Part shown: piece by piece, positions 1-64,000 of the stretch | Position numbering within the stretch: the stretch's first letter is position 1 | How the letters are laid out: each line of letters begins with the position of its first letter | Source: Candidatus Saccharimonadales bacterium | Lineage (GTDB): Bacteria > Patescibacteriota > Saccharimonadia > Saccharimonadales > UBA4665 | Direction of reading: 5' to 3' | Assembly (NCBI GenBank): GCA_038230895.1 | Contig: JBBRMJ010000002.1 | Coordinates: 12,531 to 76,530 of the forward strand | Length of the DNA stretch: 64,000 bases | Notes under the pieces: generated by a model | The model's input: only the letters and a program-made list of their open reading frames with translations | Databases searched by the model: none | What the model was told of the DNA's origin: nothing | Translations under genes and position numbers: made by a program

Positions 1-446
1 ATAGCGGTTGGGAGTAAGCCAAGCGCTATCAGGAAGAGAGTAGCATTGTTCTGGCTGCGTTTGGAGATATGTCGTAGTAGGTGGAAATGGAGCAGTGGCT
101 GGATAGCGAAGAGCACAACGGCGAAGAAGATGAGGCCAGGTACCAGCTCCTGGAAACGGGCGTTTGGGGTGTGACGTAATAATAAGGCACCGATGGCGGC
201 ACCTATCAGACAGGGGATGAGCAGAATGAGGTAGCGGCGCGGTAGCTTACGCAGGTATTTGCGATAGCCGTAGGCTGAAGTTATTTGCCCGGGTAAGATA
301 ACAATGTTGGTTGTCACATTAGCAACCAGCGGTGGTAATCCAACAGCTAAAAGAACAGGGAAGCCAAGCAGCATGCCGCCACCTGCGATGCCGTTCATGG
401 CACCCACGGCGATCCCGACTATGAAAACGATGATTTCGTGCAGCAT
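1..446 (-). CDS. TauE/SafE (YfcA-like) family anion exporter membrane protein; the C-terminal part runs off the left edge
   Basis: Absent from the ORF track because it is open at the window edge. My own minus-strand translation from the ATG at 446-444 reads MLHEIIVFIVGIAVGAMNGIAGGGMLLGFPVLLAVGLPPLVANVTTNIVILPGQ... It has a Gly-rich first helix and is hydrophobic throughout, as in TauE/SafE permeases. Confidence 0.6.
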   Translation of the reverse strand, partial: MLHEIIVFIVGIAVGAMNGIAGGGMLLGFPVLLAVGLPPLVANVTTNIVILPGQITSAYGYRKYLRKLPRRYLILLIPCLIGAAIGALLLRHTPNARFQELVPGLIFFAVVLFAIQPLLHFHLLRHISKRSQNNATLFLIALGLLPTA

Positions 447-550
447 GTTTGTGTTTTGATTGAGCTCCTTTAGCGTAGCATGTTCATTCGTCATCGGCCA
501 TCACCACGTCGTCACACGTAAAACGCTTACGTAACTGCTAAGATACATGT

Positions 551-1465
551 ATGGAAGTGCAGCTGAAACCCGGTCGTTACGTGGTTGCGGTCAGTGGTGG
601 GGTCGATTCCTTAGCGCTGTTGCACCTTCTCTATGCCCAAAATTGGGCGGCTCGTCAGGCTGGTCAGCCGACCTCGAAGTTGATAGTGGCGCACTACGAT
701 CACGGCATTCGTGAAGACTCGGTGGCCGACCGCAAGCTGGTGCAGGCGACAGCCAAAGCCTATGGCTTGCCGTTTGTCTATAATGAAGGCCGCCTCGGGG
801 CAGGGGTCAGTGAAGCTACGGCTCGAGATGCTCGTTATGGCTTCCTGCGACAGGTCCACCAGGCTAGTGGCACGCAGGCGATTATCACCGCCCATCACCT
901 GGATGATGTTCTTGAGACTGCCATTCTCAATCTGTTACGTGGCACTGGCCGTCGGGGCTTAACGTCGCTGCGCAGCCACGAGGATATTCACCGGCCCTTG
1001 CTACATCTCCCCAAGCAGGCATTAGTCGATTATGCCCACAGTCGTGGATTGCGGTGGCGTGAAGATAGCACCAATGGCGACGATAGCTATTTGCGAAATT
1101 ACATCCGACATCGCATTTTGCCACGTTTCGATGCGGCCGGGCGCCAACGCCTCGGCTACATTCTGAGTAGCCTCCAGACCCAGAACCGACAGCTCGATAA
1201 TGACCTCATTAATCTATTGCATCAGCAATCGATGGGAGGCACGCTCGACCGGACATGGTTCAATCATTTACCACATAGTGTTGCCAAAGAGGCGCTGTCA
1301 GCCTGGCTACGGGCACATGGTGTATCAGGCTTTGATAGCAAGGCCTTGGAGCGCTTGGTAGTGGCTGCCAAAACCGCTCGTCCTGGCAAGCTATTCCCCC
1401 TGTTAGGTGGTCGCCAGATGCATGTTGGTAGCCTAAATTTGGCACTCGTGGGTAGTGAGCGCTAG
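551..1465 (+). CDS. tilS: tRNA(Ile)-lysidine synthetase
   Basis: N-terminal PP-loop motif VAVSGGVDSLALLHLL, followed by ITAHHLDD and the rest of a TilS-type N-type ATP pyrophosphatase layout. 304 aa. Confidence 0.9.
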   Translation: MEVQLKPGRYVVAVSGGVDSLALLHLLYAQNWAARQAGQPTSKLIVAHYDHGIREDSVADRKLVQATAKAYGLPFVYNEGRLGAGVSEATARDARYGFLRQVHQASGTQAIITAHHLDDVLETAILNLLRGTGRRGLTSLRSHEDIHRPLLHLPKQALVDYAHSRGLRWREDSTNGDDSYLRNYIRHRILPRFDAAGRQRLGYILSSLQTQNRQLDNDLINLLHQQSMGGTLDRTWFNHLPHSVAKEALSAWLRAHGVSGFDSKALERLVVAAKTARPGKLFPLLGGRQMHVGSLNLALVGSER

Positions 1466-1499
1466 CAAAAAAATAATAGCAGAGGTATAATAGAGGGCT

Positions 1500-3371
1500 A
1501 TGGATAAAAAACCACTTCGTTCCAAGCACAAATCAGGCAAAGCAGCCGGTAATCGCAATGCCAAGAACGCGGGCTTCATTGCTCTTCTGGTGCTGTTCGC
1601 GCTCATCGTCTTCGCCTACTCCAACCAGCCAAGTATTCTCAAGCAAGTTCCAGCTACCCAAGCTATCGCTGATAATAACGCTGGCAAGTATTCCAAAATT
1701 GTCGTCAATGGCAATGAACTAGATATCACACCCCAGGGTGCAGCTCACGCCACATTGAAGACCTATGTTGATGGCAATTCCAGCCTCAAAGAGCAGGGAT
1801 TCAATACCGCCAAAACGAGCATTACCTTTAAGCCAGAGTCAGCCGGTACACCGGCTTGGCTGGTACTGGTTGAGACTATCGGTCCGGTCATATTGTTCGG
1901 TGGTCTTTTGTTCTTCATAATGCGCGGCGCTCAAGGCCAGGGCAATCAAGCCCTCAGTTTTGGCAAGAGCCGAGCTCGCCTCTACGGCAACGAGAAGGAC
2001 AAAGTGACATTTAAAGAAATCGCCGGCTCTGACGAGGCGAAGCAAGATCTTGAAGAAGTCGTTGAATTCCTGAAATTCCCTAAGAAATTCGTTGGCATGG
2101 GTGCTCGCATACCAAAAGGTGTGCTGTTAGTCGGTCCTCCGGGCACTGGTAAGACCTTGCTCTCGCGTGCTGTCGCCGGCGAAGCCAACGTGCCGTTCTT
2201 CAGCATATCTGGTTCGGAGTTCGTCGAGATGTTCGTTGGTGTTGGTGCTTCACGCGTCCGTGACCTTTTCGCCAAAGCCAAGAAGAACGCGCCATGCATT
2301 ATCTTTGTCGATGAAATTGATGCCGTCGGTCGCCGTCGTGGCTCTGGCATGGGTGGTGGTCATGATGAGCGCGAACAAACCCTCAATCAAATCCTCGTCG
2401 AAATGGATGGCTTTGAGCAGGGTGAAAACGTCATTGTCCTCGCCGCTACCAACCGCGCTGATGTGCTTGACCCGGCCTTACTTCGACCAGGCCGCTTCGA
2501 CCGGCGCGTTAATATCGGCTTGCCGGACCGTAAGGACCGCGAAGCGATTCTGAAGGTTCACTTTGCCAAGAAGCCACTCGCGAAAACCGTTGATCTTGAT
2601 TCGCTGGCTGCCAAAGCTGCGGGTAGCTCAGGTGCTGACCTCGCCAATATTGCCAATGAGTCGGCCATCATCGCCGCCCGCAACAGCCACAATGAGATTA
2701 CGCAGGGTGATGTGACTGAAGCATTCGAACGTGTTGCCATTGGTCCAGAACGCAAGAGCAAGATCATGACTGAAGCCGATAAGGTTACGACTGCTTATCA
2801 TGAAGCCGGGCACGCCTTGGTTGGTCACGTGCTACCGGATAGCGACCCAGTTCATAAGGTCACCATCATCCCACGCGGCGGTACGGGTGGCGTAACATGG
2901 TTCATCCCACCCGAAGACCGAATGTTTGTGTCACTCATACAGTTCAAAGACATGTTAGCTCGCGGCCTCGGTGGTCGTATTGCCGAAGAAGTCATGCTTG
3001 GCAAAGACCGTATCACAACTGGTGCGGGCAGCGATCTGCAACAAGCCGCTGAATTAGCCCGTGATATGGTTGTCAACCAGGGTATGGGTGACAAGCTGCG
3101 CGACCAGGTTTTCCACGTCGACGATGGTATGATGATTGACCGCATTGTCCACGAACGTGATTACTCTGAGGATACCGCAAAGGTTATCGACCAAGAAGTC
3201 GAGAGCCTGATTACGGAAGCCGCTAATCGTGCCCGCAGTGTCATCAAGGCCAATCTCCACAAACTAGAAGAACTCAAAGACCGCTTGCTGGAAAAAGAAA
3301 CTGTCGACGCTGATGAGGTGCTGGAAGTGCTGAAGGGTGCCAAGATGACCGACGGCGCCGCTCTCTACTAG
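1500..3371 (+). CDS. ftsH: ATP-dependent zinc metalloprotease FtsH
   Basis: N-terminal TM segments, AAA+ Walker A GPPGTGKT, Walker [12 protein letters not shown] region, zinc motif HEAGHA. 623 aa. Confidence 0.97.
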
Positions 3372-3391
3372 GACTACAGAGTCATTGCAAT

Positions 3392-4222
3392 TTATAGTTG
3401 TTGCGTGACATCGTAAAGCTGCTGTGCCACAGCAACCTGACCAGCAACCCGGTGTTGGTAGGCAATCTGAGCAACAGAGCTTGTATCGAATATGTTTCGC
3501 AAAGTGCCAGCAATAGCTGACTGGGTATGAGTATCCTTCTTCTCGACAGCCGCTTTGTAAAACACAACTAATTGGTACATATCAGCAATTGCCACCCAAT
3601 AATTAATTGGTTCTGGCTGTTTCATTTCACCGACCCAGGCTTCAATTTGAGGTTGGTCGTAAATCACGGCCCTTAAAGCACGCCGGTTGCCATCCATGAC
3701 TTTGATAACGCCCCCACTCGTCTTACGGACAATAATTGGATACTCATCTTGCGCTGGGTCGGTGCTGTGCTGGTCAACAAAGGTTTTCTGTTCGGCTTTG
3801 GCAGCAGGATTATTAGCCAGAATCTCGGCCAGTTCGCCAAGCAGTAGATCAACCCGCAGGTTTAGACCGTGCACTTTCTGTAGTTGCTTAAGGGGGCTGG
3901 TCATTTGAATCGTGCGAGTGTCGAGGGTTTGCTTAGACCATTCAATATTCTCCGCGGTAATCCAAGCCACAAAATTTGGTTTCAGTTTGATGCCATGCAT
4001 AATGGCAGCAAAACTATCCCAAAAATCTTGGAGTCGCTCCGTCTCTAAATGGTAGTCAGTAGGCTGGTTGGCCCAACCCCGAACTGATGCATCCATAGCC
4101 TGCCAGGCATCAGTCGATACTCCAAGAAAAAGCTTACGCAACTCCTTATTAATAATACTAATTGCCAATTCTACACGAGTAGCATCGTAGATATGAGAGG
4201 GGTAAGTTAATTGCTGTGCCAT
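3392..4222 (-). CDS. Hypothetical protein with a ParB/sulfiredoxin-like domain
   Basis: The segment YPIIVRKTSGGVIKVMDGNRRALRAV resembles the ParB N-terminal/Srx-fold motif (..DG.HR..A). The rest is unrecognised. 276 aa; sits convergent with ftsH. Confidence 0.45.
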   Translation of the reverse strand: MAQQLTYPSHIYDATRVELAISIINKELRKLFLGVSTDAWQAMDASVRGWANQPTDYHLETERLQDFWDSFAAIMHGIKLKPNFVAWITAENIEWSKQTLDTRTIQMTSPLKQLQKVHGLNLRVDLLLGELAEILANNPAAKAEQKTFVDQHSTDPAQDEYPIIVRKTSGGVIKVMDGNRRALRAVIYDQPQIEAWVGEMKQPEPINYWVAIADMYQLVVFYKAAVEKKDTHTQSAIAGTLRNIFDTSSVAQIAYQHRVAGQVAVAQQLYDVTQQL

Positions 4223-4307
4223 AGGCGTAATTATAGAGCAAAATACGCTGTTATCTTAATCAGGGCTGGACTATACTGAGTGGAGCTTAGATAGATATGA
4301 ACAGCGC

Positions 4308-5903
4308 ATGAATCCACCAGAACCGGCCAATAAACGTAAAATCCTCAGCATCGGTAATGCGGCGGCCCTCTTAATTGCCGCCTCGCTGGCCGGGCAGATA
4401 CTGGGCTTTCTCCGTACCAAGTTAGTCAACGCCAACTTCCCGGTTGTCGGGCCACACAGCACCGATGCCTACTTCGCCGCTTTTATCATTCCAGATTTTT
4501 TCTTCTTCACCTTGGCTGCGGGCGCGCTCGGTGTGACCATGATTCCGGTGCTCTCCGATCGTCTGCATAACGGTACGCGCAAAGCAGCCTGGGAATTGGC
4601 TGCCTCAGTATTGAACTTCCTCGCCATCATCATGGCGGTTGTCGGTGTCATCATCATCATCTTTGCACGCCCTCTGATCCACCACATAGTTGCGCCGGGC
4701 CTTACTGGCACTCAACTCGATACTGCGACGATGATTATGCGTTTCCTGGCTTTCAACCCCTTACTATTCACGATATCTGGCATTCTGACCAGCGTACAGC
4801 AGACCATGGGCCGTTTCTTCTTCTTCGCCATCGCGCCATTATTTTATAACTTGTCGATCATTATCAGCATCTTCGTTTTCAAGGACAATCTTGGCTTAGT
4901 TGGTCTGGGCATAGGCGCCTTTATCGGTGCCATTTTGCAACTGCTGGTCATTCTTTTTGGTAATATCAAAACGGGTTTCCACTGGCACCCGCACATATTA
5001 TGGCGCAGTAAAGACTTCCAAACGATCTTACGTAACTTACCCCCGCGTTCCATTGACCAGGGGATGGATCAGATTGAAGACATTGTCGAAACCCATATCG
5101 CCAGTGGTCTGGGCAGTGGAACGATAACCTACTTCAACAATGCCTACATCCTCAGCACCGCGCCAATCCTACTACTCGGTACAGCCATTTCGACGGCCGC
5201 CTTCCCAAGGCTGAATCAGCGCCTCAGTCAAGGCCGCCCGGATCTCTTTCGGCGCGACTTCCTGATGGTATTGCGAGCCATGATCTGGATTAGTGCACCC
5301 TTGGTTGTCATCTGTTTCCTCGGACGTGGTTATCTGGCTCGGCTCATCTACAGCCAAGGCAACCAGAAAATCGCCGGCATCTTTGGCTTATTGACCATCG
5401 CCATTTTCTTTCGCATTTTGTACTCCATCATTTCACGCTGGTTCTATGCTCACAAAGACACGCGCACGCCTCTGCTCGTGTCACTCTTCATTGTTGCCTT
5501 GAATGTCGGGTTAGCTTATAGTCTGGCTCGACCTTCGGTGTATGGAGTGTACGGCCTCGCCCTCGCTCAATCCATCGTCGCCATGGTAGAGGTTGCCGTC
5601 CTCTCGACGATTATGTTAATTCGTGACCCGAAGTTATTTGATGCCTATTTCTGGGGTGGCGTACTGCGCATCATGTCTGTCACCGGCTTCAGCCTGGTCG
5701 CTTGCTACGCCATGGTCGCCGTGTACCCCTTACAGCTGGCTGATAAAGGTATCTTAACGCTTGGCACCAAGCTCGCCCTGATAGCCGGTGTCACTTTCGG
5801 TGTCCATGTCGCAGTCTCCGCGCTCTTCGGCCTCGAAGAGGTCCGTCCATTCTTCCGCCGCATCCGTGCCCTGGCCCTCAAACCCGTCAAACTCGACATG
5901 TAA
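4308..5903 (+). CDS. murJ: Lipid II flippase MurJ (MviN family)
   Basis: 531 aa polytopic membrane protein. The N-terminus AASLAGQILGFLRTKLVNANFP matches the MurJ signature (SR.LGF.R); about 14 hydrophobic helices. Confidence 0.85.
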   Translation: MNPPEPANKRKILSIGNAAALLIAASLAGQILGFLRTKLVNANFPVVGPHSTDAYFAAFIIPDFFFFTLAAGALGVTMIPVLSDRLHNGTRKAAWELAASVLNFLAIIMAVVGVIIIIFARPLIHHIVAPGLTGTQLDTATMIMRFLAFNPLLFTISGILTSVQQTMGRFFFFAIAPLFYNLSIIISIFVFKDNLGLVGLGIGAFIGAILQLLVILFGNIKTGFHWHPHILWRSKDFQTILRNLPPRSIDQGMDQIEDIVETHIASGLGSGTITYFNNAYILSTAPILLLGTAISTAAFPRLNQRLSQGRPDLFRRDFLMVLRAMIWISAPLVVICFLGRGYLARLIYSQGNQKIAGIFGLLTIAIFFRILYSIISRWFYAHKDTRTPLLVSLFIVALNVGLAYSLARPSVYGVYGLALAQSIVAMVEVAVLSTIMLIRDPKLFDAYFWGGVLRIMSVTGFSLVACYAMVAVYPLQLADKGILTLGTKLALIAGVTFGVHVAVSALFGLEEVRPFFRRIRALALKPVKLDM

Positions 5904-5952
5904 GCGACCAAGCACACAACTATCAGCATCACCTCTGTTATACTAGAGAGCA

Positions 5953-7731
5953 ATGAAGCAGGATCAGATTCGGAATTTTTGTATTATTGCCCATATTGAT
6001 CATGGCAAATCGACCTTGGCCGATCGGCTGTTGGAATTGACGCATACCGTCGAAAAGCGTGATATGAAAGCCCAGATTCTGGATCGTATGGATTTGGAGC
6101 GCGAGAAGGGAATTACTATCAAGCTGGCGCCAGTACGTATGGAATATGAGGGTTATGAATTGAACCTTATCGATACGCCTGGCCATGTTGATTTTAGTTA
6201 TGAAGTGTCGCGGAGTTTGGAGGCTTGCGAGGGCGCCTTACTGATTGTCGACGCAACCCAAGGCATTCAGGCACAGACATTGGCCAATGTCTATCTGGCG
6301 ATGGCCGCGGAACTGACGATTATCCCTGTCCTCAACAAAATTGATTTGCCAGCCGCTGATGTCACTCGAGTCAGCGCTGAAGTCGTCAGTTTACTTGGTT
6401 GTAAGCCAGAAGACATCCTGCACATCAGCGCCAAGACGGGGCAAGGCGTGGAAGCCGTGTTGGAGCGCATTGTGGTTGACGTCCCGCCGCCTAAAAGCTC
6501 GGCCTTACCTGAGACCCGGGCACTGATCTTCGACAGCTATTACGATGATTATCGTGGTGTCATATTATATGTGAGAGTTTTCGACGGTCATATTGCGCGC
6601 GGCGCTCAGATCAAAATGATGGCAACCAGCGCTCATGGCCTGGCACTGGAAGTCGGGGCTTTAACACCGGAAATGACACCCAAAACCAACTTAGAGCCGG
6701 GCGAAATTGGCTACGTTGTCACTAACCTGAAGTCAACCCGTGAAGCCAAAGTCGGCGACACCATTACCCTGACTACAGCCGCCGCCAGCGAACCATTACC
6801 GGGTTATCGCAATGTTCGGCCTTTCGTCTATGCAGGCTTCTTTCCGGAGAGTAATGAGTATTACCAGGAGCTGAAAGATGCAATTGAAAAGCTGAGTCTG
6901 AGCGATTCGGCGCTGCAGTTTGAGCCGGAGAACTCACCGGTGCTTGGGTTCGGCGTCCGGATTGGCTTCCTCGGTTTGCTGCATATGGATATTGTCCGTG
7001 AACGGCTGGAACGGGAATATAACCTCGAGCTTGTCGTCACCAATCCATCGACTGATTATCAAGTTGTGCTACTGAGCGGTGAGGAATTGGATATCAAGAG
7101 TGCTTCGACATTACCTGACCCGGCGAAAATTCAGGATATACGAGAACCTTGGATCAAGGGCGAGATTATTGTACCGCAGGACTATGTCGGCCCGGTAATC
7201 CAATTGATTTCGGCCAAGCGTGGTCTTCAGACCAATCTGAGCTATGTTGAAGATCGGGCAGTGGTTAGTTTCGAAGCACCGCTTGCCAATTTGCTGACCG
7301 ATTTTTATGACCAGCTCAAGAGCATCACCAGCGGCTACGGCTCCTTTAATTACGAACTGGATGATTACCGCATTGAAGACTTAGTCCGTCTGGATTTCTA
7401 TGTGGCCAATGAAATTGTCGGCGCGCTCAGCGTTATGGTCCATCGCAGTGAAGCTGATCGGTTGGGTCGTGAAACGGTCACCAAGCTGAAGGATGTAATC
7501 CCACGCCAGAACTTCCAAGTCGCGCTGCAAGCCGCCATCGGTGGTCGTTTCATCGCCCGCGAAGACATCAGTGCCTATCGTAAAGACGTCACAACTGGAC
7601 TCTACGGTGGTGATGTGTCGCGTAAGAAGAAAGTTTTAGCCAAGCAGGCCAAGGGAAAGAAGCGTATGAAACGTTTTGGCAAAGTTGATATACCAGCCGA
7701 GGCTTTCACGGTCATGTTGAAGCGTGATTAA
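5953..7731 (+). CDS. lepA: Translation elongation factor 4 (LepA)
   Basis: IRNFCIIAHIDHGKSTLADRLL (G1), DTPGHVDF (G3), NKIDL (G4). The C-terminal region matches the LepA-specific domain (...GKKRMKRFGKVDIP). Confidence 0.97.
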   Translation: MKQDQIRNFCIIAHIDHGKSTLADRLLELTHTVEKRDMKAQILDRMDLEREKGITIKLAPVRMEYEGYELNLIDTPGHVDFSYEVSRSLEACEGALLIVDATQGIQAQTLANVYLAMAAELTIIPVLNKIDLPAADVTRVSAEVVSLLGCKPEDILHISAKTGQGVEAVLERIVVDVPPPKSSALPETRALIFDSYYDDYRGVILYVRVFDGHIARGAQIKMMATSAHGLALEVGALTPEMTPKTNLEPGEIGYVVTNLKSTREAKVGDTITLTTAAASEPLPGYRNVRPFVYAGFFPESNEYYQELKDAIEKLSLSDSALQFEPENSPVLGFGVRIGFLGLLHMDIVRERLEREYNLELVVTNPSTDYQVVLLSGEELDIKSASTLPDPAKIQDIREPWIKGEIIVPQDYVGPVIQLISAKRGLQTNLSYVEDRAVVSFEAPLANLLTDFYDQLKSITSGYGSFNYELDDYRIEDLVRLDFYVANEIVGALSVMVHRSEADRLGRETVTKLKDVIPRQNFQVALQAAIGGRFIAREDISAYRKDVTTGLYGGDVSRKKKVLAKQAKGKKRMKRFGKVDIPAEAFTVMLKRD

Positions 7732-7770
7732 TGAAGCATTGTGGCAGCGCTACTCGCTGGTATACAATGA

Positions 7771-8436
7771 ATGCACGTAAACTATACAAAAATGAAATAC
7801 GTGTCAGCAACCCCTAATCTCGACAGCCGTCTCTTCGGCTTACTGCTTTTGCCGTCTTGGTTCAGTGCCGCTGTTGCCGTCATCGTCGGCCTGCTGGTAG
7901 GGATTGGCACAGTCGTCTTGACGCACTATCAAAGCAGCACCTTTCGACTCGAACTACTAAACACCCAGGTCAGCCAGCCCACAGCCTACCAGTCGCTCAC
8001 GGATCGTATACTGTCAAATAATTTCATCAGCAACCTACCGTTGTTATTATTCTGGACACTGGTTGGGTTAGTGGTCTATCTGTTTACTTCGAATATTTTG
8101 GCGGCTATTCGGAGTACTGCCGAACTGAAAAGTGAACTGGAGTATGTACATGTCAATCGTCACAGTTTGCTGGTGACTGCTGCAGAGCATCTACTCGTAC
8201 GCTTAGTTGTATTGGTGATTTGGGTTTTCTTTATCGTATTTTTCTTCAATCATGTCCTCCCCTATTGTGTCGCGGCCGCCTTGGCCGGCTCGGGGTCTCA
8301 AGGTAGTTTGCTGAATGTTAGCTATGTCTTGCTGTCCATTGTGATCATGACTGCTGCGGTACATCTGCACACTATTTTCTTCCGTCTACTTTTGTTAAGA
8401 CCACGGATTTTTTCGTCAGCGGTGTACATCGATTGA
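7771..8436 (+). CDS. Hypothetical membrane protein
   Basis: 221 aa with about 5 strongly hydrophobic segments and no recognisable motif. Confidence 0.55.
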   Translation: MHVNYTKMKYVSATPNLDSRLFGLLLLPSWFSAAVAVIVGLLVGIGTVVLTHYQSSTFRLELLNTQVSQPTAYQSLTDRILSNNFISNLPLLLFWTLVGLVVYLFTSNILAAIRSTAELKSELEYVHVNRHSLLVTAAEHLLVRLVVLVIWVFFIVFFFNHVLPYCVAAALAGSGSQGSLLNVSYVLLSIVIMTAAVHLHTIFFRLLLLRPRIFSSAVYID

Positions 8437-8482
8437 GCATTGAAACATTGATTTACCCCTGTAAAAGTGCTATAAATAGACT

Positions 8483-9217
8483 ATGAATGACCTCGTACGC
8501 ATTGCTGATTTTCAAAAAGCTCTCCAGGGCTACCATCTGTCAAAGCAAGCGCTACAAAGTCTGTCTCAAACCGAGCTTGTGTTACTTGTCGCGCCGACAG
8601 CAACAGGCCGCAACACGATTATCCGCCAGCTGCTCAAAACTGGCGATTATCACTTCGTTGTATCCGATACCACTCGTCTACCGCGTGTGAATGATGGCGT
8701 TTTGGAACAAAATGGCCGAGAATACTGGTTTCGTACCGAGCTGGAAGTCCTCAGTGACATCCAGCAGGGCAAATATCTGGAGGCCGCTATTATTCATGAC
8801 CAGCAGGTCTCAGGCATAAGCGTTCGTGAATTGGAAAAAGCTCGTGACGAAGGTAAGATTGCCGTCACCGATACCGAAGTACTTGGCGCCGAAAATGCCA
8901 TTAAATACAAGCCAGATACGATTGCGTTATTCGTTTTGCCGCCAAGTTTTGATGAATGGCAGCGACGCCTCAGACAACGTGGCACTATGGATGACATTGA
9001 ATTTAATCGCCGTATGACCAGTGCCTACAAAGAATTTGCGATGGCCTTGCAGCACGAACACTACCACTTCATCATTAACGACTCTATCGAACATTCAGTG
9101 CAGCAGATCAATGAAATCGCCAAACTTGGCACTATCGACCCAGAATCACAGCAGCAAGGTCGCGCCTTGGCGGAGCAGCTTTTATTGGCGACACAAGCAT
9201 TTCTGGGCACGGTTTGA
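8483..9217 (+). CDS. Guanylate-kinase-like protein with a non-canonical P-loop
   Basis: GK-family motifs are present: SDTTRLPR, EYWF, FVLPPS..RRLRQRG. The P-loop position reads APTATGRNT instead of GxxGxGK[ST]. Confidence 0.6.
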   Translation: MNDLVRIADFQKALQGYHLSKQALQSLSQTELVLLVAPTATGRNTIIRQLLKTGDYHFVVSDTTRLPRVNDGVLEQNGREYWFRTELEVLSDIQQGKYLEAAIIHDQQVSGISVRELEKARDEGKIAVTDTEVLGAENAIKYKPDTIALFVLPPSFDEWQRRLRQRGTMDDIEFNRRMTSAYKEFAMALQHEHYHFIINDSIEHSVQQINEIAKLGTIDPESQQQGRALAEQLLLATQAFLGTV

Positions 9218-9287
9218 ATTTCCGCACTTGACATCGACCCTCTATCCTGCAACCATTAACGGTATAACATAAACATGAAGTCTGGCT

Positions 9288-11699
9288 GTGAGTACAGTAA
9301 TGATATTGTCGGCTCCAAAGCGTTATAAATCGGTCTATCTTGTCGGTCTATGTTTTGTACTAGCGCTGACATTTTTGGTTGTACACCCCCAGAAAGCATC
9401 AGCCGCCTGCGCTGCCCAAGACACTTCTCGTGGTCAGGTCACCAGTACCTTCAGCGTACCAAGTACCGGCAGCTACCGAGTATGGAGTCGTATCCTCGCA
9501 CCTGACACGACGAATAATTCTTATGTTTTAGAAATTGATGGCACTACCTGTGGCGTTGTGGTCGGTGGGAGCACTACGTTCCCAGCCAACACTTGGACCT
9601 GGGTAGATTATCAAGGCGGCACAGCCAGCAGCAAGATTAATGTAACCCTGAGTGCCGGCGCGCACACCATGACTTTGATTGGGCGCGAAGATAATGTTGA
9701 GCTGGACCGTGTAATTTTCACCACTGATACCACTTGCGTGCCGACCGGAACAGGTGATAATTGTGCCAACCCTCCCGATACGACCAATCCAACCGTCTCA
9801 ATCACCGCACCAACTGCTGGGTCAACGGTCAAGAATACGGTTACTGTCCAGAGTACTGCAGCGGATGATGTCGCGCTCGCTAAAGTTGAGTTCTACATCG
9901 ATGGTACACTGGTAGCATCAGATACCACCACGCCATATAACTATACGTTCGATACCACAACGGTGAGCAATGGTTCGCATACGATTCTGGCCAAAGCCTA
10001 TGACACCAGCCAAAATACTGCTTCTGCCACCGTGGCCGTCAACGTCAACAATCCTGCGGTCTGTACGCCGGGTAGTAGCACACTACCGACAACACCGGGC
10101 AATGTGACTAGCAGTAGTACCTACACCCAGATTACGCTCAACTGGTCTCCGAGCACCGGTAGCCCCGGCTGTACCATCACTAATTACAAGGTCTTCAGAG
10201 GTGGTGCGTTGATTGCGACCCTCGGCAATGTCACAACGTATACCGATAGCGGCTTAATAGCAGGCAATAGCTATAACTACAACATCCAGGCCGTCGATAG
10301 TGGCCCCAACAACTCGGCCCAGAGTGCGCTATCCAGCTTCTCGACAACCACGGATAACCTCGCTGCTAATCCAGTGACTGGCGTAACCGCCACCGCCAAC
10401 GGCGCAGCTCGTGTCGACCTGAGTTGGGCCGCTGCAACTGACCTTCCGAACCCCGGTGGCGTTGGTATCGCCGGCTACAATATCTATCGCAATGGTGCCA
10501 GCACGCCAACCTATCAAGTGACTGGTGCGAACACGACTAGCTATGCCGACACCAATGTCTCCGCCAGTACCAAGTACACCTATACTATTACGTCAGTGGA
10601 TAAAGCTAGCAATGAGAGTGCTCCAAGCGCTAGTGTCAGCGCTACCACGGCGGCGCCTACCTGTAGCGGTACGCCATCCGTGCCAACAGGGCTTGTGGCG
10701 ACTGGCAGAACGATCAGCACTATCACGTTTGGTTGGACAGCAAGTACGGCTAGCGCTGGTTGCACCTTAAGCGGTTACCATGTCTACCGTGGCGGCACGT
10801 TCGTGGCTGATGTCACCAGCGGTCTCAGCTTCACTGACACTGGCTTGAATCCAAATACCGGCTACAGCTACACCGTCAAAGCGTTTGATACCAGCGCACA
10901 CACCTCAGCTGCCTCGACCACGCTCAGTGCGTCTACGTCGGCTGATACGAGCGCTCCAAGCGCACCAGGCAGTGTTGCGGCAGTCGCCATCAGTAGTTCC
11001 AATGTTAATCTGACCTGGACGGCCAGCACTGATAATATCGCGGTCACTGGCTACAACATCTACCGTGGCGGTGTGGTTATATCGACAGTTGGTGGCAGCA
11101 TCCTAACCTACAGTGATACTTCCCTTGTCGGTAACACAGACTATGTCTATCAAGTCAGTGCAATCGATGGTGCTATCAATGAAAGCGCCAAAGTCACGGC
11201 CACGCCAAATCCTGTCCACACCCCAACGTCTATCGACAAAACACCCCCGAGCACCCCGACGAACCCACAAACCCCTGTCATTGCTTCGCAATCTGCCAAG
11301 GTCACCTGGACACCAGCCACTGATAATGTCGGTGTGGTGGGCTACCATGTCTATATCAAAGGCATCCTAGATACGTTTGATGGCGATACGACCACCGCAA
11401 GCTTTACAGCTCGTTGCTTAGCACCAAATATTCCTTACGCCATAACTGTTAAGGCCTTCGATGCCGCTGGTAACATAAGTTCCACGGCTATGAACGTGAG
11501 CCTTACAACTCTTGGTGGTGGCTTCGCCGGTGACTTTGACTGCTCGACACACGTTGACTTCACTGACCTCACGACCTTAGCACGCAACTGGGTCCTAACT
11601 GCTCCAGCTCGATTCCTGCCAACTGACGGTGATGCCTCTGGAGATGCTATTATTGATTTCACTGACTTAACTTCTCTCGCCAGAAACTGGGGTAAATAA
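9288..11699 (+). CDS. Secreted multidomain surface protein: signal peptide, Cys-containing CBM-like domain, Ig-like domain, five FN3 domains, C-terminal dockerin-like double repeat
   Basis: Signal-like LVGLCFVLALTFLVVHPQKASA. Five repeats of the FN3 pattern (..L.W....G..GY.[IV]YR.G......T.Y.D.GL...T.Y.Y.V.A.D..GN.S). The C-terminus carries GDFDCSTHVDFTDLTTLARNW and GDASGDAIIDFTDLTSLARNW. The track start is a GTG; an ATG at 9300 is an alternative. Confidence 0.8.
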   Translation: MSTVMILSAPKRYKSVYLVGLCFVLALTFLVVHPQKASAACAAQDTSRGQVTSTFSVPSTGSYRVWSRILAPDTTNNSYVLEIDGTTCGVVVGGSTTFPANTWTWVDYQGGTASSKINVTLSAGAHTMTLIGREDNVELDRVIFTTDTTCVPTGTGDNCANPPDTTNPTVSITAPTAGSTVKNTVTVQSTAADDVALAKVEFYIDGTLVASDTTTPYNYTFDTTTVSNGSHTILAKAYDTSQNTASATVAVNVNNPAVCTPGSSTLPTTPGNVTSSSTYTQITLNWSPSTGSPGCTITNYKVFRGGALIATLGNVTTYTDSGLIAGNSYNYNIQAVDSGPNNSAQSALSSFSTTTDNLAANPVTGVTATANGAARVDLSWAAATDLPNPGGVGIAGYNIYRNGASTPTYQVTGANTTSYADTNVSASTKYTYTITSVDKASNESAPSASVSATTAAPTCSGTPSVPTGLVATGRTISTITFGWTASTASAGCTLSGYHVYRGGTFVADVTSGLSFTDTGLNPNTGYSYTVKAFDTSAHTSAASTTLSASTSADTSAPSAPGSVAAVAISSSNVNLTWTASTDNIAVTGYNIYRGGVVISTVGGSILTYSDTSLVGNTDYVYQVSAIDGAINESAKVTATPNPVHTPTSIDKTPPSTPTNPQTPVIASQSAKVTWTPATDNVGVVGYHVYIKGILDTFDGDTTTASFTARCLAPNIPYAITVKAFDAAGNISSTAMNVSLTTLGGGFAGDFDCSTHVDFTDLTTLARNWVLTAPARFLPTDGDASGDAIIDFTDLTSLARNWGK

Positions 11700-13069
11700 T
11701 GAAACGTATTATGAAACGCAGTTCAAACTACGCTAAGTTAGGCCTCATCGTGTTGGTAGTCGCAGTTGCGGGATTAAGTCTAAGCCACATTACTTTTGCG
11801 GCTACTGGTAGTCTGACTTTTAGCCCTGGTAGTGGTTCTCATAACGTTGGCGATACATTTACCGTGACAGTCATAGAAAATAGCGGGACTGATAGTGCGG
11901 TATCAGTCAAAGCTATTGTTGACTATCCAGCGAGTTTATTACGCTTCGACGGCGATACTGTCGTTGCGCCTTTTACGTTTAATCCTGCCAGCACCGACAC
12001 TGCAAGCGGAGGTGTTATTAGTATTCAACGTGCCAGCCTAAGCGGCACTGGTTATACAGGCGCACAGACAGTTTCAACCATGACCTTCACTGTTTTGGCC
12101 GCCGGCACGGCAACGCTAAGCTTTGAGAATTCGTCAGTTATTGCCGACTATAATACCGGCAACAATGTCTTAGTGAGTAAACCGAGCGCTACGTACACCT
12201 TAAGTGTTCCGCCACCAGCCTCTCCAGTTATCTCGGCCTTCACCGCTACGCCAAGTTCAGTAAGCTCAGGCGGTACCAGTGTCCTGGCGTGGGCCAGCAG
12301 TAATGTCGTCAGCGGTGGCTGCAGTATCCCATCAACTTCAGTAACGGCCGGTGATCCGAGTGGTAGCCTGACAACACCAGCCCTGACTAGCTCTACCACC
12401 TACACGCTGACCTGTAAGAATAGTGCCAATGTCCCTACCAGTAAAGCTGTTACTGTATCGGTCACCACGCCGCCTCCAGGCGGCTCGGGCTCTGGTTCTG
12501 GATCGAGTGGTTCGACCAAGTCAACTAGCGTCAAAGTCGGTGATGTGACAGTGCCAAACAACGGCAATGTCGCGGTTTCCACCCCAGTTGGTGTCCAGCC
12601 AGCCACGATTCAGACCGAAGGTGTCAGTAAGGTCGAGTACTACCTCAATGGTAAACTGGTCGACACCGAGACCAAGCCACCATTTACCTACAAGGTCGAT
12701 ACCACTAAACTTGATAACGGTACCTACAAATTGACAAGCAAAACCTTCTTTAGTAACGGTTCTACCAAGCAAACCACCCAGAATCTTCAAGTGAAGAATA
12801 CTGCCAAGAAATCGAACACCGCTGGAATCGGACTATCACTGTTCATTCTGGCAGCCATCATTGGCGGCATCATCCTCATCCAGCGTCATCGTGGTCGACT
12901 CCAGCCCAGCTATGGTGCAATGGGCGAAAGTAAGGTGGTGACGAGCGACACGGCACCGCAAGTTGTCGCACCAATCACTCCTTTGCCTCAACCGACGGCC
13001 ACCAACCTGAACGCGCCACAGCCCGGTACAGTTATCGGCCAGACTACCAAGCCTGACGATAAGTTATAG
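11699..13069 (+). CDS. Membrane-anchored surface protein: signal peptide, cohesin-like domain, Ig-like domains, G/S linker, C-terminal TM anchor
   Basis: Its ATG overlaps the stop of the upstream gene (TAATG). The N-terminus GSLTFSPGSGSHNVGDTFTVTVIENSG...ATLSFENSSVI is cohesin-like. VSKVEYYLNGKLVDTETKPPFTYKVDT... is Ig-like. The TM segment is AGIGLSLFILAAIIGGIILI, followed by a basic stop-transfer QRHRGR. Confidence 0.75.
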   Translation: MKRIMKRSSNYAKLGLIVLVVAVAGLSLSHITFAATGSLTFSPGSGSHNVGDTFTVTVIENSGTDSAVSVKAIVDYPASLLRFDGDTVVAPFTFNPASTDTASGGVISIQRASLSGTGYTGAQTVSTMTFTVLAAGTATLSFENSSVIADYNTGNNVLVSKPSATYTLSVPPPASPVISAFTATPSSVSSGGTSVLAWASSNVVSGGCSIPSTSVTAGDPSGSLTTPALTSSTTYTLTCKNSANVPTSKAVTVSVTTPPPGGSGSGSGSSGSTKSTSVKVGDVTVPNNGNVAVSTPVGVQPATIQTEGVSKVEYYLNGKLVDTETKPPFTYKVDTTKLDNGTYKLTSKTFFSNGSTKQTTQNLQVKNTAKKSNTAGIGLSLFILAAIIGGIILIQRHRGRLQPSYGAMGESKVVTSDTAPQVVAPITPLPQPTATNLNAPQPGTVIGQTTKPDDKL

Positions 13070-13107
13070 CTTGAACGCCACGCCTAGTCGTCGGTAACGG
13101 CTGAGGC

Positions 13108-13136
13108 TTGTCAGCCCGGACAGTACAATCTATACT
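13108..13136 (+). promoter_or_regulatory. Candidate sigma70-type promoter for the third surface-protein gene
   Basis: TTGTCA (13108-13113), a 17 nt spacer, then TATACT (13131-13136), ending 25 nt upstream of the ATG at 13162. Confidence 0.5.
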
Positions 13137-13161
13137 GCGAGTAGCTCGCCAGACAATAAAT

Positions 13162-14298
13162 ATGAAACAAACACGACAACTAATCTTCCATCGAAGACGA
13201 ACTTTGCTGTTGGCTGTCATGGTGTTCACAGCCATGTTGCTGGGCCCGTGGCAATCAGGCCGTGCCGCAGCGGCCTGCGCTGCGCAAGATACCTCACGCG
13301 GTCAAGTCTCAGCCAGTTTTAGCATTCCACTGACGGGCAGCTATCGGGTATGGAGCCGCATCAAAGCACCAGACAGCACCAATAACTCCTATATCCTAGA
13401 AATTGATGGTACAACCTGCGGTGTGGTCGTTGGCGACAGCGCCACCGCTGCCAACACCTGGACATGGGTCAACTACAAGACGGGTAACAGTGGCAGCCCG
13501 ATTGATATTAATTTGGCGAGCGGTAGCCATTCGCTGACGGCGATTGGTCGAGAAGATGCCGTTTCGATTGACCGAGTCATCTTCACCGCAGATACTAGCT
13601 GCGTTCCCTCTGGCACTGGCGACAATTGCGCCATCGTTATTACGACACCAACCGGTGGTGGTCAACCTGGTGGCAGTACCGGCGCGACCACCACAGGCGC
13701 GACCACGACAACCGCCAGCAGTAGCGGTGGTACGGTCACCGTCCACGCTTCGTCACAGCCACTGACGGTTAGCGGTGACACCAACCTGGTCATCGCGCCA
13801 CCCAGTAGCGATAATCAGGGAGCAAGTCTCGCTAAAGTTGAATATTACATCGACAACAAACTGGTCGACACCGAGACCACAGCGCCCTACACCTACAAGG
13901 TCAATACCAAGATCCTTCAGAGCGGAGTCCATACATTGACCAGCAAAGCCTTCTACGCCGATGGTACGAGCAAATCAACCACCCAAACGTTAACCGTCAA
14001 AAATACTGCCAAGAAAACATCCAACCAGACCGGTGCACTTGGCGTCAGTTTGTTGCTCATTGCGGCGATTTTTGTTGGTCTGTCAATCATCCAGCGTCGT
14101 CGTGGCGGGCTACGGCTCCACGGCGTCACGCTTATACCTGGCAATCACCCAGTGGTGGAAGATGTGACTCTGGCTATGCGCAGCTCGGATAGACCAGGTG
14201 ATGTGGTGCCGGTGCCGACTCAGGCGCCAGCGCCTGGCTCGGTCATCGAGTATCATCCGACCCCGGATGAAACGCAGGGGCCAAAGCCAACACTATAG
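13162..14298 (+). CDS. Membrane-anchored surface protein: signal peptide, CBM-like domain (paralogous to 9288 gene), T/G-rich linker, Ig-like domain and TM anchor (paralogous to 11699 gene)
   Basis: AACAAQDTSRGQVSASFSIPLTGSYRVWSRIKAPDSTNNSYILEIDGTTCGVVVG... aligns with the N-terminal domain of the 9288 gene. LAKVEYYIDNKLVDTETTAPYTYKVNT...VKNTAKK + TM + IQRRRG aligns with the C-terminus of the 11699 gene. The track start at 13108 is TTG; the ATG at 13162 is preferred because of the promoter position. Confidence 0.8.
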   Translation: MKQTRQLIFHRRRTLLLAVMVFTAMLLGPWQSGRAAAACAAQDTSRGQVSASFSIPLTGSYRVWSRIKAPDSTNNSYILEIDGTTCGVVVGDSATAANTWTWVNYKTGNSGSPIDINLASGSHSLTAIGREDAVSIDRVIFTADTSCVPSGTGDNCAIVITTPTGGGQPGGSTGATTTGATTTTASSSGGTVTVHASSQPLTVSGDTNLVIAPPSSDNQGASLAKVEYYIDNKLVDTETTAPYTYKVNTKILQSGVHTLTSKAFYADGTSKSTTQTLTVKNTAKKTSNQTGALGVSLLLIAAIFVGLSIIQRRRGGLRLHGVTLIPGNHPVVEDVTLAMRSSDRPGDVVPVPTQAPAPGSVIEYHPTPDETQGPKPTL

Positions 14299-14325
14299 CT
14301 GGCACTCTTGACTGCTGAGTGCTAT
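14299..14325 (+). promoter_or_regulatory. CIRCE operator (HrcA binding site) upstream of hrcA
   Basis: CTGGCACTC-TTGACTGCT-GAGTGCTAT compared with the consensus TTAGCACTC-N9-GAGTGCTAA. The spacer contains a -35-like TTGACT. Confidence 0.85.
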
Positions 14326-14367
14326 TTGTTATACCATAACACCTATAGATAAGGTGATTATCCAGTC

Positions 14368-15075
14368 ATGACTGAACGCCAACAGAAAATTTTGAGTGCC
14401 ATTGTCGAACAGTATGCCGAAGTCGCTAGCCCCGTCGGCTCTAGCTTGATGGCCAAAGTGTTTGGCGTCAGTTCGGCGACGATTCGGGCCGAGATGGCCG
14501 AACTCGAGCGACTCGGTTTCATTACGCAGCCCCATACCAGTGCCGGTCGCGTTCCGACTGATAGAGGCTATCGTTTCTACGTCAACAATTTGATCGAAAG
14601 TCCGGGAGAATTGCTGCCGGAACGTCGTACCGAAAAAGCTTTGGTTACTCGCGTTCAGATGGCTGGCGTCCCAGAGCGCACTATTCGCAGTGCCGTCGAT
14701 ACGCTTGTCGAACTGACGCAGAATCTTGCAGTCGCCACCATTGGCAATCAGCTGTACATGAGCGGTTTATCCAACCTCTTTGGTCAACCAGAATTCATTA
14801 ACGGATTGCAGGTTCAGCAGGTCGCCAGCCTACTCGACAACCTCGAGCCCTGGCTGCGTGAAGCAGCGCCCAACGAGCCGCTCAGCGTCTATATCGGTGC
14901 CGAGAATCCAATTGGCCGCACAGCTGGCTGCAGCTTAATCATCAGTCGTTTCCGCAGCCCGTTTAGCGATCGGAGTTACATCGGTACTCTCGGTCCCACT
15001 CGTCAAAGTTATCGAGACGTCATGTTATTAGTTCGCCGTGCTGGCCAAGAGCTTGAGGAGGCGCTGTATGTTTAG
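14368..15075 (+). CDS. hrcA: Heat-inducible transcription repressor HrcA (compact form)
   Basis: N-terminal wHTH RQQKILSAIVEQYAEVASPVGSSLMAK...SSATIRAEMAELERLGFITQPHTSAGRVPTDRGYRFYV. C-terminal IGTLGPTRQSYRDVM matches the HrcA ending. Only 235 aa. Confidence 0.9.
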   Translation: MTERQQKILSAIVEQYAEVASPVGSSLMAKVFGVSSATIRAEMAELERLGFITQPHTSAGRVPTDRGYRFYVNNLIESPGELLPERRTEKALVTRVQMAGVPERTIRSAVDTLVELTQNLAVATIGNQLYMSGLSNLFGQPEFINGLQVQQVASLLDNLEPWLREAAPNEPLSVYIGAENPIGRTAGCSLIISRFRSPFSDRSYIGTLGPTRQSYRDVMLLVRRAGQELEEALYV

Positions 15076-15307
15076 GCTTCCAGAGTCCAGTGGTTCACCT
15101 GATGCAACTATCTTTGAGGCTGTAAGCGAGGCCAAGTCTTTGCGAGCTGAGGGCCTACCGGTTGCAGCAATGAGCCTCGAAATATACGTTAGTAACGTAC
15201 TTTGCGATAGTGGCATTGGGCGCTCGACGATAGAAGAAATATTTGATACAGCACGTCTTTCTATTGAGAACCTTGACGCAGAAGTTGAAAGGATTGCCCA
15301 TGGCTGA
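15068..15307 (+). CDS. Small hypothetical protein between hrcA and grpE
   Basis: 79 aa from the ATG at 15068 (MFRLPESSGSPD...). The ATG lies within the last codons of hrcA, and the stop TGA (15305-15307) overlaps the grpE ATG (15300). This is the geometry of translational coupling. No recognisable motif. Confidence 0.45.
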   Translation: MFRLPESSGSPDATIFEAVSEAKSLRAEGLPVAAMSLEIYVSNVLCDSGIGRSTIEEIFDTARLSIENLDAEVERIAHG

Positions 15308-15776
15308 TAAGAAACGGACAACAAAGGTGAAAGCCAACACTGAGCTTGAGGATCAATCGGCACTCCTAACGGATGCGCTGCAGCGCGAACGTGCCGATGC
15401 AACGAATATCCGTCGCCAACATGAGGAGCAGATTACTAATTTGCGGACTGTAGTGAAGAGCAATGTCGTCCGTGATCTGTTGCCGGTGATTGATAACTTC
15501 GAACGAGCGCTGAAGCACGTCCCAGCCGACTTGGTCGATAATGACTACATCAAAGGCATACAAGGTGTGGTCAAGCTATTCGAGAAGACCTTGGTTGACA
15601 TGGGTGTTGAACGCATTAAAACTGTCGGCGAAGCTTTTGATCCCACTTATCATGAAGCCGTCAGCATGGAAGAGGGCGAGGGCAGCCACGAAGTCGTTTG
15701 CGAAGAGCTTCAAGCCGGCTACAAAGTCGGCAATGATGTCATTCGCCACGCCATGGTCAGAGTCAAGTTTACCTGA
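15300..15776 (+). CDS. grpE: Nucleotide exchange factor GrpE
   Basis: MADKKRTTKV..., a coiled-coil N-terminus, then LLPVIDNFERAL and FDPTYHEAV...V.KGY typical of GrpE. The track ORF starts earlier at 15243, but the ATG at 15300 fits the GrpE N-terminus. Confidence 0.9.
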   Translation: MADKKRTTKVKANTELEDQSALLTDALQRERADATNIRRQHEEQITNLRTVVKSNVVRDLLPVIDNFERALKHVPADLVDNDYIKGIQGVVKLFEKTLVDMGVERIKTVGEAFDPTYHEAVSMEEGEGSHEVVCEELQAGYKVGNDVIRHAMVRVKFT

Positions 15777-15843
15777 GCCAATGGTAGTAGCGATGTCACA
15801 ATCTGCCAAAACACTGTAAACTAGTAAGGGTAAGTAGTTTACG

Positions 15844-17085
15844 ATGGCTATACACACTCAAAACAATCTTCGAGCGTTATTATTTGTCTTGATTTTCGTG
15901 TCGGTCGGTACTGCAATTCTATTTGTTACGCATGCTGCCACAAATACCTCGTCTGTTGAAACCGAAAGTGGTACCTTGGCAGGTACTGCGTCTATCGTAA
16001 GTGATTCGAGCGCTTCGGGCGCTCAGGCCATACGTTTTGGGACTGCTCCTCTGGGTAGCGGTGTGCTACCGATTCCGAGCCCCCTGAGCTCAAATTGGGT
16101 GGCACCGAGCGGCAACTACACCATGCCGGCGCAAACGGTGAATGTTTCGGGTACCGTAACCGTTAATTTGACTGCCGCTACCATCACCGGCACGACTGGC
16201 TATCTCTTCAGCTTGACGCCAGGGAGTAATTTGACGATTATCGGCGGTACATTATCAGGCACGATTCAGGGCTTAGTGCAGGATAATATCGTTGACGGTG
16301 CAACAGCCACTGTCTCTATAGCCGGTACAAAGATGACCAACGTACGTACCGTTGTCTTCGCCAAGACTCAAGGTGGCCCCGTCTCCATTACGCTTACGAA
16401 TGTCGTTGCGACGGGCTTAGGCTCCGGCGTCCGCGCCACCTCTGACTACATGGATATTGAAAACTGCACCTTAACCGGCGGTGGTGTACCGCCTACGGGA
16501 AACCCGGCTGGTGTTCATTCATTGGATGATAACGCTGGCAACATAGATGTCCCAGGCTCATTTTTAAAAGTCTTTAATAGCACAATTACTGGGTACACAT
16601 CGACTGGTTTCCAAGGTGATAGCGTCTTGGGAGAAACGAGGGTGCATTCAGCCGACATCGAGAATAATGTCCTTGGTCACAACAGCGACAGTGGCGGCAT
16701 CGATTCTAAAATGCACAGTGTCATCGTCAAGAACAATACCATCTATAGTGATGGCGGCCGTGCCATCTCGAGCCACTACGGTACGTTGACGGCGAGTGGA
16801 AACACCATTTACCAAGTCGCTACTTCAAATAACGGTGTCGGCAAGGCGTATCAGGGTACTGGTACTTTGATCGTCAGTAATGATGTCGTTGTGCTGACAC
16901 CTGGTGCGAATCTAGCTATAGCCGACGTCGTCCTATCGCCGGGCTCCGGCCCTCCTGCCAGTTATCCTCGGGTCGGTAACCTGACTCTTACGCATATAAC
17001 CAATCAGGCGGGAACTGTCCTGCTCGGCCCGACGAAGGTTAATCCAGCCGGTGGCTTCACACCAACCATCACGGTTAATCCATAA
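15844..17085 (+). CDS. Secreted right-handed beta-helix (pectate-lyase-fold, PbH1-repeat) protein
   Basis: N-terminal signal/anchor LRALLFVLIFVSVGTAILFVTHAA. Repeated beta-helix rungs are visible (IENCTLTGGG, IENNVLGHNSDSGGID, VKNNTIYSDGGRAI, ASGNTIY). 413 aa. Confidence 0.65.
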   Translation: MAIHTQNNLRALLFVLIFVSVGTAILFVTHAATNTSSVETESGTLAGTASIVSDSSASGAQAIRFGTAPLGSGVLPIPSPLSSNWVAPSGNYTMPAQTVNVSGTVTVNLTAATITGTTGYLFSLTPGSNLTIIGGTLSGTIQGLVQDNIVDGATATVSIAGTKMTNVRTVVFAKTQGGPVSITLTNVVATGLGSGVRATSDYMDIENCTLTGGGVPPTGNPAGVHSLDDNAGNIDVPGSFLKVFNSTITGYTSTGFQGDSVLGETRVHSADIENNVLGHNSDSGGIDSKMHSVIVKNNTIYSDGGRAISSHYGTLTASGNTIYQVATSNNGVGKAYQGTGTLIVSNDVVVLTPGANLAIADVVLSPGSGPPASYPRVGNLTLTHITNQAGTVLLGPTKVNPAGGFTPTITVNP

Positions 17086-17097
17086 AAAATACAACAC

Positions 17098-17124
17098 CTA
17101 GCACTCTTGACACCTGAGTGCTAA
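17098..17124 (+). promoter_or_regulatory. CIRCE operator upstream of the dnaK transcription unit, overlapping a candidate promoter
   Basis: CTAGCACTC-TTGACACCT-GAGTGCTAA. The spacer holds TTGACA (17107-17112). A 17 nt spacer then leads to TACACT (17130-17135). Confidence 0.9.
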
Positions 17125-17159
17125 TTTCTTACACTGGAAGAGGTTAATAAACGAAGTAT

Positions 17160-17525
17160 ATGGATATAACTGCTGCCAACCCCGAAACCTATTTAGCGAT
17201 GTACCGCGCTGACCCCGAAACCTTACCAGGGGCGCCATCTAATGAGGCAATTATTGCGAAATATCCAGAACTACAGAAGTCTAATAAGCCATTAACAAGC
17301 GGAGAACGGCTAGGTTTTTTAGAGATGTGGCAGCTGGCTGAAGTGCCGGAGACCATTCTCGGGTTAGACGACCACAGTCTCGCAAGCCTAACCGACAGCG
17401 CAGGCAAGGAGCTGGCAGCGATAGTCTCAACGGAGCGGCGAATAGCCGACCTGCGTCGTATACATACCGCTGCCCGAAATGAATTATCCAGACGATCACA
17501 TAACATAAGTACGAAAGAGGAGTAA
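17160..17525 (+). CDS. Hypothetical protein, first gene after the second CIRCE
   Basis: 121 aa with no recognisable motif. Its stop lies 2 nt before the dnaK ATG, and the dnaK SD (AGGAG) lies inside its last codons. Confidence 0.5.
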
Positions 17526-17527
17526 AT

Positions 17528-19465
17528 ATGGCAAAAATTATAGGTATCGATTTAGGAACTACCAACTCTGCAATGGCGGTAATGCAGTCCGGTAAGCCGG
17601 AAATTATCGCTAACAGTGAAGGTGCACGTACGACCCCATCTGTTGTTGCAGTCAACAAGAACAAAGAACGTTTGGTGGGGCAGGTGGCACGTCGCCAACA
17701 AGTGACCAACAGCAAGAATACGATTTATGAAGTGAAGCGATTGATTGGCCGTAACTTTAATGACAAAGAAGTCCAGCGCGACCTTAAGCTCATGGGCTAT
17801 GAAATCGTCAAAAGTGGCAATGGCGTCAAAGTCAAAATGGCCGACAAGGAGTACAGCCCTGAAGAAGTTAGCGCCATGATTCTCGGTAAGTTGAAGGCTG
17901 ACGCCGAAGCTTTCCTGGGTGACAAGGTTACCGAAGCCGTTATCACCGTGCCGGCATACTTCGACGACAGCCAACGTCAAGCCACCAAGGACGCTGGTAA
18001 GATCGCAGGCCTAGAAGTGAAGCGCATCATCAATGAACCGACTGCTGCCGCTCTGGCCTATGGCCTCGATAAGGGTGACAAGAAGGATGAGAAAATCGCC
18101 GTCTATGACCTCGGTGGTGGTACCTTCGACGTATCCATCCTCGAACTCGGTGACGGTGTTTTTGAAGTCAAATCAACCAATGGTGACACCCACCTCGGTG
18201 GTGCCGACTTCGACCGAGTCTTGGTAAATTATTTTGCTGCCGAATTCAAAACAGAGCACGGCATTGACATTAGTAATGACAAGGCTGCGATGCAGCGCCT
18301 CCGTGACGAAGCTGAAAAAGCCAAGATTGAACTCAGCTCATCACAAGAAGTCGACGTTAACTTACCATTCTTGACCGCCGACGCTGACGGTCCCAAGCAC
18401 TTTGAACACAAACTGACCCGTGCCAAGCTTGAAAGTCTCGTTGGTGACCTCATCACCAAGACTGCTGCGCCTTGTGAGAAAGCCCTCAAAGATGCCGGTC
18501 TGAAAGCCAGTGACATCAATGCCGTCGTTCTGGTTGGCGGCATGACTCGCATGCCAGCCGTCCAGGAGAAGGTCAAGGCTATCTTCGGTCAAGAACCCAT
18601 GAAGGGTGTGAACCCCGATGAGGTCGTGGCTATTGGTGCTGCTATCCAGGGTGGCGTGCTGCAAGGTGACGTCAAAGACGTGCTATTGCTAGATGTTACT
18701 CCACTATCGCTTGGGATTGAGACCATGGGAGGTGTCATGACCAAATTAATTGACCGCAATACAACTATACCCACATCCAAATCAGAAGTTTTCAGTACTG
18801 CCGCTGACAGCCAGCCACAAGTGGAAATCCATGTTGGTCAGGGCGAGCGCGATATGATTGAAGGCAACAAGAGCCTCGGCCGCTTCGTACTGGATGGCAT
18901 TCCTGCTGCGCCGCGTGGCGTCCCACAGATTGAAGTCACCTTCAACATTGACGCTAATGGCATTCTAAATGTCACCGCTAAGGATAAGGGCACGGGCAAG
19001 GAACAGAACATTACCATCAGTGGTTCCGGTAGCCTGGACAAGGCCGAGGTCGAGAAAATGGCCAAAGAAGCTGAAGCTCACGCTGATGAAGACAAGGCCA
19101 AGAAAGAGCTCGTCGAAGCCCGCAACACCCTAGACAGCGCTGTCTACCAAGCTGAAAAATTAGCCAAAGACAATGGCGACAAGCTTAGTGACGAAGACAA
19201 GAAAACGCTTGAAGAAGCCGCCGAAACTGCCAAGAAAGTCGTGTCCGACGAAAACTCTGACAAAGACGCTTTAGAGGCTGCCGTCAAAGAACTCAATGAC
19301 AAGATCATGCCCATCGGCAGCAAACTCTACGAACAAGCCGAAGCCGCCGACGAGAAGTCTCGCGATGAATCTGAATCAAAGGATGACAAAACCGACAAGA
19401 AAGCCGACGACCCCATCGAAGGCGAAGTCGTCGACGATGCTGAGACCCCCGACAAAAAAAGCTAA
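17528..19465 (+). CDS. dnaK: Molecular chaperone DnaK (Hsp70)
   Basis: [28 protein letters not shown] and a C-terminal acidic/Lys-rich tail. 645 aa. Confidence 0.98.
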
Positions 19466-19499
19466 GTACCCCTGATAGTCGCAGGATGATAGGAAATAT

Positions 19500-19961
19500 A
19501 TGACTGAAGTTTTATCGAATCCAGTTGATATGCAAGAGCACCTGAATACGCTCGCATTCAAGCTCGATACTTTGATGGCTGAAGCACCGGAAGTTAGCGA
19601 TGGTATAAATCTCAACCGCTTTGATAGTTCGAATGACGAACTTGGTCGATCCTACGGTATCGCTCGGTCAGTTAAACCCAATAAAACCGTTGGATATCAT
19701 GCCAGCTTACAAGAGTCACCAGATGCGCAAGGTTTCGTTGAACGCTGGGACTATCACTGGGGGGCAGGGAAACCACACGCCATCTATACCAAGGTACACC
19801 AATCACGGTTGTACACCAGCCTAGTCCATCCTGTAGACAGTCGAAGGTCTATGCCTCTGGCGTCCGCCGATGTTGAGATCAATATTCCACAGATCGTCAG
19901 CAATTACGAGCACGTGCGTCAATCGCAACTTGCTGAGACAGCGCTGGATGGATCGAGCTAA
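19500..19961 (+). CDS. Hypothetical protein
   Basis: 153 aa with no motif recognised. The 3' end overlaps the cutA ATG by 14 nt. Confidence 0.45.
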   Translation: MTEVLSNPVDMQEHLNTLAFKLDTLMAEAPEVSDGINLNRFDSSNDELGRSYGIARSVKPNKTVGYHASLQESPDAQGFVERWDYHWGAGKPHAIYTKVHQSRLYTSLVHPVDSRRSMPLASADVEINIPQIVSNYEHVRQSQLAETALDGSS

Positions 19962-20268
19962 TATCAATGAGCTCGTCCTCACCTGTGGTTCCTGGCAGGA
20001 GGCGCAGCGGATTGTGGATAGGTTGCTGGAGCGGAAACTGATTGCTTGCGCGGAGTTCATTCCGATTAAGTCGAAATTTAGTTGGAAAGGGCAGCTGGAA
20101 GAAGCTGAGGAGATCAAGCTGATCATGCTCAGCCTAGAAGATTATTTCGACAAGGTTGAGACTGTGGTCAAAAAGCTGCACAGCTATGAAACCATCGTCT
20201 TGAAAGCCATTCCCGTCACCCATCTTTCCAGCCAAGCCGAGGTATGGCTACAAGAAGTCACAAATTAA
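19948..20268 (+). CDS. cutA: CutA1 divalent-cation tolerance protein family
   Basis: From the ATG at 19948: MDRANINELVLTCGSWQEAQRIVDRLLERKLIACAEFIPIKSKFSWKGQLEEAEEIKLIM...LHSYETIVLKAIPV. It matches the CutA pattern (..aC.n..p.v.S.Y.W.g.....E..l..KT...HpYE.P). The track ORF starts earlier at 19870. Confidence 0.75.
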   Translation: MDRANINELVLTCGSWQEAQRIVDRLLERKLIACAEFIPIKSKFSWKGQLEEAEEIKLIMLSLEDYFDKVETVVKKLHSYETIVLKAIPVTHLSSQAEVWLQEVTN

Positions 20269-20286
20269 CTGATAGAATAGAGCGAT

Positions 20287-20550
20287 ATGAGAAATCCTTT
20301 CCGCACTGGTCTAAATGCTGAATTCGACCAACTCTGTTTGGCTGATGTATTACAGCGAGACTCCCGAATGCGTGAAGCTGCCAGCGTATTGGCGTTAATC
20401 GGCACCGGATTACACCTCAGTCACGACGACAGTGAACGTCTGATAGATACGCTGGCTAATACGCGTGATATCCATGGCATTCAGCCTGATGATATTCAGG
20501 CGGCGCTACTATGGCACGAGCCATCTCTGGAAACCGGGAATATACGATAA
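20287..20550 (+). CDS. Small hypothetical protein
   Basis: 87 aa with no motif. Its stop TAA shares one nt with the next ATG (TAATG at 20548-20552). Confidence 0.4.
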   Translation: MRNPFRTGLNAEFDQLCLADVLQRDSRMREAASVLALIGTGLHLSHDDSERLIDTLANTRDIHGIQPDDIQAALLWHEPSLETGNIR

Positions 20551-20837
20551 TGGCTGAAGAAATGTTTTCCGACTTTACGTATCTGGGTGATTTTGTTGCC
20601 AAAGATCCCGACTTGGTAACCTTTTACGAACTTTCTATACGAGGGTTCACAACTGATGATCGAGTATCACCGATGCGTGAGCGCCGCCTCATTGACTATG
20701 ACCACGAGCAATTAGTGGCTGACCTTTCGGCTGTCTATGGCATCGATAGAGCGCAGGCAATTAATGCTGAACAATTGTGCATCGTAGCGATTTATAATCA
20801 GATGCAAGATCAAGGAAGATTATTGTATGGCGAGTAA
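20550..20837 (+). CDS. Small hypothetical protein
   Basis: 95 aa from the ATG at 20550 (MAEEMFSDFTYLGDF...). The 3' end overlaps the dnaJ ATG (20827) by 11 nt. No motif. Confidence 0.4.
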   Translation: MAEEMFSDFTYLGDFVAKDPDLVTFYELSIRGFTTDDRVSPMRERRLIDYDHEQLVADLSAVYGIDRAQAINAEQLCIVAIYNQMQDQGRLLYGE

Positions 20838-21954
20838 GCGTGATTATTACGAAGTATTAGGGGTCGGTAAAGATGCCAGCCCTGATGAAGTTAAAAAGGC
20901 TTTTCGCCGCGCAGCTGTAGAACATCACCCCGATCGTGGTGGTGACGAAGCTAAGTTCAAGGAACTGAATGAGGCCTACGAAGTGCTCAAAGACACCGAA
21001 AAACGCAAACGCTATGACCAGTTCGGCCATGCCGGTGTGGGCAATGGCGGCGGGGGTGGTAACCCCTACGGCGGTTTCGGAGGCCAAGGCCAAGAAGTTA
21101 ACTTTGACTTCGGTGATCTTGGTTTGGGTGACATTTTCAGCAGTTTCTTTGGTGGTGGCGGTGGTGGGCAGGGGCAAGCTCGTCAAGCGCGAGGCCGTGA
21201 CGTCGAAACTGGCGTGGAAATCAGCTTCGATCAAGCTGTCTTCGGTACCGAAGTCGATCTAAGCCTCAACCTCGATGATACGTGTGAACATTGTAAGGGC
21301 ACCACCGTCGAACCCGGCCATGAACTAATCACCTGCGACCAATGTAAGGGGTCCGGGCAGGTCATGACCGTCACGCGCACCATCTTCGGCAATATCCAAC
21401 AGGCCGCTGTGTGTCCGAAGTGCCGCGGACGTGGCAAAATTCCCGAAAAAGTCTGTAGCGTTTGTCACGGCAAAGGCACCCAGTCCAAGAAGCAAAAAGT
21501 CGACCTCAAAATCCCGGCCGGTGTCGATGATGGTGCCACCATTCGCTTGCGTGAACACGGTGAAGCCATCGCCAACGGCCCCAAGGGTGATCTGTACGTC
21601 AATATCCGAGTAAAATCCCACAAACGCTTCACCCGCGAAGGTGATTTAATCCTTAGTGAAGAACATATCGGTATGGTCGAAGCTGCCCTCGGTACCGAAA
21701 TCGAGATCGATACGGTCGATGGCCCGGTGCGCATGAAAGTACCGGCTGGTACCCAATCTGGCGCCGACTTCAAGCTATCCAACCACGGCGTGCCACATCT
21801 GAAAGGCAGCACCCGCCCCTTCGACAAAGCTCAGGGTCAAAGAGGTGCTCACATCGTCACCATCACCGTTGACACCCCAACTAAGCTCAGCAAACACCAG
21901 CAAGCGCTTCTCGAACAATTCGACGCCGAGCCCAAAAAACGCGGCCTGTTCTAG
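20827..21954 (+). CDS. dnaJ: Co-chaperone DnaJ (type I Hsp40)
   Basis: J domain DYYEVLGV...HHPDRGG, a G/F-rich linker, four CxxCxGxG zinc-finger repeats (CEHCKGTT, CDQCKGSG, CPKCRGRG, CSVCHGKG) and C-terminal substrate-binding domains. Confidence 0.97.
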   Translation: MASKRDYYEVLGVGKDASPDEVKKAFRRAAVEHHPDRGGDEAKFKELNEAYEVLKDTEKRKRYDQFGHAGVGNGGGGGNPYGGFGGQGQEVNFDFGDLGLGDIFSSFFGGGGGGQGQARQARGRDVETGVEISFDQAVFGTEVDLSLNLDDTCEHCKGTTVEPGHELITCDQCKGSGQVMTVTRTIFGNIQQAAVCPKCRGRGKIPEKVCSVCHGKGTQSKKQKVDLKIPAGVDDGATIRLREHGEAIANGPKGDLYVNIRVKSHKRFTREGDLILSEEHIGMVEAALGTEIEIDTVDGPVRMKVPAGTQSGADFKLSNHGVPHLKGSTRPFDKAQGQRGAHIVTITVDTPTKLSKHQQALLEQFDAEPKKRGLF

Positions 21955-22721
21955 GCCGAGCGGTACTGCCCGTTCAGGGCGTGGTGTGCTGCTTTTTCAG
22001 CGGTGAGTAATTGGTCGCCTTGAATCAGCATGTCTTCTGCGGTTTGCCCAGGTTGATGTATGACTCCACCCGCTGACATGCCAAAACCTAGCGCTGTAAG
22101 TTCAGGGTGTTCCAGCATGTATATACCAAAATCCGTTTCCAATCGCCCCCGAAATGCGTCTAACCGTTCCTGGGCTGACATCGCTGAACTCGACTCAGTG
22201 CGGCCAGTCAACTCTACGAAGATAGCGAACTCATCACCACCGAGTCGGGAGGACTCATTGTCTGCGCGGTCACCATGTGCCAGTAAATCATAAAACTGCT
22301 CAGTTTGACGGGTGTCTTTCATGAGCAAGGTTGCAACATCCTTCAGAACCTGGTCGCCGGCGGCGTGCTTACCAGGGTGCTTGTCATTCACCGCTTTAAA
22401 ATTATCCAAATCAATGAATAACAGAGCAAAAATCTGGTCGGGTTGAGCCTCAGCAAGGCGTTGATTGGCATTGGCCAGTAAGGCTTTTTTGGTCAATAAA
22501 CCTGTTAAATCATCGTGATCAACGTTATGTTTCAAAGTATTGATTTCTAAGAGTCGTCGAGCACTATCATAGGCTGTCTGCGCTACATTTTCATATGTGA
22601 GCGATGCACCAGGGTTTATTACATTACCAAGGCCGGAAAAACGTAGACTATCGGCCTCCTCTTGAGACGCTGGCGTGATATCGGCATCCGGGAGGGAGGG
22701 TAATTGGTTCTGATTATCCAT
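21951..22721 (-). CDS. GGDEF-domain diguanylate cyclase
   Basis: RLGGDEFAIF active-site motif, upstream FIDLDNFKAVND. About 90 aa at the N-terminus are unrecognised. No EAL/HD-GYP domain and no TM segment. 256 aa. Confidence 0.85.
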   Translation of the reverse strand: MDNQNQLPSLPDADITPASQEEADSLRFSGLGNVINPGASLTYENVAQTAYDSARRLLEINTLKHNVDHDDLTGLLTKKALLANANQRLAEAQPDQIFALLFIDLDNFKAVNDKHPGKHAAGDQVLKDVATLLMKDTRQTEQFYDLLAHGDRADNESSRLGGDEFAIFVELTGRTESSSAMSAQERLDAFRGRLETDFGIYMLEHPELTALGFGMSAGGVIHQPGQTAEDMLIQGDQLLTAEKAAHHALNGQYRSA

Positions 22722-22778
22722 GACTAATTCTGATTTCGATTTTTAGTTTTCGCGTTTATGGCTATAATCAATAATAAC

Positions 22779-22895
22779 ATGAAAAAGCTTACGTCTAACG
22801 AGGCTGGCTTTATACCGCTCCTCGTCACCATCATATTGATTGTCGCGGTACTAGTTTATCTCGCCTACACCCGAGTCCTCCACGCCAAACATTGA
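22779..22895 (+). CDS. Candidate small membrane peptide (38 aa), below the ORF-track length cut-off
   Basis: My own translation: MKKLTSNEAGFIPLLVTIILIVAVLVYLAYTRVLHAKH. One TM helix. Preceded by TATAAT (22763-22768). Confidence 0.3.
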   Translation: MKKLTSNEAGFIPLLVTIILIVAVLVYLAYTRVLHAKH

Positions 22896-22993
22896 GCAGT
22901 GTAAAAAGCTATTGTTTAACAGCGGTATATATGATATAATTAGCAAACTCTGACAACACAGCGTTGCTGTACCCGGCGGAGGGTCATAAAATC

Positions 22994-23434
22994 ATGAAAT
23001 TTACCTGGTCACAATTCCAAAAAGCCAAAGAACCCACCACCGTGGGCCCATTCATCGTGGTTGACCTACCCCTGTTAGGCATTGAAGGTATTGATGCTAA
23101 AGTTGATACCGGTGCCTTTTCCGGCGCTCTCCATGCCAGCAATATTCGGGAAGTTAGCGACGCCGACGGCGTGAAGCATCTGCACTTCAACCCTTTAGCG
23201 AGTAAGGACCACACGCTCGAGGTCGATCATTACCATCGCCGTAGTGTTAAAAGTTCTAATGGCCAGAGTAGTCTACGCTACGCCTTTGACACCGAAGTCG
23301 AAATCCTCGGCCAACGCTACCCACTCACCATCACCCTGAGTAATCGCAGCAGTATGAAATATCAAATGCTGATCGGCCGAAAGTTCTTGCAAACGCATGG
23401 ATTTTTGGTTGACGTATCAATTAATAGCAAGTAA
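22994..23434 (+). CDS. Retropepsin-like 'ATP-dependent zinc protease' family protein (RimB-like, RimK-associated)
   Basis: AKVDTGAFSGALHA contains the aspartic-protease-like DTGA signature of the RimK-linked protease family. It lies directly upstream of rimK. The ATG at 22994 (MKFTWSQ) is preferred over the track start at 22964. Confidence 0.7.
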   Translation: MKFTWSQFQKAKEPTTVGPFIVVDLPLLGIEGIDAKVDTGAFSGALHASNIREVSDADGVKHLHFNPLASKDHTLEVDHYHRRSVKSSNGQSSLRYAFDTEVEILGQRYPLTITLSNRSSMKYQMLIGRKFLQTHGFLVDVSINSK

Positions 23435-23460
23435 GGTGCAGCTATGAGAAAGACGCAGCT

Positions 23461-24363
23461 ATGAATATCGCCATTTTATCCAAAGGTCCCGGCAACTACT
23501 CCACCAAGCGCCTCAAAGAGGAAGCTGAAGCCCGTGGTCACCATGTCCGCGTCATCAACTACGCCAAGTGCTATATTACCGTCGAACGTGGCAATCCAGT
23601 CATCCGTTATGAAGGTGAAGAGCTACGTGACATCGACATCATCATTCCGCGCATCGCCTCCAGCCTGACAAAGTATGGCTCATCCATAGTTCGTCAGTTC
23701 GAAATGCAGAATGTTCCATCAGTGACGAGCTCGATTGCCATTGTTCGTTCACGTGACAAGCTGCGCAGTATGCAGATTTTGGCCAAAGCTGGTGTCGGCA
23801 TTCCCAAGACTGTCTTCGCTCGTGATGCCTCTGACCTCGACGACGTCCTGGAACAAGTTGGCGGCGCCCCCGTCATCATCAAAGTTGCCCGTGGTACACA
23901 TGGCAATGGCGTCGTGCTGGCCGAAACTCGCAAAGCTGGCAAAGCCGTGATGCAAGCCTTCTATGTGGAAGGTGTGAGCTTCGTGGTCCAAGAATTCGTA
24001 GCTGAAAGCGCTGGTGTCGACATCCGAGCCTTCGTCGTTAACGGCAAAGTCGTGGCCAGCATGTTACGCCAGAGCCTCGATGACGATTTCCGCTCCAATC
24101 TCCACCAAGGCGGTCAAGGCATCCCCGTCAAATTAACCGATGAAGAGCGCCGTACGGCCCAAAAAGCCGCTAAAGCCATGGGTCTGCCCGTCTGTGGCGT
24201 TGATATGATGCGTTCCGAGCGCGGTCCACTCGTCCTAGAAGTCAATTCTAGCCCCGGCTTCGGCATCGAAAAAGTCACTGACCACAATGTCGCTGACAAA
24301 ATCATCGATTACGCCGAACTCATCGCCAAAGTTGGCCGCCGCAAAGACAAAATCGGCGCTTAA
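23461..24363 (+). CDS. rimK: RimK-family ATP-grasp alpha-L-glutamate ligase
   Basis: MNIAILSKGPGNYSTKRLKEEAEARGH..., the ATP-grasp core (VIIKVARGTHGNGV, DIRAFVVNGKVVASM, GVDMM..ERGPLVLEVNSSPG). 300 aa. Confidence 0.9.
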   Translation: MNIAILSKGPGNYSTKRLKEEAEARGHHVRVINYAKCYITVERGNPVIRYEGEELRDIDIIIPRIASSLTKYGSSIVRQFEMQNVPSVTSSIAIVRSRDKLRSMQILAKAGVGIPKTVFARDASDLDDVLEQVGGAPVIIKVARGTHGNGVVLAETRKAGKAVMQAFYVEGVSFVVQEFVAESAGVDIRAFVVNGKVVASMLRQSLDDDFRSNLHQGGQGIPVKLTDEERRTAQKAAKAMGLPVCGVDMMRSERGPLVLEVNSSPGFGIEKVTDHNVADKIIDYAELIAKVGRRKDKIGA

Positions 24364-24467
24364 ACCCATCGGTTTTGCTACTTAGTTTACTGACACCTCA
24401 CACATGATTAACCTCACTTACGTCTCTACTTTTAAGCGATTACTGTATCAGCTCGGAGATACTGGCG

Positions 24468-25082
24468 ATGCATGAACCAGTGTTTGTAGCGGGCAACGCA
24501 CCTGCTTGGCAGAACATTGATGCTTCACCAGGCAGTACGGAACGATCCAGAGACAGTGCTTTATTGTGGCGCGCAACCAATCTCGCGATTGAAAGTGCCT
24601 TCCGGTTTGGTCATGATTTGCCAGTTGGTGCGGTGGCAGCGCACCAAGATTTAATTGTTGGTCGCTATTTTGCCAGTGACCGGAGAATTGGTTATCAGCA
24701 GGCACATGCCGAATACATGGCTGTCATGGATTGGAAAGTGCCAGCAGCTTTGCTACGAACACTAGCTCCTGATACTGTCGTCGTTTCGCTTGAGCCATGT
24801 GATAATTGTCAGGACTTCCTGGCTACCATACCAAATATAAAACGCGTTGCCTTCGGCCTGCCGCGAACAGCTGCAGAAGAACGAGGACTCATTAAGCCGC
24901 ATGCCGAAACTATTTATCAGCGGGCACTGCGAGTAGGCTTGCCGTATCAAGTCGTACAAATCGAGGACGAACAGTTGCCCTCAGCGAACGAGGCCATCCT
25001 TGATCATACGCGGCGTAATCCCGAAGCTGAGACGGTTGAGATTGATCGCCTTGGGTTGCAACGAGCACTTTCAACGTTATAG
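24468..25082 (+). CDS. CMP/dCMP-type zinc deaminase domain protein
   Basis: HAE (AHAEYMAV) and PCxxC (EPCDNCQDF) zinc-ligand motifs at the expected spacing. The exact substrate (tRNA adenosine, cytidine or another) cannot be told from sequence. The start is uncertain. Confidence 0.6.
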   Translation: MHEPVFVAGNAPAWQNIDASPGSTERSRDSALLWRATNLAIESAFRFGHDLPVGAVAAHQDLIVGRYFASDRRIGYQQAHAEYMAVMDWKVPAALLRTLAPDTVVVSLEPCDNCQDFLATIPNIKRVAFGLPRTAAEERGLIKPHAETIYQRALRVGLPYQVVQIEDEQLPSANEAILDHTRRNPEAETVEIDRLGLQRALSTL

Positions 25083-25117
25083 TTCAGCTAGGTGCCGAGC
25101 ATAACGCTCATGTTATA

Positions 25118-25639
25118 GTGTCAGGTATGAGTCCTGCTATGATTTTAGGTGCGATGGTTGCCGTTCCGGTGGTGGTTTTGATGCTGTTGCGGGCCAATGC
25201 CGCGCTGGTATTTCTGAGTTTATGTCTCGGTGCCGTGCTGGTGCAATTCGTGGCACCGCATACGCAATCCTTCTCAGATTTGTTTTCCGCCCATAATTTA
25301 TCGAATGCCCATCCGGCTAGCAACACAATCAACCTTATACTGCTGCTCGTGCCCGTTGTCTTGACTACTTTTTTCATGATTGGTACCGTCCGAGGCCGTA
25401 CCAAATTGCTACTCAATGCATTGCCAGCGGCTGGTGTCGGTTTGCTCGGCGCATTGCTGCTGGTGCCTTTGTTACCCGCTGGGCTACAGTACAATATCGT
25501 TAACTCGTCGTTATGGGCAGAAGTCCAGCGTGCCCAAGATGTGATCGTTGGTTCCAGCGCCCTCGTCTGCCTTCTCGTCCTGTGGATGCAGCGTCCCAAA
25601 ACTGGCGGCAGCAAACACGGCAAAAAACACAAAGTTTAG
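25118..25639 (+). CDS. Hypothetical membrane protein
   Basis: 173 aa with 4-5 hydrophobic helices and a basic C-terminal tail. Preferred over the fully overlapping minus-strand ORF 25108-25632, which is Arg/Pro/Thr-rich and non-protein-like. Confidence 0.55.
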   Translation: MSGMSPAMILGAMVAVPVVVLMLLRANAALVFLSLCLGAVLVQFVAPHTQSFSDLFSAHNLSNAHPASNTINLILLLVPVVLTTFFMIGTVRGRTKLLLNALPAAGVGLLGALLLVPLLPAGLQYNIVNSSLWAEVQRAQDVIVGSSALVCLLVLWMQRPKTGGSKHGKKHKV

Positions 25640-25684
25640 CTTCGCTCATTGAATTGTGTTTACGGCAGGGCCAACTAAATGAAG

Positions 25685-26479
25685 CTACGCAGTTCTTTGG
25701 GAAGTAGTTATAACCCTCAATAAGTTGTCGTGAATCAGGCCGTTGGTGACGATGAAACCACCGGTTAGTTCGCCGTCATAGCGATGATCCGCACCCTTAA
25801 TATCTGTAGCTTTGCCGCCAGCTTCATCAACAATCAGCTTTACGGCTGCCGCATCCCACGCCTGGGTTGGATTCAAGTGCGGTGCTGCATCAACAAAACC
25901 TTGGGCTACCAACATGCCTTTGAAAACACCACCATGAATCACATTAGTTAAATATACTGCTTCAGCTATATCAAGATAGGTTTTCTGATGCCCATATAAT
26001 GACGAGAACTTGGTAGGGAAGACAACCATCGCCTGTTCAAGTGTTCGGCTGCTGACTGAGATTGGTTCACCGTTGCGGAAAGCGCCACCGCCTTTGGTAG
26101 CCCAGAATAGATCACCATTGGCTAGATCACGGGTAACAGCTACGGTCGGGGCTCCATCGATAACCAAAGCCACCGAAAAGAAACAGGCGGCTTCACCCAT
26201 CATGTAGGCGATGGTGCCGTCGATAGGGTCGCACACCCACAAGCGATTTTTATCGGCTTGCCATGAACCTTCTTCCCCCAATACGCCATCAGCCGGGAAC
26301 ACTTTCTGAACGCCATCGATTACCAGTTGATTGATCTGCTTGTCAGCAATCGTCACCGGCGATGCATCACTCTTTGTCTCGAATTCTACCGACTGCTTAT
26401 AATACTTATCTGAAATCAGCTTGGCATCATGTGCCAATTGCTTGGCAAACGCCAACTCTGCACGATAGTCATCACTCAT
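25685..26479 (-). CDS. Inositol monophosphatase family protein (SuhB/CysQ-like)
   Basis: IMPase motifs GEE, WVCDPIDGT, WDAAAVKLIVDEAGG. 264 aa. Confidence 0.85.
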   Translation of the reverse strand: MSDDYRAELAFAKQLAHDAKLISDKYYKQSVEFETKSDASPVTIADKQINQLVIDGVQKVFPADGVLGEEGSWQADKNRLWVCDPIDGTIAYMMGEAACFFSVALVIDGAPTVAVTRDLANGDLFWATKGGGAFRNGEPISVSSRTLEQAMVVFPTKFSSLYGHQKTYLDIAEAVYLTNVIHGGVFKGMLVAQGFVDAAPHLNPTQAWDAAAVKLIVDEAGGKATDIKGADHRYDGELTGGFIVTNGLIHDNLLRVITTSQRTA

Positions 26480-26528
26480 AGCTTAATGATAACAAAGAAA
26501 AAGACTTCAGAAGAAGTCTTTAGATTAT

Positions 26529-26604
26529 TGGAGGGCCCAGCGGGACTCGAACCCGCGACACGAGGCTTAAAAGGCCTCTGCTCTACCAGCTGAGCTATGG
26601 GCCC
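26529..26604 (-). tRNA. tRNA-Lys (anticodon UUU), CCA encoded
   Basis: Hand-folded cloverleaf on the minus strand: GGGCCCA-TA-GCTC-AGCTGGTA-GAGC-A-GAGGC-CTTTTAA-GCCTC-GTGTC-GCGGG-TTCGAGT-CCCGC-TGGGCCC-T-CCA. Confidence 0.92.
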
Positions 26605-26730
26605 CTAAAAATGCGTGTGGCATTTTTGGCTGAGACGAGCGAAGCGTCATTAGTGAATCTAATTCGACAATTACGCTCAGCCCAACCGGGCAAATTAACT
26701 CCTTACATTATCCGTAATTTGGGCGAAAAG

Positions 26731-27375
26731 TCAATCTGAGTCAGCGCTGGAGCGGAGGCTGCCGACACGGCGGAGGCGGGATGCGATGCCAAGCACGATG
26801 ATGAAGAACAAAGTTAGCCATACTATTCGCAAAAAGCCATGTTTGAGGTCAGTGCCTTCGTACAGGCCGTGCAGGAAGACCAGCGGCATCACCACGTAAC
26901 CGAGATAGTGCAGCCATCGCCAGGTAGTTTTGCGGCTGTCGATCCAGCCCAATGAACTGAGGACGATGATGACGATGCCGTACATGGCCAGCACGCCAAA
27001 ACCGACAGCGAGACTACCCAGTGCGAAGCCAAGGAAGCTGGTGCCGTTATTGTTGTGCGATAGAAAGGGGACTAGTACTTGCGGGATAGTAAAAGGCACA
27101 AACTTATCAAACAAGATGAATAGCACATGGATGAAGAGGCTGATACACAGCGCTAGGGCCATGGCTTTGTGTAGTGCCCAGGCTTTGACTGGCTCAATGA
27201 CGCGGTACGTCATGCCCGTTACCTGACCGATGCCCGATAACATCAATAGGATGAGTAGGCCCGCCGAAACAAAGCCAGCGGCGCGAATGATGTACCATTC
27301 CCATGACGTCTGGACGCGTTGGCTGGCAATGTTGAGTGTTGAGGCCGCGAAATGACCGACTAACAGGGCAGTCAT
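26731..27375 (-). CDS. Ferric-reductase-like (NOX/FRE/MsrQ-type) transmembrane domain protein with two His pairs
   Basis: About 5 TM helices. H-x13-H in ALHKAMALALCISLFIHV and H-x12-H in WLHYLGYVVMPLVFLHG, on separate helices. The start overlaps the apbE stop by 4 nt. Confidence 0.65.
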   Translation of the reverse strand: MTALLVGHFAASTLNIASQRVQTSWEWYIIRAAGFVSAGLLILLMLSGIGQVTGMTYRVIEPVKAWALHKAMALALCISLFIHVLFILFDKFVPFTIPQVLVPFLSHNNNGTSFLGFALGSLAVGFGVLAMYGIVIIVLSSLGWIDSRKTTWRWLHYLGYVVMPLVFLHGLYEGTDLKHGFLRIVWLTLFFIIVLGIASRLRRVGSLRSSADSD

Positions 27376-28292
27376 GCCAGCGTTCCATAAGCTTTAGTTT
27401 GCATGTTTCTAGTATGACGAATCTGCAGTAAAGCACCAGTGATATGCTGCTGATTGATAGCCTTTTGCGCAGCCTCAACGCCAAGAATTACCAGATATTT
27501 GGCGTAGATGTCGGCGGAAACTCCGGAAGCTGATATAACCGTAGCGGTCAGCACCTCGGTTACGGCTGGTTTGCCGGTGTGCGGGTCGATGATGTGGTGC
27601 CAGTCTATGCCTCGTCGTTTAGTCGTACCAGAAGTGGCGATAGCCAAGCGTTCGCCAGTACTGTTGGTAATTGTTCGCACAATTTTATCGTTGGCCTCGG
27701 CGTCAGCAATACCGACTTTCCATGGCTGATCCTCGCTATTAAAACCAGCACAGATGATGTCACCACCCAGAGACAGCCAGTAATGCTTAACATGTTTAGT
27801 ATCAAGTAAATCAGCTAGCTGGTCGAGGAGATACCCCTTACCGATGCCGCCACTGTCGAAAGCGCTATCAGCGGGTAATCGAACCGTCGTTTGAGTAAGG
27901 ATGATCGCCTCGCTTTGGGTTGTCGGCCGGCGTTGTCTGTAATCAAGATCTGACTTAATTACCGTCACTGCTGGCCAAGAGCCGACGTAGCCAGCTTGCT
28001 GGAGTGCGGGGAGCACGAGAGGGTTATAGATATCGTCGGTCTGCTCAGAGTATTGCTGGGAAACAACGAGAAAGTCGTGAAAAGCTGGTGTAATGTTTAT
28101 TTCGCTGCCTGCTTCCTCGTTGACGTGGCTCAGCTCACTGTCAGACAGAAACCGACTGAAACGTCGTTCGAAACCGTGAATGCTTGCCCACAACAATTGG
28201 AAGATTGGCTGAGCCGTCGCCTCATCTTTGACGATGATGGTCAGCAGAATATCGGAAGCTAGGCCGCTACCTGCCTGTTGCAAACGCATCAT
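27372..28292 (-). CDS. apbE: FAD:protein FMN transferase ApbE
   Basis: ApbE-family motifs: FERRFSRFLSDSELSHVN, IYNPLV, GGIGKGYLLDQLADLL, LSLGGDI, AIATSGTTKRRGIDWHHIIDPHTGKP. No obvious signal peptide or lipobox at the N-terminus. Confidence 0.85.
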   Translation of the reverse strand: MMRLQQAGSGLASDILLTIIVKDEATAQPIFQLLWASIHGFERRFSRFLSDSELSHVNEEAGSEINITPAFHDFLVVSQQYSEQTDDIYNPLVLPALQQAGYVGSWPAVTVIKSDLDYRQRRPTTQSEAIILTQTTVRLPADSAFDSGGIGKGYLLDQLADLLDTKHVKHYWLSLGGDIICAGFNSEDQPWKVGIADAEANDKIVRTITNSTGERLAIATSGTTKRRGIDWHHIIDPHTGKPAVTEVLTATVISASGVSADIYAKYLVILGVEAAQKAINQQHITGALLQIRHTRNMQTKAYGTLA

Positions 28293-29317
28293 GAGACCGA
28301 GGTTACTGGTGCCCGATAGCTTTGGGTCGTGGTAGTGGTGGTGGGAGTCGGTGTTGGGGCGGGCTGTGTGCTAGTACTATTCGCGCTGGTCGAGGTATTG
28401 TCTGCAGCCGTGGTGTCGCTGCTGGCGGTGTTGGTTGTACCAGCTGCCGTGCTAGCCGAGCTCTTGGTGATTGTGGCAGCAGCTTTGGCTTTGGGCAGGA
28501 CGCGCAGCAAGTCCAGACCCATCACCGTGCCAATTCCCAAGATGAGGAGCAGTCCAGTCAGGGCGTAGGTCATGGTCGGAATAGTCAGTCGATTAAGCCG
28601 CCAGCCAAAGGTGCTACCTTGCGTGAATGACTCAGTTATCACCTGGTCTTCGGCGACATGTTGATTCAGGATGCTTTGCATATCGCTGGTAAAGGCGCTC
28701 GGGCCACAGAGGAAAAAAGTGAACGATTGCCATTCGTCGCCAGTTACTTTGGCCAGCAGGGCTTCGTCGATCCGTCCGCCATAGATGTTCTGAGCTGCAT
28801 TATGTGCTCCCTGACCGGTTACGAATACCACCCGAAATTTAGGGTTTTGCCGCTGCAATTGACGCAATTCAGCAGCGAAGGGCATGTCGTTGGCGCTGCG
28901 ACAGGCGTAGAGCAAGGTGATGGCTCGGTTGTCTCGGGCTTCGGTGGCCGCATGTACGATGCTCATGAACGGCGTGATGCCGATACCAGCGGCTAGAAGC
29001 ACGATGTGCTGGTCTGTCGGATCGAGCACGAAATTGCCGTAAGGGCCTTGGACACGTACGGTGTCACCGGCTTGCAAGCAGGCAACTTTACGAGTGAAAC
29101 GGCCGTGAGTACGCATGGCAAACTGTAATTCACTACCCGCCGGTGCATTGATCATCGAGAAACAGCGCATTGGCGATACGAGGCCGCCGGATTTGAAGGC
29201 AATAGCGGCGTATTGCCCTGGCCAGAATTCCAGGCCAGACTCGCCGTCAACGGGTGCCATTGATAAGACCTGGTAGGTGGGGTAGTGTTGGACGCGGCTG
29301 ACGGTGTAGGCTTTCAT
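28289..29317 (-). CDS. FNR-like FAD/NAD(P)H oxidoreductase with C-terminal TM helix and Ser/Thr/Ala/Pro-rich tail
   Basis: FAD motif RCFS (RxYS type), NAD(P)-binding VLLAAGIGITPFMS, C-terminal FFLCGP. These are followed by the TM segment IPTMTYALTGLLLILGIGTVMGL and about 80 aa of low-complexity S/T/A/P sequence. The stop region overlaps the apbE start by 4 nt. Confidence 0.8.
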   Translation of the reverse strand: MKAYTVSRVQHYPTYQVLSMAPVDGESGLEFWPGQYAAIAFKSGGLVSPMRCFSMINAPAGSELQFAMRTHGRFTRKVACLQAGDTVRVQGPYGNFVLDPTDQHIVLLAAGIGITPFMSIVHAATEARDNRAITLLYACRSANDMPFAAELRQLQRQNPKFRVVFVTGQGAHNAAQNIYGGRIDEALLAKVTGDEWQSFTFFLCGPSAFTSDMQSILNQHVAEDQVITESFTQGSTFGWRLNRLTIPTMTYALTGLLLILGIGTVMGLDLLRVLPKAKAAATITKSSASTAAGTTNTASSDTTAADNTSTSANSTSTQPAPTPTPTTTTTTQSYRAPVTSVS

Positions 29318-29427
29318 AACTATACTTATACAAGTATAACCTGAGGCTGAGCTTAAGCCCCGGTCGGTCCTTAAAAATTTCTTAAGTCGTATCAGCCTAA
29401 GCGGTTTCGGTTGCTAGACTTCTAGGC

Positions 29428-30903
29428 ATGAGGCGCTTACTGCGGCACCAGTTCCGGCGTACGACGCTGTGGCTGGTTGGCTGTTTGGCGTTCCTGCTCG
29501 GCGTGGGGTTTGCACACAGTGGTTGGCTGTTGCTGAGCTGGTGGTATCTGTTGGCGCTGTTAGCGCTGATGTGGCGGTTTCAGAAACATTCGATTTGGAC
29601 TATCTGTTGGGTGATCGTGTTAGCCGGAAGTTTTGGCTGGCAGCGTGGCTCGTTCTCGATGATCAAATTGCAGGCTTACCAAGCCCGCTATGGACATGTA
29701 GTCAGCCTGGAGGCAGTGGCCATCGACGATGCAGTCTACGGCAAGAAATCACAAATATCGTTTGAGGCTAGCCAAGTATTGCTCAGTGATGGTGAACGCC
29801 TGACTGGCAAGATTCAGCTCAGTGGTTTCGGGGTCAATGCCGTCTTTCAGGGTGACAGGGTGCGGGCTTCGGGCAAACTCTTTCCTGGCTACGGCGCCTA
29901 CCAAGGGCGTATCAGTTTTGCAAAACTGCATGTTACCTCCCATCATCCGACACTAGTGGCTGATATTCGTCGCCGGTTCGCGGCCGGCATGCAATCCAGC
30001 TTGCCAGAACCATTGGCCTCGTTCGCAATGGGTTTGCTGATTGGCCAGCGAGCTACCTTGCCACCAGCCGTAAAGCAGGAACTACTGATGGTCGGCCTGA
30101 CACATATTATTGCCGTATCAGGCTATAACTTAACGATTATGTTAGGGGCGAGTCGGCGACTGGCAGGCAAACGTTCCAAACGGCTGTCGACATTGATTGC
30201 TCTTGGTCTGATGGGGATATTTCTCTTGTTGGCGGGAGCCAGTGCCTCTATTGTCAGAGCAGCGATAGTTAGCATGTTAAGTATTGGGGCAGGTTACTAT
30301 GGTCGGAGCTACAAGCCACTGAATCTTATTCTGATGGCAGCGGCTATTACCGCCTGGGCAAACCCGTTCTATGTGTGGAGTGACATTAGCTGGTATTTGA
30401 GCTTTTTGGCGTTTTTTGGCGTTTTGCTGCTGGCGCCGCTACTGGTTGAGCGGCTACGTCCCGGCTGGCACAATTCGGTAGTGGTAATGGTCGGCATCGA
30501 GAGTATTTGTGCCGAGATCATGACCCTGCCCTTTATCCTGCATAACTTCGGTCAGATGTCTTTGATCGGCTTACCGGCTAATATTCTGGTCGTAACCCTA
30601 ATCCCCTTGGCCATGTTGTGCAGCCTGGTCGCTGGCCTCGCGGGGATGTTGACGGTTAGTGTAGCCGGCTGGTTGGCCTGGCCGGCGCGCATACTCCTAA
30701 CCTATATGTTGGACGTGGCTCATATCTTGGCTCATGTGCCACACATATTCTTGCAAAAGCTTGGGTTATCATTGAGCCAAATGCTGGGGCTCTATGCGAT
30801 TACTGCCAGCCTGACTACTGCTTTGTGGCTACAGACAAAGCGTCAGAAGCATGCTAAAGTAACAGAGATAAGCCAAGCCTATTCGGAGGGAGCAACAGCA
30901 TGA
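29428..30903 (+). CDS. comEC: ComEC/Rec2 DNA internalisation channel (competence domain only)
   Basis: Polytopic, 491 aa. The competence-domain signature GLTHIIAVSGYNLTIM corresponds to HLLAISGLH. No recognisable extra metallo-beta-lactamase domain within this length. Confidence 0.8.
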   Translation: MRRLLRHQFRRTTLWLVGCLAFLLGVGFAHSGWLLLSWWYLLALLALMWRFQKHSIWTICWVIVLAGSFGWQRGSFSMIKLQAYQARYGHVVSLEAVAIDDAVYGKKSQISFEASQVLLSDGERLTGKIQLSGFGVNAVFQGDRVRASGKLFPGYGAYQGRISFAKLHVTSHHPTLVADIRRRFAAGMQSSLPEPLASFAMGLLIGQRATLPPAVKQELLMVGLTHIIAVSGYNLTIMLGASRRLAGKRSKRLSTLIALGLMGIFLLLAGASASIVRAAIVSMLSIGAGYYGRSYKPLNLILMAAAITAWANPFYVWSDISWYLSFLAFFGVLLLAPLLVERLRPGWHNSVVVMVGIESICAEIMTLPFILHNFGQMSLIGLPANILVVTLIPLAMLCSLVAGLAGMLTVSVAGWLAWPARILLTYMLDVAHILAHVPHIFLQKLGLSLSQMLGLYAITASLTTALWLQTKRQKHAKVTEISQAYSEGATA

Positions 30904-31619
30904 GTGGACACAGCAAATGGTCAACGATCAAGCGACAAAAGGGTGTCAAAGACGCTGCTCGTGGTGCTGTTTTCACTCGACTGGGGAATGCCATCGCCAT
31001 CGCGGCTCGCAGTGGTACCGATCCTGAGACCAACTTCACCTTACGCTTGACCATGGACAAGGCCAAGGCTGCCAATATGCCAGCGGCCAATATCCAACGA
31101 GCCATCGATCGTATCAAAGACAAGGATGCCGCTCAGCTCCAGGAAATACTCTATGAAGGTTATGGTCCTGGTGGCACGGCTATCCTCGTGGAATGTGCCA
31201 CTGACAACATCAACCGTACCTACCCTTTTGTGAAGCTGGCCTTCAGTAAGCATGGCGGCAATATTGCCGAAAAAGGTGCAGTTGCCTTTCAGTTTGATCA
31301 CAAGGGTATAATCAGAGTCACTGGCTCGAGTGATGACGTCATGATGCAAGCACTGGAAGCCGGGGCGGACGATGTCCAAGAGGAAGAGGGCGATTCGCTG
31401 ATTTACACCGATCCCAAAGACCTCGCCAAAGTCCGCACTGCCCTTCACGACGCCGGCCTGACCATCACCGAAGCCGAACTGACCTATGTGCCTAACAACG
31501 CCATCGACATCACTGACGCCGACACAGCTGGCAAGATCATGCGCCTGATGGAAGCTTTGGACGACATCGACGACGTCACTAACACCCACGTCAACTTCGA
31601 CATCGACGTCCCGGAGTAA
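30900..31619 (+). CDS. yebC: YebC/PmpR family DNA-binding regulator
   Basis: MSGHSKWSTIKRQKGVKDAARG...NMPAANIQRAI. The N-terminus is nearly invariant in this family. The ATG overlaps the comEC stop (ATGA). Confidence 0.95.
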   Translation: MSGHSKWSTIKRQKGVKDAARGAVFTRLGNAIAIAARSGTDPETNFTLRLTMDKAKAANMPAANIQRAIDRIKDKDAAQLQEILYEGYGPGGTAILVECATDNINRTYPFVKLAFSKHGGNIAEKGAVAFQFDHKGIIRVTGSSDDVMMQALEAGADDVQEEEGDSLIYTDPKDLAKVRTALHDAGLTITEAELTYVPNNAIDITDADTAGKIMRLMEALDDIDDVTNTHVNFDIDVPE

Positions 31620-31621
31620 CC

Positions 31622-32269
31622 ATGCGCCTATTTTTGTCATCACAGGATTTTGGAAAGTATCCTCAAGTTGCCAGTGAACTAGCCGGCAATAATAAAAAAG
31701 CGGCATTTATAAAGAATGCTCAAGATGATTCACCCGCAGCCGAGCGGAATTTTAGTCTGCCGGAGAAACAGCGGATGTTCGAGGCAGTTGGTTTTGACTT
31801 CGAAGAGATTGATTTGCGTAAGTATTTTGGGAAACAAGTTGAACTTCGAGATAAACTGGCTGGCTTCGGATCAGTCTGGTGCGCCGGCGGTAATACTTTC
31901 ATCTTGCGCCGAGCGATGAAAGCTAGTGGCTTAGACGAGATTTTGCGTCAGCTCCTTCATGAAGACAAGATCGTATATGGTGGTTGGAGTGCCGGAGCCT
32001 GCATCGCCGCTCCGACCTTGCATGGTGTTGAGAATGGAGATCGGCCTGAGCCCGATGCAGTGCCAGTCAACTATCCAATAACTGAGACGATTTGGGAGGG
32101 ATTGGGCCTGGTAGAATTTATGGTTGTTCCTCATTACAAGTCGGATTGGTTCGGTACCGAGGCCGGGCTGATGATGCAGTACTGCATTGACCACAAGCTT
32201 AGATATAAACCTCTGGAGGATGGGCAAGTTGTGGTTGTGAACGGCGACAAAGTTGAGGTATTGTCATGA
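31622..32269 (+). CDS. Peptidase S51 family (dipeptidase E-like)
   Basis: GGNTFILRRAMKASG and the nucleophile elbow GGWSAGACIA, typical of S51 peptidase E/cyanophycinase-like enzymes. 215 aa. Confidence 0.7.
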   Translation: MRLFLSSQDFGKYPQVASELAGNNKKAAFIKNAQDDSPAAERNFSLPEKQRMFEAVGFDFEEIDLRKYFGKQVELRDKLAGFGSVWCAGGNTFILRRAMKASGLDEILRQLLHEDKIVYGGWSAGACIAAPTLHGVENGDRPEPDAVPVNYPITETIWEGLGLVEFMVVPHYKSDWFGTEAGLMMQYCIDHKLRYKPLEDGQVVVVNGDKVEVLS

Positions 32270-32739
32270 GAATTATTGGGATCGATCCTGGAACGGGGAT
32301 ACTGGGGTTTGGGATTATTGATGTGACGAAAGGTAAGGCGCAGCTGGTTGACGCTGGGGTGATTCGGACACCAGTCAAGGAAGATGACGCTGTGCGGTTG
32401 CAGACGATCTTTGAAGAATTAACGACTATCATCGCAGAGACGAAGCCAACAGAAATGTCAGTGGAGAAATTATTCTTTGCTGCTAATGTGACGACGGCTA
32501 TGACGGTGGCTCAAGCTCGGGGAGTTGTTCTGTTAGCTGGTAAACAAGCTGGCCTGGAAATCTATGAGTACACTCCCCTGCAGATCAAGCAGGCGCTCAC
32601 TGGCTATGGCCGCGCTGATAAGAAACAGATTCAGGAAATGGTTCGCGTAATATTGCAGCTAAAAGTCGCACCCAAGCCAGACGACTGCGCTGATGCGCTA
32701 GCCGCCGCCCTGACCCATTCCCAAACTATGCGGGCTTAG
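32266..32739 (+). CDS. ruvC: Holliday junction resolvase RuvC
   Basis: MRIIGIDPGTGILGFGII..., EKLFF, and the C-terminal DCADALAAALTH acidic catalytic residues. 157 aa. Confidence 0.93.
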   Translation: MRIIGIDPGTGILGFGIIDVTKGKAQLVDAGVIRTPVKEDDAVRLQTIFEELTTIIAETKPTEMSVEKLFFAANVTTAMTVAQARGVVLLAGKQAGLEIYEYTPLQIKQALTGYGRADKKQIQEMVRVILQLKVAPKPDDCADALAAALTHSQTMRA

Positions 32740-33407
32740 AACAGGTGGTGTAGACGGTCGGAAATAGTGATGTTCTCAGCACCTGAGCAGCTAGCCGGGT
32801 CTTTGGTGATGTCATTAATATGAGCTGTGGCTGGAACAGACGCAAACTGTGTTTTCAGTAGTGCTTGGTCATTTGGCCCGTAGCTGACCAGCAATCGATC
32901 CAAATCCTTGATGACCACATTGGTAATAGCTGTCAGATCGGTGTAGTCTTGGCCATTCAGTAAGATATTGAGTTTGGCACTATCGTTGGCGACATAGCTA
33001 GTCCCGTCGGAGGTCTTGATGAAATCCGGCCCAATGTACCAGCCAAGGTTTTCGAAGAATTGACCCCAGGTAGCGGCATGATCATGGACATGGATAACCG
33101 AATTGATATTGTCATGCATATGGGCTCGTTGCTCAGGTAGTGAAATATCATTGGTAGTTTTGCAGACTGCCTCGGCTTGGTAATAGGCTGCAGCTTTGAA
33201 CGGCTCACGCTGGCCGTTAATGTATACCGCGAAATTGGCGTGGAAGTGTACCTGTACAGGATTGTAAGTCAGGAACCTGATGCCAATGATGACAAGGGCG
33301 CTCAGGATTATACCAAGTATGAATAGGAACCAACCCTGCTTCACGAGTGATTTTAGTCGCTTCATAACCCTATTATAATCTATCCACCGCTGTGACATAA
33401 TGGACAT
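32736..33407 (-). CDS. Hypothetical membrane-anchored protein with His-rich extracytoplasmic domain
   Basis: N-terminal TM segment WFLFILGIILSALVIIGI, then VQVHFHANFAVYINGQ and RAHMHDNINSVIHVHDH His clusters. 223 aa. An alternative ATG at 33398 removes the overlap with ruvA. Confidence 0.55.
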   Translation of the reverse strand: MSIMSQRWIDYNRVMKRLKSLVKQGWFLFILGIILSALVIIGIRFLTYNPVQVHFHANFAVYINGQREPFKAAAYYQAEAVCKTTNDISLPEQRAHMHDNINSVIHVHDHAATWGQFFENLGWYIGPDFIKTSDGTSYVANDSAKLNILLNGQDYTDLTAITNVVIKDLDRLLVSYGPNDQALLKTQFASVPATAHINDITKDPASCSGAENITISDRLHHLF

Positions 33408-33993
33408 GATGATAGCGACACTAAATGGGGTGGTGAGTGAGAAACTGGCTGATGTCGTGGTGCTCGATGTCCAAGGCGTTGGTTACGGGCTGTTCGTGAC
33501 GGCCGAAGACCACGGCAAGATGATGTCTGGGGAGCCGGCCAAAGTCTATGTCTACGAGCATGTCCGCGAGCAGCAGTACGATTTGTTCGGCTTTCTGACT
33601 CGTGACGCCAAGAACTTCTTCGAATTACTATTAAGTGTGAATGGCATCGGACCCAAGATGGCGCTTAACATGTTAAGTATAGGTACTGCAACAGAAGTAA
33701 AGCGGGCAATTGCTGGTGGCGACGTTAAGTTCATCCAGCGAGCGAACGGCGTCGGCAAACGTGTCGCAGAGCGAGTTGTCGTTGAGCTGAAGGATAAAGT
33801 TGGCCTCGTCGGAGTTGATCTCGAATCTACAGGTCTTCTGCAAGCCGAGGACAGCCTGATGAAAGACGAAGCCGTCGAAGCCTTAGTTGCCCTTGGGTAC
33901 TCTCCCCAGGACGCCGCCAAAGCCTTGCAAAATATTGACCCTGAACTGGGAACCTCTGTACGCATCAAAGCCGCATTGAAAGCCGCAGCATGA
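33400..33993 (+). CDS. ruvA: Holliday junction DNA helicase subunit RuvA
   Basis: MIATLNGVV... OB fold, the HhH pairs LLSVNGIGPKMAL and IQRANGVGKRVAERVV, and a C-terminal domain III (EAVEALVALGYSPQDAAKAL). The start may be 33400, 33406 or 33409. Confidence 0.93.
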   Translation: MDMMIATLNGVVSEKLADVVVLDVQGVGYGLFVTAEDHGKMMSGEPAKVYVYEHVREQQYDLFGFLTRDAKNFFELLLSVNGIGPKMALNMLSIGTATEVKRAIAGGDVKFIQRANGVGKRVAERVVVELKDKVGLVGVDLESTGLLQAEDSLMKDEAVEALVALGYSPQDAAKALQNIDPELGTSVRIKAALKAAA

Positions 33994-34808
33994 AACTGCC
34001 AAGCATTGAACTCAATGATAAACAACAGATCCCACAGATTGGGTTAGGGCTATGGCAAGTTAAGGACGCTGCCGAGTTTGACCAGGCTTTTGATGCGGCA
34101 GTAGAGGCGGGCTATCGGCATTTTGATTCGGCCCAGGTGTATAAGAACGAGCAGATGCTTGGTGACGCATTGCAGCGTTCGGAGTTGAAGCGCGAAGAGG
34201 TTTTCATAACCACCAAAATCGCGGTCAATAACTTCGGTCACAAAAAGTCTTTAAAGAGTTTTGCAACGTCACTGGAGAAACTGCAGACTGATTATGTTGA
34301 TCTCCTCTTGCTGCACTTTCCGGTTACTTTATTGCGGAAGTCCAGCTGGAAAGCGCTGGAAGAGATCAAATCGGCTGGTGGTGCAAAATCGATCGGCGTC
34401 AGCAATTATACGATTCGGCATCTAGAAGAGATGAAGCAGTATTCTAAAGAAATGCCGGCAGTGAATCAAGTAGAGCTACACGTCTTTTTGCAGCAGCCGG
34501 AATTGATCGACTATTGCCGCAGCCATAACATTGCCGTTGAAGCCTATTCACCGCTGGCGCACGCCAAAGAGATGAACGAAACGGTGATAGCCGATATCGC
34601 CGACAAACACCATAAATCATATGCCCAAATTATGTTGCGTTGGTGCATCGAAAAAGGTTTGATCGTCTTGCCGAAGTCCGTAACGCCAGAGAGAATCAAA
34701 CAAAATATTGATATCTTCGATTTCAAGCTCGACGATGATGATCTGACCAAGTTAGCGAGTCTGGATCGTGACCTCCGTACCTGTTGGAGCCCTGTCCACG
34801 TTCCATAG
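33990..34808 (+). CDS. Aldo/keto reductase (2,5-diketo-D-gluconate reductase-like)
   Basis: IPQIGLGLWQ, AGYRHFDSAQVYKNE, LLLHFP, IGVSNY, LPKSVTPERI. This is the classic AKR motif series. 272 aa. Confidence 0.9.
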   Translation: MKLPSIELNDKQQIPQIGLGLWQVKDAAEFDQAFDAAVEAGYRHFDSAQVYKNEQMLGDALQRSELKREEVFITTKIAVNNFGHKKSLKSFATSLEKLQTDYVDLLLLHFPVTLLRKSSWKALEEIKSAGGAKSIGVSNYTIRHLEEMKQYSKEMPAVNQVELHVFLQQPELIDYCRSHNIAVEAYSPLAHAKEMNETVIADIADKHHKSYAQIMLRWCIEKGLIVLPKSVTPERIKQNIDIFDFKLDDDDLTKLASLDRDLRTCWSPVHVP

Positions 34809-34832
34809 GCTATAAGGTATACTCATTAGGTA

Positions 34833-35864
34833 ATGATTGACCGGATTTTGAATACAGCGGAGGAGCCAGTCGACGAGCAGGAGATTGAGCTCGAAGTAAC
34901 GCTGCGACCGCATGATTTTGCCAATTACATCGGTCAAGACCGGCTAAAACAGAACCTTCAACTGGCCATCGATGCTGCCAAGAAGCGTGGTGAGCCGCTT
35001 GATCACGTCTTGCTGCATGGGCCACCAGGTCTGGGTAAAACGACGATGGCCAGTGTTATTGCCCATGAGATGGGCGCCCAGATACGAGTGACCAGCGGGC
35101 CGGCCATTGAACGGGCTGGTGATCTGGCCAGTTTGCTGACAAATCTGAGCGACGGTGACATTTTATTCATCGACGAAATCCACCGCTTAAACCGAACTGT
35201 TGAGGAAGTGCTGTACAGCGCCATGGAAGATTTTAAGCTGGATATCATGCTAGGCAAGGGACCATCGGCCCGCTCACTCCGACTTGATTTGCCGAAGTTC
35301 ACGATTATCGGCGCCACCACCCGTACGGGCTCACTAGCAGCGCCACTGCGTGATCGCTTCGGGATGGTGCACCGTTTGGAATTCTATACCCCAGATGAAA
35401 TTCAGCACATAATCATGCGTGCTGCCAAGATTCTGAACGTCAAAATCGATAAGCCAGCGGCAGCTGAACTTGCTAAGCGAGCACGCTTGACGCCGCGTAT
35501 CGCCAACCGACTGCTGAAACGGGTGCGTGATTACGCCGATGTCAACGGTGATGGCATCATTGACACCACGTTGACGCATAAATCATTGGAGCTGCTCGAC
35601 ATCGATGAGCTGGGTCTGGATAGTGCAGACCGAAATCTACTAGTGGCGATTATCGAGAATTATAACGGTGGCCCTGTTGGCGTTGAGACTCTCGCCGCCA
35701 TGACCGCCGAAGAACGGGGCACCATCGAAGATTTCTATGAGCCTTATCTGATGCAAATCGGCTTACTGGAGCGTACGCCACGGGGTCGTAAAGTAACGCC
35801 CAAAACCTATCGCCATCTTGGTCGTCAACCAAATCAAGACAATCAACAGCCCAGCTTGCTATAA
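34833..35864 (+). CDS. ruvB: Holliday junction DNA helicase RuvB
   Basis: [12 protein letters not shown], Walker [10 protein letters not shown], Walker [10 protein letters not shown], sensor/arginine finger [15 protein letters not shown], and the [11 protein letters not shown]-like [14 protein letters not shown]. Confidence 0.97.
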
Positions 35865-35873
35865 TATACGGAG

Positions 35874-36608
35874 ATGAATCCCTCAGATCCACAAAATCCA
35901 CAAGACCCCTATGCTGCCGCTGGTGTTCGTCAGATTACCGGTGTTAAAAACCCCCTCAATGTCATGCAGCAAGGTGAGCAAATCGTCTGCGAGATTAAGC
36001 GTCATCCCATTGGCATACTAGGAATTTACTTTTTGACCGGGTTTATGCTGCTCATCCTGGCTATCGCCGTCATCGTTGGTCCGCGCTTCCTCAGCGTTGA
36101 CAACCGGAGCCAAGTTACAATGATTGCACTGGCTGCTTACATGTTCTTCGCTGTCCTCTGCCTCGTGTTCGTCTTCATTGCCAACAAGGTTTATTGGGGT
36201 AATAGCTGGATCGTGACGTCTGATAGCATCACGCAAATTACGCAAACCAGCCTGTTCAATAAGCAATCAAGCCAGCTATCCTTGGGCAATCTCGAAGATA
36301 TTACTGCCGAACAGAATGGTATTTTGGCGCATATGTTCAAATATGGTGTCCTGAGGGCCGAAACCGCAGGCGAGCGAAGTAAATTTATGTTTTTGTATTG
36401 CCCGAATCCCAATTTCTACGCCCAACAGGTGCTGGGTGCGAGGGAACGGTTTGAGCAGGGTCGCCGCGAAACTGAAACGCAACCACCATCCCGACCTGAA
36501 GCCAGTTATCCGCAGCCAGGTGTCGGCACACCGTCCCCTGCTGCCCAACCATACTCGCCACAAGCCCAAGGGCCTCCATACAACATGCCACCAGCAAGTG
36601 GGGCTTAG
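35874..36608 (+). CDS. Membrane protein with bacterial PH (bPH_2/YdbS-YdbT-like) domain and Pro-rich C-terminal tail
   Basis: EQIVCEIKRHPIGILGIYF, then two TM helices, then WIVTSDSITQITQTSLFNKQSSQLSLGNLEDI (bPH pattern). The C-terminus is P/Q-rich low complexity. Confidence 0.6.
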   Translation: MNPSDPQNPQDPYAAAGVRQITGVKNPLNVMQQGEQIVCEIKRHPIGILGIYFLTGFMLLILAIAVIVGPRFLSVDNRSQVTMIALAAYMFFAVLCLVFVFIANKVYWGNSWIVTSDSITQITQTSLFNKQSSQLSLGNLEDITAEQNGILAHMFKYGVLRAETAGERSKFMFLYCPNPNFYAQQVLGARERFEQGRRETETQPPSRPEASYPQPGVGTPSPAAQPYSPQAQGPPYNMPPASGA

Positions 36609-36634
36609 TAACTCGATACCAATAGTGGGATTGG

Positions 36635-36943
36635 CTATTCTTGGAATGGATTGTTGCGAGCTTGATTGAATAAGGCTTTGACGGTCACACTGTTGTCTTG
36701 TAGTGATTGCAACTGTTGGACAACCTTTTGGTCGATGTGTGGGATGGCGGCCGCCTGAACCTGACTGTCGATAGATGTCTGTGACGGTTGGGCATTACCC
36801 AAACTGTTAACGCGGAGCAGTAGAAAGCCGTAGAGCACTGCAACGAATAGTATAAAGATCACTAAACTATAGCGACGTAGCACAGCAAGCCGTGCAGCGA
36901 GTTTATCGATCAGTAGTCGGGGGTTTAACTTCTGTTTATTCAT
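36635..36943 (-). CDS. Small single-TM protein, last gene of the pilMNO operon (PilP-position protein, unknown family)
   Basis: 102 aa with the TM segment YSLVIFILFVAVLYGFLLL. Its ATG overlaps the pilO stop by 4 nt. Confidence 0.5.
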   Translation of the reverse strand: MNKQKLNPRLLIDKLAARLAVLRRYSLVIFILFVAVLYGFLLLRVNSLGNAQPSQTSIDSQVQAAAIPHIDQKVVQQLQSLQDNSVTVKALFNQARNNPFQE

Positions 36944-37593
36944 GGTTTGATGTACTCGTTAAGCCCGAGTGTAAATGATAGCAAGTTACGGTTGTTTGTA
37001 GATGGTTCAAGGGTGATTGTACTAACTTGAGCCGTTCGACGATTGTGCTCCAGGGCAGCGAGGAAACTAATGAATTTGTCGTAGGCTACTGGCTTGTTGG
37101 AGTCGCCAACCACGGTAATGGGTAGTTGATAGACACCGGTAATGTTTTTGACGGGCTGTAATTGCGACAGCGAACCAGCACTACTGGATTTCGTAGTCGG
37201 ACTCTGTGTCGTCGTAGGCGTCGCACTAGCCGGAATGGGTGTGCCCGTAGCCGTATTACCCAGGGTTGATGCCGGGAAGCTGATAGCCGCTAGACTTACG
37301 CCATACTGGGCTGCGATATTGACGATCTCGCGCACTGCCTCAGCCTGATCCTTATCTTGTGGCACGACGGAATGAGCCACCGCTTCCAAGCTGGCATATT
37401 TAGTAAGGTCATCCTTGGCCTTGTTGAGCGTCAATTGCTCTTGTGAGAGAGCAGCACTTTTGGCTTTAAGGATAGTAAGTTTGGCGGCCTCGCTACTGAG
37501 AATATTATTAGCTCCAAAGGTGCCAGCGACCAAGCCTATAAATAGTAGCCCGATTACGCCGATTAACAAGAAGTACAGACGTTTGCTAGTCAT
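36940..37593 (-). CDS. pilO: Type IV pilus assembly protein PilO
   Basis: N-terminal TM segment, then a coiled coil (LKAKSAALSQEQLTLNKAKDDL), then a ferredoxin-like C-terminal part. Its position after pilN is consistent. It contains a T/P/S-rich insert. 217 aa. Confidence 0.65.
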   Translation of the reverse strand: MTSKRLYFLLIGVIGLLFIGLVAGTFGANNILSSEAAKLTILKAKSAALSQEQLTLNKAKDDLTKYASLEAVAHSVVPQDKDQAEAVREIVNIAAQYGVSLAAISFPASTLGNTATGTPIPASATPTTTQSPTTKSSSAGSLSQLQPVKNITGVYQLPITVVGDSNKPVAYDKFISFLAALEHNRRTAQVSTITLEPSTNNRNLLSFTLGLNEYIKP

Positions 37594-38186
37594 GGTGTCA
37601 CCTTGCTGTTGACGAAGAGGAAAGGATTGTTGGTGGCAAATAAGGCGCGTAGATTAACTGTACAGGGATAATTTGGGTTCGTGGCACTGACGTTGCCGCA
37701 GGTGATACTGACAATATCAGCCTTACTGAAGATTTTGTTAGTGGGGTCAGCTAAATTGACCTGCACCTGAGTGGCTGTGTTGTAATCAGTGGCGATGGCC
37801 GAGATATCGAGTGCCCCTTGGGTTTGATTGATGTTTAAGCCGGTCAAGTTGGCACTGGTTGGGATGGTGGCTGCCACTTGTTTGAGAAGTTGGGAGAAGA
37901 GGACTTCTTGGTTTAGAACTTTGACGACTAATTTGAAGCTATTACTGATGTCTTGGACTTTGGCTTGGGTTTGTGCAAACTGTTCCTTCTTGAATAGTGC
38001 TTGAGTAGCCGCAATATCTTTATTGTAGTGATTGGTTGATTGATGGAGCGTCAGCAGCCCAAAGGTGGCGATTACTCCCAGTCCAACAAACGCGATGACC
38101 ACGCTTATCACCCAGCGTCGCAGCAGCACATTGCGTCGTGCATAGCGATAGCTGTCCTTGACAGTGGGGGGCAATAAATTGATCAT
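37590..38186 (-). CDS. pilN: Type IV pilus assembly protein PilN
   Basis: The MINLLPP start is characteristic of PilN. A single TM segment follows, then a periplasmic-type domain. It overlaps pilM and pilO by 4 nt each. Confidence 0.75.
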   Translation of the reverse strand: MINLLPPTVKDSYRYARRNVLLRRWVISVVIAFVGLGVIATFGLLTLHQSTNHYNKDIAATQALFKKEQFAQTQAKVQDISNSFKLVVKVLNQEVLFSQLLKQVAATIPTSANLTGLNINQTQGALDISAIATDYNTATQVQVNLADPTNKIFSKADIVSITCGNVSATNPNYPCTVNLRALFATNNPFLFVNSKVTP

Positions 38187-39268
38187 GGCGTGAACACCTC
38201 TTTGGGATGAGCAAGACTCAAGCCAGCGACAGTAGCATACATGGGTTTATCGGCGTCAGACGGTGGCTGTAGGCCTTTGAAGTTCAAATATTGCCATGGG
38301 TCAGAGTGACGTACCGGCATACGCATGGCTTCAGTCATATATTCACTGAGACCGGGCATATTGGCGCCACCACCGAGGGTGATAATCTGGCCGATCGGCC
38401 TGTCGTCACCATATCGCTCTTCGTAGTAGCGCATCATTCGACGAATTTCGCGCAAAATCTGTTGCAGTGTGGGCTCGAGAGCCTGCTTAATGTCGGCCTG
38501 CTTTTTACTTAGACCTAAACCGTAACGAGTTTTGATCAGACCGGCTTCTTGGGGGGTGATGCCCATTTTGGTTTTGATGGATTCGGTGAAATTCTCGCCA
38601 CCGCCCTGAACGGTACCAGTCACCAGCATATGTTTGTCAAAGATGCTGATGTCCGATGACAGAGAGCCAAAGTCAATCAGGAAGGTTGCCAGGTCACTCT
38701 GATCATCTAGGGAGAAGAGGCGTCCGGATGAACTCAGTGTCGGCTCGATAAGTACAGTTTCCAGCCCGAGGATTTCAGCCAACTCCAGATAGGAATCAAC
38801 TATTGTCTTGGGCACTGCTACGACGAATAGCTCGGTTGAATCCTCGGTTTGTTTGATGATCTCGTAATCGAGATAGAGGTCTTCCAACGGCATAGATATA
38901 TACTGTTCAGCCTCCAGCTCTACGGCTTCACGGAGCTGATTCGGCTTCAGTTTCGGTAATTTGAGTGACCGAGTGAAGGTTCTATAAGCTGGTATAGCGA
39001 TTGCCACCCGCTGGGTGGTAATATCACCAATCAAATGGTGCTTGAACAGATCAAGGGCTGCTTTGGCGATAACCTCTGGTTTGATGACGACACCGTCTTC
39101 CTGGGCGCTCTTGTCGAAAGTAGTGAAGCCGTAGCCGATGATTTTGCGTGGATGTTTGTGGTCACCACTAGATTCACTGAGCTGCATGACTTTCAAGGAG
39201 CCATGACCAATATCGAGCCCGAATAGGGGCTTATCGTGCAAGAAGTAAGAAATTTTTGTCGTTTTCAT
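38183..39268 (-). CDS. pilM: Type IV pilus assembly ATPase-fold protein PilM
   Basis: Actin-like fold motifs LFGLDIGHGSLKVMQL and LIDFGSLSSDISIF, ITLGGGANMPGL. 361 aa. Confidence 0.85.
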   Translation of the reverse strand: MKTTKISYFLHDKPLFGLDIGHGSLKVMQLSESSGDHKHPRKIIGYGFTTFDKSAQEDGVVIKPEVIAKAALDLFKHHLIGDITTQRVAIAIPAYRTFTRSLKLPKLKPNQLREAVELEAEQYISMPLEDLYLDYEIIKQTEDSTELFVVAVPKTIVDSYLELAEILGLETVLIEPTLSSSGRLFSLDDQSDLATFLIDFGSLSSDISIFDKHMLVTGTVQGGGENFTESIKTKMGITPQEAGLIKTRYGLGLSKKQADIKQALEPTLQQILREIRRMMRYYEERYGDDRPIGQIITLGGGANMPGLSEYMTEAMRMPVRHSDPWQYLNFKGLQPPSDADKPMYATVAGLSLAHPKEVFTP

Positions 39269-39404
39269 CTAGGCTGCCCATCAAAAGCATAAGCTCATTT
39301 CTTTTAGTATACCAGATGAGACTGCGGGTTTATTCAAGAGTCGACATTGATTGTCCGCGGAAGACAAGAAAACCGTTATGCTTTCCTATATAATTATAGC
39401 TAAG

Positions 39405-40973
39405 ATGAAGCGACAAGAGGGTGGCTATACGCTGGTGGAGTTATTGCTAACGTTGGTGGTATTGGCTGTGTTGGCGCTGGGAGCCTTTGATTTATTCACT
39501 TCACTACTACATAGCGCTATAGTAGCCCAGCGTGAGGCTGCAGCTTCAACCTTGGCTACAAACCAAATGGAATACTTAAAATCTTTGCCATACGATAAGC
39601 TGGCAGTGGCAGGCGGCGCCATCGTATCCACGACTACTATCCCAGCCAGTTTCACGAAGAAAATCGAAGGCGTGACTTATACCGTGACTACGGGAATCAC
39701 GTATGTCGACAATGCATATGATGGCTGTGGCTCCTACCCGACTCTGGCATTGAAGCAGAAATATTGTCGTGACTACCCAGCACCCAGTGGTGCTCCGGCG
39801 ACAGACAACAATGCTGGTGATTACAAGGACATGACCGTTACTGTTACAGACAAGTCTGGGTTGCGCTTGGCAACAGTTGATAGCCATGCAGCGGCGTTGG
39901 TAGCCGAGACAGCCAGTAATACCGGCGCCTTGTTCGTCTACGTGGTAGATAGTAGCGGCAATCCAGTGGTTGGCGCGACAGTCATAGCCACTAATAGTAC
40001 GACCACGCCGACGGTCAATGTCACTGATACGTCTGACTCAAATGGCATTGTTATCTTTTATGATTTACCACCCAGTAGCAGCGGTAATAAGTATGTTATT
40101 GCTGCATCCAATAGCGGTTATTCAAGCTTGACAACGATTGCGCCAACTGGCAGTTTACAGCCAACTTATTCGAGCCAGAACCTGATTGCCCAGAGCTCAT
40201 CTTATATAACGCTCACATTGAAGCCGCAGGGTACGAATAGCTTGGTAATAGAGACAGTGGGTACCACTGGCACTGCGCTTCCAGGTGCCAAAATTTATGT
40301 GAAAGGCGGCTATAAGAAGTACACCCTGAGCACTGATACAACTTATTATTACGATACACTGAGCCCATCGGACATTAGACCGACTACAGACGGCAATGGT
40401 CTAGCGGCGCGAACGAACTTAGTGCCAGGTAATTATGTGTTCTGTGGTGATTTGGGCGCTACTAGTTGTTCAGTCGGTGGCACGACCTATTATCTCGCAG
40501 CAGCAGTACCATACGGCGGCAGTAATCCCTTGCAACCTATCATGGTGCCAATCTACGATCCCGCCAATCCACCTAGCACGACGTATAGCTATAACAGCGT
40601 CAATTATCTGCAAAAAGTCCGTCTAATTTTGACCACGAATGCGAGCTTCCCACGCGTTAGTCAACTTTCTCCGAGCGATGTCAGTCTCAGTACCAGTAAT
40701 CTAGCTAACTTTGCTTTCAATATCACGGGTGTCAATGTCCCATGTAGCGCCACAGCAGCAAGTTGCGCTACCATAGTACGCTTCACTGAAGGTGCCAATA
40801 CCTACACGGCTGTCTGTACCGGCACCAACACCAATAACCAGCAGCAACTCAGCTGCACGGTTAATTTGACCGGTCTAGTCGCTGGAACTACACAACTGAT
40901 TGTGAACGTCGGAGCCAATACCCTCACTATGCCCGCATCTCCATTATTAGGAGGTCTCATTGTCACACCGTAA
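39405..40973 (+). CDS. Very large pilin-like protein (prepilin N-terminus plus ~490 aa beta-rich extension with carboxypeptidase-regulatory-like segments)
   Basis: MKRQEGG/YTLVELLLTLVVLAVLALGAF is a class III signal (G-1, E+5). VYVVDSSGNPVVGATVIATNS resembles the CarboxypepD_reg fold. The track start at 39351 is upstream; the ATG at 39405 gives a normal short leader. Confidence 0.75.
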   Translation: MKRQEGGYTLVELLLTLVVLAVLALGAFDLFTSLLHSAIVAQREAAASTLATNQMEYLKSLPYDKLAVAGGAIVSTTTIPASFTKKIEGVTYTVTTGITYVDNAYDGCGSYPTLALKQKYCRDYPAPSGAPATDNNAGDYKDMTVTVTDKSGLRLATVDSHAAALVAETASNTGALFVYVVDSSGNPVVGATVIATNSTTTPTVNVTDTSDSNGIVIFYDLPPSSSGNKYVIAASNSGYSSLTTIAPTGSLQPTYSSQNLIAQSSSYITLTLKPQGTNSLVIETVGTTGTALPGAKIYVKGGYKKYTLSTDTTYYYDTLSPSDIRPTTDGNGLAARTNLVPGNYVFCGDLGATSCSVGGTTYYLAAAVPYGGSNPLQPIMVPIYDPANPPSTTYSYNSVNYLQKVRLILTTNASFPRVSQLSPSDVSLSTSNLANFAFNITGVNVPCSATAASCATIVRFTEGANTYTAVCTGTNTNNQQQLSCTVNLTGLVAGTTQLIVNVGANTLTMPASPLLGGLIVTP

Positions 40974-41559
40974 GACCTTACAGCATGCCGGCTTTACGCT
41001 ACCGGAGCTGTTGGTAGTTATTAGCCTGGTGGCCATAGTTTTCATTAGTTTCAGCAGCTTCTTTACCAATTATCTATTGCTGTACACCAAGTACCAGACT
41101 GATGCTACTAGTTTTACTGAACTGGCTAACCAATCACAGCGGGTTGCTAATGTGCTTCGTGGGCTGACTGACATTACTGCCGAATCCAGTAATAGCATTA
41201 CCGCCTTCGCCTACTTCTCGCCAGTCGATAGCTATGTCTCGCAGGTGAAGTACTATCTGAGCGGCACTGGCAAAGCGGTTATGGTTGACGTTACACCCAT
41301 GACGGCTAATCCACCGACTGGGGCGCTTATTCCTGCCAGCAAGAAGACATACACTATCATCACTAACTTTTACCAGCCGTCGGGAGGTAACTTATTCAAC
41401 TACTATGATGTCTCCGGGACGCTGTTGACGCTGCCGATAGCTGACGAGCATAGTATTTTAGAGATTCAAATCAATCTAGCTGAACCCGGCACTCATACCA
41501 AGAATGGCCAGACCCTAAGCATCACCGTTAGTTTACGTAACCGAAAGACCAATTTATGA
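40960..41559 (+). CDS. Minor pilin / pseudopilin
   Basis: MSHRKTLQHAG/FTLPELLVVISLVAIVF is a prepilin cleavage/methylation motif. 199 aa. It overlaps the upstream gene by 14 nt. Confidence 0.8.
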   Translation: MSHRKTLQHAGFTLPELLVVISLVAIVFISFSSFFTNYLLLYTKYQTDATSFTELANQSQRVANVLRGLTDITAESSNSITAFAYFSPVDSYVSQVKYYLSGTGKAVMVDVTPMTANPPTGALIPASKKTYTIITNFYQPSGGNLFNYYDVSGTLLTLPIADEHSILEIQINLAEPGTHTKNGQTLSITVSLRNRKTNL

Positions 41560-43124
41560 TACCCGCCTTACTTGCAATTATTATCGCCTTCGCCATTATG
41601 GGCTCGGCCATTGTTGAAGTTACCTTGACCAATTTCTCCATCGTTAGTAATGTGGTCAAAACTCAGCAAGCATTCAATATTGCCGAGGCTGGCTTGAACT
41701 ACTATCTATGGCATCTCAACCACAATAACAGTGACTACAAGGATGGCGGTACGACACCGACAACCCCTGATGCTACCCTTGGCTATGGCCCCTACACGCA
41801 CAACTATATCGACAGTAATGGTATCACCCAGGGCACCTATACCCTCTGGATTAAGCCGGCCTCCGTTGGATCTACCATCGTGACGGTACGCTCCATAGGT
41901 ATTGCCGCTGGCAATAACACCAAACGTACTGTCCAGGCCCAAATTGGCTCACCGTCATTCGCTAGTTACGCCGTCGCCTCTGACTCGGCGCTTTGGTTTG
42001 GCAATACTGAAACGGCCGATGGCCCTGTTACCTCCAATCAGGGTGTGCGGATGGATGGCGCCAGTAACTCCACGGTAAGTAGCGCCAACATTACATATGT
42101 TCCATCGGCATCAGTTGGTGGAGATGACTCAACCAGCCATTCTGGAGTGTGGTGTGATTCGACGGTGACAACGCCTGTTAACTGTAATACGCGCTCCAAA
42201 AGTGCCTGGATCTACCCGGTACCCCAGCTTGACTTTAATCAAGTGTCAAATAGCTTGTGTACCATGAAAAAGGTGGCTTTCTTGAACGACCCCAGTACCA
42301 CGGCACTGGCTGGCCAAGCCAACGCCTGCACCCAGACGCCAGCTACTCGAACCCCTGCCTATATACCGCAGCTTGCCGTCAGCTTCAGTGCCACTAAAGG
42401 TTATCTCATAAAGCTCAACACCAACGGCACCTATGACCTCCTAAAAGTGAATAGTGAGGATGATCGACTGACGCCATATACTAGTGCGCTTGGTACCACG
42501 GCAGTGGCGACAGGCATCGCCGTGCCTTCGTCTGGTGTCATCTTCGTAGAGGATAATGTTTGGGTACTCAGCAACCCAACCTTTCATGGACGTGTCACGA
42601 TCGCTTCAGGGCGCTTAGCCACGGCCAATAGCACTGATATTGTCATCTCAGGACCGCTCGTTTATACCACTAAGAACGGTACAGATGCTGTCGGCCTCGT
42701 TGCCGAACAGTCAGTTTTCATCGCCCCATACGCGCCACCGGCCAGTGGTGCTTTCAACTTCGAAGTCGACGGTGCGTTACTGGCCGAAAATGGTAATGTA
42801 CAGTTCGGTGAGAATGGTGATGCAGCTTCTAACAAAGCTAGCTATCGAAGCTCGACTTCCAATTGCGCCCGAGGCTGGGTGAATAGTAATCAAACCATGA
42901 GCTTCTACGGTTCAATTGCCACTCGTTTAACCTGGACCTGGACTTGGTTAGTGGGCGGGGCCTGTGGTAACGCTGCCTTCGATCCGGTCAACGGTTGGAT
43001 TACTGGCATCGAAAATAACAGCACCCAATATGATTACAACCTAGAATACGCCCCACCACCCAGCTATCCACTAACCGCAGGCTACAACATCCTCTCCTGG
43101 CGCGAAATATTGACTCACCCTTAG
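41556..43124 (+). CDS. PilX-like pilus-associated protein (N-terminal PilX_N-type helix, large C-terminal domain)
   Basis: The hydrophobic N-terminus ALLAIIIAFAIMGSAIVEV is followed by QQAFNIAEAGLNYYLWHL (PilX_N-like AF..AEAGL). 522 aa. ATGA overlap with the upstream pilin gene. Confidence 0.6.
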   Translation: MIPALLAIIIAFAIMGSAIVEVTLTNFSIVSNVVKTQQAFNIAEAGLNYYLWHLNHNNSDYKDGGTTPTTPDATLGYGPYTHNYIDSNGITQGTYTLWIKPASVGSTIVTVRSIGIAAGNNTKRTVQAQIGSPSFASYAVASDSALWFGNTETADGPVTSNQGVRMDGASNSTVSSANITYVPSASVGGDDSTSHSGVWCDSTVTTPVNCNTRSKSAWIYPVPQLDFNQVSNSLCTMKKVAFLNDPSTTALAGQANACTQTPATRTPAYIPQLAVSFSATKGYLIKLNTNGTYDLLKVNSEDDRLTPYTSALGTTAVATGIAVPSSGVIFVEDNVWVLSNPTFHGRVTIASGRLATANSTDIVISGPLVYTTKNGTDAVGLVAEQSVFIAPYAPPASGAFNFEVDGALLAENGNVQFGENGDAASNKASYRSSTSNCARGWVNSNQTMSFYGSIATRLTWTWTWLVGGACGNAAFDPVNGWITGIENNSTQYDYNLEYAPPPSYPLTAGYNILSWREILTHP

Positions 43125-43879
43125 GTAGGCCGTAGTTTTATAAGAGTGCCTGTGAAGTTTTCGACCACAGCATTAATTCCGAAGGGTCGTAGGCGTTTCA
43201 TTACTGTGCCATCAGAGATTGCCCACGTATCGACAAATAGTTTGGCAGCGTGACATTGGCGAACCACCTTGGGTGATATGAATTCATAGCCTAAACTGAC
43301 GCCACTCGCCTCGGCATCGTGAGCCAAGTTAACTATTTGCTCACCCGTAAAGCCGCCATTGATAATAGCGGCAGTCGTCACAGCGGGACAATCTCTAGTA
43401 AACATTTTTAGTGCTTCATACCAAAAAGAGTGCACTTCAATGAGTTTTCGATAACGTGGCGGGATTTTATTCAGGAACGAAGCAAGGGCCGTTGCAGTTT
43501 TCAACGCATGCAAATGGGTATCTGCCTTAAGCTCTATGATCAATTTTCGCTTTGATTTTACCACGACTTCATAGAATACCGCTTGTAATGATGGAATATG
43601 CTCGATACCTCCAATCGATAACTTACTTATTTTAGATTGTTCAAGCTGGCTGACCCAGCCAACACCATCGGTAGTACGATCAACAGTTTCATCATGGATG
43701 ACGACAAGATGGCCATCCTTGGTGAGCTGCACATCACACTCCAAAGCGCGGAAACCTTTCCTGACAGCTAGCTTGAAAGCAGTCAGCGTATTCTCCGGGG
43801 CTATCAACTGCGCTCCGCGATGTGCAATCATAACTGTATTCATTGCACCATCATAGCAAACCAAATGAAAAGCCCCCAT
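43121..43879 (-). CDS. glpQ: Glycerophosphodiester phosphodiesterase (GlpQ/UgpQ family)
   Basis: MIAHRGA...PENT, ECDVQLTKDGHLVVIHDETVDRTT. The true start is probably the internal ATG at 43843 (MNTVMIAHRG), because 43879 lies inside the pilA terminator hairpin. Confidence 0.85.
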   Translation of the reverse strand: MGAFHLVCYDGAMNTVMIAHRGAQLIAPENTLTAFKLAVRKGFRALECDVQLTKDGHLVVIHDETVDRTTDGVGWVSQLEQSKISKLSIGGIEHIPSLQAVFYEVVVKSKRKLIIELKADTHLHALKTATALASFLNKIPPRYRKLIEVHSFWYEALKMFTRDCPAVTTAAIINGGFTGEQIVNLAHDAEASGVSLGYEFISPKVVRQCHAAKLFVDTWAISDGTVMKRLRPFGINAVVENFTGTLIKLRPT

Positions 43880-43890
43880 TGCTGGGGGCT
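43862..43890 (-). terminator. Candidate intrinsic terminator after pilA
   Basis: Minus strand reads AGCCCCC-AGCAAT-GGGGGCT followed by TTTCATTT, starting 24 nt downstream of the pilA stop. Confidence 0.55.
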
Positions 43891-43914
43891 AATCGACGAG
43901 TCGAATAGTGGAGA

Positions 43915-44385
43915 CTAGTCGAGATTTGACTTAACGTAAGTCGCTGAGCCGTTGACGGAACCTTCGTAGGTTGCTGTCAGGGTGTACTTGGCACAGTTCG
44001 TGTCGGTTGCTTCACAGCTGGCACCGGCGCTGTCAGTCACTGCGTAAGCGTATGACTTAGCTGCTGGGGCTGCCAGTAGTGTCTTGCTTGCAGTTGGGTT
44101 CGATGGATCAGTCAATGCTGTCTGGTCCAAACTCTTCATGTTGGCTGTCAGCCAGGCAGCACCATTCATATCCGTTAATGATGGGTAATAGCCATTCTGA
44201 CTAAAGAAGGCTTCCAGCTGCGTCTGCAGTGAAGCGACATCTGATTGCCGTTTGCTGTTACGTGCTTTTGCTTGAATGCCACTGTAGGTTGTAATGACGA
44301 GTAACGCCAAAATACCGATGACCACGATGACGATTAGGAGCTCGACGATCGTGAAACCTTGATTACGTTTTTTGAGAGAGATCAT
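43915..44385 (-). CDS. pilA: Major type IV pilin
   Basis: MISLKKRNQG/FTIVELLIVIVVIGILALLVITTY is a canonical class III signal, followed by a 156 aa pilin with C-terminal Cys residues. It has its own strong promoter and terminator. Confidence 0.9.
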   Translation of the reverse strand: MISLKKRNQGFTIVELLIVIVVIGILALLVITTYSGIQAKARNSKRQSDVASLQTQLEAFFSQNGYYPSLTDMNGAAWLTANMKSLDQTALTDPSNPTASKTLLAAPAAKSYAYAVTDSAGASCEATDTNCAKYTLTATYEGSVNGSATYVKSNLD

Positions 44386-44479
44386 TTAAGGGCCCACCCT
44401 TCTAAAATATTTATAGTTTTAATGCTTTATGATCTTTGAAGTCGAACAGACTACTATTCGCTACAACTATCTGAGTATG

Positions 44480-44507
44480 ATTATAACCATAAGCGCTCTC
44501 TAGTCAA
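44480..44507 (-). promoter_or_regulatory. Candidate sigma70-type promoter of pilA
   Basis: Minus strand: TTGACT (44507-44502), a 16 nt spacer, then TATAAT (44485-44480). This leaves a leader of about 90 nt with the SD AAGGGTGG before the ATG. Confidence 0.6.
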
Positions 44508-44528
44508 CACTTTTGTGGATAAGTCTAG

Positions 44529-45797
44529 CTAGCTGTTGCCGATATTTTTGGATAGATTAGCAATTGGGCCCATGACTGAAGCAGCAATCAGGCCCACGCC
44601 AGCACCCAGAATAATAATCATGATTGGCTCGATGATAGCGGCTAGACCATCGATTAACACCGTCACTTCCTCCTCATAGAAGTCGGCGATCTTGACTAGA
44701 ACGGTATCAATTTGGCCAGTTTCCTCACCAACCATCAACATCTGCGCCACAATCGGCGGGAAATGTTTGCTCTGACTGATAGGCTCGCTGAGCTGCTTAC
44801 CATTTTTGACTTCTTTAGCAGCATCAATCAGCTCTTGCTCGATGACCTTATTGCCGATAGCTGCTCCAGTCACTTCCAACGCATCAAGCACACTCACTCC
44901 AGAAGTCATCAGCGATGCGAAGGTGCGAGAGAAACGAGCAATCGCGACTTTGACGATGACCGTTTTGACAATCGGTATGCGTAATAACAGGTCGTGGAAA
45001 CGGTATTTACCGGTTGGCGTCTTGATATAGCGTAAGACGTAAATCCCGGCCACCGCCGCCACTGCTAGGATGAAGATTAAATTCGGAATCTTGTTGATAA
45101 TCGGAATCGGTAAAACACCTGCGATAGTTGGCTTCACGCAGAAGTTACTAATATTGAGCAGGATTTGGGTATAAATTGGCAGTTTGGCATTTGGCCCGCC
45201 CAGGCTGAGTAAAATTCCACCTAACTTCGGTACGATAAACAGCATGACACCAAAGAAGGCAATCACGGTAATGCTCATGATCACCACCGGATAGGCCATG
45301 GCGCTCTTGATTTTTTTACGAATCGAAGCGTCCTGTTCCACTTGCGTCGCCAGGCGTTTCAGAATGTCGTCGAGGATACCACCTTCTTCGCCGGCCCGAA
45401 CCATGTTGACGTAGACATCAGAGAAAACATTGGGGAATTTGGCGAAGGCGTCGCCCAGCGGTATGCCACTTTCGACATCTTTGGTGATGCTTCCGAGCAC
45501 ATCACGCATATAGGGACTTTCGGAATCATCTTGGAGCGCAGCCAGCGACCGGGCCAGTGGCACACCGGCCGATATCATTGTCGATAGTTGGCGGGTGAAA
45601 ATCACCAAATCCTGTAATTTGACCTTTTTCTTGGGGCCGAACAGACCGCCCTTTTTCTTACTGGCACCGGCTTCGATTAAGACCGGATGTACCTCTTGTT
45701 TGCGTAGCATGGCAATCAAGGCTTGGCGGTTGGCTGCCTCAGCGGTACCGGAGATGGTTTTGCCGTCCTTAGTCGTAGCTTTGTAAGAAAATTGCAT
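44529..45797 (-). CDS. pilC: Type IV pilus platform protein PilC (GspF family)
   Basis: 422 aa with two GspF repeats (FTRQLSTMISAGVPL.. and FSRTFASLMTSGVSVL..) and three TM regions. Confidence 0.92.
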   Translation of the reverse strand: MQFSYKATTKDGKTISGTAEAANRQALIAMLRKQEVHPVLIEAGASKKKGGLFGPKKKVKLQDLVIFTRQLSTMISAGVPLARSLAALQDDSESPYMRDVLGSITKDVESGIPLGDAFAKFPNVFSDVYVNMVRAGEEGGILDDILKRLATQVEQDASIRKKIKSAMAYPVVIMSITVIAFFGVMLFIVPKLGGILLSLGGPNAKLPIYTQILLNISNFCVKPTIAGVLPIPIINKIPNLIFILAVAAVAGIYVLRYIKTPTGKYRFHDLLLRIPIVKTVIVKVAIARFSRTFASLMTSGVSVLDALEVTGAAIGNKVIEQELIDAAKEVKNGKQLSEPISQSKHFPPIVAQMLMVGEETGQIDTVLVKIADFYEEEVTVLIDGLAAIIEPIMIIILGAGVGLIAASVMGPIANLSKNIGNS

Positions 45798-45800
45798 AGC

Positions 45801-47618
45801 TTATTCCTGCGACGTGACGCGCAGAATCTCCTCGATGGTGGTATTACCGCGTAGTGATTTGACGAAACCATCTAATTGCATGGTCAACATGTCTTCCTGA
45901 ATAGCGGTCTGTTCGATAGCCTCGCTGGCACTACTGCTGACAATCAACTTTTGAATCGCCGTCGAATTACTGAGGACTTCATAGATACCGAGTCGGCCTT
46001 TATAGCCATTATGCCCACAGCTATCGCAACCGTCATCATGAGCTTTCCAGAGGCGGGTAATGGTCGTGGCAGTGGAGCTCAACTGGTTGGTATCACTATC
46101 GGCTTTGACTTTGACGGCCTTGCCAACACCGTCTTTGAGAGCGATTTCTTCCAATTCGTGCATACGCTTAATACCGCCGTTTTGGTCTAAGTGGAAGCTT
46201 TTCTCCAATTGTTTAAGTGTGGCCGCGTCTGGCGCGTAGGGCTCCCGGCACTCGATGCACAAGCGGCGTACCAAACGTTGGGCAATGACAATCCGTACGG
46301 TGCTGGCTATGAGGAATGGCTCGACACCCATATCCAATAATCGCGGCAAGCACGTTGCAGCGTTACTGGTGTGTAGGGTACTAAAAACTAAGTGACCCGT
46401 GAGCGACGCTTGAATAGCCAAATCAGCTGTTTCACCATCGCGCACCTCACCAACCATGATAATGTTCGGGTCCTGTCGTAATAGAGCCCGCAGGCCATTC
46501 GTGAAGGTCATATTCGCCACTGGGTTTACCTGCACTTGATTGGCGCCGACAATGTGATATTCGACGGGGTCTTCAACGGTCGAGATGTTGACGTTGGGCG
46601 TGTTCAAATTGCTCAGAACACTGAACAGGGTAGTCGATTTTCCAGAACCAGTCGGGCCAGTGACCAAAATCATGCCATGCGGCTGGACAATAGCCTGCTG
46701 CATATCGGTCAATGCCTTGCCCCAGAAACCAAGTTCTATAAAATCTGCTGGCTTACTAGACTCGTTCAAAATACGCATAACAACTTTTTCACCGTCCAAA
46801 ATCGGTAGTGTAGAAACACGCAGGGCGTAGACTTGGCCACTGACTTCGACCTTGAACCGACCGTCTTGCGGTGCGCGCTTCTCATCTATCTTCAAGTTGC
46901 TGAGGATCTTGATTCGACTCACTAAGGCGCCCAGAAGTTTACGTGGCAATTTATTAGCCTCACGCAGCATGCCATCTATACGATAGCGAACGACGACGAA
47001 ACTTTCACGCGGCTCGATATGGATGTCACTGGCGCCAGCTTTGACACCGTACTCGATGATAATATTAACCGTCTGCGCGACGGGTGAATCTTCAGCTAAG
47101 TCATCTTCATCAACCTCTTCACTATCGTCTGCATCATCGTCGGTGGCAATGACCTTTGTCAGTTCGCTACTGATGTTGCCCCTATACTGATCAAGAGCTG
47201 CTTGTAGCAAACTAGTCGTGGTGATATGGACCTTGATGCCGGTGCCAAGCTGCTTCTGTAAGAAGTTCAGCGCCTGTATATCATCAGGATCCTGCATAGC
47301 CACAAGCTTGGTGTCTTTGTCACCAATATCGAAGACTACAGCATTGTACTGTCGGGCAATGCGTTCGGGTAAAAGCTTTAGCACATCGTGCTTAATCTCT
47401 TTGGCGTTCAATTCGACAAAGGGCACTTCGATCTCGTCGGCGTAGAGCTTGGTCAGGTCTTTTTCAGTGATCAGATTATTCTTGACGACCAAGTCTTGGA
47501 GCGGCTTCTTGTCGCTGGTTTCCTGCTGACGCAGGGTGGCCAACTGTTCCTTGGTGACTTTACCACCATCATTGAGGAGTTTCTCGACTAATGAATCGGG
47601 AATACGCATGCTAGGCAC
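45801..47618 (-). CDS. pilB: Type IV pilus assembly ATPase PilB (GspE family)
   Basis: N-terminal T2SSE_N-like repeats, Walker A GPTGSGKSTT, Asp box, Walker B IIMVGEVRD, His box TGHLVFSTLHT, tetracysteine motif (CIEC...CDSC). 605 aa. Confidence 0.95.
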   Translation of the reverse strand: MPSMRIPDSLVEKLLNDGGKVTKEQLATLRQQETSDKKPLQDLVVKNNLITEKDLTKLYADEIEVPFVELNAKEIKHDVLKLLPERIARQYNAVVFDIGDKDTKLVAMQDPDDIQALNFLQKQLGTGIKVHITTTSLLQAALDQYRGNISSELTKVIATDDDADDSEEVDEDDLAEDSPVAQTVNIIIEYGVKAGASDIHIEPRESFVVVRYRIDGMLREANKLPRKLLGALVSRIKILSNLKIDEKRAPQDGRFKVEVSGQVYALRVSTLPILDGEKVVMRILNESSKPADFIELGFWGKALTDMQQAIVQPHGMILVTGPTGSGKSTTLFSVLSNLNTPNVNISTVEDPVEYHIVGANQVQVNPVANMTFTNGLRALLRQDPNIIMVGEVRDGETADLAIQASLTGHLVFSTLHTSNAATCLPRLLDMGVEPFLIASTVRIVIAQRLVRRLCIECREPYAPDAATLKQLEKSFHLDQNGGIKRMHELEEIALKDGVGKAVKVKADSDTNQLSSTATTITRLWKAHDDGCDSCGHNGYKGRLGIYEVLSNSTAIQKLIVSSSASEAIEQTAIQEDMLTMQLDGFVKSLRGNTTIEEILRVTSQE

Positions 47619-47825
47619 TTCCTGGGATCAATTGGCCCAATTTTGGTTTTCTATGTTCACCCATCCTGGACACATTTTACCAGAATCACCGTAAAAGCGT
47701 TAGCATATCTAACGGAGATAAATCTTAACTTTTAATTAAAATTTTGCAAAATAGTCAATCAGAGTAAGCTGTAGCAATTTTAACCTGAAGCCACATTCGC
47801 TATAGTGCTAAAATAGAAGCACGAC

Positions 47826-47834
47826 CAACGACTA
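47826..47834 (+). promoter_or_regulatory. Candidate extended -10 promoter element for recA
   Basis: TGCTAAAAT (TG-n-TAAAAT) lies about 30 nt upstream of the recA start. The SD is GAGGAG. I saw no LexA/Cheo-type palindrome nearby. Confidence 0.45.
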
Positions 47835-47861
47835 CCACGGTGCCGTTTAAACAGAGGAGAT

Positions 47862-48902
47862 GTGATGGCTAAAGCGACCAAAGTACCCAAAGAAATGACT
47901 GATAGCGCCACGACCGGCAAAGCCAAGGCACTCGACCTGGCCATGGAGACTATTGAGAAGCAATTCGGCAAAGGCGCCATTATGAAAATGGGTGATTCAC
48001 ACACTGTCGCTGTCGAATGTATTCCAACCGGTAGTCTGTCACTTGATATAGCGCTTGGCGGTGGTATTCCGAAAGGACGTGTTATCGAAGTTTATGGACC
48101 TGAATCATCCGGTAAAACCACGCTGACACTACACGCCATCGCCGAAGTGCAGCGCAATGGTGGCACTGCCGCGTTCATTGACGCCGAGCACGCCCTCGAC
48201 CCAGCCTATGCGAAACGTATTGGTGTCGACGTTGAGAACCTATTACTCAGCCAACCAGATAATGGTGAACAAGCCCTGGAAATCGTTGAAACTTTGGTAC
48301 GTTCTAACGCCGTCGATTTGATTGTCGTTGACTCCGTGGCCGCGCTGGTCCCGCGTGCCGAGATTGAAGGTGACATGGGCGACAGCCATATGGGTCTACA
48401 AGCCCGTTTAATGAGTCAGGCACTTCGCAAATTGACCGGAGTTATTTCTCGTTCCAAAGCCACCGTCATCTTTATCAACCAGATCCGTATGAAGATCGGC
48501 GTCATGTTCGGTAACCCCGAAACCACCACCGGTGGTAATGCCCTCAAATTCTACGCCTCTGTGCGCATGGACATCCGTCGTATTGGTCAGATTAAACAGG
48601 GCGACAGTGTCATTGGCAACCGCACGCGCGTGAAAGTCGTCAAAAACAAGATTGCGCCGCCATTCCGCGAAGCTGAATTCGACATCATGTACAACCAGGG
48701 CATTAGTGCCAGTGGTGACATTCTCGACCTCGCTTCTGCTCGCGATATTGTTGAAAAAGCCGGCGCCTGGTTCGCCTACAATGACGAGAAAATCGGCCAG
48801 GGCCGGGAAGCCGCCAAGCAATATCTCCAAGACAATCCCAAAGTAATGGCCGAAATCGCCGCTAAAGTCCGTGCCGCCGAAGTCGTCGCTGCGAAGGAGT
48901 AA
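47862..48902 (+). CDS. recA: Recombinase RecA
   Basis: [23 protein letters not shown], Walker [10 protein letters not shown], the L1/L2 loop regions, [33 protein letters not shown]. The start is GTG 47862 or ATG 47865. Confidence 0.98.
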
Positions 48903-48903
48903 C

Positions 48904-49131
48904 ATGCCAGAATTAGAATTTTTAGATCGAAGTGGGCTCAAGTGGCGGTCAATACCGGATCTTTTTGACGGCACCCACATTTTAGTTAATGTAGATGATG
49001 GTGAGGCTGTTTCTGTCCCGCCGAGACAAGATGGTGACAACGGCCAAGCAAATGATCGTGAGCCGCGTAAACCAATCAACCCTTCGAATATTGGTAGTGC
49101 CGCCCTTGTCGCTGAGATAGCACAGGAGTAA
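48904..49131 (+). CDS. Small hypothetical acidic protein between recA and recX
   Basis: 75 aa from the ATG at 48904 (MPELEFLDRSGLKW...), starting 1 nt after the recA stop. No motif. Coding status is uncertain. Confidence 0.3.
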   Translation: MPELEFLDRSGLKWRSIPDLFDGTHILVNVDDGEAVSVPPRQDGDNGQANDREPRKPINPSNIGSAALVAEIAQE

Positions 49132-49148
49132 CCCCTGAAGCACCTGCT

Positions 49149-49757
49149 ATGAACGTTACAGCTATCAAACAGCAGGTGAAGCGGGCAGGGCGGTATTCAA
49201 TATTTGTGGATGGAAAGTATAGCTTTAGTCTGAGTGCTGACGCTTTGCTGGATAGTAAAGTGGTGATAGGGTTGGAGGTCGATGAGAAGGCCATCAGGGA
49301 ATTCAAGCAGCTATCTGATGACGATAAGCTTTACAATAATGTGCTTGGCTACCTGGCCATACGGCCACGCTCGCACTGGGAAATTGAAAGTTATCTACTA
49401 CGGAAAAAGGCCTCCCCTCCCCTGTCTGTTTCAATACTTAACAAGTTAAGTAATAATGATTTAATCAATGACCAAAAGTTCGCCCAGGCCTTTGTGAATG
49501 ACCGCCGCCTGCTCAAGCCTACTTCCCGTCGTAAGCTCAATTTGGAATTACGCCAAAAACGAGTTTCTACTGAGGTCATTGACCTGGTGCTCGCAGGTGA
49601 CGAAGTGCCTGACAGTGACGTGTTGCGCGAGCTTATTACCCGCAAACGTCGGCAGACGAAATACCAAGATGACCTGAAGCTCATGCAATATTTAGCCCGT
49701 CAGGGCTTCAACTACGGTGACATTAAAGACGCTTTAGGAAGCACTGATGTAGATTAG
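49149..49757 (+). CDS. recX: RecA regulator RecX
   Basis: 202 aa. The position after recA fits. It has a repeated three-helix pattern (..YLARRPRS..E...L..KG-like: LGYLAIRPRSHWEIESYLLRKKA; QKFAQAFVNDR; LMQYLARQGFNYGDIKDAL). Confidence 0.8.
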   Translation: MNVTAIKQQVKRAGRYSIFVDGKYSFSLSADALLDSKVVIGLEVDEKAIREFKQLSDDDKLYNNVLGYLAIRPRSHWEIESYLLRKKASPPLSVSILNKLSNNDLINDQKFAQAFVNDRRLLKPTSRRKLNLELRQKRVSTEVIDLVLAGDEVPDSDVLRELITRKRRQTKYQDDLKLMQYLARQGFNYGDIKDALGSTDVD

Positions 49758-50269
49758 GCGGCAGCGGGGGCAGTTGCCGGTGCGGTTTTCAGTAAATCGT
49801 TGATAATGAGGCGTTTCGGCGTCACTTCGTTGACTTGGGAACGGTCAACACTGAGACTGCCGCCGGTCAGGCTCTTCATAAGCGACTGTGCCACGTATAT
49901 TTTCTGAATAAGCATGGTCTCGGTCTCGGTGGCATAGTCACTCACCTTGCCTATTCGCTGTTTGCTGGTGGTGACGACTTGTTTGCCGATGAGCTCAAAG
50001 TCCAAGTCCAGCACTTCCTTTAATCGAACTAACTCTCCAGGTTCGACGAGCACGTCATGGTCATTCACGACATAGCCCTGGGGCAAGAGATCGCGGATAT
50101 CTTGATACAGCAGCACCAAGAGCTGCTTATTGAAGCGATCCTGACAGTAAAAGCCCTCAATCTTCAAGTTGTTGGGGTTGATGATGGGGCCCACGATACT
50201 AGCGATAGCACTACCTGTACGGAGTGACATGACAGACTTATTCAAAAGGCTATTGCTGAGTTGGAGCAT
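49754..50269 (-). CDS. PRC-barrel-like domain protein (two repeats)
   Basis: LLNKSVMSLRTGSAIASIVGPIINPNNLKIEGFYCQD and LIGKQVVTTSKQRIGKVSDYATETETMLIQKIYV resemble PRC-barrel strands. 171 aa. Confidence 0.45.
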   Translation of the reverse strand: MLQLSNSLLNKSVMSLRTGSAIASIVGPIINPNNLKIEGFYCQDRFNKQLLVLLYQDIRDLLPQGYVVNDHDVLVEPGELVRLKEVLDLDFELIGKQVVTTSKQRIGKVSDYATETETMLIQKIYVAQSLMKSLTGGSLSVDRSQVNEVTPKRLIINDLLKTAPATAPAAA

Positions 50270-50404
50270 AGCTCTAGTATAGCGCCTCAGCAGGAAGTCG
50301 CTCGGGAATCGACACAGTTAATATTAACTAATTTAATGTTTCAGACAGATTCAAAGCGCTGCTGCTTGCTAAGGTCCCACACGGCTGGCAAAATTCGATT
50401 CACT

Positions 50405-51874
50405 ATGCGGCGGATACAGCAACTAATACTGGCAACGATGGCACTGCTTTTCGGCCTGGCAGGCCTCGGCTCTCTCAGGGCCGTCGGCGCTGATACGGCT
50501 AATGCTCCCTCCCTCGTCATTAGCCAATTGAAGATCACCAGCAGCAATGGCCAGTTCGTGACGCTGTACAACGGCGGCGAGACGACACTGGACATGAGCA
50601 AATACCAACTGGAGTACTTCAACAGCTACGACCTTACCAAAGCCAGTAGTAGTCGACTGATTCCCCTCACCGGTGCTGTGCCGCCGCATGGATATTTTAT
50701 GGTGAGTGACGGTGAGTTGCAGCTGTGTTATCAGATGGCGGTGGATTCGGTATCATTAGGCTTTTCCTCCACAGCTGGTTTGATTGAAGTGCTTGGCTTC
50801 AATCAGAATGGCCCAGGCGGTTCGGTGAGCCCGACCTTGCAGGACTATGTTGGCTGGTCCAAGTCGGCTGCAACAGGTGCGCAGACCTTGCCGGCAAACA
50901 CCTCGGCTTTCCTGCAGCGTCTCCCAGTCAATGCCCAGAATAATCCGGCTATTAACGTTGCGGGCAGTGGCAATTGGCAGGCCGTTCAGTATGAGGCTGC
51001 TAGCTCATGTAAGCTCGTAACCGTGACAACTCCAGCTACGACTGTTTTGACGGGGTTAAATCAATTGTTGCCGCCCAGTCAGCCCCCAGCGATTATTCTC
51101 CCAAACTTTACATCGACTGACGTAACGGCAAGCCTGCCTGACGCAGATATCGGGCTGATCGCACCGCAAATCACAGAGATTTTACCCAATCCACTCGGCA
51201 CAGGCAATGATGCGAGCGACGAATTTATCGAGCTCTACAATGCCAATACGGTGGCGTTTGATCTGACAGGCTTCACCCTTCAAACCGGTTTGACGAGTTT
51301 GCATACCTATACTTTCCCCAGCGGTACAAGCCTACCACCCCTGAGTTTTACGGCTTTTTACTCAAAGTCGACTGGTCTGAGTATGAGCAATACGAGTGGA
51401 CAAGTAGCACTGCTCGACCCCGCCGATACCGTGTTGTCGATTACAGTGGCCTATGCCACCGCTGCCGATGGGGTTTCCTGGAACCTTGCCAATGGCGGTT
51501 GGTTTTGGACCACAACGCTGACGCCAGGCGCGACGAATGTTATCGTTCCACCATCGACCAAGAAAGCGGTTACCAAGAGCACGATAGCCAAGACGACAAA
51601 AACAACAAAGACGACGAAGACTGCAAAGACGACCAGCGCGAAAACCAAGTTGGCCACTACCAAAACCGCTGGGACGACGACCGCAGCCTATAAATCGGTG
51701 CCAGATAGCGCTGTCGTCACTCCAATTCATCCCTGGACGCTTGCTCTGGTCGCCATCGCCGCGCTACTATACGGAGCATATGAGTACCGCACAGATTTGG
51801 CGAACCGCCTCTACCGATTTAGAAAGCACCTTGGCGCTCGCCGCCGGCATCGGGTCGAAACTCCGCGGCGGTGA
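50405..51874 (+). CDS. Secreted, C-terminally anchored protein with two lamin-tail (LTD) domains and a Lys/Thr-rich repeat stalk
   Basis: Signal MRRIQQLILATMALLFGLAGLGSLRAVGA. The two LTD patterns are LVISQLKITSSNGQFVTLYNGGETTLDMSKYQLEY and ITEILPNPLGTGNDASDEFIELYNANTVAFDLTGFTLQ. These are followed by a K/T repeat, the TM segment WTLALVAIAALLYGAY and a basic tail. The track start at 50261 (TTG) was rejected. Confidence 0.75.
   Translation: MRRIQQLILATMALLFGLAGLGSLRAVGADTANAPSLVISQLKITSSNGQFVTLYNGGETTLDMSKYQLEYFNSYDLTKASSSRLIPLTGAVPPHGYFMVSDGELQLCYQMAVDSVSLGFSSTAGLIEVLGFNQNGPGGSVSPTLQDYVGWSKSAATGAQTLPANTSAFLQRLPVNAQNNPAINVAGSGNWQAVQYEAASSCKLVTVTTPATTVLTGLNQLLPPSQPPAIILPNFTSTDVTASLPDADIGLIAPQITEILPNPLGTGNDASDEFIELYNANTVAFDLTGFTLQTGLTSLHTYTFPSGTSLPPLSFTAFYSKSTGLSMSNTSGQVALLDPADTVLSITVAYATAADGVSWNLANGGWFWTTTLTPGATNVIVPPSTKKAVTKSTIAKTTKTTKTTKTAKTTSAKTKLATTKTAGTTTAAYKSVPDSAVVTPIHPWTLALVAIAALLYGAYEYRTDLANRLYRFRKHLGARRRHRVETPRR
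51557..51672 (+). repeat. Low-complexity Lys/Thr-rich coding repeat (TKKAVTKSTIAKTTKTTKTTKTAKTTSAKTKLATTKTAG)
   Basis: Imperfect ACN-AAR iterations are visible in the nucleotide sequence inside the LTD gene. Confidence 0.6.
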
Positions 51875-52247
51875 GGTTATCGAGCTCGTCAGTGATTTGG
51901 GTGGTGGCAAGACAGCGTTTGTCCGTGGCTTAGCCAAGGGCTTGGGCAGTCTGGACCAGGTCCGGAGTCCGAGTTTCACAATCAGCAATCAGTACCGTGC
52001 CAATACGTTGACGCTTTATCACTTTGATTTCTATCGTCTGAGCGAGCCAGGTATTATGCGCCAAGAATTGAATGAAATCATTGAAGACCCACAGGCAGTG
52101 GTAGCAGTGGAATGGGCTGAGATTGTCGAATCTGTCTTGCCGACCGACCGACTGACTGTCTCGATTAAAGCGACGGGAGAGAATAGTCGTGAATTTAGTA
52201 TTGAATACCCAGAGAAATTGTCATACCTCCTCCCTGCTAACACTTAA
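51780..52247 (+). CDS. tsaE: t6A biosynthesis ATPase TsaE (YjeE)
   Basis: From the ATG at 51780: MSTAQIWRTASTDLESTLALAAGIGSKLRGGEVIELVSDLGGGKTAFVRGLAKGLG (P-loop G.LG.GKT), then SPSFTI...YHFDFYRL and VEW. The start overlaps the LTD gene 3' end by 95 nt in another frame. Confidence 0.85.
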   Translation: MSTAQIWRTASTDLESTLALAAGIGSKLRGGEVIELVSDLGGGKTAFVRGLAKGLGSLDQVRSPSFTISNQYRANTLTLYHFDFYRLSEPGIMRQELNEIIEDPQAVVAVEWAEIVESVLPTDRLTVSIKATGENSREFSIEYPEKLSYLLPANT

Positions 52248-52259
52248 CATGTTAAGAAT

Positions 52260-52652
52260 ATGCTAATACTAACTATCCGCACCGACAAACCAGAAGCCGA
52301 ACTCGGACTCTACCAAGATGATACGCGTTTGGCCTACACTGCTTGGGCTGCGCATCGTGAATTAGCTGAAACGATTCAGGATCGGGTCGAAAAACTACTC
52401 AAAGAACAATCCAAACAGCTAGCCGATATACAGGGAATTGTGGCCTATCAGGGGCCGGGCAGTTTCACTGGTCTACGTATTGGTCTAACTGTTGCCAACG
52501 CCTTAGCCTATAGTTTGCAAGTGCCCATTGTCGCTACTGGCAGTCCCGACTGGATCAAATTCGGCCAACAACGTTTGGCCAGTGGCCAGACTGATACCAT
52601 CGCCATGCCGGAGTACGGTTCCGAACCGAACATCACCCTGCCCCGCAAATAG
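52260..52652 (+). CDS. tsaB: t6A biosynthesis protein TsaB (short form)
   Basis: MLILTIRTDKPEAELGLY, then GPGSFTGLRIGLTVANALAYSL, the TsaB/YeaZ signature. Only 130 aa. Confidence 0.8.
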   Translation: MLILTIRTDKPEAELGLYQDDTRLAYTAWAAHRELAETIQDRVEKLLKEQSKQLADIQGIVAYQGPGSFTGLRIGLTVANALAYSLQVPIVATGSPDWIKFGQQRLASGQTDTIAMPEYGSEPNITLPRK

Positions 52653-52862
52653 TGACATAACGTTTGAAATCATTGTTGACATATAAGTTGACCGACCGCG
52701 AGTCAGAAGCGTATATTTAAGACAGGATTGTATCGTTTGAGAGACGCTATAACTCCACATTTGCTCAATTTATCCATTTAATACGACATTCAGATAGTTG
52801 ATACGGCTAGAGAAGTGATAGCGATTGCCGCTGAAGCTATCTGCAGATAGAAAGGACCGATT

Positions 52863-54371
52863 ATGTTACCAGTACTACTGGCTATAGTAGGGCTGATTGT
52901 TGGTGGTGGTGCCGCGACAGTTGTGACCCAGAAACGTCAAGGCTCTGCCGAAGAGCAGGCCAAAAAGGAGCTCGAGAAGGCCAAGCGTGAAGCTACCAAA
53001 CTGATCGAACAGGCCCGCGAAGACGCCAATAAGCTCGTCGAAGAAACTCGCCGTGACGAACAGTCTCGACGCCGTGAAGTGAAAGATCTGGAACAACGCC
53101 TCGTCAACCGTGAAGAAAGTCTCGACAAGAAGCTTGACGATCTCGACAAGCGCAGTGAAAACCTTCGCAAAAGTGAAGATGAGCTCGATGATCTGAAGAA
53201 TGAGATCCGTGATATTCGTGGCAAGCAACAGGAGAAGCTGGAGAAGATTGCCAAACTGACCAAGGAAGATGCGGCCAAGAAATTGACCGAGATGACCGAG
53301 CGTGACATCCGGCAGGATTTGGTTGGACTGGTTAATAAATTGCAGAACGAAGCCAAAGAAAATGCTGAGGAGCAAGCCGCACTGATCATTACAACTGCCA
53401 TGGAGCGCATGGCCAGTGAAGTTACCGCTGAACGTACCCTGACCAGCATGAAGCTGGAAGACGAAGAGATGAAGGGTCGTATCATCGGTAAGGAAGGTCG
53501 CAATATCCAGGCCTTACAGCGCGCTACTGGTGTCGACATCATGGTTGATGACACCCCCGGTTACGTAGTCTTTAGTAGCTTTGACCCCATCCGCCGCGAA
53601 GTCGCCCGCCAAACTTTAGAGATGTTAATGAAGGATGGTCGTATCCACCCGGGCCGCATCGAAGAAGTTGTCGAGAAAGCCCAGAAGAATGTCGAGAAAG
53701 ACGTCGTGCGTGCTGGTGAAGACGCTGCTCGAGAAGTCGGTGTCATCGGCATTCCGAAAGAAGTATTGCAATTACTCGGTGAGCTAAAATATCGCACCAG
53801 TTACGGGCAGAACGTCCTTAAACACAGCACTGAAATGGCTCACTTGGCCGGCATGATGGCCGAGGAACTCGGCGCCAACGTCACGATTACGAAATACGCC
53901 GCTTTGGTTCACGACCTTGGTAAAGCCTTGACCCATAAGATGGAAGGTAAGCACCACCACATCTCAGGTGAAATGTTGCGCAAGTACGGTGCGCCTGAAG
54001 AAGTCGCACTGGCTGCTGAACAGCACCACGACGATGTCGATGCCACTAGCGTCGAAGCGCTGATTGTTCGTACCGTCGACGCCATCAGTGCGTCCCGACC
54101 TGGAGCGCGCAATATCTCGGCTGAGAACTTTGGCGAGCGTATGAAGGAACTGGAAAACGTCGCCAACAGCTTTAATGGCATCGAGAAATCTTACGCCATT
54201 AGCGCCGGCCGCGAAGTCCGGGTCTTCGTCAAACCACAAGCTATCGATGACCTCAGCGCCATCAAGCTAGCTCGCGACATCGCCACCAAGATCGAGTCGA
54301 CGATGCAGTACCCCGGTACCATCAAAGTCAACGTCATCCGCGAAACCCGCGCCATCGAATTCGCCAAGTAG
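52863..54371 (+). CDS. rny: Ribonuclease Y
   Basis: N-terminal TM segment, a long charged coiled coil, KH domain (GRIIGKEGRNIQALQ), HD domain (HDLGK...HH). 502 aa. Preceded by a 210 nt intergenic leader. Confidence 0.96.
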   Translation: MLPVLLAIVGLIVGGGAATVVTQKRQGSAEEQAKKELEKAKREATKLIEQAREDANKLVEETRRDEQSRRREVKDLEQRLVNREESLDKKLDDLDKRSENLRKSEDELDDLKNEIRDIRGKQQEKLEKIAKLTKEDAAKKLTEMTERDIRQDLVGLVNKLQNEAKENAEEQAALIITTAMERMASEVTAERTLTSMKLEDEEMKGRIIGKEGRNIQALQRATGVDIMVDDTPGYVVFSSFDPIRREVARQTLEMLMKDGRIHPGRIEEVVEKAQKNVEKDVVRAGEDAAREVGVIGIPKEVLQLLGELKYRTSYGQNVLKHSTEMAHLAGMMAEELGANVTITKYAALVHDLGKALTHKMEGKHHHISGEMLRKYGAPEEVALAAEQHHDDVDATSVEALIVRTVDAISASRPGARNISAENFGERMKELENVANSFNGIEKSYAISAGREVRVFVKPQAIDDLSAIKLARDIATKIESTMQYPGTIKVNVIRETRAIEFAK

Positions 54372-54376
54372 CCACC

Positions 54377-54973
54377 ATGCAGCCGGAAATAGAAGTGAAG
54401 TTTCTCGATCTTGACCATGAGGTTGTTCGAGGCAAACTTCGTGAGATTGGTGCCGTGCAGGAGCAACCGATGCGGCTGATGCGTCGAACACTGTTTGATT
54501 ATCCCGACCGACGATTGCAAAAAGCTAATTGGGGCCGTCTGCGAGTTCGTGACGAAGGTGATAAGGTGACCGTTACCTACAAGGATGGTGGTGATGAGGG
54601 CTATTCCAATGAGCTAGAGATCACCATCGGCTCCTACGACAAAATGGTTGAATTGTTTAAGGTTGTAGGGCTGGAAGCGATTGTGTTTCAGGAGTCAAAA
54701 CGCGAAACCTGGCACTATCAGCAAGTGGAGATTGTGCTCGATGAATGGCCACATCTTCGACCGTTCATTGAAATTGAAGCCGCCACCGAAGCCGCTGTTC
54801 GCGACTGTGTGAAAAAGCTGGAGCTTAAGTGGGAAGACAGTGTGCGAGGCAATGCTGACACCGCCTACCGTCACCAATATCCTGGCATGACAGCCGATGA
54901 AACAATCAATGCCATGCCCAATCTACGTTTTGATACACCATTACCTGTTTGGCTGAAAGAACGCCAAGTATGA
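54377..54973 (+). CDS. CYTH-domain protein (CyaB-type adenylyl cyclase / triphosphate tunnel metalloenzyme)
   Basis: N-terminal EIEVKF (the ExExK motif defining CYTH), with later acidic and basic strands (RVRDEG, ELEI, EIE). 198 aa. Confidence 0.7.
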   Translation: MQPEIEVKFLDLDHEVVRGKLREIGAVQEQPMRLMRRTLFDYPDRRLQKANWGRLRVRDEGDKVTVTYKDGGDEGYSNELEITIGSYDKMVELFKVVGLEAIVFQESKRETWHYQQVEIVLDEWPHLRPFIEIEAATEAAVRDCVKKLELKWEDSVRGNADTAYRHQYPGMTADETINAMPNLRFDTPLPVWLKERQV

Positions 54974-55764
54974 ACATTCTCTACGTCGGTGATGTCATGG
55001 GGGAAATGGGGCTGCAAGTGGTGGAGAAAGTCTTGCCTGGAATTCGGAAAGATAGGCAAGTTGATCTGGTGATTGCCCAGGCGGAGAATGTCACTCAGGG
55101 CAGAGGCATTACGCCGGAAGATTTCACGCGATTGCGGAAAGCTGGTGTTGATTTTTGCAGTGGTGGCAATCACACCTTCGATCAGGACAATATTTTTACA
55201 CAACTCAATGATCCTGAGCAGCCAATTATTCGCCCGGCAAATTACCCGGCGGGAACTCCTGGTTTAGGTTGGAAGTATGTGGGCACAGCGGCCGGTAAGG
55301 TTTTAGTTGTCAGTCTGCTTGGTCAGATAGTAGGGAAGCATGCTGACATGGTTGTCGATAACCCTTTAGAAGTCATTGATGCCATTCTGAAGTTACAGAG
55401 GGATGTGCCAAAAGTAGCGACTGTCGTGAACTTTCATGGTGATTTTAGTAGTGAAAAAGTGATTATTGGCAACTATCTCGACGGACGCGTTAGCCTGGTA
55501 GTGGGTGACCATTGGCATGTACCAACGGCTGATGCGCAAGTGTTGCCCGGCGGGACGGCGCATATCACCGACGTCGGCATGTGTGGATCGCTGGATTCGT
55601 CGCTTGGAGTTGCCTACGCTAGTGTCATCCCACGCTGGAAAAGTGGTCGCCAAACAGTGAATGTTCTAGAAACCAAAGGTCGCCAACAATTTAATGCCGT
55701 ACTGGTTGAGACAGACACCCAAGGCCTTGCTAAATCTATCGAACACATCCGCCAGATATTCTAA
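54970..55764 (+). CDS. ymdB: YmdB-family metallophosphoesterase (2',3'-cyclic-nucleotide phosphodiesterase-like)
   Basis: MNILYVGDVMGEMG...DLVIAQAENVTQGRGIT...GGNHTFD...NFHGDFSSEK is the YmdB/TIGR00282-type motif series. The ATG overlaps the CYTH stop (ATGA). Confidence 0.88.
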   Translation: MNILYVGDVMGEMGLQVVEKVLPGIRKDRQVDLVIAQAENVTQGRGITPEDFTRLRKAGVDFCSGGNHTFDQDNIFTQLNDPEQPIIRPANYPAGTPGLGWKYVGTAAGKVLVVSLLGQIVGKHADMVVDNPLEVIDAILKLQRDVPKVATVVNFHGDFSSEKVIIGNYLDGRVSLVVGDHWHVPTADAQVLPGGTAHITDVGMCGSLDSSLGVAYASVIPRWKSGRQTVNVLETKGRQQFNAVLVETDTQGLAKSIEHIRQIF

Positions 55765-55814
55765 CTAGTAAAAACACTGGTTTTTCGTTATAATCACCTC
55801 TGTTGTATTTGTAG

Positions 55815-55892
<78 letters not shown>

Positions 55893-56068
55893 ATTGATAT
55901 TTTGACCTTTCCTTGATTTGACACCTCCACGTATCTTCAGTCATTTCACCTTGTTCAGCGTTGAGTGATATTTCCAACCGAGTTGCTAGTTATTTATTTG
56001 TTTACTTTTGGTATAGTTTCACTCGGGATGTTTCACTTGTTTCCATGAAATGTTCCTGTTGGATATTT

Positions 56069-56145
56069 CGGTGTGTGGCGTAGTTTGGTTGCGCGCGTCG
56101 TTCGGGACGACGAGGTCGTGAGTTCAAATCTCGCCACCCCGACCA
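56069..56145 (+). tRNA. tRNA-Pro (anticodon CGG), CCA encoded, one acceptor-stem mismatch
   Basis: Hand fold: CGGTGTG-TG-GCGT-AGTTTGGTT-GCGC-G-CGTCG-TTCGGGA-CGACG-AGGTC-GTGAG-TTCAAAT-CTCGC-CACCCCG-A-CCA. Position 4:69 is U.C. Confidence 0.85.
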
Positions 56146-56169
56146 AACATCTGTATAGACAATAATTTA

Positions 56170-56526
56170 GTGACAGAAAGGATGCGTATGAACTCAGTTA
56201 AATCATTGTGGGCGATGGTGCAAGGCGATCCGGTGTTTATGCGACGAGTGAATGGCTGGTTCACGCTTTTTTGGGTGGCGATGATTCCCGTATCGTTCGG
56301 TATGCATTGGCTCAGTAGCGTGACCTATGTTTCAGCACTATCACTCTGGGCACTGGTGTCAGGACATTGGTCAGCGTGGCAGGCGGCACGAGTAGAGGTC
56401 AATCAGGCAATAGAAGCTAAAAAACATGACGAAGAGGATATACCCAATGAGGTGGCCCATGAAGTTGTGAAGCGAATAAAGTCAGCTACTCATAAAAAAC
56501 CTACAACAAAGAAGACGACAAATTGA
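56170..56526 (+). CDS. Hypothetical small membrane protein
   Basis: 118 aa with two or three TM helices (WFTLFWVAMIPVSFGMHWL, ALSLWALVSGHW) and a basic C-terminus. GTG start; alternative ATGs at 56182 and 56188. Confidence 0.45.
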   Translation: MTERMRMNSVKSLWAMVQGDPVFMRRVNGWFTLFWVAMIPVSFGMHWLSSVTYVSALSLWALVSGHWSAWQAARVEVNQAIEAKKHDEEDIPNEVAHEVVKRIKSATHKKPTTKKTTN

Positions 56527-56659
56527 GCTTTGTGTGAGTTGTGATTGTCGGCCTTGTACCAGCCCAGTAGCGCACAAGGAAAGGCATCAATACCGATGGT
56601 TCCGTTAGAGGCAGTAGCGACATGTTGCCATTGACATAAGCGTTAAGTAATGATAATAT

Positions 56660-57007
56660 ATGTTAATGAAATCTAATGAAGTCGGAGAACTAGTGGTCGC
56701 GCTTGGCTCAGGTATTTTTCTTGGTCTTGGTGGATTAGCATGTGTCCCTGCTGGCATACAGTTCGCTGATGTGGTTCAGGCCGAAAATACTTATAACGAA
56801 TTTAAGCATGTCTACAATAAACACGCAGCTGCGATTGCCCATGATGATATGGATGCGCACGTGGTTGATGCCGCTAAATATGGTGCGGTCGGACTCGGAC
56901 TTATAATCCCTGGACTGTTACTGTTCCCCAAAAAAGAAATTTCTAATAAGAAGCTCAGATGGAGCTATGAGACACCGACAGATGAAGATGCGGTCTCTAC
57001 GGCTTAG
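56660..57007 (+). CDS. Hypothetical small membrane protein
   Basis: 115 aa with two TM helices (LVVALGSGIFLGLGGLACVPAG, AVGLGLIIPGLLLF). Confidence 0.45.
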   Translation: MLMKSNEVGELVVALGSGIFLGLGGLACVPAGIQFADVVQAENTYNEFKHVYNKHAAAIAHDDMDAHVVDAAKYGAVGLGLIIPGLLLFPKKEISNKKLRWSYETPTDEDAVSTA

Positions 57008-57082
57008 TACTTGGACGTTACCAGCATAAAGCTTGTCTGATACCACTACCTTTCCATGGCTTTTGCAGTACAATGAGACCCA

Positions 57083-57712
57083 ATGATGACTATGCTTACG
57101 GTTCTGATTGTTTTGGCGTTGCTGCTCAGTAATGAAGTGTGGTGGCGTAAGCTGCGTGCCCATAGCGAGATTAATCGTAAATTTATACATATTACCGTGG
57201 GGAGTTTCGTGGCCTTCTGGCCATTCTTCCTGAGCTGGAATCAGATCCGATTGTTGAGTCTGGCCTTCTTGGTTGGGGTCGTCATTTCCAAGTACCTGCA
57301 TATTTTCAAAGCTATTCACAGTGTGCAGCGGCCGACTTGGGGTGAGATATTCTTCGCTTTAGCCGTTGGCGGTGTCACGTTTATCACGCAGGATAAATGG
57401 ATCTACATGGCAGCCTTGTTACAGATGGCCTTGGCTGACGGCTTGGCGGCTATCGTCGGTGTCCAGTATGGGCGTAAGCAGCGTTACCTCGTGTTTGGGC
57501 AAGTTAAGAGCATCGTGGGCACAGCGACGTTCGTGCTGGTGTCTGTGTACATTTTGCTGTCATTCACCTATGCCAGTGCCACGCCACTGGGCATAGCAGA
57601 GATTGTTGGATTGGCGGTTGCGGCTGGCGTGATTGAGAACTTTGGCGTTTTTGGCCTCGACAATCTGCTTGTGCCCGTGCTGATAGCCAGCGTACTACAG
57701 TATATGGCTTAG
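57083..57712 (+). CDS. CTP-dependent polyprenol/phytol kinase-like membrane protein (CdsA/DolK superfamily)
   Basis: SEINRKFIHITVG and LADGLAAIVGVQYGRK motifs, typical of the cytidylyltransferase-family kinases. 209 aa, about 6 TM segments. Confidence 0.6.
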   Translation: MMTMLTVLIVLALLLSNEVWWRKLRAHSEINRKFIHITVGSFVAFWPFFLSWNQIRLLSLAFLVGVVISKYLHIFKAIHSVQRPTWGEIFFALAVGGVTFITQDKWIYMAALLQMALADGLAAIVGVQYGRKQRYLVFGQVKSIVGTATFVLVSVYILLSFTYASATPLGIAEIVGLAVAAGVIENFGVFGLDNLLVPVLIASVLQYMA

Positions 57713-57730
57713 ATAGAAATTATGACCGAT

Positions 57731-59602
57731 TTAGATTTTGCCGGTGTGAGCCCGCAGGGCGTTGAAGATCACTACCACGTCAACGACTTCCTGGAGAATG
57801 GCGCCGGTTAATGCCGAGAATTTGCCAGTTGCAAACAGGAGCATGAGTGCCAGACTGATGGCGATGCCGATCAGAATACTTTGTTGGGCGATGAAGAAGG
57901 TGCGCTTCGCAACACTGACAGCGGTGGCCACCCGACTGAAATCGTTGGTCATGATGACCATATCAGCTGATTCGCTGGCGGCAGTGCTGCCACGAGCTCC
58001 GAGGGCTATTCCGACATCAGCGGCCGTCAGGGCAGGGGCGTCATTGACACCATCACCGACAAAGACCAGAGGTCGGTGTTTGACTTCGCCCAGAATGCGC
58101 AACTTATCGGCAGGCAACATTTCGGCGTGAACATGCTCGATCCCCAGTTGCTTGGCAATTGAGGCGGCGGTTGCTTGATTATCACCGGTGACCATGAGGC
58201 TGTGTTTGATGCCTAGGCGCTTGAGCAAACCTAGTGTTGCTTTGGTCTCCGGTCGTAATTCGTCGCTGAGTTTTATGACGCCTGCCAATTTGCCATCAGC
58301 TGCCACATAGACAGCAGTCTGCATAACACTGTCGGTTTTGAAGCGTGCTGGTAGCTGGACGTCGTGCTCGGTGAGTAAGCTCAGTCGGCCGACAAGTACG
58401 TGTTGGCCTTTGGCTGAAGCCATGACACCACGGCCGGCGACCTCTTGGACGTGCTTGGCTTTGACGACTTTTAACTTTTGGCTTTGGGCTGCATGGACAA
58501 TTGCATGAGCCACCACATGGTTAGAGCTTTGCTCCAGACTGGCGGCGAGTGCGAGCACGTCGTCTTTCTTGAATTCACCATAAGCCTCAATGCCATCGAC
58601 ACTCAATTCACCCTTGGTCAGCGTACCAGTTTTATCGAAGGCGATGGTTTCGGCTTCAGCTAATTTTTCGAGTGCCGAGCCAGTTTTGACAATGATACCG
58701 AAGCGACTCGCCCGACTCATGCCACTGATAAGCGCGATGGGCGCTGCCAGCAAAAGCGGGCAAGGTGTGGCCACAACTATGACTTCGAGGAAGCGAATTG
58801 CTTGGCCACTGATCACCCAAACCGTCACAGCGATGGCAAAAGCGGCGAAGGTAAATGGTAGGCTGTAACGTTCTGCCAATCGGACAAAGGGCGCTCGGGA
58901 GGCTGAGGCGCCGCGTACTAATGTAATAATCTGCTGATACTGGCTATCAGCTGCAGTGGCCAGTGCTTTGGCGGTTATAGCACCGTCAAGATTGATCGAA
59001 CCACTGACGATTTGATCGCCAACTTGCTTGACCTGAGGCAGACTCTCGCCAGTCAGGCTAGATTCATCGAGGCTGGCTGTACCATCCAAAATGACGGCAT
59101 CGACGGGCACCAGTTCACCCGGTTTGATGAGGATTTTATCGCCAACATGTAATTCACTGACCGCAACATCAACGGTTTTGCCCTTGCGCAGCACATGGGC
59201 CTTTTGCGGCGCGTGCTTCAGGAGTGCATCAAGCTCGCCCCTTGCGCGGTGCTCGGCATAATCTTCTAAGGTTTCACCACCAGTTAACATCACGACAACA
59301 ACAATTGCTGCCCAGTATTGGCCGAGTAACACTGATGCCCCTATGGCGGTCGCTGCCAGGATGTCGATGCCGTACGTACCGGCTCGAACATCTTCTATCA
59401 TGCCCCAGAGCAGCGGGAATAGTTCGATGATAGCCACAACACTTAACAGCCATTTGGCGGCTAAGTGTTGGCCGCTGAGTTGCAGTATCAGGCCAATAAT
59501 TATGGCCAGCATTGCCAGGCTGAATAGTTTATAGTCACGCAAAAGTCGGATCAGTCGTTTCATTAAAGCTCCCTTGGTCGATTGTTCTACACAGTATATC
59601 AA
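57731..59602 (-). CDS. Heavy-metal P1B-type ATPase without N-terminal metal-binding domain
   Basis: DKTGTLT phosphorylation site, TGES actuator motif, MVTGDN, VGDGVNDAPAL. The TM metal motif reads ATPCPLL (xPC type, T-P-C-P). The N-terminus goes straight into TM helices with no CxxC HMA domain. The likely start is the internal ATG giving MKRLIRLL. Confidence 0.88.
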   Translation of the reverse strand: MIYCVEQSTKGALMKRLIRLLRDYKLFSLAMLAIIIGLILQLSGQHLAAKWLLSVVAIIELFPLLWGMIEDVRAGTYGIDILAATAIGASVLLGQYWAAIVVVVMLTGGETLEDYAEHRARGELDALLKHAPQKAHVLRKGKTVDVAVSELHVGDKILIKPGELVPVDAVILDGTASLDESSLTGESLPQVKQVGDQIVSGSINLDGAITAKALATAADSQYQQIITLVRGASASRAPFVRLAERYSLPFTFAAFAIAVTVWVISGQAIRFLEVIVVATPCPLLLAAPIALISGMSRASRFGIIVKTGSALEKLAEAETIAFDKTGTLTKGELSVDGIEAYGEFKKDDVLALAASLEQSSNHVVAHAIVHAAQSQKLKVVKAKHVQEVAGRGVMASAKGQHVLVGRLSLLTEHDVQLPARFKTDSVMQTAVYVAADGKLAGVIKLSDELRPETKATLGLLKRLGIKHSLMVTGDNQATAASIAKQLGIEHVHAEMLPADKLRILGEVKHRPLVFVGDGVNDAPALTAADVGIALGARGSTAASESADMVIMTNDFSRVATAVSVAKRTFFIAQQSILIGIAISLALMLLFATGKFSALTGAILQEVVDVVVIFNALRAHTGKI

Positions 59603-59694
59603 GGATTGGTATCGCCCATGCTATACTATATATAGCAATGGTTCGTCTAAGTTGACGGACAGTGATTCTCATTAATATATCTGAGGGAGGCTCT

Positions 59695-60633
59695 ATGAAA
59701 GCAGCGCAAATCAACGATTACGGTACCAAGGATGTCTTGAAGGTAACTGATGCGGCCGACCAGCCAGCTATCACTGAAGACCAAGTGCTGGTGGCAGTCC
59801 ACGCCGCTGGCGTCAACCCGTTTGATGTCAAAGTCCGTGAAGGTCAAGTTCGTCAGATGGCTGAGCTCAGTTTCCCGGCTATCTTGGGCGGTGACGTCGC
59901 TGGGATGATTGCAGAGCTTGGTAGTGGTGTGACTGGTTTTCAGATTGGTGATGAAGTCTATGGCCAAGCTGGTGCCCTGAGCGGTCACGGTTCGTTCGCC
60001 GAATTCACACCCGTTAAAGCCGGGTCGTTGGCCACGAAGCCTAAAAATATCGACTTCATCACTGCCGCCGCCTTACCACTGACTGGCAGTAGCACCTACC
60101 AGGCTTTGGTCGATCATATGAATCTACAGCCCAACCAGAAAATTCTGATTCACGGTGGTGCTGGTGGCATCGGTTCGCTGGCTATTCAAGTGGCAAAACA
60201 TTTGGGCGCACAGGTGACAACTACGGCCGGGCCGAAGGATATTGACTATGTCAAACAACTCGGGGCCGATGAAGTGATTGACTATACCACTCAAGATTTC
60301 TCGCAGCTCGCGCATGATTATGATGCAGTGTTTGACACCATCGGCGGCGAAACCAATCAGAAATCATACGAAGTTCTAAAGCCAGGCGGCATATTGGTGT
60401 CCATGGTCGCACCGGCCAATGACGACCTGGTGAGCCAGCACGGTATCAGCTATATTCACCAATTCACGCAAACGAACACTGACCGCTTAACCAAGATTGC
60501 CGAAATGGTTGAGGCAGACAGGCTGAAGGTCAATGTCGACAAGGTTTTCCCGCTCGATCAAGCACCTGATGCGCTCGACTATCTCCAGACCGGCCACCCG
60601 CGTGGCAGAGTTGTTATTCAAGTCGTTTTGTAA
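59695..60633 (+). CDS. Medium-chain dehydrogenase/reductase, NADPH:quinone oxidoreductase-like
   Basis: MKAAQINDYG..., GVNPFDVKVREG, Rossmann motif ILIHGGAGGIGSLAIQVAK, C-terminal GHPRGRVVIQV. The ATG at 59695 is preferred over the track start. Confidence 0.85.
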   Translation: MKAAQINDYGTKDVLKVTDAADQPAITEDQVLVAVHAAGVNPFDVKVREGQVRQMAELSFPAILGGDVAGMIAELGSGVTGFQIGDEVYGQAGALSGHGSFAEFTPVKAGSLATKPKNIDFITAAALPLTGSSTYQALVDHMNLQPNQKILIHGGAGGIGSLAIQVAKHLGAQVTTTAGPKDIDYVKQLGADEVIDYTTQDFSQLAHDYDAVFDTIGGETNQKSYEVLKPGGILVSMVAPANDDLVSQHGISYIHQFTQTNTDRLTKIAEMVEADRLKVNVDKVFPLDQAPDALDYLQTGHPRGRVVIQVVL

Positions 60634-62789
60634 TTGTTTGCTGCTTCGTCTAAGACGGGCAGGGCGGATACCAAAGGCAAACTTATGATAACTTTGGTGC
60701 CTTTGTCGGGTTCGCTGGTAACGACAATCTCACCATGGTGCTCGTCTACGATCAACTTCGCGAGATATAGGCCGATGCCCTCACCGTCAAAATCGTATTG
60801 TAAGGTACTACTAGCGCGGTGGAATTTATTGAAGATGGTGGGTAATTCCTGGGACGGGATGCCGATGCCAGTATCAGTGATGGTCACCACTAGTTTGCCG
60901 GCAGCGACCTCAGCTTCAAAAGCAATGGTGCCAGTCTTGGTGAACTTAAAGGCATTATCGAGAATGTTCCAAAAGGCGGCACGTGTACGCAAAAGATTGG
61001 CACTCAGCCGGGCGTCACCAACGTTAATAATCACACTCAGCTGCACGGCTGAATCCTTCATTTGCAGTTTCATCTGGTCAACCAGTGGCTCGAGGATCTC
61101 GAGAGCAGTAACGGGTTTGTGGACGAACTCCTCACCGCCTTCTAGGGTAGCGATCGTCAGTAAATCATCAACCAGCTGTTTGAGTTTTCCCAAGCTGCCG
61201 ATGATATTGTTGAAGTATTTTTGCTGGTCAGCATTCAGGGGCGTATCGCCAATCATGTCGGTATAGCCATTGATGATGGCCAGCGGTGTCCGTAAATTGT
61301 GAGAGGTCAACATGATGAATTCGGATTTCATACGGTCATCAGCTTGGAGCTTCTCGTGAGCTTCGCGTAGTTCGTGGGTTGCTTCATCAACTTTGCGCTC
61401 CAGCGTGCTATTGAACTGGCTAATTTCTTCGTAGCCTTGTGAGCGGACAATGGCCACGGCCAGTTGATTGGATAGAATGTTGAGGATCCGAACGTCCTGT
61501 CGGGTAAAAATATCACCAGATTGTTTGGTACCCATCAGTAGGAAACCGACCAGTTTACCGCCACTGATTAGCTGGGCGGCCATGCGGAGCTTGTGCTGTT
61601 CCATGATAGCTCGTCTTGGATCACCCTCAGGCAAATCATCCGCGAGCATGACGAGTGATTTGTGACGTAAGAGTTTTAGCTCGTCGAGGCTGCAGCGAAT
61701 AGCGGTGTTTTGCGTCGTGCTGAACTGCTGTTCCATTGCGATGTCCTTCTCGCCGGTAATAGCGAAGGCCCCTGTCGTGACCCCCAGCTCAGTACAGAGG
61801 AAGTCCAGGCTAGATTGTAGTAATGGGTCAAGTCTTTGCTCGCTTGCGAGGATCTCAGCAACCCGCCGAAAACTTTCTTCAGGATTATACCAATGGCGAC
61901 GAACCAGGCGGTTAACCCTTTGTTCCAGCCAAACTCTGGCCGGCTGAACCACCAGTGTCAGGGCCGCAGCGATCACGACGATGCCATTGATGACATCCGT
62001 TGGCTGCTGCAAATGGCTATCGAGCAAGTGCTTGGAAATGCCTAATACAACCACCAGCAGCCCGAAAGAGCCCAAGTAGGTGGTGGTTTTGGCGCCAATG
62101 GTATGGATGTCGATGTAGCGATTACGCACGAGACCGTAGCCAACGAAGACGATGAAACAAACGGCCAGCAGCAGATTAACCTTGGCGCCACCAACCGTTG
62201 GATAGAATATCGGCAAAATGGCGTTGAGTATGATTCCACCGAGTGCCGCCACACCGATGCCAAAGGACACATACCGAATCTGATTTTTACCGACTAAGGA
62301 AGCATGCACATATTGGCGATAGAGGATGAACAAAGCAAACCCACTCACACCAACCAGTAGCAGGATGTAGACAATGTATAGTGGCCCGGGTGTGATAACA
62401 ACCGCATGGTTTTTAATGGTAATGGCCGAAATAACCCATGAGCTGGTGGAGAACAGACCGCCAGCAATTGCAGCTGGTAATATGCCCCAACGTATCAGGC
62501 TACTTGGTTTTGCCCCACTGGGGAAACGAAAGCTGAAATAACAGATACTAAGTAATAGCCACAGACCGCCAACCAAGGTGAGTCTGGTTGTACTGGCAGT
62601 CAGCGCCAAGTTATCAGTCGTGTAGGAGTAATAGTTGCTTGTTGCCCAGAAAACTCCCATCAGCGCCACCACGAAAAATGACGGTGTGAAACCATTTCGT
62701 GGGTTACGAATCCAGGCTACGATGCTGACCGTGAGCGTGAGGAAGTCAATTGCTAGAATCGCCAGCAGCGTCAACAGAGATGAACTCAT
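60618..62789 (-). CDS. Sensor histidine kinase: multi-TM N-terminal domain, GAF-like domain, HisKA, HATPase_c
   Basis: About 8 N-terminal TM helices. H box LTSHNLRTPLAII, N box NILDNAFKFT, G1 DTGIGIP, G2 GEGIGLYLAK. 723 aa. No response-regulator gene is adjacent. Confidence 0.9.
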   Translation of the reverse strand: MSSSLLTLLAILAIDFLTLTVSIVAWIRNPRNGFTPSFFVVALMGVFWATSNYYSYTTDNLALTASTTRLTLVGGLWLLLSICYFSFRFPSGAKPSSLIRWGILPAAIAGGLFSTSSWVISAITIKNHAVVITPGPLYIVYILLLVGVSGFALFILYRQYVHASLVGKNQIRYVSFGIGVAALGGIILNAILPIFYPTVGGAKVNLLLAVCFIVFVGYGLVRNRYIDIHTIGAKTTTYLGSFGLLVVVLGISKHLLDSHLQQPTDVINGIVVIAAALTLVVQPARVWLEQRVNRLVRRHWYNPEESFRRVAEILASEQRLDPLLQSSLDFLCTELGVTTGAFAITGEKDIAMEQQFSTTQNTAIRCSLDELKLLRHKSLVMLADDLPEGDPRRAIMEQHKLRMAAQLISGGKLVGFLLMGTKQSGDIFTRQDVRILNILSNQLAVAIVRSQGYEEISQFNSTLERKVDEATHELREAHEKLQADDRMKSEFIMLTSHNLRTPLAIINGYTDMIGDTPLNADQQKYFNNIIGSLGKLKQLVDDLLTIATLEGGEEFVHKPVTALEILEPLVDQMKLQMKDSAVQLSVIINVGDARLSANLLRTRAAFWNILDNAFKFTKTGTIAFEAEVAAGKLVVTITDTGIGIPSQELPTIFNKFHRASSTLQYDFDGEGIGLYLAKLIVDEHHGEIVVTSEPDKGTKVIISLPLVSALPVLDEAANNYKTT

Positions 62790-62884
62790 TGTTTAATCAT
62801 AACATCAATGCTTACGCTTATCGGTTACGTCGCTATACCGGGTGTTGATATTGGCCGACTTTTAAGCTGATAAAAGGCTGAAGG

Positions 62885-62913
62885 TTGTGTAACAGTCGCC
62901 AATCCGATATAAT
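62885..62913 (+). promoter_or_regulatory. Candidate promoter of tRNA-His
   Basis: TTGTGT (62885-62890), a 17 nt spacer, then TATAAT (62908-62913). The downstream CACCCCTGTT resembles the sequence after the tRNA-Pro -10. Confidence 0.5.
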
Positions 62914-62954
62914 CACCCCTGTTCTGTGCAGGTATATTTGCGCTTGGACGACGA

Positions 62955-63031
62955 GGCGGACGTAGCTCAGTTGGTAGAGCGTCGGGTTGTGGTCTCGAAT
63001 GTCGCGGGTTCAAGCCCCGTCGTTCGCCCCA
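62955..63031 (+). tRNA. tRNA-His (anticodon GUG) with genome-encoded G-1 and CCA
   Basis: Hand fold: G(-1)-GCGGACG-TA-GCTC-AGTTGGTA-GAGC-G-TCGGG-TTGTGGT-CTCGA-ATGTC-GCGGG-TTCAAGC-CCCGT-CGTTCGC-C-CCA. G-1 pairs with C73. Confidence 0.9.
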
Positions 63032-63046
63032 AAAATAGTATGTTTA

Positions 63047-63074
63047 AAAGCCCCTATTTAATGGGGGCTTTTTT
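63047..63074 (+). terminator. Intrinsic terminator after tRNA-His
   Basis: AAAAGCCCC-TATTTAAT-GGGGCTTTTTT: a GC-rich stem followed by a T-run. Confidence 0.75.
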
Positions 63075-63088
63075 GATATAATGCACCT

Positions 63089-63307
63089 ATGAAGAGAAGC
63101 AATAACAAGATGCGGGCTATGTATTATTTGATGACAGTTCGTCTCTTAGCAGTGATTGTTTTAACTGCATTGCTCGAACAGACAAAAATCATTACGGGTC
63201 CACCTGGAATTGGCAGGTACGCCGCCTCATTCCTGGTTGCGCTGTTGCTTATAGCCGTATTTGCTGAAAAGCACTTGGTAAAGTTAGCTAAAAAGCTTGC
63301 CAGTTAG
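63089..63307 (+). CDS. Hypothetical small membrane protein
   Basis: 72 aa with two hydrophobic helices (LLAVIVLTALL, FLVALLLIAVFA). Confidence 0.4.
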   Translation: MKRSNNKMRAMYYLMTVRLLAVIVLTALLEQTKIITGPPGIGRYAASFLVALLLIAVFAEKHLVKLAKKLAS

Positions 63308-63377
63308 CAATTACTCTTAAATTCAGCCAGCTATTTTAAAGGGAGAACTGCGGTTCGAAACTTGTCAACAACTCTGG

Positions 63378-64000
63378 TTATTTGCCTTTGACGGTAACTG
63401 AGATAGTCGCGGTGCTCGTATTGCCTGCTGCATCGTATGCGGTGGCGGTTAGCGTATGATGACCGTTCTTGACCGGTGAAGTGTCCCAACTTGCCCCCCA
63501 ACCATACGCATCCTGGCTAGTAGCGTCGCGGATAACAGTTGTTCCGTCACTTATGACGACACGGGTAACGCCGACATTATCAGCAGCATTGACGCTTATC
63601 AGAACTGTACCGTTAACACCTGATCCATCAGTGGGGTTTGTGAAGCTAATACTAGGCGCTGCCCTGTCAGTTACAGCATTCGAGACAGTCACTACGACAC
63701 TGCTGGCGCTGTGGTTGCCTGCCGCATCATAGGCCGTTGTTGTCAGTGTGTGGCTGCCATTCGTAGATTTCGTGGAGTCCCAGACGCTGCCCCAACCGTA
63801 GGTGCCTTGGCTGGTAGCATCATGGATAACGGTTGTTCCATCAGTGATGACGACTCGAGTTACGTTGACATTATCACTCGCGTTGACATTGACGGTAGCG
63901 CTGCCTGTCACGGTAGCGTCTGTTGTCGGGCTAGTGATGCTAACGGTTGGAGCGATCGTATCACCACCACCTGTGGATACTGTACCTGTGAAGGCGGCAT
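63378..64000 (-). CDS. Surface protein with tandem bacterial Ig-like domains; the N-terminal part lies beyond the right edge
   Basis: The frame stays open to the window end, so the track M at 63911 is internal. Two repeats of about 98 aa are present (VNASDNVNVTRVVITDGTTVIHDATSQGTYGWGSVWDSTKSTNGSHTLTTTAYDAAGN / VNAADNVGVTRVVISDGTTVIRDATSQDAYGWGASWDTSPVKNGHHTLTATAYDAAGN). They match the Ig type seen in the 9288 gene. Confidence 0.7.
   Translation of the reverse strand, partial: AAFTGTVSTGGGDTIAPTVSITSPTTDATVTGSATVNVNASDNVNVTRVVITDGTTVIHDATSQGTYGWGSVWDSTKSTNGSHTLTTTAYDAAGNHSASSVVVTVSNAVTDRAAPSISFTNPTDGSGVNGTVLISVNAADNVGVTRVVISDGTTVIRDATSQDAYGWGASWDTSPVKNGHHTLTATAYDAAGNTSTATISVTVKGK

Follow-up and report, generated by a model that had tools for sequence, protein, structure and literature searches.

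In the 64-kb window (the whole stretch of DNA analysed here), ORF1 (9288..11699, + strand) encodes a predicted secreted, dockerin-bearing cargo protein of 803 aa when read from the GTG at 9288, as in the ORF list. The public gene call, which takes the ATG at 9300 as its start, yields 799 aa, and the identical product is found on a 104,667-bp contig in an NCBI-derived collection. The next gene in the list, ORF2 (11699..13069, +), encodes a type I membrane-anchored single-cohesin protein of 456 aa, whose exact product is P0001 in the protein collection and which the databases name "hypothetical". An earlier note on this DNA placed the ORF2 start on the ORF1 stop codon, and that is what the sequence reads: the two genes share a TAATG (11697..11701, +), the last base of the ORF1 TAA (11697-11699) being the first base of the ORF2 ATG (11699-11701), in the junction GGTAAATAATGAAACG. 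The overlap suggests translational coupling of ORF1 and ORF2.

ORF1 opens with a putative signal peptide (aa 1-38, 9288..9401, +; ending ...HPQKASA, followed by ACAAQ), which we recognized by reading the sequence for its basic N-terminus, hydrophobic core and A-x-A motif. The following segment (aa 39-164, 9402..9779, +), containing four Cys, is a CBM6/35-like beta-sandwich head. A CBM-like head had been proposed earlier, and structure prediction bears this out: the AlphaFold2 model from a 13-sequence alignment has a pLDDT of 90.8 and a pTM of 0.83, and the best 50 Foldseek matches in the PDB are nearly all CBM6, CBM35 or CBM36 modules or enzymes containing them, at TM-scores of 0.40-0.58 that represent a moderate likeness to CBMs. 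Pfam matches of the head are weak (CBM_35, CBM_6 and GH115_C, at E about 3e-3), and the best PDB match of a head profile is 2wz8, a CBM35 (E=1e-3). The head would be expected to bind a glycan; it is also found in proteins of ~200 aa whose only parts are this head and a canonical dockerin. A Big_7 bacterial Ig domain (aa 168-233, 9789..9986, +; PF17957, E=1.4e-21, 77 bits) sits between the head and a stalk of five FN3 domains (about aa 266-745, 10083..11522, +; five Pfam fn3 stretches, E=6e-30), whose boundaries were set from motif positions. The earlier domain list had the FN3 count right but overlooked this Big_7 domain and the one in ORF2.

The 803-aa protein ends in ...GDFDCSTHVDFTDLTTLARNW-VLTAPARFLPTD-GDASGDAIIDFTDLTSLARNWGK, and this C-terminus (aa 748-803, 11529..11696, +) is a divergent type-I-like dockerin according to Pfam, a family HMM and BLASTP, with repeats DFDCSTHVDFTDLTTLARNW (11532-11591, +) and DASGDAIIDFTDLTSLARNW (11631-11690, +). 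Dockerin_1 is the sole Pfam match of the segment and covers positions 1-54 of the 57-position profile, although its 14.8 bits (E=0.033) fall below the gathering cut-off of 22.9 bits; the Dockerin_1 search proposed in the earlier note thus returns the expected family, but at a sub-threshold score. The dockerin assignment holds up among the orthologs, as five orthologous proteins have dockerins at 28.1-39.1 bits, all above the cut-off, and BLASTP aligns the ORF1 dockerin to the Pfam-significant one of the syntenic ortholog L019. An HMM of eight dockerins, one of them the window's own, scores ORF1 at 85 bits, and the segment weakly matches PDB 1ohz_B, 2y3n_B and 4fl4_A.

Loop positions 1, 3, 5, 9 and 12 are each D or S in ORF1, and D, N, S or T throughout the ortholog dockerins. 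Over the helix, the two ORF1 repeats are 92% identical (11/12 positions). Among the ortholog dockerins, the two repeats of one protein share 82% identity over the helix segment (positions 9-20), whereas identity between orthologs is 61%, and positions 10/11, 14 and 17/18, which we take to be the contact positions in studied dockerins, mostly co-vary across both repeats (FT/FT, SA/SA, GF/GF, ST/ST). Repeats kept alike, contact positions changing together and the loop ligands suggest that the ORF1 dockerin is still functional. It is quite unlikely that we are looking instead at a decayed relic, in which the ORF1 repeats and the ORF2 beta domain derive from a dockerin and a cohesin that have lost their binding to each other, with ORF1 merely secreted or held in some other way and ORF2 an unrelated surface protein. 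The ORF1 dockerin is certainly non-canonical, having Ser at loop position 5 in repeat 1 and position 3 in repeat 2, lacking Gly at loop position 6 and carrying three extra residues in the inter-repeat linker, so calcium or cohesin binding may have been lost; in addition, the modules of the window lie below the Pfam cut-offs while those of orthologs lie above them, and ORF3 (see below) could already supply an anchored head, leaving the split system redundant. Free decay, however, would erase the symmetry of the repeats, and oxygen-bearing ligands are present at all five loop positions. Both ORFs are also intact, with the coupling overlap retained, and the ORF2 cohesin aligns over its full length to the family HMM at 130 bits, the HMM set including the window's own cohesin.

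The hydrophobic N-terminus of ORF2 reads as a signal peptide (aa 1-34, 11699..11800, +; ending ..LSHITFA, followed by ATGSL), after which comes a divergent cohesin domain (aa 35-172, 11801..12214, +) identified by Pfam, phmmer and a family profile. In agreement with the signal sequence and beta-rich domain described earlier, residues about 35-172 are all-beta in a low-confidence single-sequence AlphaFold model (pLDDT 42). Cohesin is the top Pfam match (E=4.4e-4, 20.9 bits, profile positions 3-125 of 139), just under the gathering cut-off of 24.1 bits, so the Cohesin search, too, names the proposed family from below the threshold. The segment has 1187 phmmer matches among 1.84 billion proteins. 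Its relatives P0004, P0005 and P0007, found with E-values of 1e-27 to 1e-24, reach 73-118 bits against Pfam Cohesin (118 bits at E=1e-27), and the relatives down to E=1e-27 include carriers of two to four Pfam-significant cohesins.

One could argue that the ORF2 domain is some other beta-sandwich, of the chagasin-like Inhibitor_I42 or DUF11 fold, and that the ORF1 repeats stabilise the stalk as generic EF-hand-like calcium sites, with no pairing at all. Inhibitor_I42 (E=1e-3) and DUF11 (E=0.046) do rank just after Cohesin in the Pfam scan, and no cohesin is among the PDB matches of the ORF2 segment in a single-sequence phmmer search. The scores of the close relatives argue against this idea, as does the family profile: 20 of its 21 PDB matches are cellulosomal scaffoldin/cohesin or NagJ chains, among them solved cohesins such as 2vn5 and 1g1k (E=9e-8) and NagJ cohesins (E about 4e-4). 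Moreover, both modules of the syntenic ortholog L019 exceed their Pfam cut-offs (Cohesin 27.9 bits), and the five ortholog dockerins above the Dockerin_1 cut-off do not fit generic calcium sites. We consider an unrelated fold highly improbable. Since the Pfam scores of the window's own modules are sub-threshold, we name them by homology, from relatives, PDB matches and orthologs, and on this sequence evidence the ORF1 dockerin and the ORF2 cohesin are judged to be true, divergent members of their families, as the earlier note had proposed.

Beyond the cohesin lies an unannotated Ig-like spacer (aa 176-258, 12224..12472, +; ..ISAFTATPSS..TYTLTCKN..), for which Pfam has zero matches at E<=10. 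Units of this type occur 4-5 times in the Saccharibacteria surface proteins of L002 and L003, and the spacer is missing in the ORF2 orthologs P0002 and P0003. The membrane-proximal Big_7 Ig domain (aa 283-346, 12545..12736, +; PF17957, E=5e-10) is common to ORF3 and all of the orthologs. The single-pass anchor is as described before, with one C-terminal hydrophobic TM helix (aa 375-394, 12821..12880, +; AGIGLSLFILAAIIGGIILI) read from the sequence and appearing as a helix at 376-398 in the low-confidence AlphaFold model, followed by a basic QRHRGR stop-transfer and a Pro/Gln-rich cytoplasmic tail that extends to 13066. Every feature that the earlier note read from the sequence of the two genes thus lies where it was placed.

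The gene that follows, ORF3 (13162..14298, +; ATG at 13162), was recognized by tblastn as a single-chain paralog in which head and anchor are directly fused, and it has its own promoter-like site, TTGTCA-17-TATACT (13108-13136, +; 10/12 positions match). It encodes a CBM-like head (13270-13641, +) and a Gly/Thr linker, a Big_7 domain (13732-13941, +), and a TM helix (14032-14091, +) and tail. By tblastn, the N-terminal half of ORF3 shares 47% identity with the ORF1 head and Big_7 domain, and the C-terminal half 45% with the ORF2 Big_7 domain, TM helix and tail. Because ORF3 joins the head of ORF1 and the anchor of ORF2 in one chain, a gene-fusion (Rosetta-stone) argument suggests that the head belongs on an ORF2-type anchor.

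To these observations the genomic context adds that, with ortholog-family HMMs, the six reading frames of the window contain exactly one dockerin (ORF1) and one cohesin (ORF2), and a repeat-motif regular expression places the dockerin repeat pair nowhere else in the window. With a single dockerin and a single cohesin in 64 kb, the features observed are not due to chance. Co-occurrence of orthologous gene pairs in related genomes, a point raised by the earlier note, is complete in our survey: in all nine ORF2 ortholog clusters examined (labels within L007-L019), an FN3-rich dockerin gene is directly upstream of the cohesin-anchor gene, with a stop/start overlap (TAATG, ATGA or 8 nt) in eight. 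The flanking genes vary among the clusters, save in the syntenic L007 and L019, and by family HMMs each ortholog locus has exactly one cohesin and one dockerin. Of six genome matches to ORF2, five come from MAGs of Saccharibacteria or Saccharimonadales. The conserved pair, the single module of each kind per locus and the single-chain paralog together lead us to propose that ORF1 and ORF2 are partners.

The modules could also be real without being partners, the ORF1 dockerin binding a cohesin encoded elsewhere (in the same genome, the host or a sibling cell) and the ORF2 cohesin taking other dockerins, such as those of the small head-plus-dockerin proteins, so that adjacency reflects a shared operon. 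We think this unlikely. Such short proteins do exist, and P0004, P0007 (from a Saccharimonadales MAG) and P0010 bear 2-4 cohesins plus a dockerin, suggesting that Saccharimonadales can build multi-partner networks; our view, too, spans 64 kb of the genome, and competing cohesins or dockerins may lie elsewhere. Against this stand the constant dockerin-to-cohesin gene order and frequent overlap among mostly different neighbours, the one-to-one module count, and the variation of dockerin recognition positions between orthologs, which suggests a specificity private to each pair.

Partnership is thus our preferred reading, and the locus probably encodes a minimal one-to-one cohesin-dockerin module that displays ORF1 on the cell surface via ORF2. 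The two genes would be co-transcribed and translationally coupled via the TAATG overlap, and both products would be exported by Sec. ORF2 would be retained in the membrane by its C-terminal helix, with the Big_7 domain, linker and Ig-like spacer keeping its single N-terminal cohesin clear of the cell. Judging from the predicted domains, the cell very likely plugs the ORF1 dockerin into this membrane-anchored cohesin, the released ORF1 binding through its two near-identical calcium-loop and helix repeats, presumably in a calcium-dependent manner. The outcome would be a stalk of roughly six Ig-type domains tipped by a CBM6/35-like glycan-binding head; ORF3 would be the hard-wired version of this display, its head fused straight onto the anchor. 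A role of the pair in host attachment is speculation.

The cohesin-dockerin mechanism is well known; here it is placed in a little-studied lineage, probably Saccharibacteria (CPR/Patescibacteria). Single-cohesin anchoring proteins occur in cellulosome-producing Firmicutes, namely Clostridium thermocellum OlpA/OlpC and Ruminococcus flavefaciens ScaE. As there, one cell-bound cohesin is predicted here to capture one dockerin protein at the surface of a single-membrane bacterium, through a two-repeat dockerin with internal symmetry. Unlike those proteins, ORF2 is anchored by a C-terminal transmembrane helix and cytoplasmic tail rather than by SLH repeats or a sortase LPXTG, its proposed cargo carries a non-catalytic CBM-like head on an Ig/FN3 stalk rather than being a glycoside hydrolase or scaffoldin, the partners come from a gene pair that is apparently translationally coupled, and the organism is probably a Saccharibacterium instead of a cellulolytic Firmicute.

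Compared with the type I complexes of Clostridium cellulolyticum and C. thermocellum (PDB 2vn5, 1g1k, 1ohz), sequence identity is very low, although the cohesin family profile has its best PDB sequence matches in 2vn5 and 1g1k (E about 1e-7). The ORF1 dockerin resembles the type I dockerins in that a calcium loop of 12 residues leads into a helix and the unit is present twice, its recognition positions nearly identical; this arrangement is known from dockerins that bind in two alternative orientations. It differs in having Phe-Thr at the Ser-Thr positions of the C. thermocellum dockerin, and in lacking the usual position-6 Gly and an Asp/Asn at one ligand position; the window, moreover, has neither a multi-cohesin scaffoldin nor enzyme cargo. 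A cohesin-dockerin pairing outside plant cell-wall degradation is also seen with Clostridium perfringens NagJ (PDB 2ozn, 2jh2, 2w1n), although those modules join secreted toxins and glycosidases, whereas here an integral membrane anchor would hold a stalked lectin-like protein. Scattered cohesin and dockerin genes across bacteria and archaea were reportedly surveyed by Peer et al. in 2009.

Within the Saccharibacteria, SEML1_0315 of Southlakia epibionticum is, by description, similar to ORF1, being an envelope protein that has Ig/FN3-type domains and, as reported by its authors, a dockerin domain; the authors class it as essential by Tn-seq and speculate that it targets host glycans (PMC10633639). 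Its cohesin partner is not named there, and its neighbours, unlike those of ORF1, are an opposite-strand hydrolase and a tRNA, with no cohesin-anchor gene.

The earlier note took the locus for an adhesion or display scaffold lacking a hydrolase. The absence of a hydrolase is true within the window, but related loci carry other heads on a stalk and dockerin like those of ORF1: L017 has a right-handed beta-helix that is Pfam-significant, and the L014 head shows a weak glycoside-hydrolase match below the threshold. Display is therefore the part of that description which we retain, while a purely adhesive role seems less apt given the differing heads, and the module looks like a general display device.

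The first gene of the pair, ORF1, is an 803-aa reading frame at 9288-11699 (+) whose final 56 residues read GDFDCSTHVDFTDLTTLARNW / VLTAPARFLPTD / GDASGDAIIDFTDLTSLARNWGK. Its TAA stop overlaps by one base the ATG of the second gene, ORF2 (11699-13069, +), in the junction sequence GGTAAATAATGAAACG, and the TAATG-type sharing of stop and start described in an earlier note on this DNA is plain in the sequence. The 456-aa ORF2 product opens with a signal-type hydrophobic segment and closes with one hydrophobic helix (AGIGLSLFILAAIIGGIILI), the residues QRHRGR and a tail of about 60-62 aa, which are the signal segment, single transmembrane (TM) anchor and basic stop-transfer sequence that the note had read there. 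Pfam likewise recovers the five FN3 domains counted in ORF1, as five fn3 stretches, and adds two domains absent from the note, a Big_7 Ig domain separating the ORF1 head from its stalk and a second Big_7 in a membrane-proximal position in ORF2. We infer that both proteins are exported by the Sec pathway and that ORF2 takes a type I orientation, with its cohesin extracellular.

Type I dockerins are built from a tandem pair of ~22-residue segments, in each of which a 12-residue EF-hand-like calcium loop precedes a helix, and the claimed dockerin-type repeats at the end of ORF1 are indeed two such loop-plus-helix segments, DFDCSTHVDFTD-LTTLARNW and DASGDAIIDFTD-LTSLARNW. Loop positions 1, 3, 5, 9 and 12 are D,D,S,D,D in the first repeat and D,S,D,D,D in the second. 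Dockerin_1 (PF00404) is the sole Pfam match of the ORF1 tail, with an alignment spanning profile positions 1-54 of 57, with a score of 14.8 bits (cut-off 22.9; E=0.033). Cohesin (PF00963) is the best Pfam match of the isolated ORF2 segment aa 35-172, over profile positions 3-125 of 139, at E=4.4e-4 and 20.9 bits against a cut-off of 24.1; Inhibitor_I42 and DUF11, the other candidates for this N-terminal domain, are weaker and are contradicted by its relatives. Whole-protein Pfam scans of ORF1 and ORF2 list neither a dockerin nor a cohesin at E<=1. The scores of the two segments are thus suggestive yet sub-threshold, so the decision falls to homology.

Single-sequence phmmer against the PDB returned, for the dockerin segment, only weak dockerin matches and a spurious match to a kelch-like designed protein, and no cohesin match for the cohesin segment. 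A word-indexed search for homologs of the cohesin segment by itself found nothing at E<=1e-3, so that an exhaustive phmmer search was required. With the cohesin segment as query against 1.84 billion cluster representatives, that search recovered 1187 proteins at E<=1e-3, of which 79 reached E<=1e-10, and they fall into two groups. The first comprises close orthologs with ORF2-like architecture, 45-59% identical to the query (P0002, P0003, P0006, P0008 and others from the clustered protein collection). The second comprises remoter proteins, P0004, P0005, P0007 and P0010 (E=1.6e-27 to 5.7e-21), which contain the domain two to four times and in which Pfam recognizes Cohesin at 66-118 bits over those copies; a Pfam-significant dockerin stands at the C-terminus of P0004, P0007, P0010 and further family members, such as P0019. 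A homolog search with the family alignment A1 gave at least 16 matches, the orthologs P0166 and P0168 among them. Against the PDB, the cohesin family profile, in which the window sequence is included, matched 21 chains, 20 of them cellulosomal scaffoldin/cohesin or NagJ chains, with 2vn5 and 1g1k the top cohesins at E about 1e-7. Level with these, at E=1.1e-7, profile A1 also matches chain 7urp_A (160 aa), which is deposited as "Ribonucleases G and E" and may represent a misnamed cohesin-like domain. The cohesin fold is a nine-stranded flattened beta-sandwich (jelly-roll), and in a low-confidence single-sequence AlphaFold model of the whole of ORF2 (pLDDT 42, too poor for a fold search) the stretch aa 36-170 is all-beta, with about 10 strands.

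The proteins encoded upstream of ORF2 orthologs finish with dockerins of increasingly canonical form, such as GDINCDGKVNSTDLFTLLRNW...GDINGDIKVNSTDLFDMLRNW at locus L011; in five of them the dockerin scores 28.1-39.1 bits, over the Pfam cut-off of 22.9, and these five align column for column with the ORF1 tail. At the syntenic locus L019, which shares with the window a guanylate-kinase-like gene upstream and hrcA downstream, both modules are over their Pfam cut-offs (28.1 bits for Dockerin_1, 27.9 bits for Cohesin). The Pfam checks proposed in the note returned the named family in each case, as sole match for the ORF1 C-terminus and top match for the ORF2 segment, at scores below the cut-offs, and it is the relatives, including the syntenic ortholog at L019, that carry the identifications. 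From these comparisons we conclude that the window modules are best regarded as divergent yet genuine members of the dockerin and cohesin families.

We also compared the two repeats within each of eight orthologous dockerins, the window's being one of them. Over helix positions 9-20, repeats within one protein are 82% identical, compared with 61% for the same repeat across orthologs, and loop positions 1, 3, 5, 9 and 12 are invariably D, N, S or T. Positions 10/11, 14 and 17/18, which we take to be the cohesin-contact positions by analogy with studied dockerins, are identical between the repeats of the window dockerin, and across the set the contact positions mostly co-vary in both repeats (FT/FT in the window; SA/SA, GF/GF and ST/ST). 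Two-fold symmetry of the recognition residues is the basis of dual-orientation dockerin binding, and the symmetry seen here at the sequence level is what would be expected of a dual-orientation dockerin co-evolving with a private cohesin. A decaying relic, the alternative that low family scores might bring to mind, would not be expected to keep such symmetry. The ORF1 dockerin would bind the ORF2 cohesin in a calcium-dependent manner.

To consider whether the two genes belong together, we turned to nine clusters of ORF2 orthologs (L007; L008-L010; L011; L012; L013; L014-L016; L017; L018; L019), for which the note had suggested looking for co-occurrence. An FN3-rich dockerin gene lies directly upstream of the cohesin-anchor gene, on the same strand, in all nine, and stop and start overlap in eight (as TAATG, ATGA or 8 nt), L018 having a 47-nt gap instead. 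The neighboring genes vary, from hrcA-grpE (window and L007) and hrcA (L019) to an ABC transporter (L008), ribosomal protein L19 (L017) and GH113 (L014). According to the family HMMs, each ortholog-cluster locus contains a single cohesin and, next to it, a single dockerin, and a motif scan and the two family HMMs, applied to the window in six frames, place a dockerin and a cohesin of this type only at ORF1 and ORF2. The same HMMs find no cohesin and no dockerin at six other CPR loci (five Saccharibacteria, one Paceibacterota), of which the two examined, L002 and L003, code for surface proteins anchored as single chains. Among the six genome matches to ORF2, five are Saccharibacteria or Saccharimonadales MAGs and the sixth is a Paceibacterota MAG; the multi-cohesin protein P0007 also comes from a Saccharimonadales MAG. 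For the ORF2 orthologs, every source name found is "hypothetical protein", and the window's own proteins are present in an NCBI-derived record, a contig of 104,667 bp, with no name attached.

At the gene junctions of the window (11686-11701), L008 and L011, the dockerin ends in NWGK or NWGD with the WG encoded as TGGGGT, which puts a G-rich, Shine-Dalgarno-like run 7-9 nt upstream of the overlapping cohesin-gene ATG. This run is absent from the remaining orthologs. Where it occurs, a conserved protein motif at the dockerin end may double as the ribosome-binding site of the cohesin gene.

A further line of evidence comes from the next gene, ORF3 (13162-14298, +). Its N-terminal half is 47% identical to the ORF1 head and Big_7, and its C-terminal half is 45% identical to the Big_7, TM helix and tail of ORF2, so that a single polypeptide unites parts that in ORF1 and ORF2 would be held together non-covalently. 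This amounts to an indirect gene-fusion (Rosetta-stone) argument for the ORF1-ORF2 partnership. The ORF3 start is probably the ATG at 13162, and the gene appears to have its own promoter, judging by the site TTGTCA-17-TATACT at 13108-13136 (+) upstream of it. With ORF3 beside ORF1 and ORF2, the genome would encode hard-wired and plug-in versions of one display. Taken together, the conserved pairing, the presence of one of each module per locus and the fused paralog indirectly support ORF1 and ORF2 as likely partners.

The spacer that follows the cohesin in ORF2 is an Ig-like unit of about 80 aa (aa 176-258; window 12224-12472) with no Pfam match at E<=10. Its consensus is roughly ..ISSFTA.P..v..G..S.LsW...N...C.v.P.....W.T..Lt..TtYTLTC.N.. 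and it is single in ORF2, with 4-5 copies in large surface proteins of Saccharibacteria whose C-terminal part is the same Big_7, TM helix and tail as in ORF2 (L002, 6732-9854; L003, 6615-9695 and 9592-12816). The unit looks like an undescribed domain family.

The head that ORF1 would display (aa 39-164) was modeled with AlphaFold using 13 homologs, at a pLDDT of 90.8 and a pTM of 0.83. In a Foldseek search of the PDB with this model, nearly all of the best 50 matches were CBM6, CBM35 or CBM36 modules or enzymes containing them, at probability 1.00 and TM-scores of 0.40-0.58, and the predicted head has the beta-jelly-roll fold of the CBM6/35/36 group. In Pfam it scores 18.2 bits for CBM_35 (cut-off 28) and 17.8 bits for CBM_6 (cut-off 28.9), both at E about 3e-3; the CBM35 structure 2wz8 is matched at E=1e-3, and GH115_C is matched by six of the 13 members of the head family, at best with E=2.7e-5. 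The note's description of the head as CBM-like is thus borne out for the fold and not for membership in either Pfam family, and because the head falls below both curated scores we term it CBM6/35-like, a member of neither family and probably a glycan-binding module.

The same parts also occur in other combinations. Six proteins of about 200 aa (P0152-P0155, P0157 and P0161) consist of an ORF1-type head and a canonical dockerin only, the FN3 stalk and dockerin of L017 carry a Pfam-significant right-handed beta-helix head (36.7 bits), and the head region of L008 has no Pfam match. The 1586-aa dockerin protein of L014 has a large N-terminal region with a weak, sub-threshold GH1-like match (E=0.007). 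At L014 (7364-9067, -), and also at L015, the dockerin-cohesin pair has a GH113 gene immediately downstream, on the other strand; this neighbor and the GH1-like region hint that in some lineages the pair is linked to polysaccharide breakdown. Because varied heads are carried on the same stalk and dockerin, the system resembles a general-purpose display platform more than a dedicated adhesin.

The pair was also compared with the features of a cellulosome. ORF2 has one cohesin, which is the only one that the family HMMs find in the window, so there is no multi-cohesin scaffoldin there; ORF1 has no catalytic domain by Pfam or NCBIfam, so its dockerin bears no glycoside hydrolase or lyase; and no SLH or LPXTG sortase anchoring was matched, ORF2 ending in a TM helix and tail. 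(The NCBIfam exoglucanase CbhB, at 271 bits against a cut-off of 1950, matches ORF1 in the FN3 region only.) With scaffoldin, enzyme cargo and SLH/sortase features each absent, the ORF1/ORF2 system is not a cellulosome. The earlier view of a non-cellulosomal adhesion or display scaffold lacking a hydrolase therefore stands with respect to the cellulosome and to ORF1, although the variety of heads speaks against its being solely an adhesin.

In the Firmicutes, the tethering of a dockerin protein to a cell-bound anchor with one cohesin is a well-established mechanism, and the single-cohesin anchoring proteins of cellulosome producers likewise tether one dockerin protein to the cell. They differ from ORF2 in being anchored by SLH modules or a sortase signal instead of a TM helix, and the present system also departs from them in its cargo, whose lectin-like, non-catalytic head sits on an Ig/FN3 stalk, in its coupled gene pair and in its lineage. 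The advance here is thus one of lineage and context, the principle being already known. In full-text literature searches, no description of a cohesin-dockerin pair came up for Saccharibacteria or other CPR bacteria. The closest report is a Tn-seq study of Southlakia epibionticum, in which SEML1_0315, described as dockerin-containing, is among the essential envelope proteins; its targeting of host glycans is speculation of the study's authors, who mention no cohesin and name no partner (PMC10633639). Compared by neighborhood and description, SEML1_0315 differs from ORF1 in its surroundings and in having no cohesin-anchor gene beside it.

The unannotated candidate partner supplied here is a membrane anchor encoded immediately downstream of, and probably translationally coupled to, the dockerin gene, and it illustrates that a cohesin partner can hide in a gene labeled "hypothetical protein" because its score falls just below the Pfam cut-off. 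A family-specific HMM could re-annotate the ~1,190 cluster representatives that match the cohesin at E<=1e-3. Little is known of how the cell surface is assembled, and host cells are gripped, in Saccharibacteria and other CPR bacteria, and the pair offers a testable hypothesis of surface display, with a defined two-protein candidate complex and, in the lectin-like, beta-helix and possibly hydrolase-like heads on a common stalk, a natural series for ligand tests. In its domain identities and architecture the note's reading is supported; a role in host attachment is speculative. It is conceivable, although we consider it improbable, that the coupled pair is a plug-in display specific to the Saccharimonadales, with a private, co-evolving cohesin-dockerin specificity in each lineage and with lectin, beta-helix or hydrolase-like heads swapped on a standard FN3 stalk to recognize or cut host-wall glycans, and that these episymbionts owe their attachment to hosts, and their host range, in part to it.

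Two further regions of the window deserve mention. Just past hrcA-grpE, 15844-17085 (+) encodes a 413-aa protein with a signal-type N-terminus and a sub-threshold Pfam match to the right-handed Beta_helix (E=1e-4; 22.4 bits, cut-off 25.9); the protein lacks a dockerin, in contrast to L017, where a beta-helix head sits on a dockerin stalk. At the window edge and running past it, 63390-63989 (-) contains two tandem segments 41-43% identical to the ORF1 Big_7 region (tblastn E=3e-9 and 2e-11), which suggests a further Big_7-containing surface protein. The only Rfam family at or above its gathering threshold in the window is tRNA, with four genes: Lys-TTT at 26529-26604 (-), Pro-TGG and Pro-CGG at 55815-55891 and 56069-56145 (+), about 180 nt apart, and His-GTG at 62956-63031 (+).

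Follow-up and report, generated by a model that had tools for sequence, protein, structure and literature searches.

Within the window, by which we mean the whole 64-kb stretch of DNA analysed here, three minus-strand open reading frames at positions 26731-29317 form a compact module that encodes an FNR-type dehydrogenase subunit, an ApbE-family protein and a ferric-reductase-domain (FRD) protein (Table 1). A 4-nt overlap (ATGA) lies at each of the two junctions, as the preliminary description of this DNA had reported and as the coordinates of the three frames confirm. The order FNR-ApbE-FRD was retained in 55/55 complete loci (those with enough upstream sequence), and the gap at the FNR/ApbE junction was -4, -1 or 0 nt in 39 of the 47 junctions. 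Because this order is kept at every complete locus while the flanking genes are unrelated and differ from one locus to the next, the arrangement does not reflect chance. The neighbours of the module in the window encode RimK, a deaminase, IMPase, ComEC, YebC, an S51 peptidase and RuvC, and no acceptor-side enzyme is encoded among the genes near the module in this window. Beyond this window, which comes from a tiny-genome Saccharimonadia (CPR) bacterium, the module occurs widely across Saccharimonadia and allied lineages.

Table 1 Features of the three-gene module, with positions in the window
Feature	Position	Strand	Basis
Gene 1, FNR-type NAD(P)H dehydrogenase subunit, 342 aa	28289..29317	-	Pfam, PDB relatives, AF2
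TM helix of FNR subunit, residues ~246-268, predicted inside to outside	28514..28582	-	AF2, natural fusions
Juxtamembrane D-L-x-R-x-x-P-K (predicted external) and hypervariable disordered linker, residues 269-333	28319..28513	-	Alignment, composition, pLDDT
Terminal tag YRAPVTSVS-COOH, Ser342 candidate FMN acceptor	28292..28318	-	Logo, motif specificity
Gene 2, leaderless ApbE FAD:protein FMN transferase (predicted), 306 aa	27372..28292	-	PF02424, structure alignment
Gene 3, FRD protein, 5-TM, 214 aa	26731..27375	-	PF01794, AF2

The first gene matched NAD_binding_1 (5.6e-16), NAD_binding_6 (1e-7) and, weakly, FAD_binding_6 (1.2e-3) in Pfam, and the motifs RCFS, GIGITP, CGP and E-x-F can be read from its sequence, followed by a hydrophobic helix at residues 246-268. 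Its relatives in the PDB are flavohemoprotein FNR modules (7e-19), NqrF and the dehydrogenase domain of SpNOX (1e-10). In the AF2 model, pLDDT exceeds 90 over residues 1-233, a helix spans residues 246-286, and residues 285-342 are disordered (pLDDT <50). Together, the Pfam matches, the motifs and the modelled helix bear out the earlier reading of this protein as an FNR-like dehydrogenase with a TM helix of its own. The linker beyond that helix is rich in Ser, Thr, Ala, Asn, Pro and Gln (T 27%, S 24%, charged residues 6%), with a length among FNR subunits of 49-89 residues (median 66).

The protein encoded by the third gene scored 34.6 bits against Ferric_reduct (PF01794), exceeding the gathering score of 28, which places it in the ferric-reductase family as first proposed. 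Its histidines form two pairs, HKAMALALCISLFIH (H69-x13-H83) and HYLGYVVMPLVFLH (H156-x12-H169). None of the four varies among 32 orthologues, the most distant of which is 53% identical, and 117 of 125 diverse representatives of the family show the paired H-x13-H/H-x12-H pattern, so that the 13/12 bis-His spacing originally noted in this one sequence is conserved in the family. Five TM helices are modelled by AF2 (pLDDT 83.7), helices 2 and 4 bearing the His pairs, and we regard the protein as a putative di-heme b subunit, predicted to bind heme. The top Foldseek matches, to SpNOX, NOX2, DUOX1 and STEAP1, were weak (E at least 0.04, TM 0.34-0.45); a profile search against the PDB returned no match, and an hhalign alignment of the membrane domain to NOX was not significant.

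The preliminary description had termed this pair of proteins a split NOX-like system, and natural single-chain FNR/FRD relatives display the split directly. Four of them (P0241, P0242, P0257 and P0264) run FNR-TM-short loop-FRD, the FRD helix "WxWY..." starting 11-40 residues after the FNR helix; the closest fused relatives carry FNR N-terminally, on the N-terminal side of FRD, and the NOX order, FRD-FNR, was seen in more distant relatives only (P0302, P0305, P0308 and P0315). Because natural fusions join the FNR helix to FRD, we infer that the sixth FRD helix comes from the FNR subunit in trans. These comparisons show the helix of the FNR subunit to be the probable helix 1 of a six-TM FRD bundle, and its tail to lie, by prediction, outside the cell. 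FRD orthologues L003, P0244 and P0253 carry an N-terminal signal peptide or lipobox, which, with the natural fusions, sets the topology of the third protein as N-terminus outside and C-terminus inside. Two-Cys tail variants and the extracellular modules (TSP3 or Ig-like) carried by these segments further support an extracytosolic tail; in relatives, the N-terminal extensions consist of TSP3 repeats.

The middle gene encodes an ApbE (PF02424, 3.8e-50), as its motifs had suggested, and aligns to the ApbE structures from V. cholerae and E. coli. The catalytic residues Ser221, His233 and Asp261 (V. cholerae S241, H257 and D285) are invariant in 60 orthologues, as is Phe48, an aromatic FAD contact at the position of E. 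coli Y60 (Phe, not Tyr), and the Mg/FAD-binding motifs GGIGKGY and GGD are likewise invariant. In E. coli ApbE, Y60N and Y60A variants hydrolyse FAD, and the residue at this position decides between pyrophosphatase and transferase activity (PMC4767422); by this rule, the aromatic residue found here is of the transferase type. The protein begins right at the first beta-strand, and no signal peptide was found in 120 orthologues (290-319 aa) or in any possible N-terminal extension, in agreement with the initial observation that a leader was not evident. A Pfam search likewise upheld the statement that the operon encodes no FMN_bind acceptor domain, and found neither DUF2271 nor DUF3570 there; the canonical acceptor D-x-x-[ST]GA[ST] occurs nowhere in the 64-kb window. 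The one flavinylation motif tentatively pointed out before, TGMT in a loop of the FRD protein, was rejected as an acceptor because its fourth position varies (T, S, I or L), the loop is cytoplasmic (at the NOX B-loop position), and it is equally conserved in ApbE-free relatives.

A much stronger candidate acceptor, which the motifs considered before did not include, is the conserved extreme C-terminus of the FNR subunit. Every FNR subunit with the hypervariable Ser/Thr-rich tail closes on Y-Q-x-P-Φ-[ST]-x-Φ-S-COOH or a variant with two Cys, and the logo of 86 distinct tails reads Y93-Q70-x-P100-[VMTI]-[ST]100-[S71/R/T/K]-[V77/I/A]-S100; class-C tails contain T-S-A-S-G-V-T. Two loci count against the tag as ApbE acceptor: L057 retains the tag and has no ApbE between the genes, and at L093, where ApbE is present, the FNR tail ends in ...NPASTSS after Ig-like domains and matches the motif only approximately. 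The terminal motif was found at the end of 48 of 59 FNR-like ORFs and of 5 of 1453 other ORFs, four of these five being truncated FNR tails. Distant NOX-order relatives with a tail-less FNR encode, beside ApbE, a separate small protein in which an anchor and a linker lead to this same C-terminus (...PRTILS, ...PRTKVS, ...PRTTVS or ...PQTNVS, at L096/L097, L095, L094 and L092), against a chance expectation of ~2e-4 per ORF, and the ApbE-free fused loci L010 and L011 contain no ORF with the tag motif. We consider the small anchored tag proteins in ApbE clusters the strongest comparative evidence for the tag as a probable acceptor. The N-terminal anchors of these proteins would normally cause co-translational export.

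The tag resembles the ApbE motif [ST]-G-A-[ST], the putative acceptor being the last residue, and the terminal Ser (Ser342) is probably flavinylated by ApbE, which would give a tethered extracellular FMN. Within the ApbE motif, A→V and G→A changes retain ~50% of flavinylation and D→A has little effect, and flavin tags are most effective at protein termini (review PMC12052999); a precedent is given by FMN_red proteins, whose unstructured C-terminal extension carries the flavin (PMC11334425). Speaking against an acceptor role, the canonical Gly and Asp are missing from the tag, and its position -2 may be R, K or N. So, too, does the location of the partners, ApbE being leaderless in every orthologue while the tag is external.

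We put forward, at roughly even confidence, that the operon specifies a translationally coupled, split electron exporter of the NOX type with a dedicated flavin transferase, carrying FMN on a C-terminal Ser tag. The weak similarity of FRD to solved NOX structures and the lack of an acceptor-side enzyme near the module count against this reading. Electrons would pass from cytosolic NAD(P)H to FAD on the FNR subunit, to the inner and then the outer heme b of FRD, to FMN outside the membrane, and from there to an external acceptor, candidates for which are Fe(III), O2, and host- or environment-derived oxidants. The TM helix of the FNR subunit would hold the dehydrogenase on FRD, filling the missing first helix of the six-TM bundle. 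In place of the FMN_bind domain of "MsrQ-like" systems, the flavin carrier would be a linear tag (...P-V-T-S-V-S-COOH), seated on a ~60-residue disordered Ser/Thr-rich stalk that continues outward from the FNR TM helix. Because ApbE is leaderless in every orthologue, we propose that it draws on cytosolic FAD to attach FMN to the tag in the cytoplasm, with export of the unfolded tail to follow. To our knowledge, flavinylation before export would be unprecedented. Such an order would make an FAD exporter unnecessary; the extracytosolic ApbE of Listeria depends on dedicated FAD exporters (PMC9973259). A more speculative extension, which we offer tentatively, is a domain-less carrier whose Ser tag is flavinylated in the cytoplasm and exported, so that the FMN swings on a ~60-150-residue tether and shuttles electrons from the outer heme to distant acceptors, possibly the host surface.

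A leaderless ApbE, found in distant clusters as well as in the 120 orthologues, would also suit a scheme that we judge unlikely, in which the FNR/FRD conduit is the same, ApbE acts on a cytosolic site and the external tag has another role. Cytosolic ApbEs are known, for example in Klebsiella (PMC12052999), and two kinds of site might serve: in the FNR module, a Ser or Thr such as Thr75 of G-x-F-T, by a natural "flavin fixing" close to the FMN phosphate, or, in the cytoplasmic B-loop of FRD, Thr53, the loop sequence S47-G-I-G-x-x-T53-G-x-x-Y57 being invariant within the clade. However, both sites are unlike the ApbE motif. RxFS, GxFT and GIGITP are generic FNR motifs, present in ApbE-free relatives; the B-loop is equally conserved in the ApbE-free fusions P0241 and P0242, and another residue takes the place of Thr53 in P0264 and in the ApbE-bearing L092. 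A cytosolic site would, moreover, leave unexplained an anchored C-terminal P-x-T-x-Φ-S module that tracks ApbE across architectures.

The departure of the tag from D-x-x-[ST]-G-A-[ST] (no Gly, no Asp, R/K allowed at -2) favours the otherwise improbable reading that the C-terminal peptide is not the flavinylation site and that the ApbE acceptor is encoded elsewhere in the genome, of which our acceptor search covered 64 kb. The peptide could then dock on or plug the outer face of FRD, ligate a metal or substrate, be glycosylated, or act as a processing or cell-wall signal, and Ser/Thr-rich stalks are indeed typical of wall-spanning or glycosylated linkers. Weighed against this are the placement of the tag gene or tail, always within an ApbE cluster and absent where ApbE is absent, the position of ApbE as the sole Ser/Thr-modifying enzyme of the conserved module, and the outcome of a search of the window and of the relatives' N-terminal extensions, which turned up neither FMN_bind nor the canonical motif.

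A bis-His NOX-type FRD plus FNR could in principle also be a plain NADPH oxidase or ferric reductase, with O2 or Fe(III) reduced at the outer heme and ApbE serving only flavin handling in a flavin-auxotrophic cell. Fused relatives do operate without a neighbouring ApbE, and T. pallidum Ftp, an FAD pyrophosphatase (PMC4767422), offers a model for Ftp-like FAD hydrolysis and FMN supply. We nevertheless find this quite improbable, given the invariant aromatic Phe at the pyrophosphatase-versus-transferase switch (E. coli Y60), and given that tight translational coupling and strict FRD/FNR co-conservation argue for a role of ApbE in maturation. Finally, an MsrQ-type subunit feeding an extracytoplasmic MsrP-like methionine-sulfoxide reductase, as the source annotation "YedZ/MsrQ" of some orthologues would have it, is very improbable, since all four heme-ligand His are kept, where MsrQ and STEAP miss one and bind flavin instead (PMC12525009), and since no MsrP-like gene lies in the module or its neighbours at any locus.

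Should ApbE indeed flavinylate the terminal tag, a minimal natural "flavin-tag" would join the known substrates of flavin transferases as a new class, and a new motif would be gained for sequence searches of flavinylated proteins. This would raise an export question, namely whether a flavinylated tail can pass the membrane, and the tag with its cognate leaderless ApbE could serve protein labelling. CPR bacteria such as Saccharibacteria are regarded as fermentative epibionts, almost without respiratory equipment. To such cells, the module is predicted to offer a one-complex route by which NAD(P)H electrons are dumped outside, with possible uses in redox balance, iron acquisition, ROS production or host interaction. 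Surveys of extracytosolic flavinylation found CPR/Saccharibacteria nearly devoid of such systems, in part because a signal peptide was required.

Compared with known systems, the module shares with NOX enzymes (SpNOX, csNOX5, NOX2; PMC5676040, PMC11031084) an H-x13-H and H-x12-H FRD and an FNR-type dehydrogenase. NOX, however, is one chain with the dehydrogenase C-terminal to TM6, whereas here there are two chains, the dehydrogenase is N-terminal in fused relatives, ApbE and the tag are added, and structural similarity scores are weak. E. coli MsrQ and Fre (PMC12525009) likewise pair an FRD-family membrane protein with a separate cytosolic FNR-like flavin reductase, but MsrQ has one heme and a non-covalent FMN that replaces the inner heme (Arg77 standing in for the inner-site His of the first His-bearing helix), its acceptor is MsrP and ApbE is not involved, and Fre is soluble and encoded apart from MsrQ. 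Listeria EET (FmnB/PplA/EetB/FmnA; PMC9973259) also belongs to a monoderm and, as proposed here, delivers electrons to a surface-tethered covalent FMN that an ApbE-family enzyme has installed; there, FmnB is an extracytosolic lipoprotein, the FAD exporter is of the ECF type, PplA is an FMN_bind carrier, and a quinone and Ndh2 step takes the place of an FRD cytochrome. Modification by ApbE of a short motif on a disordered terminus would be shared by our module with FMN_red proteins (PMC11334425) and the engineered "Flavin-tag" (PMC12052999), in which, however, the motif is the canonical [ST]GA[ST] and the FMN folds back into a flavodoxin-like pocket, unlike the candidate P-x-[ST]-x-Φ-S-COOH on a long stalk without a flavin-binding domain.

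Among described classes, the "MsrQ-like" flavinylation cluster comes closest, ApbE-associated PF01794 clusters with NAD-binding domains having been catalogued earlier (Méheust et al. 2021, eLife, PMC8238504). Common to these clusters (PMC8238504; Huang et al. 2024, mSystems, PMC11334425) and to our module are a PF01794 cytochrome with two predicted heme sites, a PF00175 NAD-binding module, apbE, and a proposed role in exporting electrons from NAD(P)H to a flavin outside the cytosol. Here apbE and the PF01794 gene adjoin and overlap, well within the five genes allowed by Méheust et al. (2021), but their definition of the class asks for a signal peptide or lipidation site on ApbE, FMN_bind, DUF2271 or DUF3570, and the present ApbE is leaderless. 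"MsrQ-like" clusters are mostly actinobacterial, with the NAD-binding domain usually fused C-terminally to the membrane protein and typically, though not obligatorily, with an FMN_bind gene; our module differs in a separate dehydrogenase chain that would donate helix 1, in having no FMN_bind, in its leaderless ApbE and in its CPR host, a group in which flavinylation systems were reported to be strikingly under-represented (PMC8238504). The NOX-like ApbE system described here thus has precedent in the "MsrQ-like" clusters.

The minus-strand operon at 26731-29317 encodes an FNR-type NAD(P)H dehydrogenase (FNR denoting the FAD/NAD(P)H dehydrogenase module), an ApbE flavin transferase and a membrane protein with a ferric-reductase domain (FRD). 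As the preliminary description had read it, three genes follow one another on this strand, both junctions being 4-nt ATGA overlaps, and its domain assignments were borne out by Pfam search: gene 1 matched NAD_binding_1 (5.6e-16), NAD_binding_6 and, weakly, FAD_binding_6, gene 2 matched ApbE (3.8e-50), and gene 3 matched Ferric_reduct PF01794 above threshold (34.6 bits vs 28). Against NCBIfam, only partial hits below threshold were obtained, to ApbE and to the FNR modules of flavohemoprotein, PaaE, NqrF and others. Public names of close relatives assign the window to Candidatus Saccharimonadia/Saccharimonadales, a lineage of the CPR. The operon is directly flanked by housekeeping genes unrelated to it (RimK, deaminase, IMPase, ComEC, YebC, S51 peptidase, RuvC). 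Promoter and terminator scanning returned counts not above shuffled expectation, the sole notable element being a hairpin beyond a downstream tRNA-Lys gene, with which the operon may be co-transcribed or into which it may read.

Coordinates of the operon, of nearby and internal features, and of features at compared loci (L-numbers; P-numbers are family representatives from profile search)
Feature	Location	Strand	Details
Gene 1, FNR-type dehydrogenase	window 29317..28289	-	342 aa; ORF and Pfam
Gene 2, ApbE	window 28292..27372	-	306 aa; ORF and Pfam
Gene 3, FRD membrane protein	window 27375..26731	-	214 aa; ORF and Pfam
tRNA-Lys (UUU)	window 26529-26604	-	126 nt downstream of operon, same strand
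Terminator-like hairpin	window 26500-26521	-	3' of tRNA-Lys
Juxtamembrane motif, FNR subunit	window 28514-28490 region		residues 269-276 (FNR orthologue alignment A2)
External-loop residues, FRD	window ~27110-27018		residues 89-119
Second external stretch, FRD	window ~26869-26836		residues 169-180
Ig-domain ORF	window 13108-14298	+	396 aa
Fused FNR-FRD, P0241	L010 2566-4050
FRD with external extension	L003 5803-6570
FNR subunits with repeated motif, P0210, P0214	L092 5001-6794
FNR-FRD pair lacking ApbE	L057 450-2224
Broken ApbE	L076 555-1511		two ORFs
Secreted acidic protein	L094 264-1034
Secreted acidic protein	L095 854-1273
Small tag ORF	L096/L097		100 aa; ends …PQPRTILS
Small tag ORF	L095		123 aa; ends …PKPRTKVS
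Small tag ORF	L094		truncated at contig edge; ends …TAPRTTVS
Small tag ORF	L092		137 aa; ends …PAPQTNVS

The order FNR→ApbE→FRD was found at every one of the 55 loci whose upstream sequence reaches far enough (from genomes, assemblies and metagenomes, a count that takes in the window and a few near-duplicates), and a further 21 loci show ApbE→FRD as far as the contig end; the flanking genes vary from locus to locus. Junctions are mostly -4, -1 or 0 nt, a spacing that indicates translational coupling without a uniform recoding signal. A frameshift or readthrough fusing the FNR tail to ApbE (and FRD), and so exporting ApbE as an external loop, was topologically attractive but was rejected: the junctions (-4, -1, 0 and +3 to +5 nt) share no frame, and the triple fusion occurs in none of the 150 representatives listed or the 120 ApbE orthologues. 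As exceptions, two loci with fused FNR-FRD genes (L010, L011) have no ApbE nearby, and L057 alone places FNR (tail ...PITSVS) directly before FRD; there the sequence past the FNR stop (TCATGATAA) resembles a remnant of an ApbE start, which suggests that ApbE was lost by deletion. Broken genes, ApbE in L076 and FRD in L081 and L091 (two ORFs each), may be pseudogenes or assembly frameshifts.

The four histidines singled out in the preliminary description (H69, H83, H156, H169) are invariant in 32 FRD orthologues, down to 53% identity; across the wider family, 117 of 125 diverse representatives show the paired H-x13-H … H-x12-H pattern. In an AlphaFold2 model of gene 3 (pLDDT 83.7) there are five TM helices, of which helices 2 and 4 bear the His pairs; its top Foldseek matches in the PDB were SpNOX, NOX2, DUOX1 and STEAP1, at weak scores (E>=0.04, TM 0.34-0.45). 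When PDB sequences were searched with the gene 3 profile for a link to the solved NOX, MsrQ and STEAP proteins, no match was obtained at E<=1. An hhalign comparison with a NOX2 sequence did not reach significance; in the single local match that it gave, H69/H83 fall opposite NOX2 H101/H115, which serves as a lead only. Because all four histidines are retained, gene 3 is predicted to be of the NOX-type di-heme kind under the published superfamily definition, which assigns one heme plus flavin to the MsrQ/STEAP kind (PMC12525009); an MsrQ-type role is a rival reading. Close to the outer heme ligands, the external loops have further invariant residues, namely D90, P103 and N110 (...PFLSHxNNGT...) and a second stretch, H169-x4-G174-[ST]-D176-x3-G180. 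The G-[ST]-D element of the latter is kept in distant NOX-order relatives (FRD then FNR) and is a candidate docking site for substrate or the FMN tag.

Natural single-chain relatives, recovered by exhaustive profile search, come in two arrangements: FNR, TM helix, 11-40 residues and FRD (P0241, P0242, P0257, P0264) and, in more distant proteins, signal peptide, TSP3 repeats, FRD and FNR in NOX order (P0302, P0305, P0308, P0315). For the split form, the fusions indicate that the FNR subunit's TM helix would be helix 1 of a six-TM FRD bundle and runs from the cytosolic to the outer face, leaving the tail of FNR and the N-terminus of FRD extracytosolic and the FRD C-terminus in the cytosol. Independently of the fusions, this topology is supported by FRD orthologues whose N-terminus bears a signal peptide or lipobox (L003, P0244, P0253), by extracellular-type TSP3 and Ig-like modules on FNR-tail or FRD N-terminal segments, and by FNR tail variants carrying a Cys pair. 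In those three FRD subunits the signal peptide or lipobox-like ...SIGC... precedes an external extension of 40-80 residues, and they co-occur with FNR tail ends of the two-Cys class. In an AF2 model of gene 1, residues 1-233 adopt a confident FNR fold, 246-286 form one long helix, and disorder sets in at 285. Among solved structures, gene 1 is most closely related to flavohemoprotein FNR modules, Fpr, NqrF and the SpNOX DH domain.

Past this helix follow, in order, a juxtamembrane D-L-x-R-x-x-P-K, a hypervariable linker (49-89 residues, Ser+Thr 51%, charged 6%) and a strictly conserved extreme C-terminus, hereafter the tag. In 86 distinct tails its class-A form reads Y93-Q70-x-P100-[V/M/T/I]-[S/T]100-[S71/R/T/K]-[V77/I/A]-S100-COOH, where the numbers give per cent conservation; in the window the tag is YRAPVTSVS. 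Deeper branches carry two-Cys variants (e.g. P-V-C-T-T-S-A-S-G-V-T-T-C-K and YQQPMTCTSRGC) with the common core P-Φ-[T/S/C]-x-x-S. Tag endings are present at all 55 complete loci (47 class A, 8 two-Cys), and the class-A pattern terminates 48 of 59 FNR-like ORFs and 5 of 1,453 other ORFs, four of the five being truncated FNR tails. The juxtamembrane motif (D-L-x-R-x-x-P-[KR]), positively charged although external, occurs in split and tailed forms, whereas the fused P0242 and P0257 have lost it or keep it only in degraded form; contacts with outer heme propionates or FRD loops are a possible role. Two distant FNR subunits (P0210, P0214) have long Ala/Pro-rich tails in which tag-like motifs are repeated internally (...PAPTTSAS..., ...PAPVTSVS..., ...PTASVS..., ...PAPVTSASG...), reminiscent of multi-flavinylated proteins.

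Distant relatives with a tailless FNR still have a leaderless ApbE translationally coupled to the FRD-FNR gene, and each such cluster with DNA available holds exactly one extra small ORF, composed of an N-terminal membrane anchor, a low-complexity linker and a tag terminus. Beyond these, none of the 522 ORFs of at least 30 aa in these loci ends in a tag save the L057 FNR tail (about 2e-4 expected per ORF by chance), and ApbE-less fused loci contain no such small ORF; in L093 the fit is imperfect, the tail ending …NPASTSS after Ig-like repeats. Since these clusters carry a separate anchored tag protein beside ApbE, the conserved unit, as read from sequence, is a four-part one of tag, ApbE, FRD and FNR, with the tag appended to the FNR subunit in Saccharimonadia. 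Between tag gene and ApbE, the NOX-order clusters L094 and L095 encode a secreted, acidic protein whose Asp-rich repeats are TSP3-like (in L094 additionally a Gln-rich coiled-coil-like stretch); their FRD-FNR proteins likewise carry TSP3 repeats, and Ca2+-binding surface modules may belong to the system.

All 120 ApbE orthologues are 290-319 aa long and start at the first beta-strand (M-x-R-x-Q-Q-x3-L-G-S). The absence of a signal peptide, noted earlier for gene 2, holds throughout, no possible upstream extension being hydrophobic. Alignment to the V. cholerae and E. coli ApbE structures equates Ser221, His233 and Asp261 with the S241/H257/D285 triad (PMC12052999) and Phe48 with E. coli Y60, a position at which an aromatic residue marks FAD-binding transferases and Y60N/A variants turn FAD pyrophosphatase (PMC4767422). 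All four residues are invariant in 60 orthologues; with the missing leader, gene 2 is therefore predicted to be a functional, leaderless flavin transferase. A rival account would limit ApbE to flavin trafficking.

Neither an FMN_bind domain nor a canonical D-x-x-[ST]-G-A-[ST] motif was found in the operon, in agreement with the preliminary description, or in the whole 64-kb window. The TGMT in the loop after FRD TM1, offered there as a weak flavinylation match, was rejected: its fourth position varies (T/S/I/L), it sits on the cytoplasmic side, and ApbE-less fusions conserve the loop just as well. N-terminal extensions of related FRDs proved to be TSP3 repeats, and long FNR tails hold Ig-like or A/P-rich repeats instead of flavin domains. 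The window's only [ST]GA[ST] matches lie in a Thr-rich stretch (PGGSTGATTTGATTTT) of an ORF with a bacterial Ig domain (Big_7) and have the appearance of a low-complexity linker rather than a flavinylation site. The fused P0241 has a canonical [ST]GA[ST] (HAQSGATALS) in the external loop that joins helix 1 to the FRD, which may be another solution to the same acceptor role; this single case, with no ApbE gene in its 7.4-kb contig, was not used as evidence.

The tag's [ST]-x-Φ-S-COOH resembles [ST]-G-A-[ST], the motif flavinylated by ApbE, in which the last residue is the acceptor. In published mutagenesis A→V and G→A keep ~50% flavinylation, D→A has a minor effect, and engineered flavin tags perform best at termini (PMC12052999); FMN_red proteins are naturally flavinylated on an unstructured C-terminal extension (PMC11334425). 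On these grounds we infer that the terminal Ser carries FMN, functionally replacing the FMN_bind domain of 'MsrQ-like' systems (PMC8238504), and electrons would pass from NAD(P)H through FAD, inner heme b, outer heme b and tethered FMN to an external acceptor. Tag flavinylation faces a conflict: ApbE is leaderless whereas the tag lies outside. ApbE may act on a cytosolic acceptor, as its missing leader would allow, or the tag may serve another function; these are rival readings. Our working proposal is that the tag would be flavinylated in the cytoplasm and the unfolded tail exported afterwards. Such an order would account for a tag that is linear and sits at the very C-terminus and for the close translational coupling, and it would spare the cell the FAD exporters on which extracytosolic ApbEs depend (PMC9973259). 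An extracellular FMN on a tether, with no carrier domain and attached ahead of export, is a tentative and rather unlikely reading.

Among the papers listed in a literature search, none combined a Saccharibacteria/Patescibacteria term with one for ApbE or ferric reductase. In the literature searched, there seems to be no description of the split arrangement, in which a helix would be supplied in trans, of a leaderless ApbE in such a system, of its CPR occurrence or, foremost, of the conserved C-terminal tag on its tether, which accompanies ApbE over three architectures. ApbE-associated FRD/NAD-binding electron exporters as a general kind are already known; the 'MsrQ-like' systems (PMC8238504) use an FMN_bind domain, whereas here its place would be taken by a candidate terminal-Ser tag.
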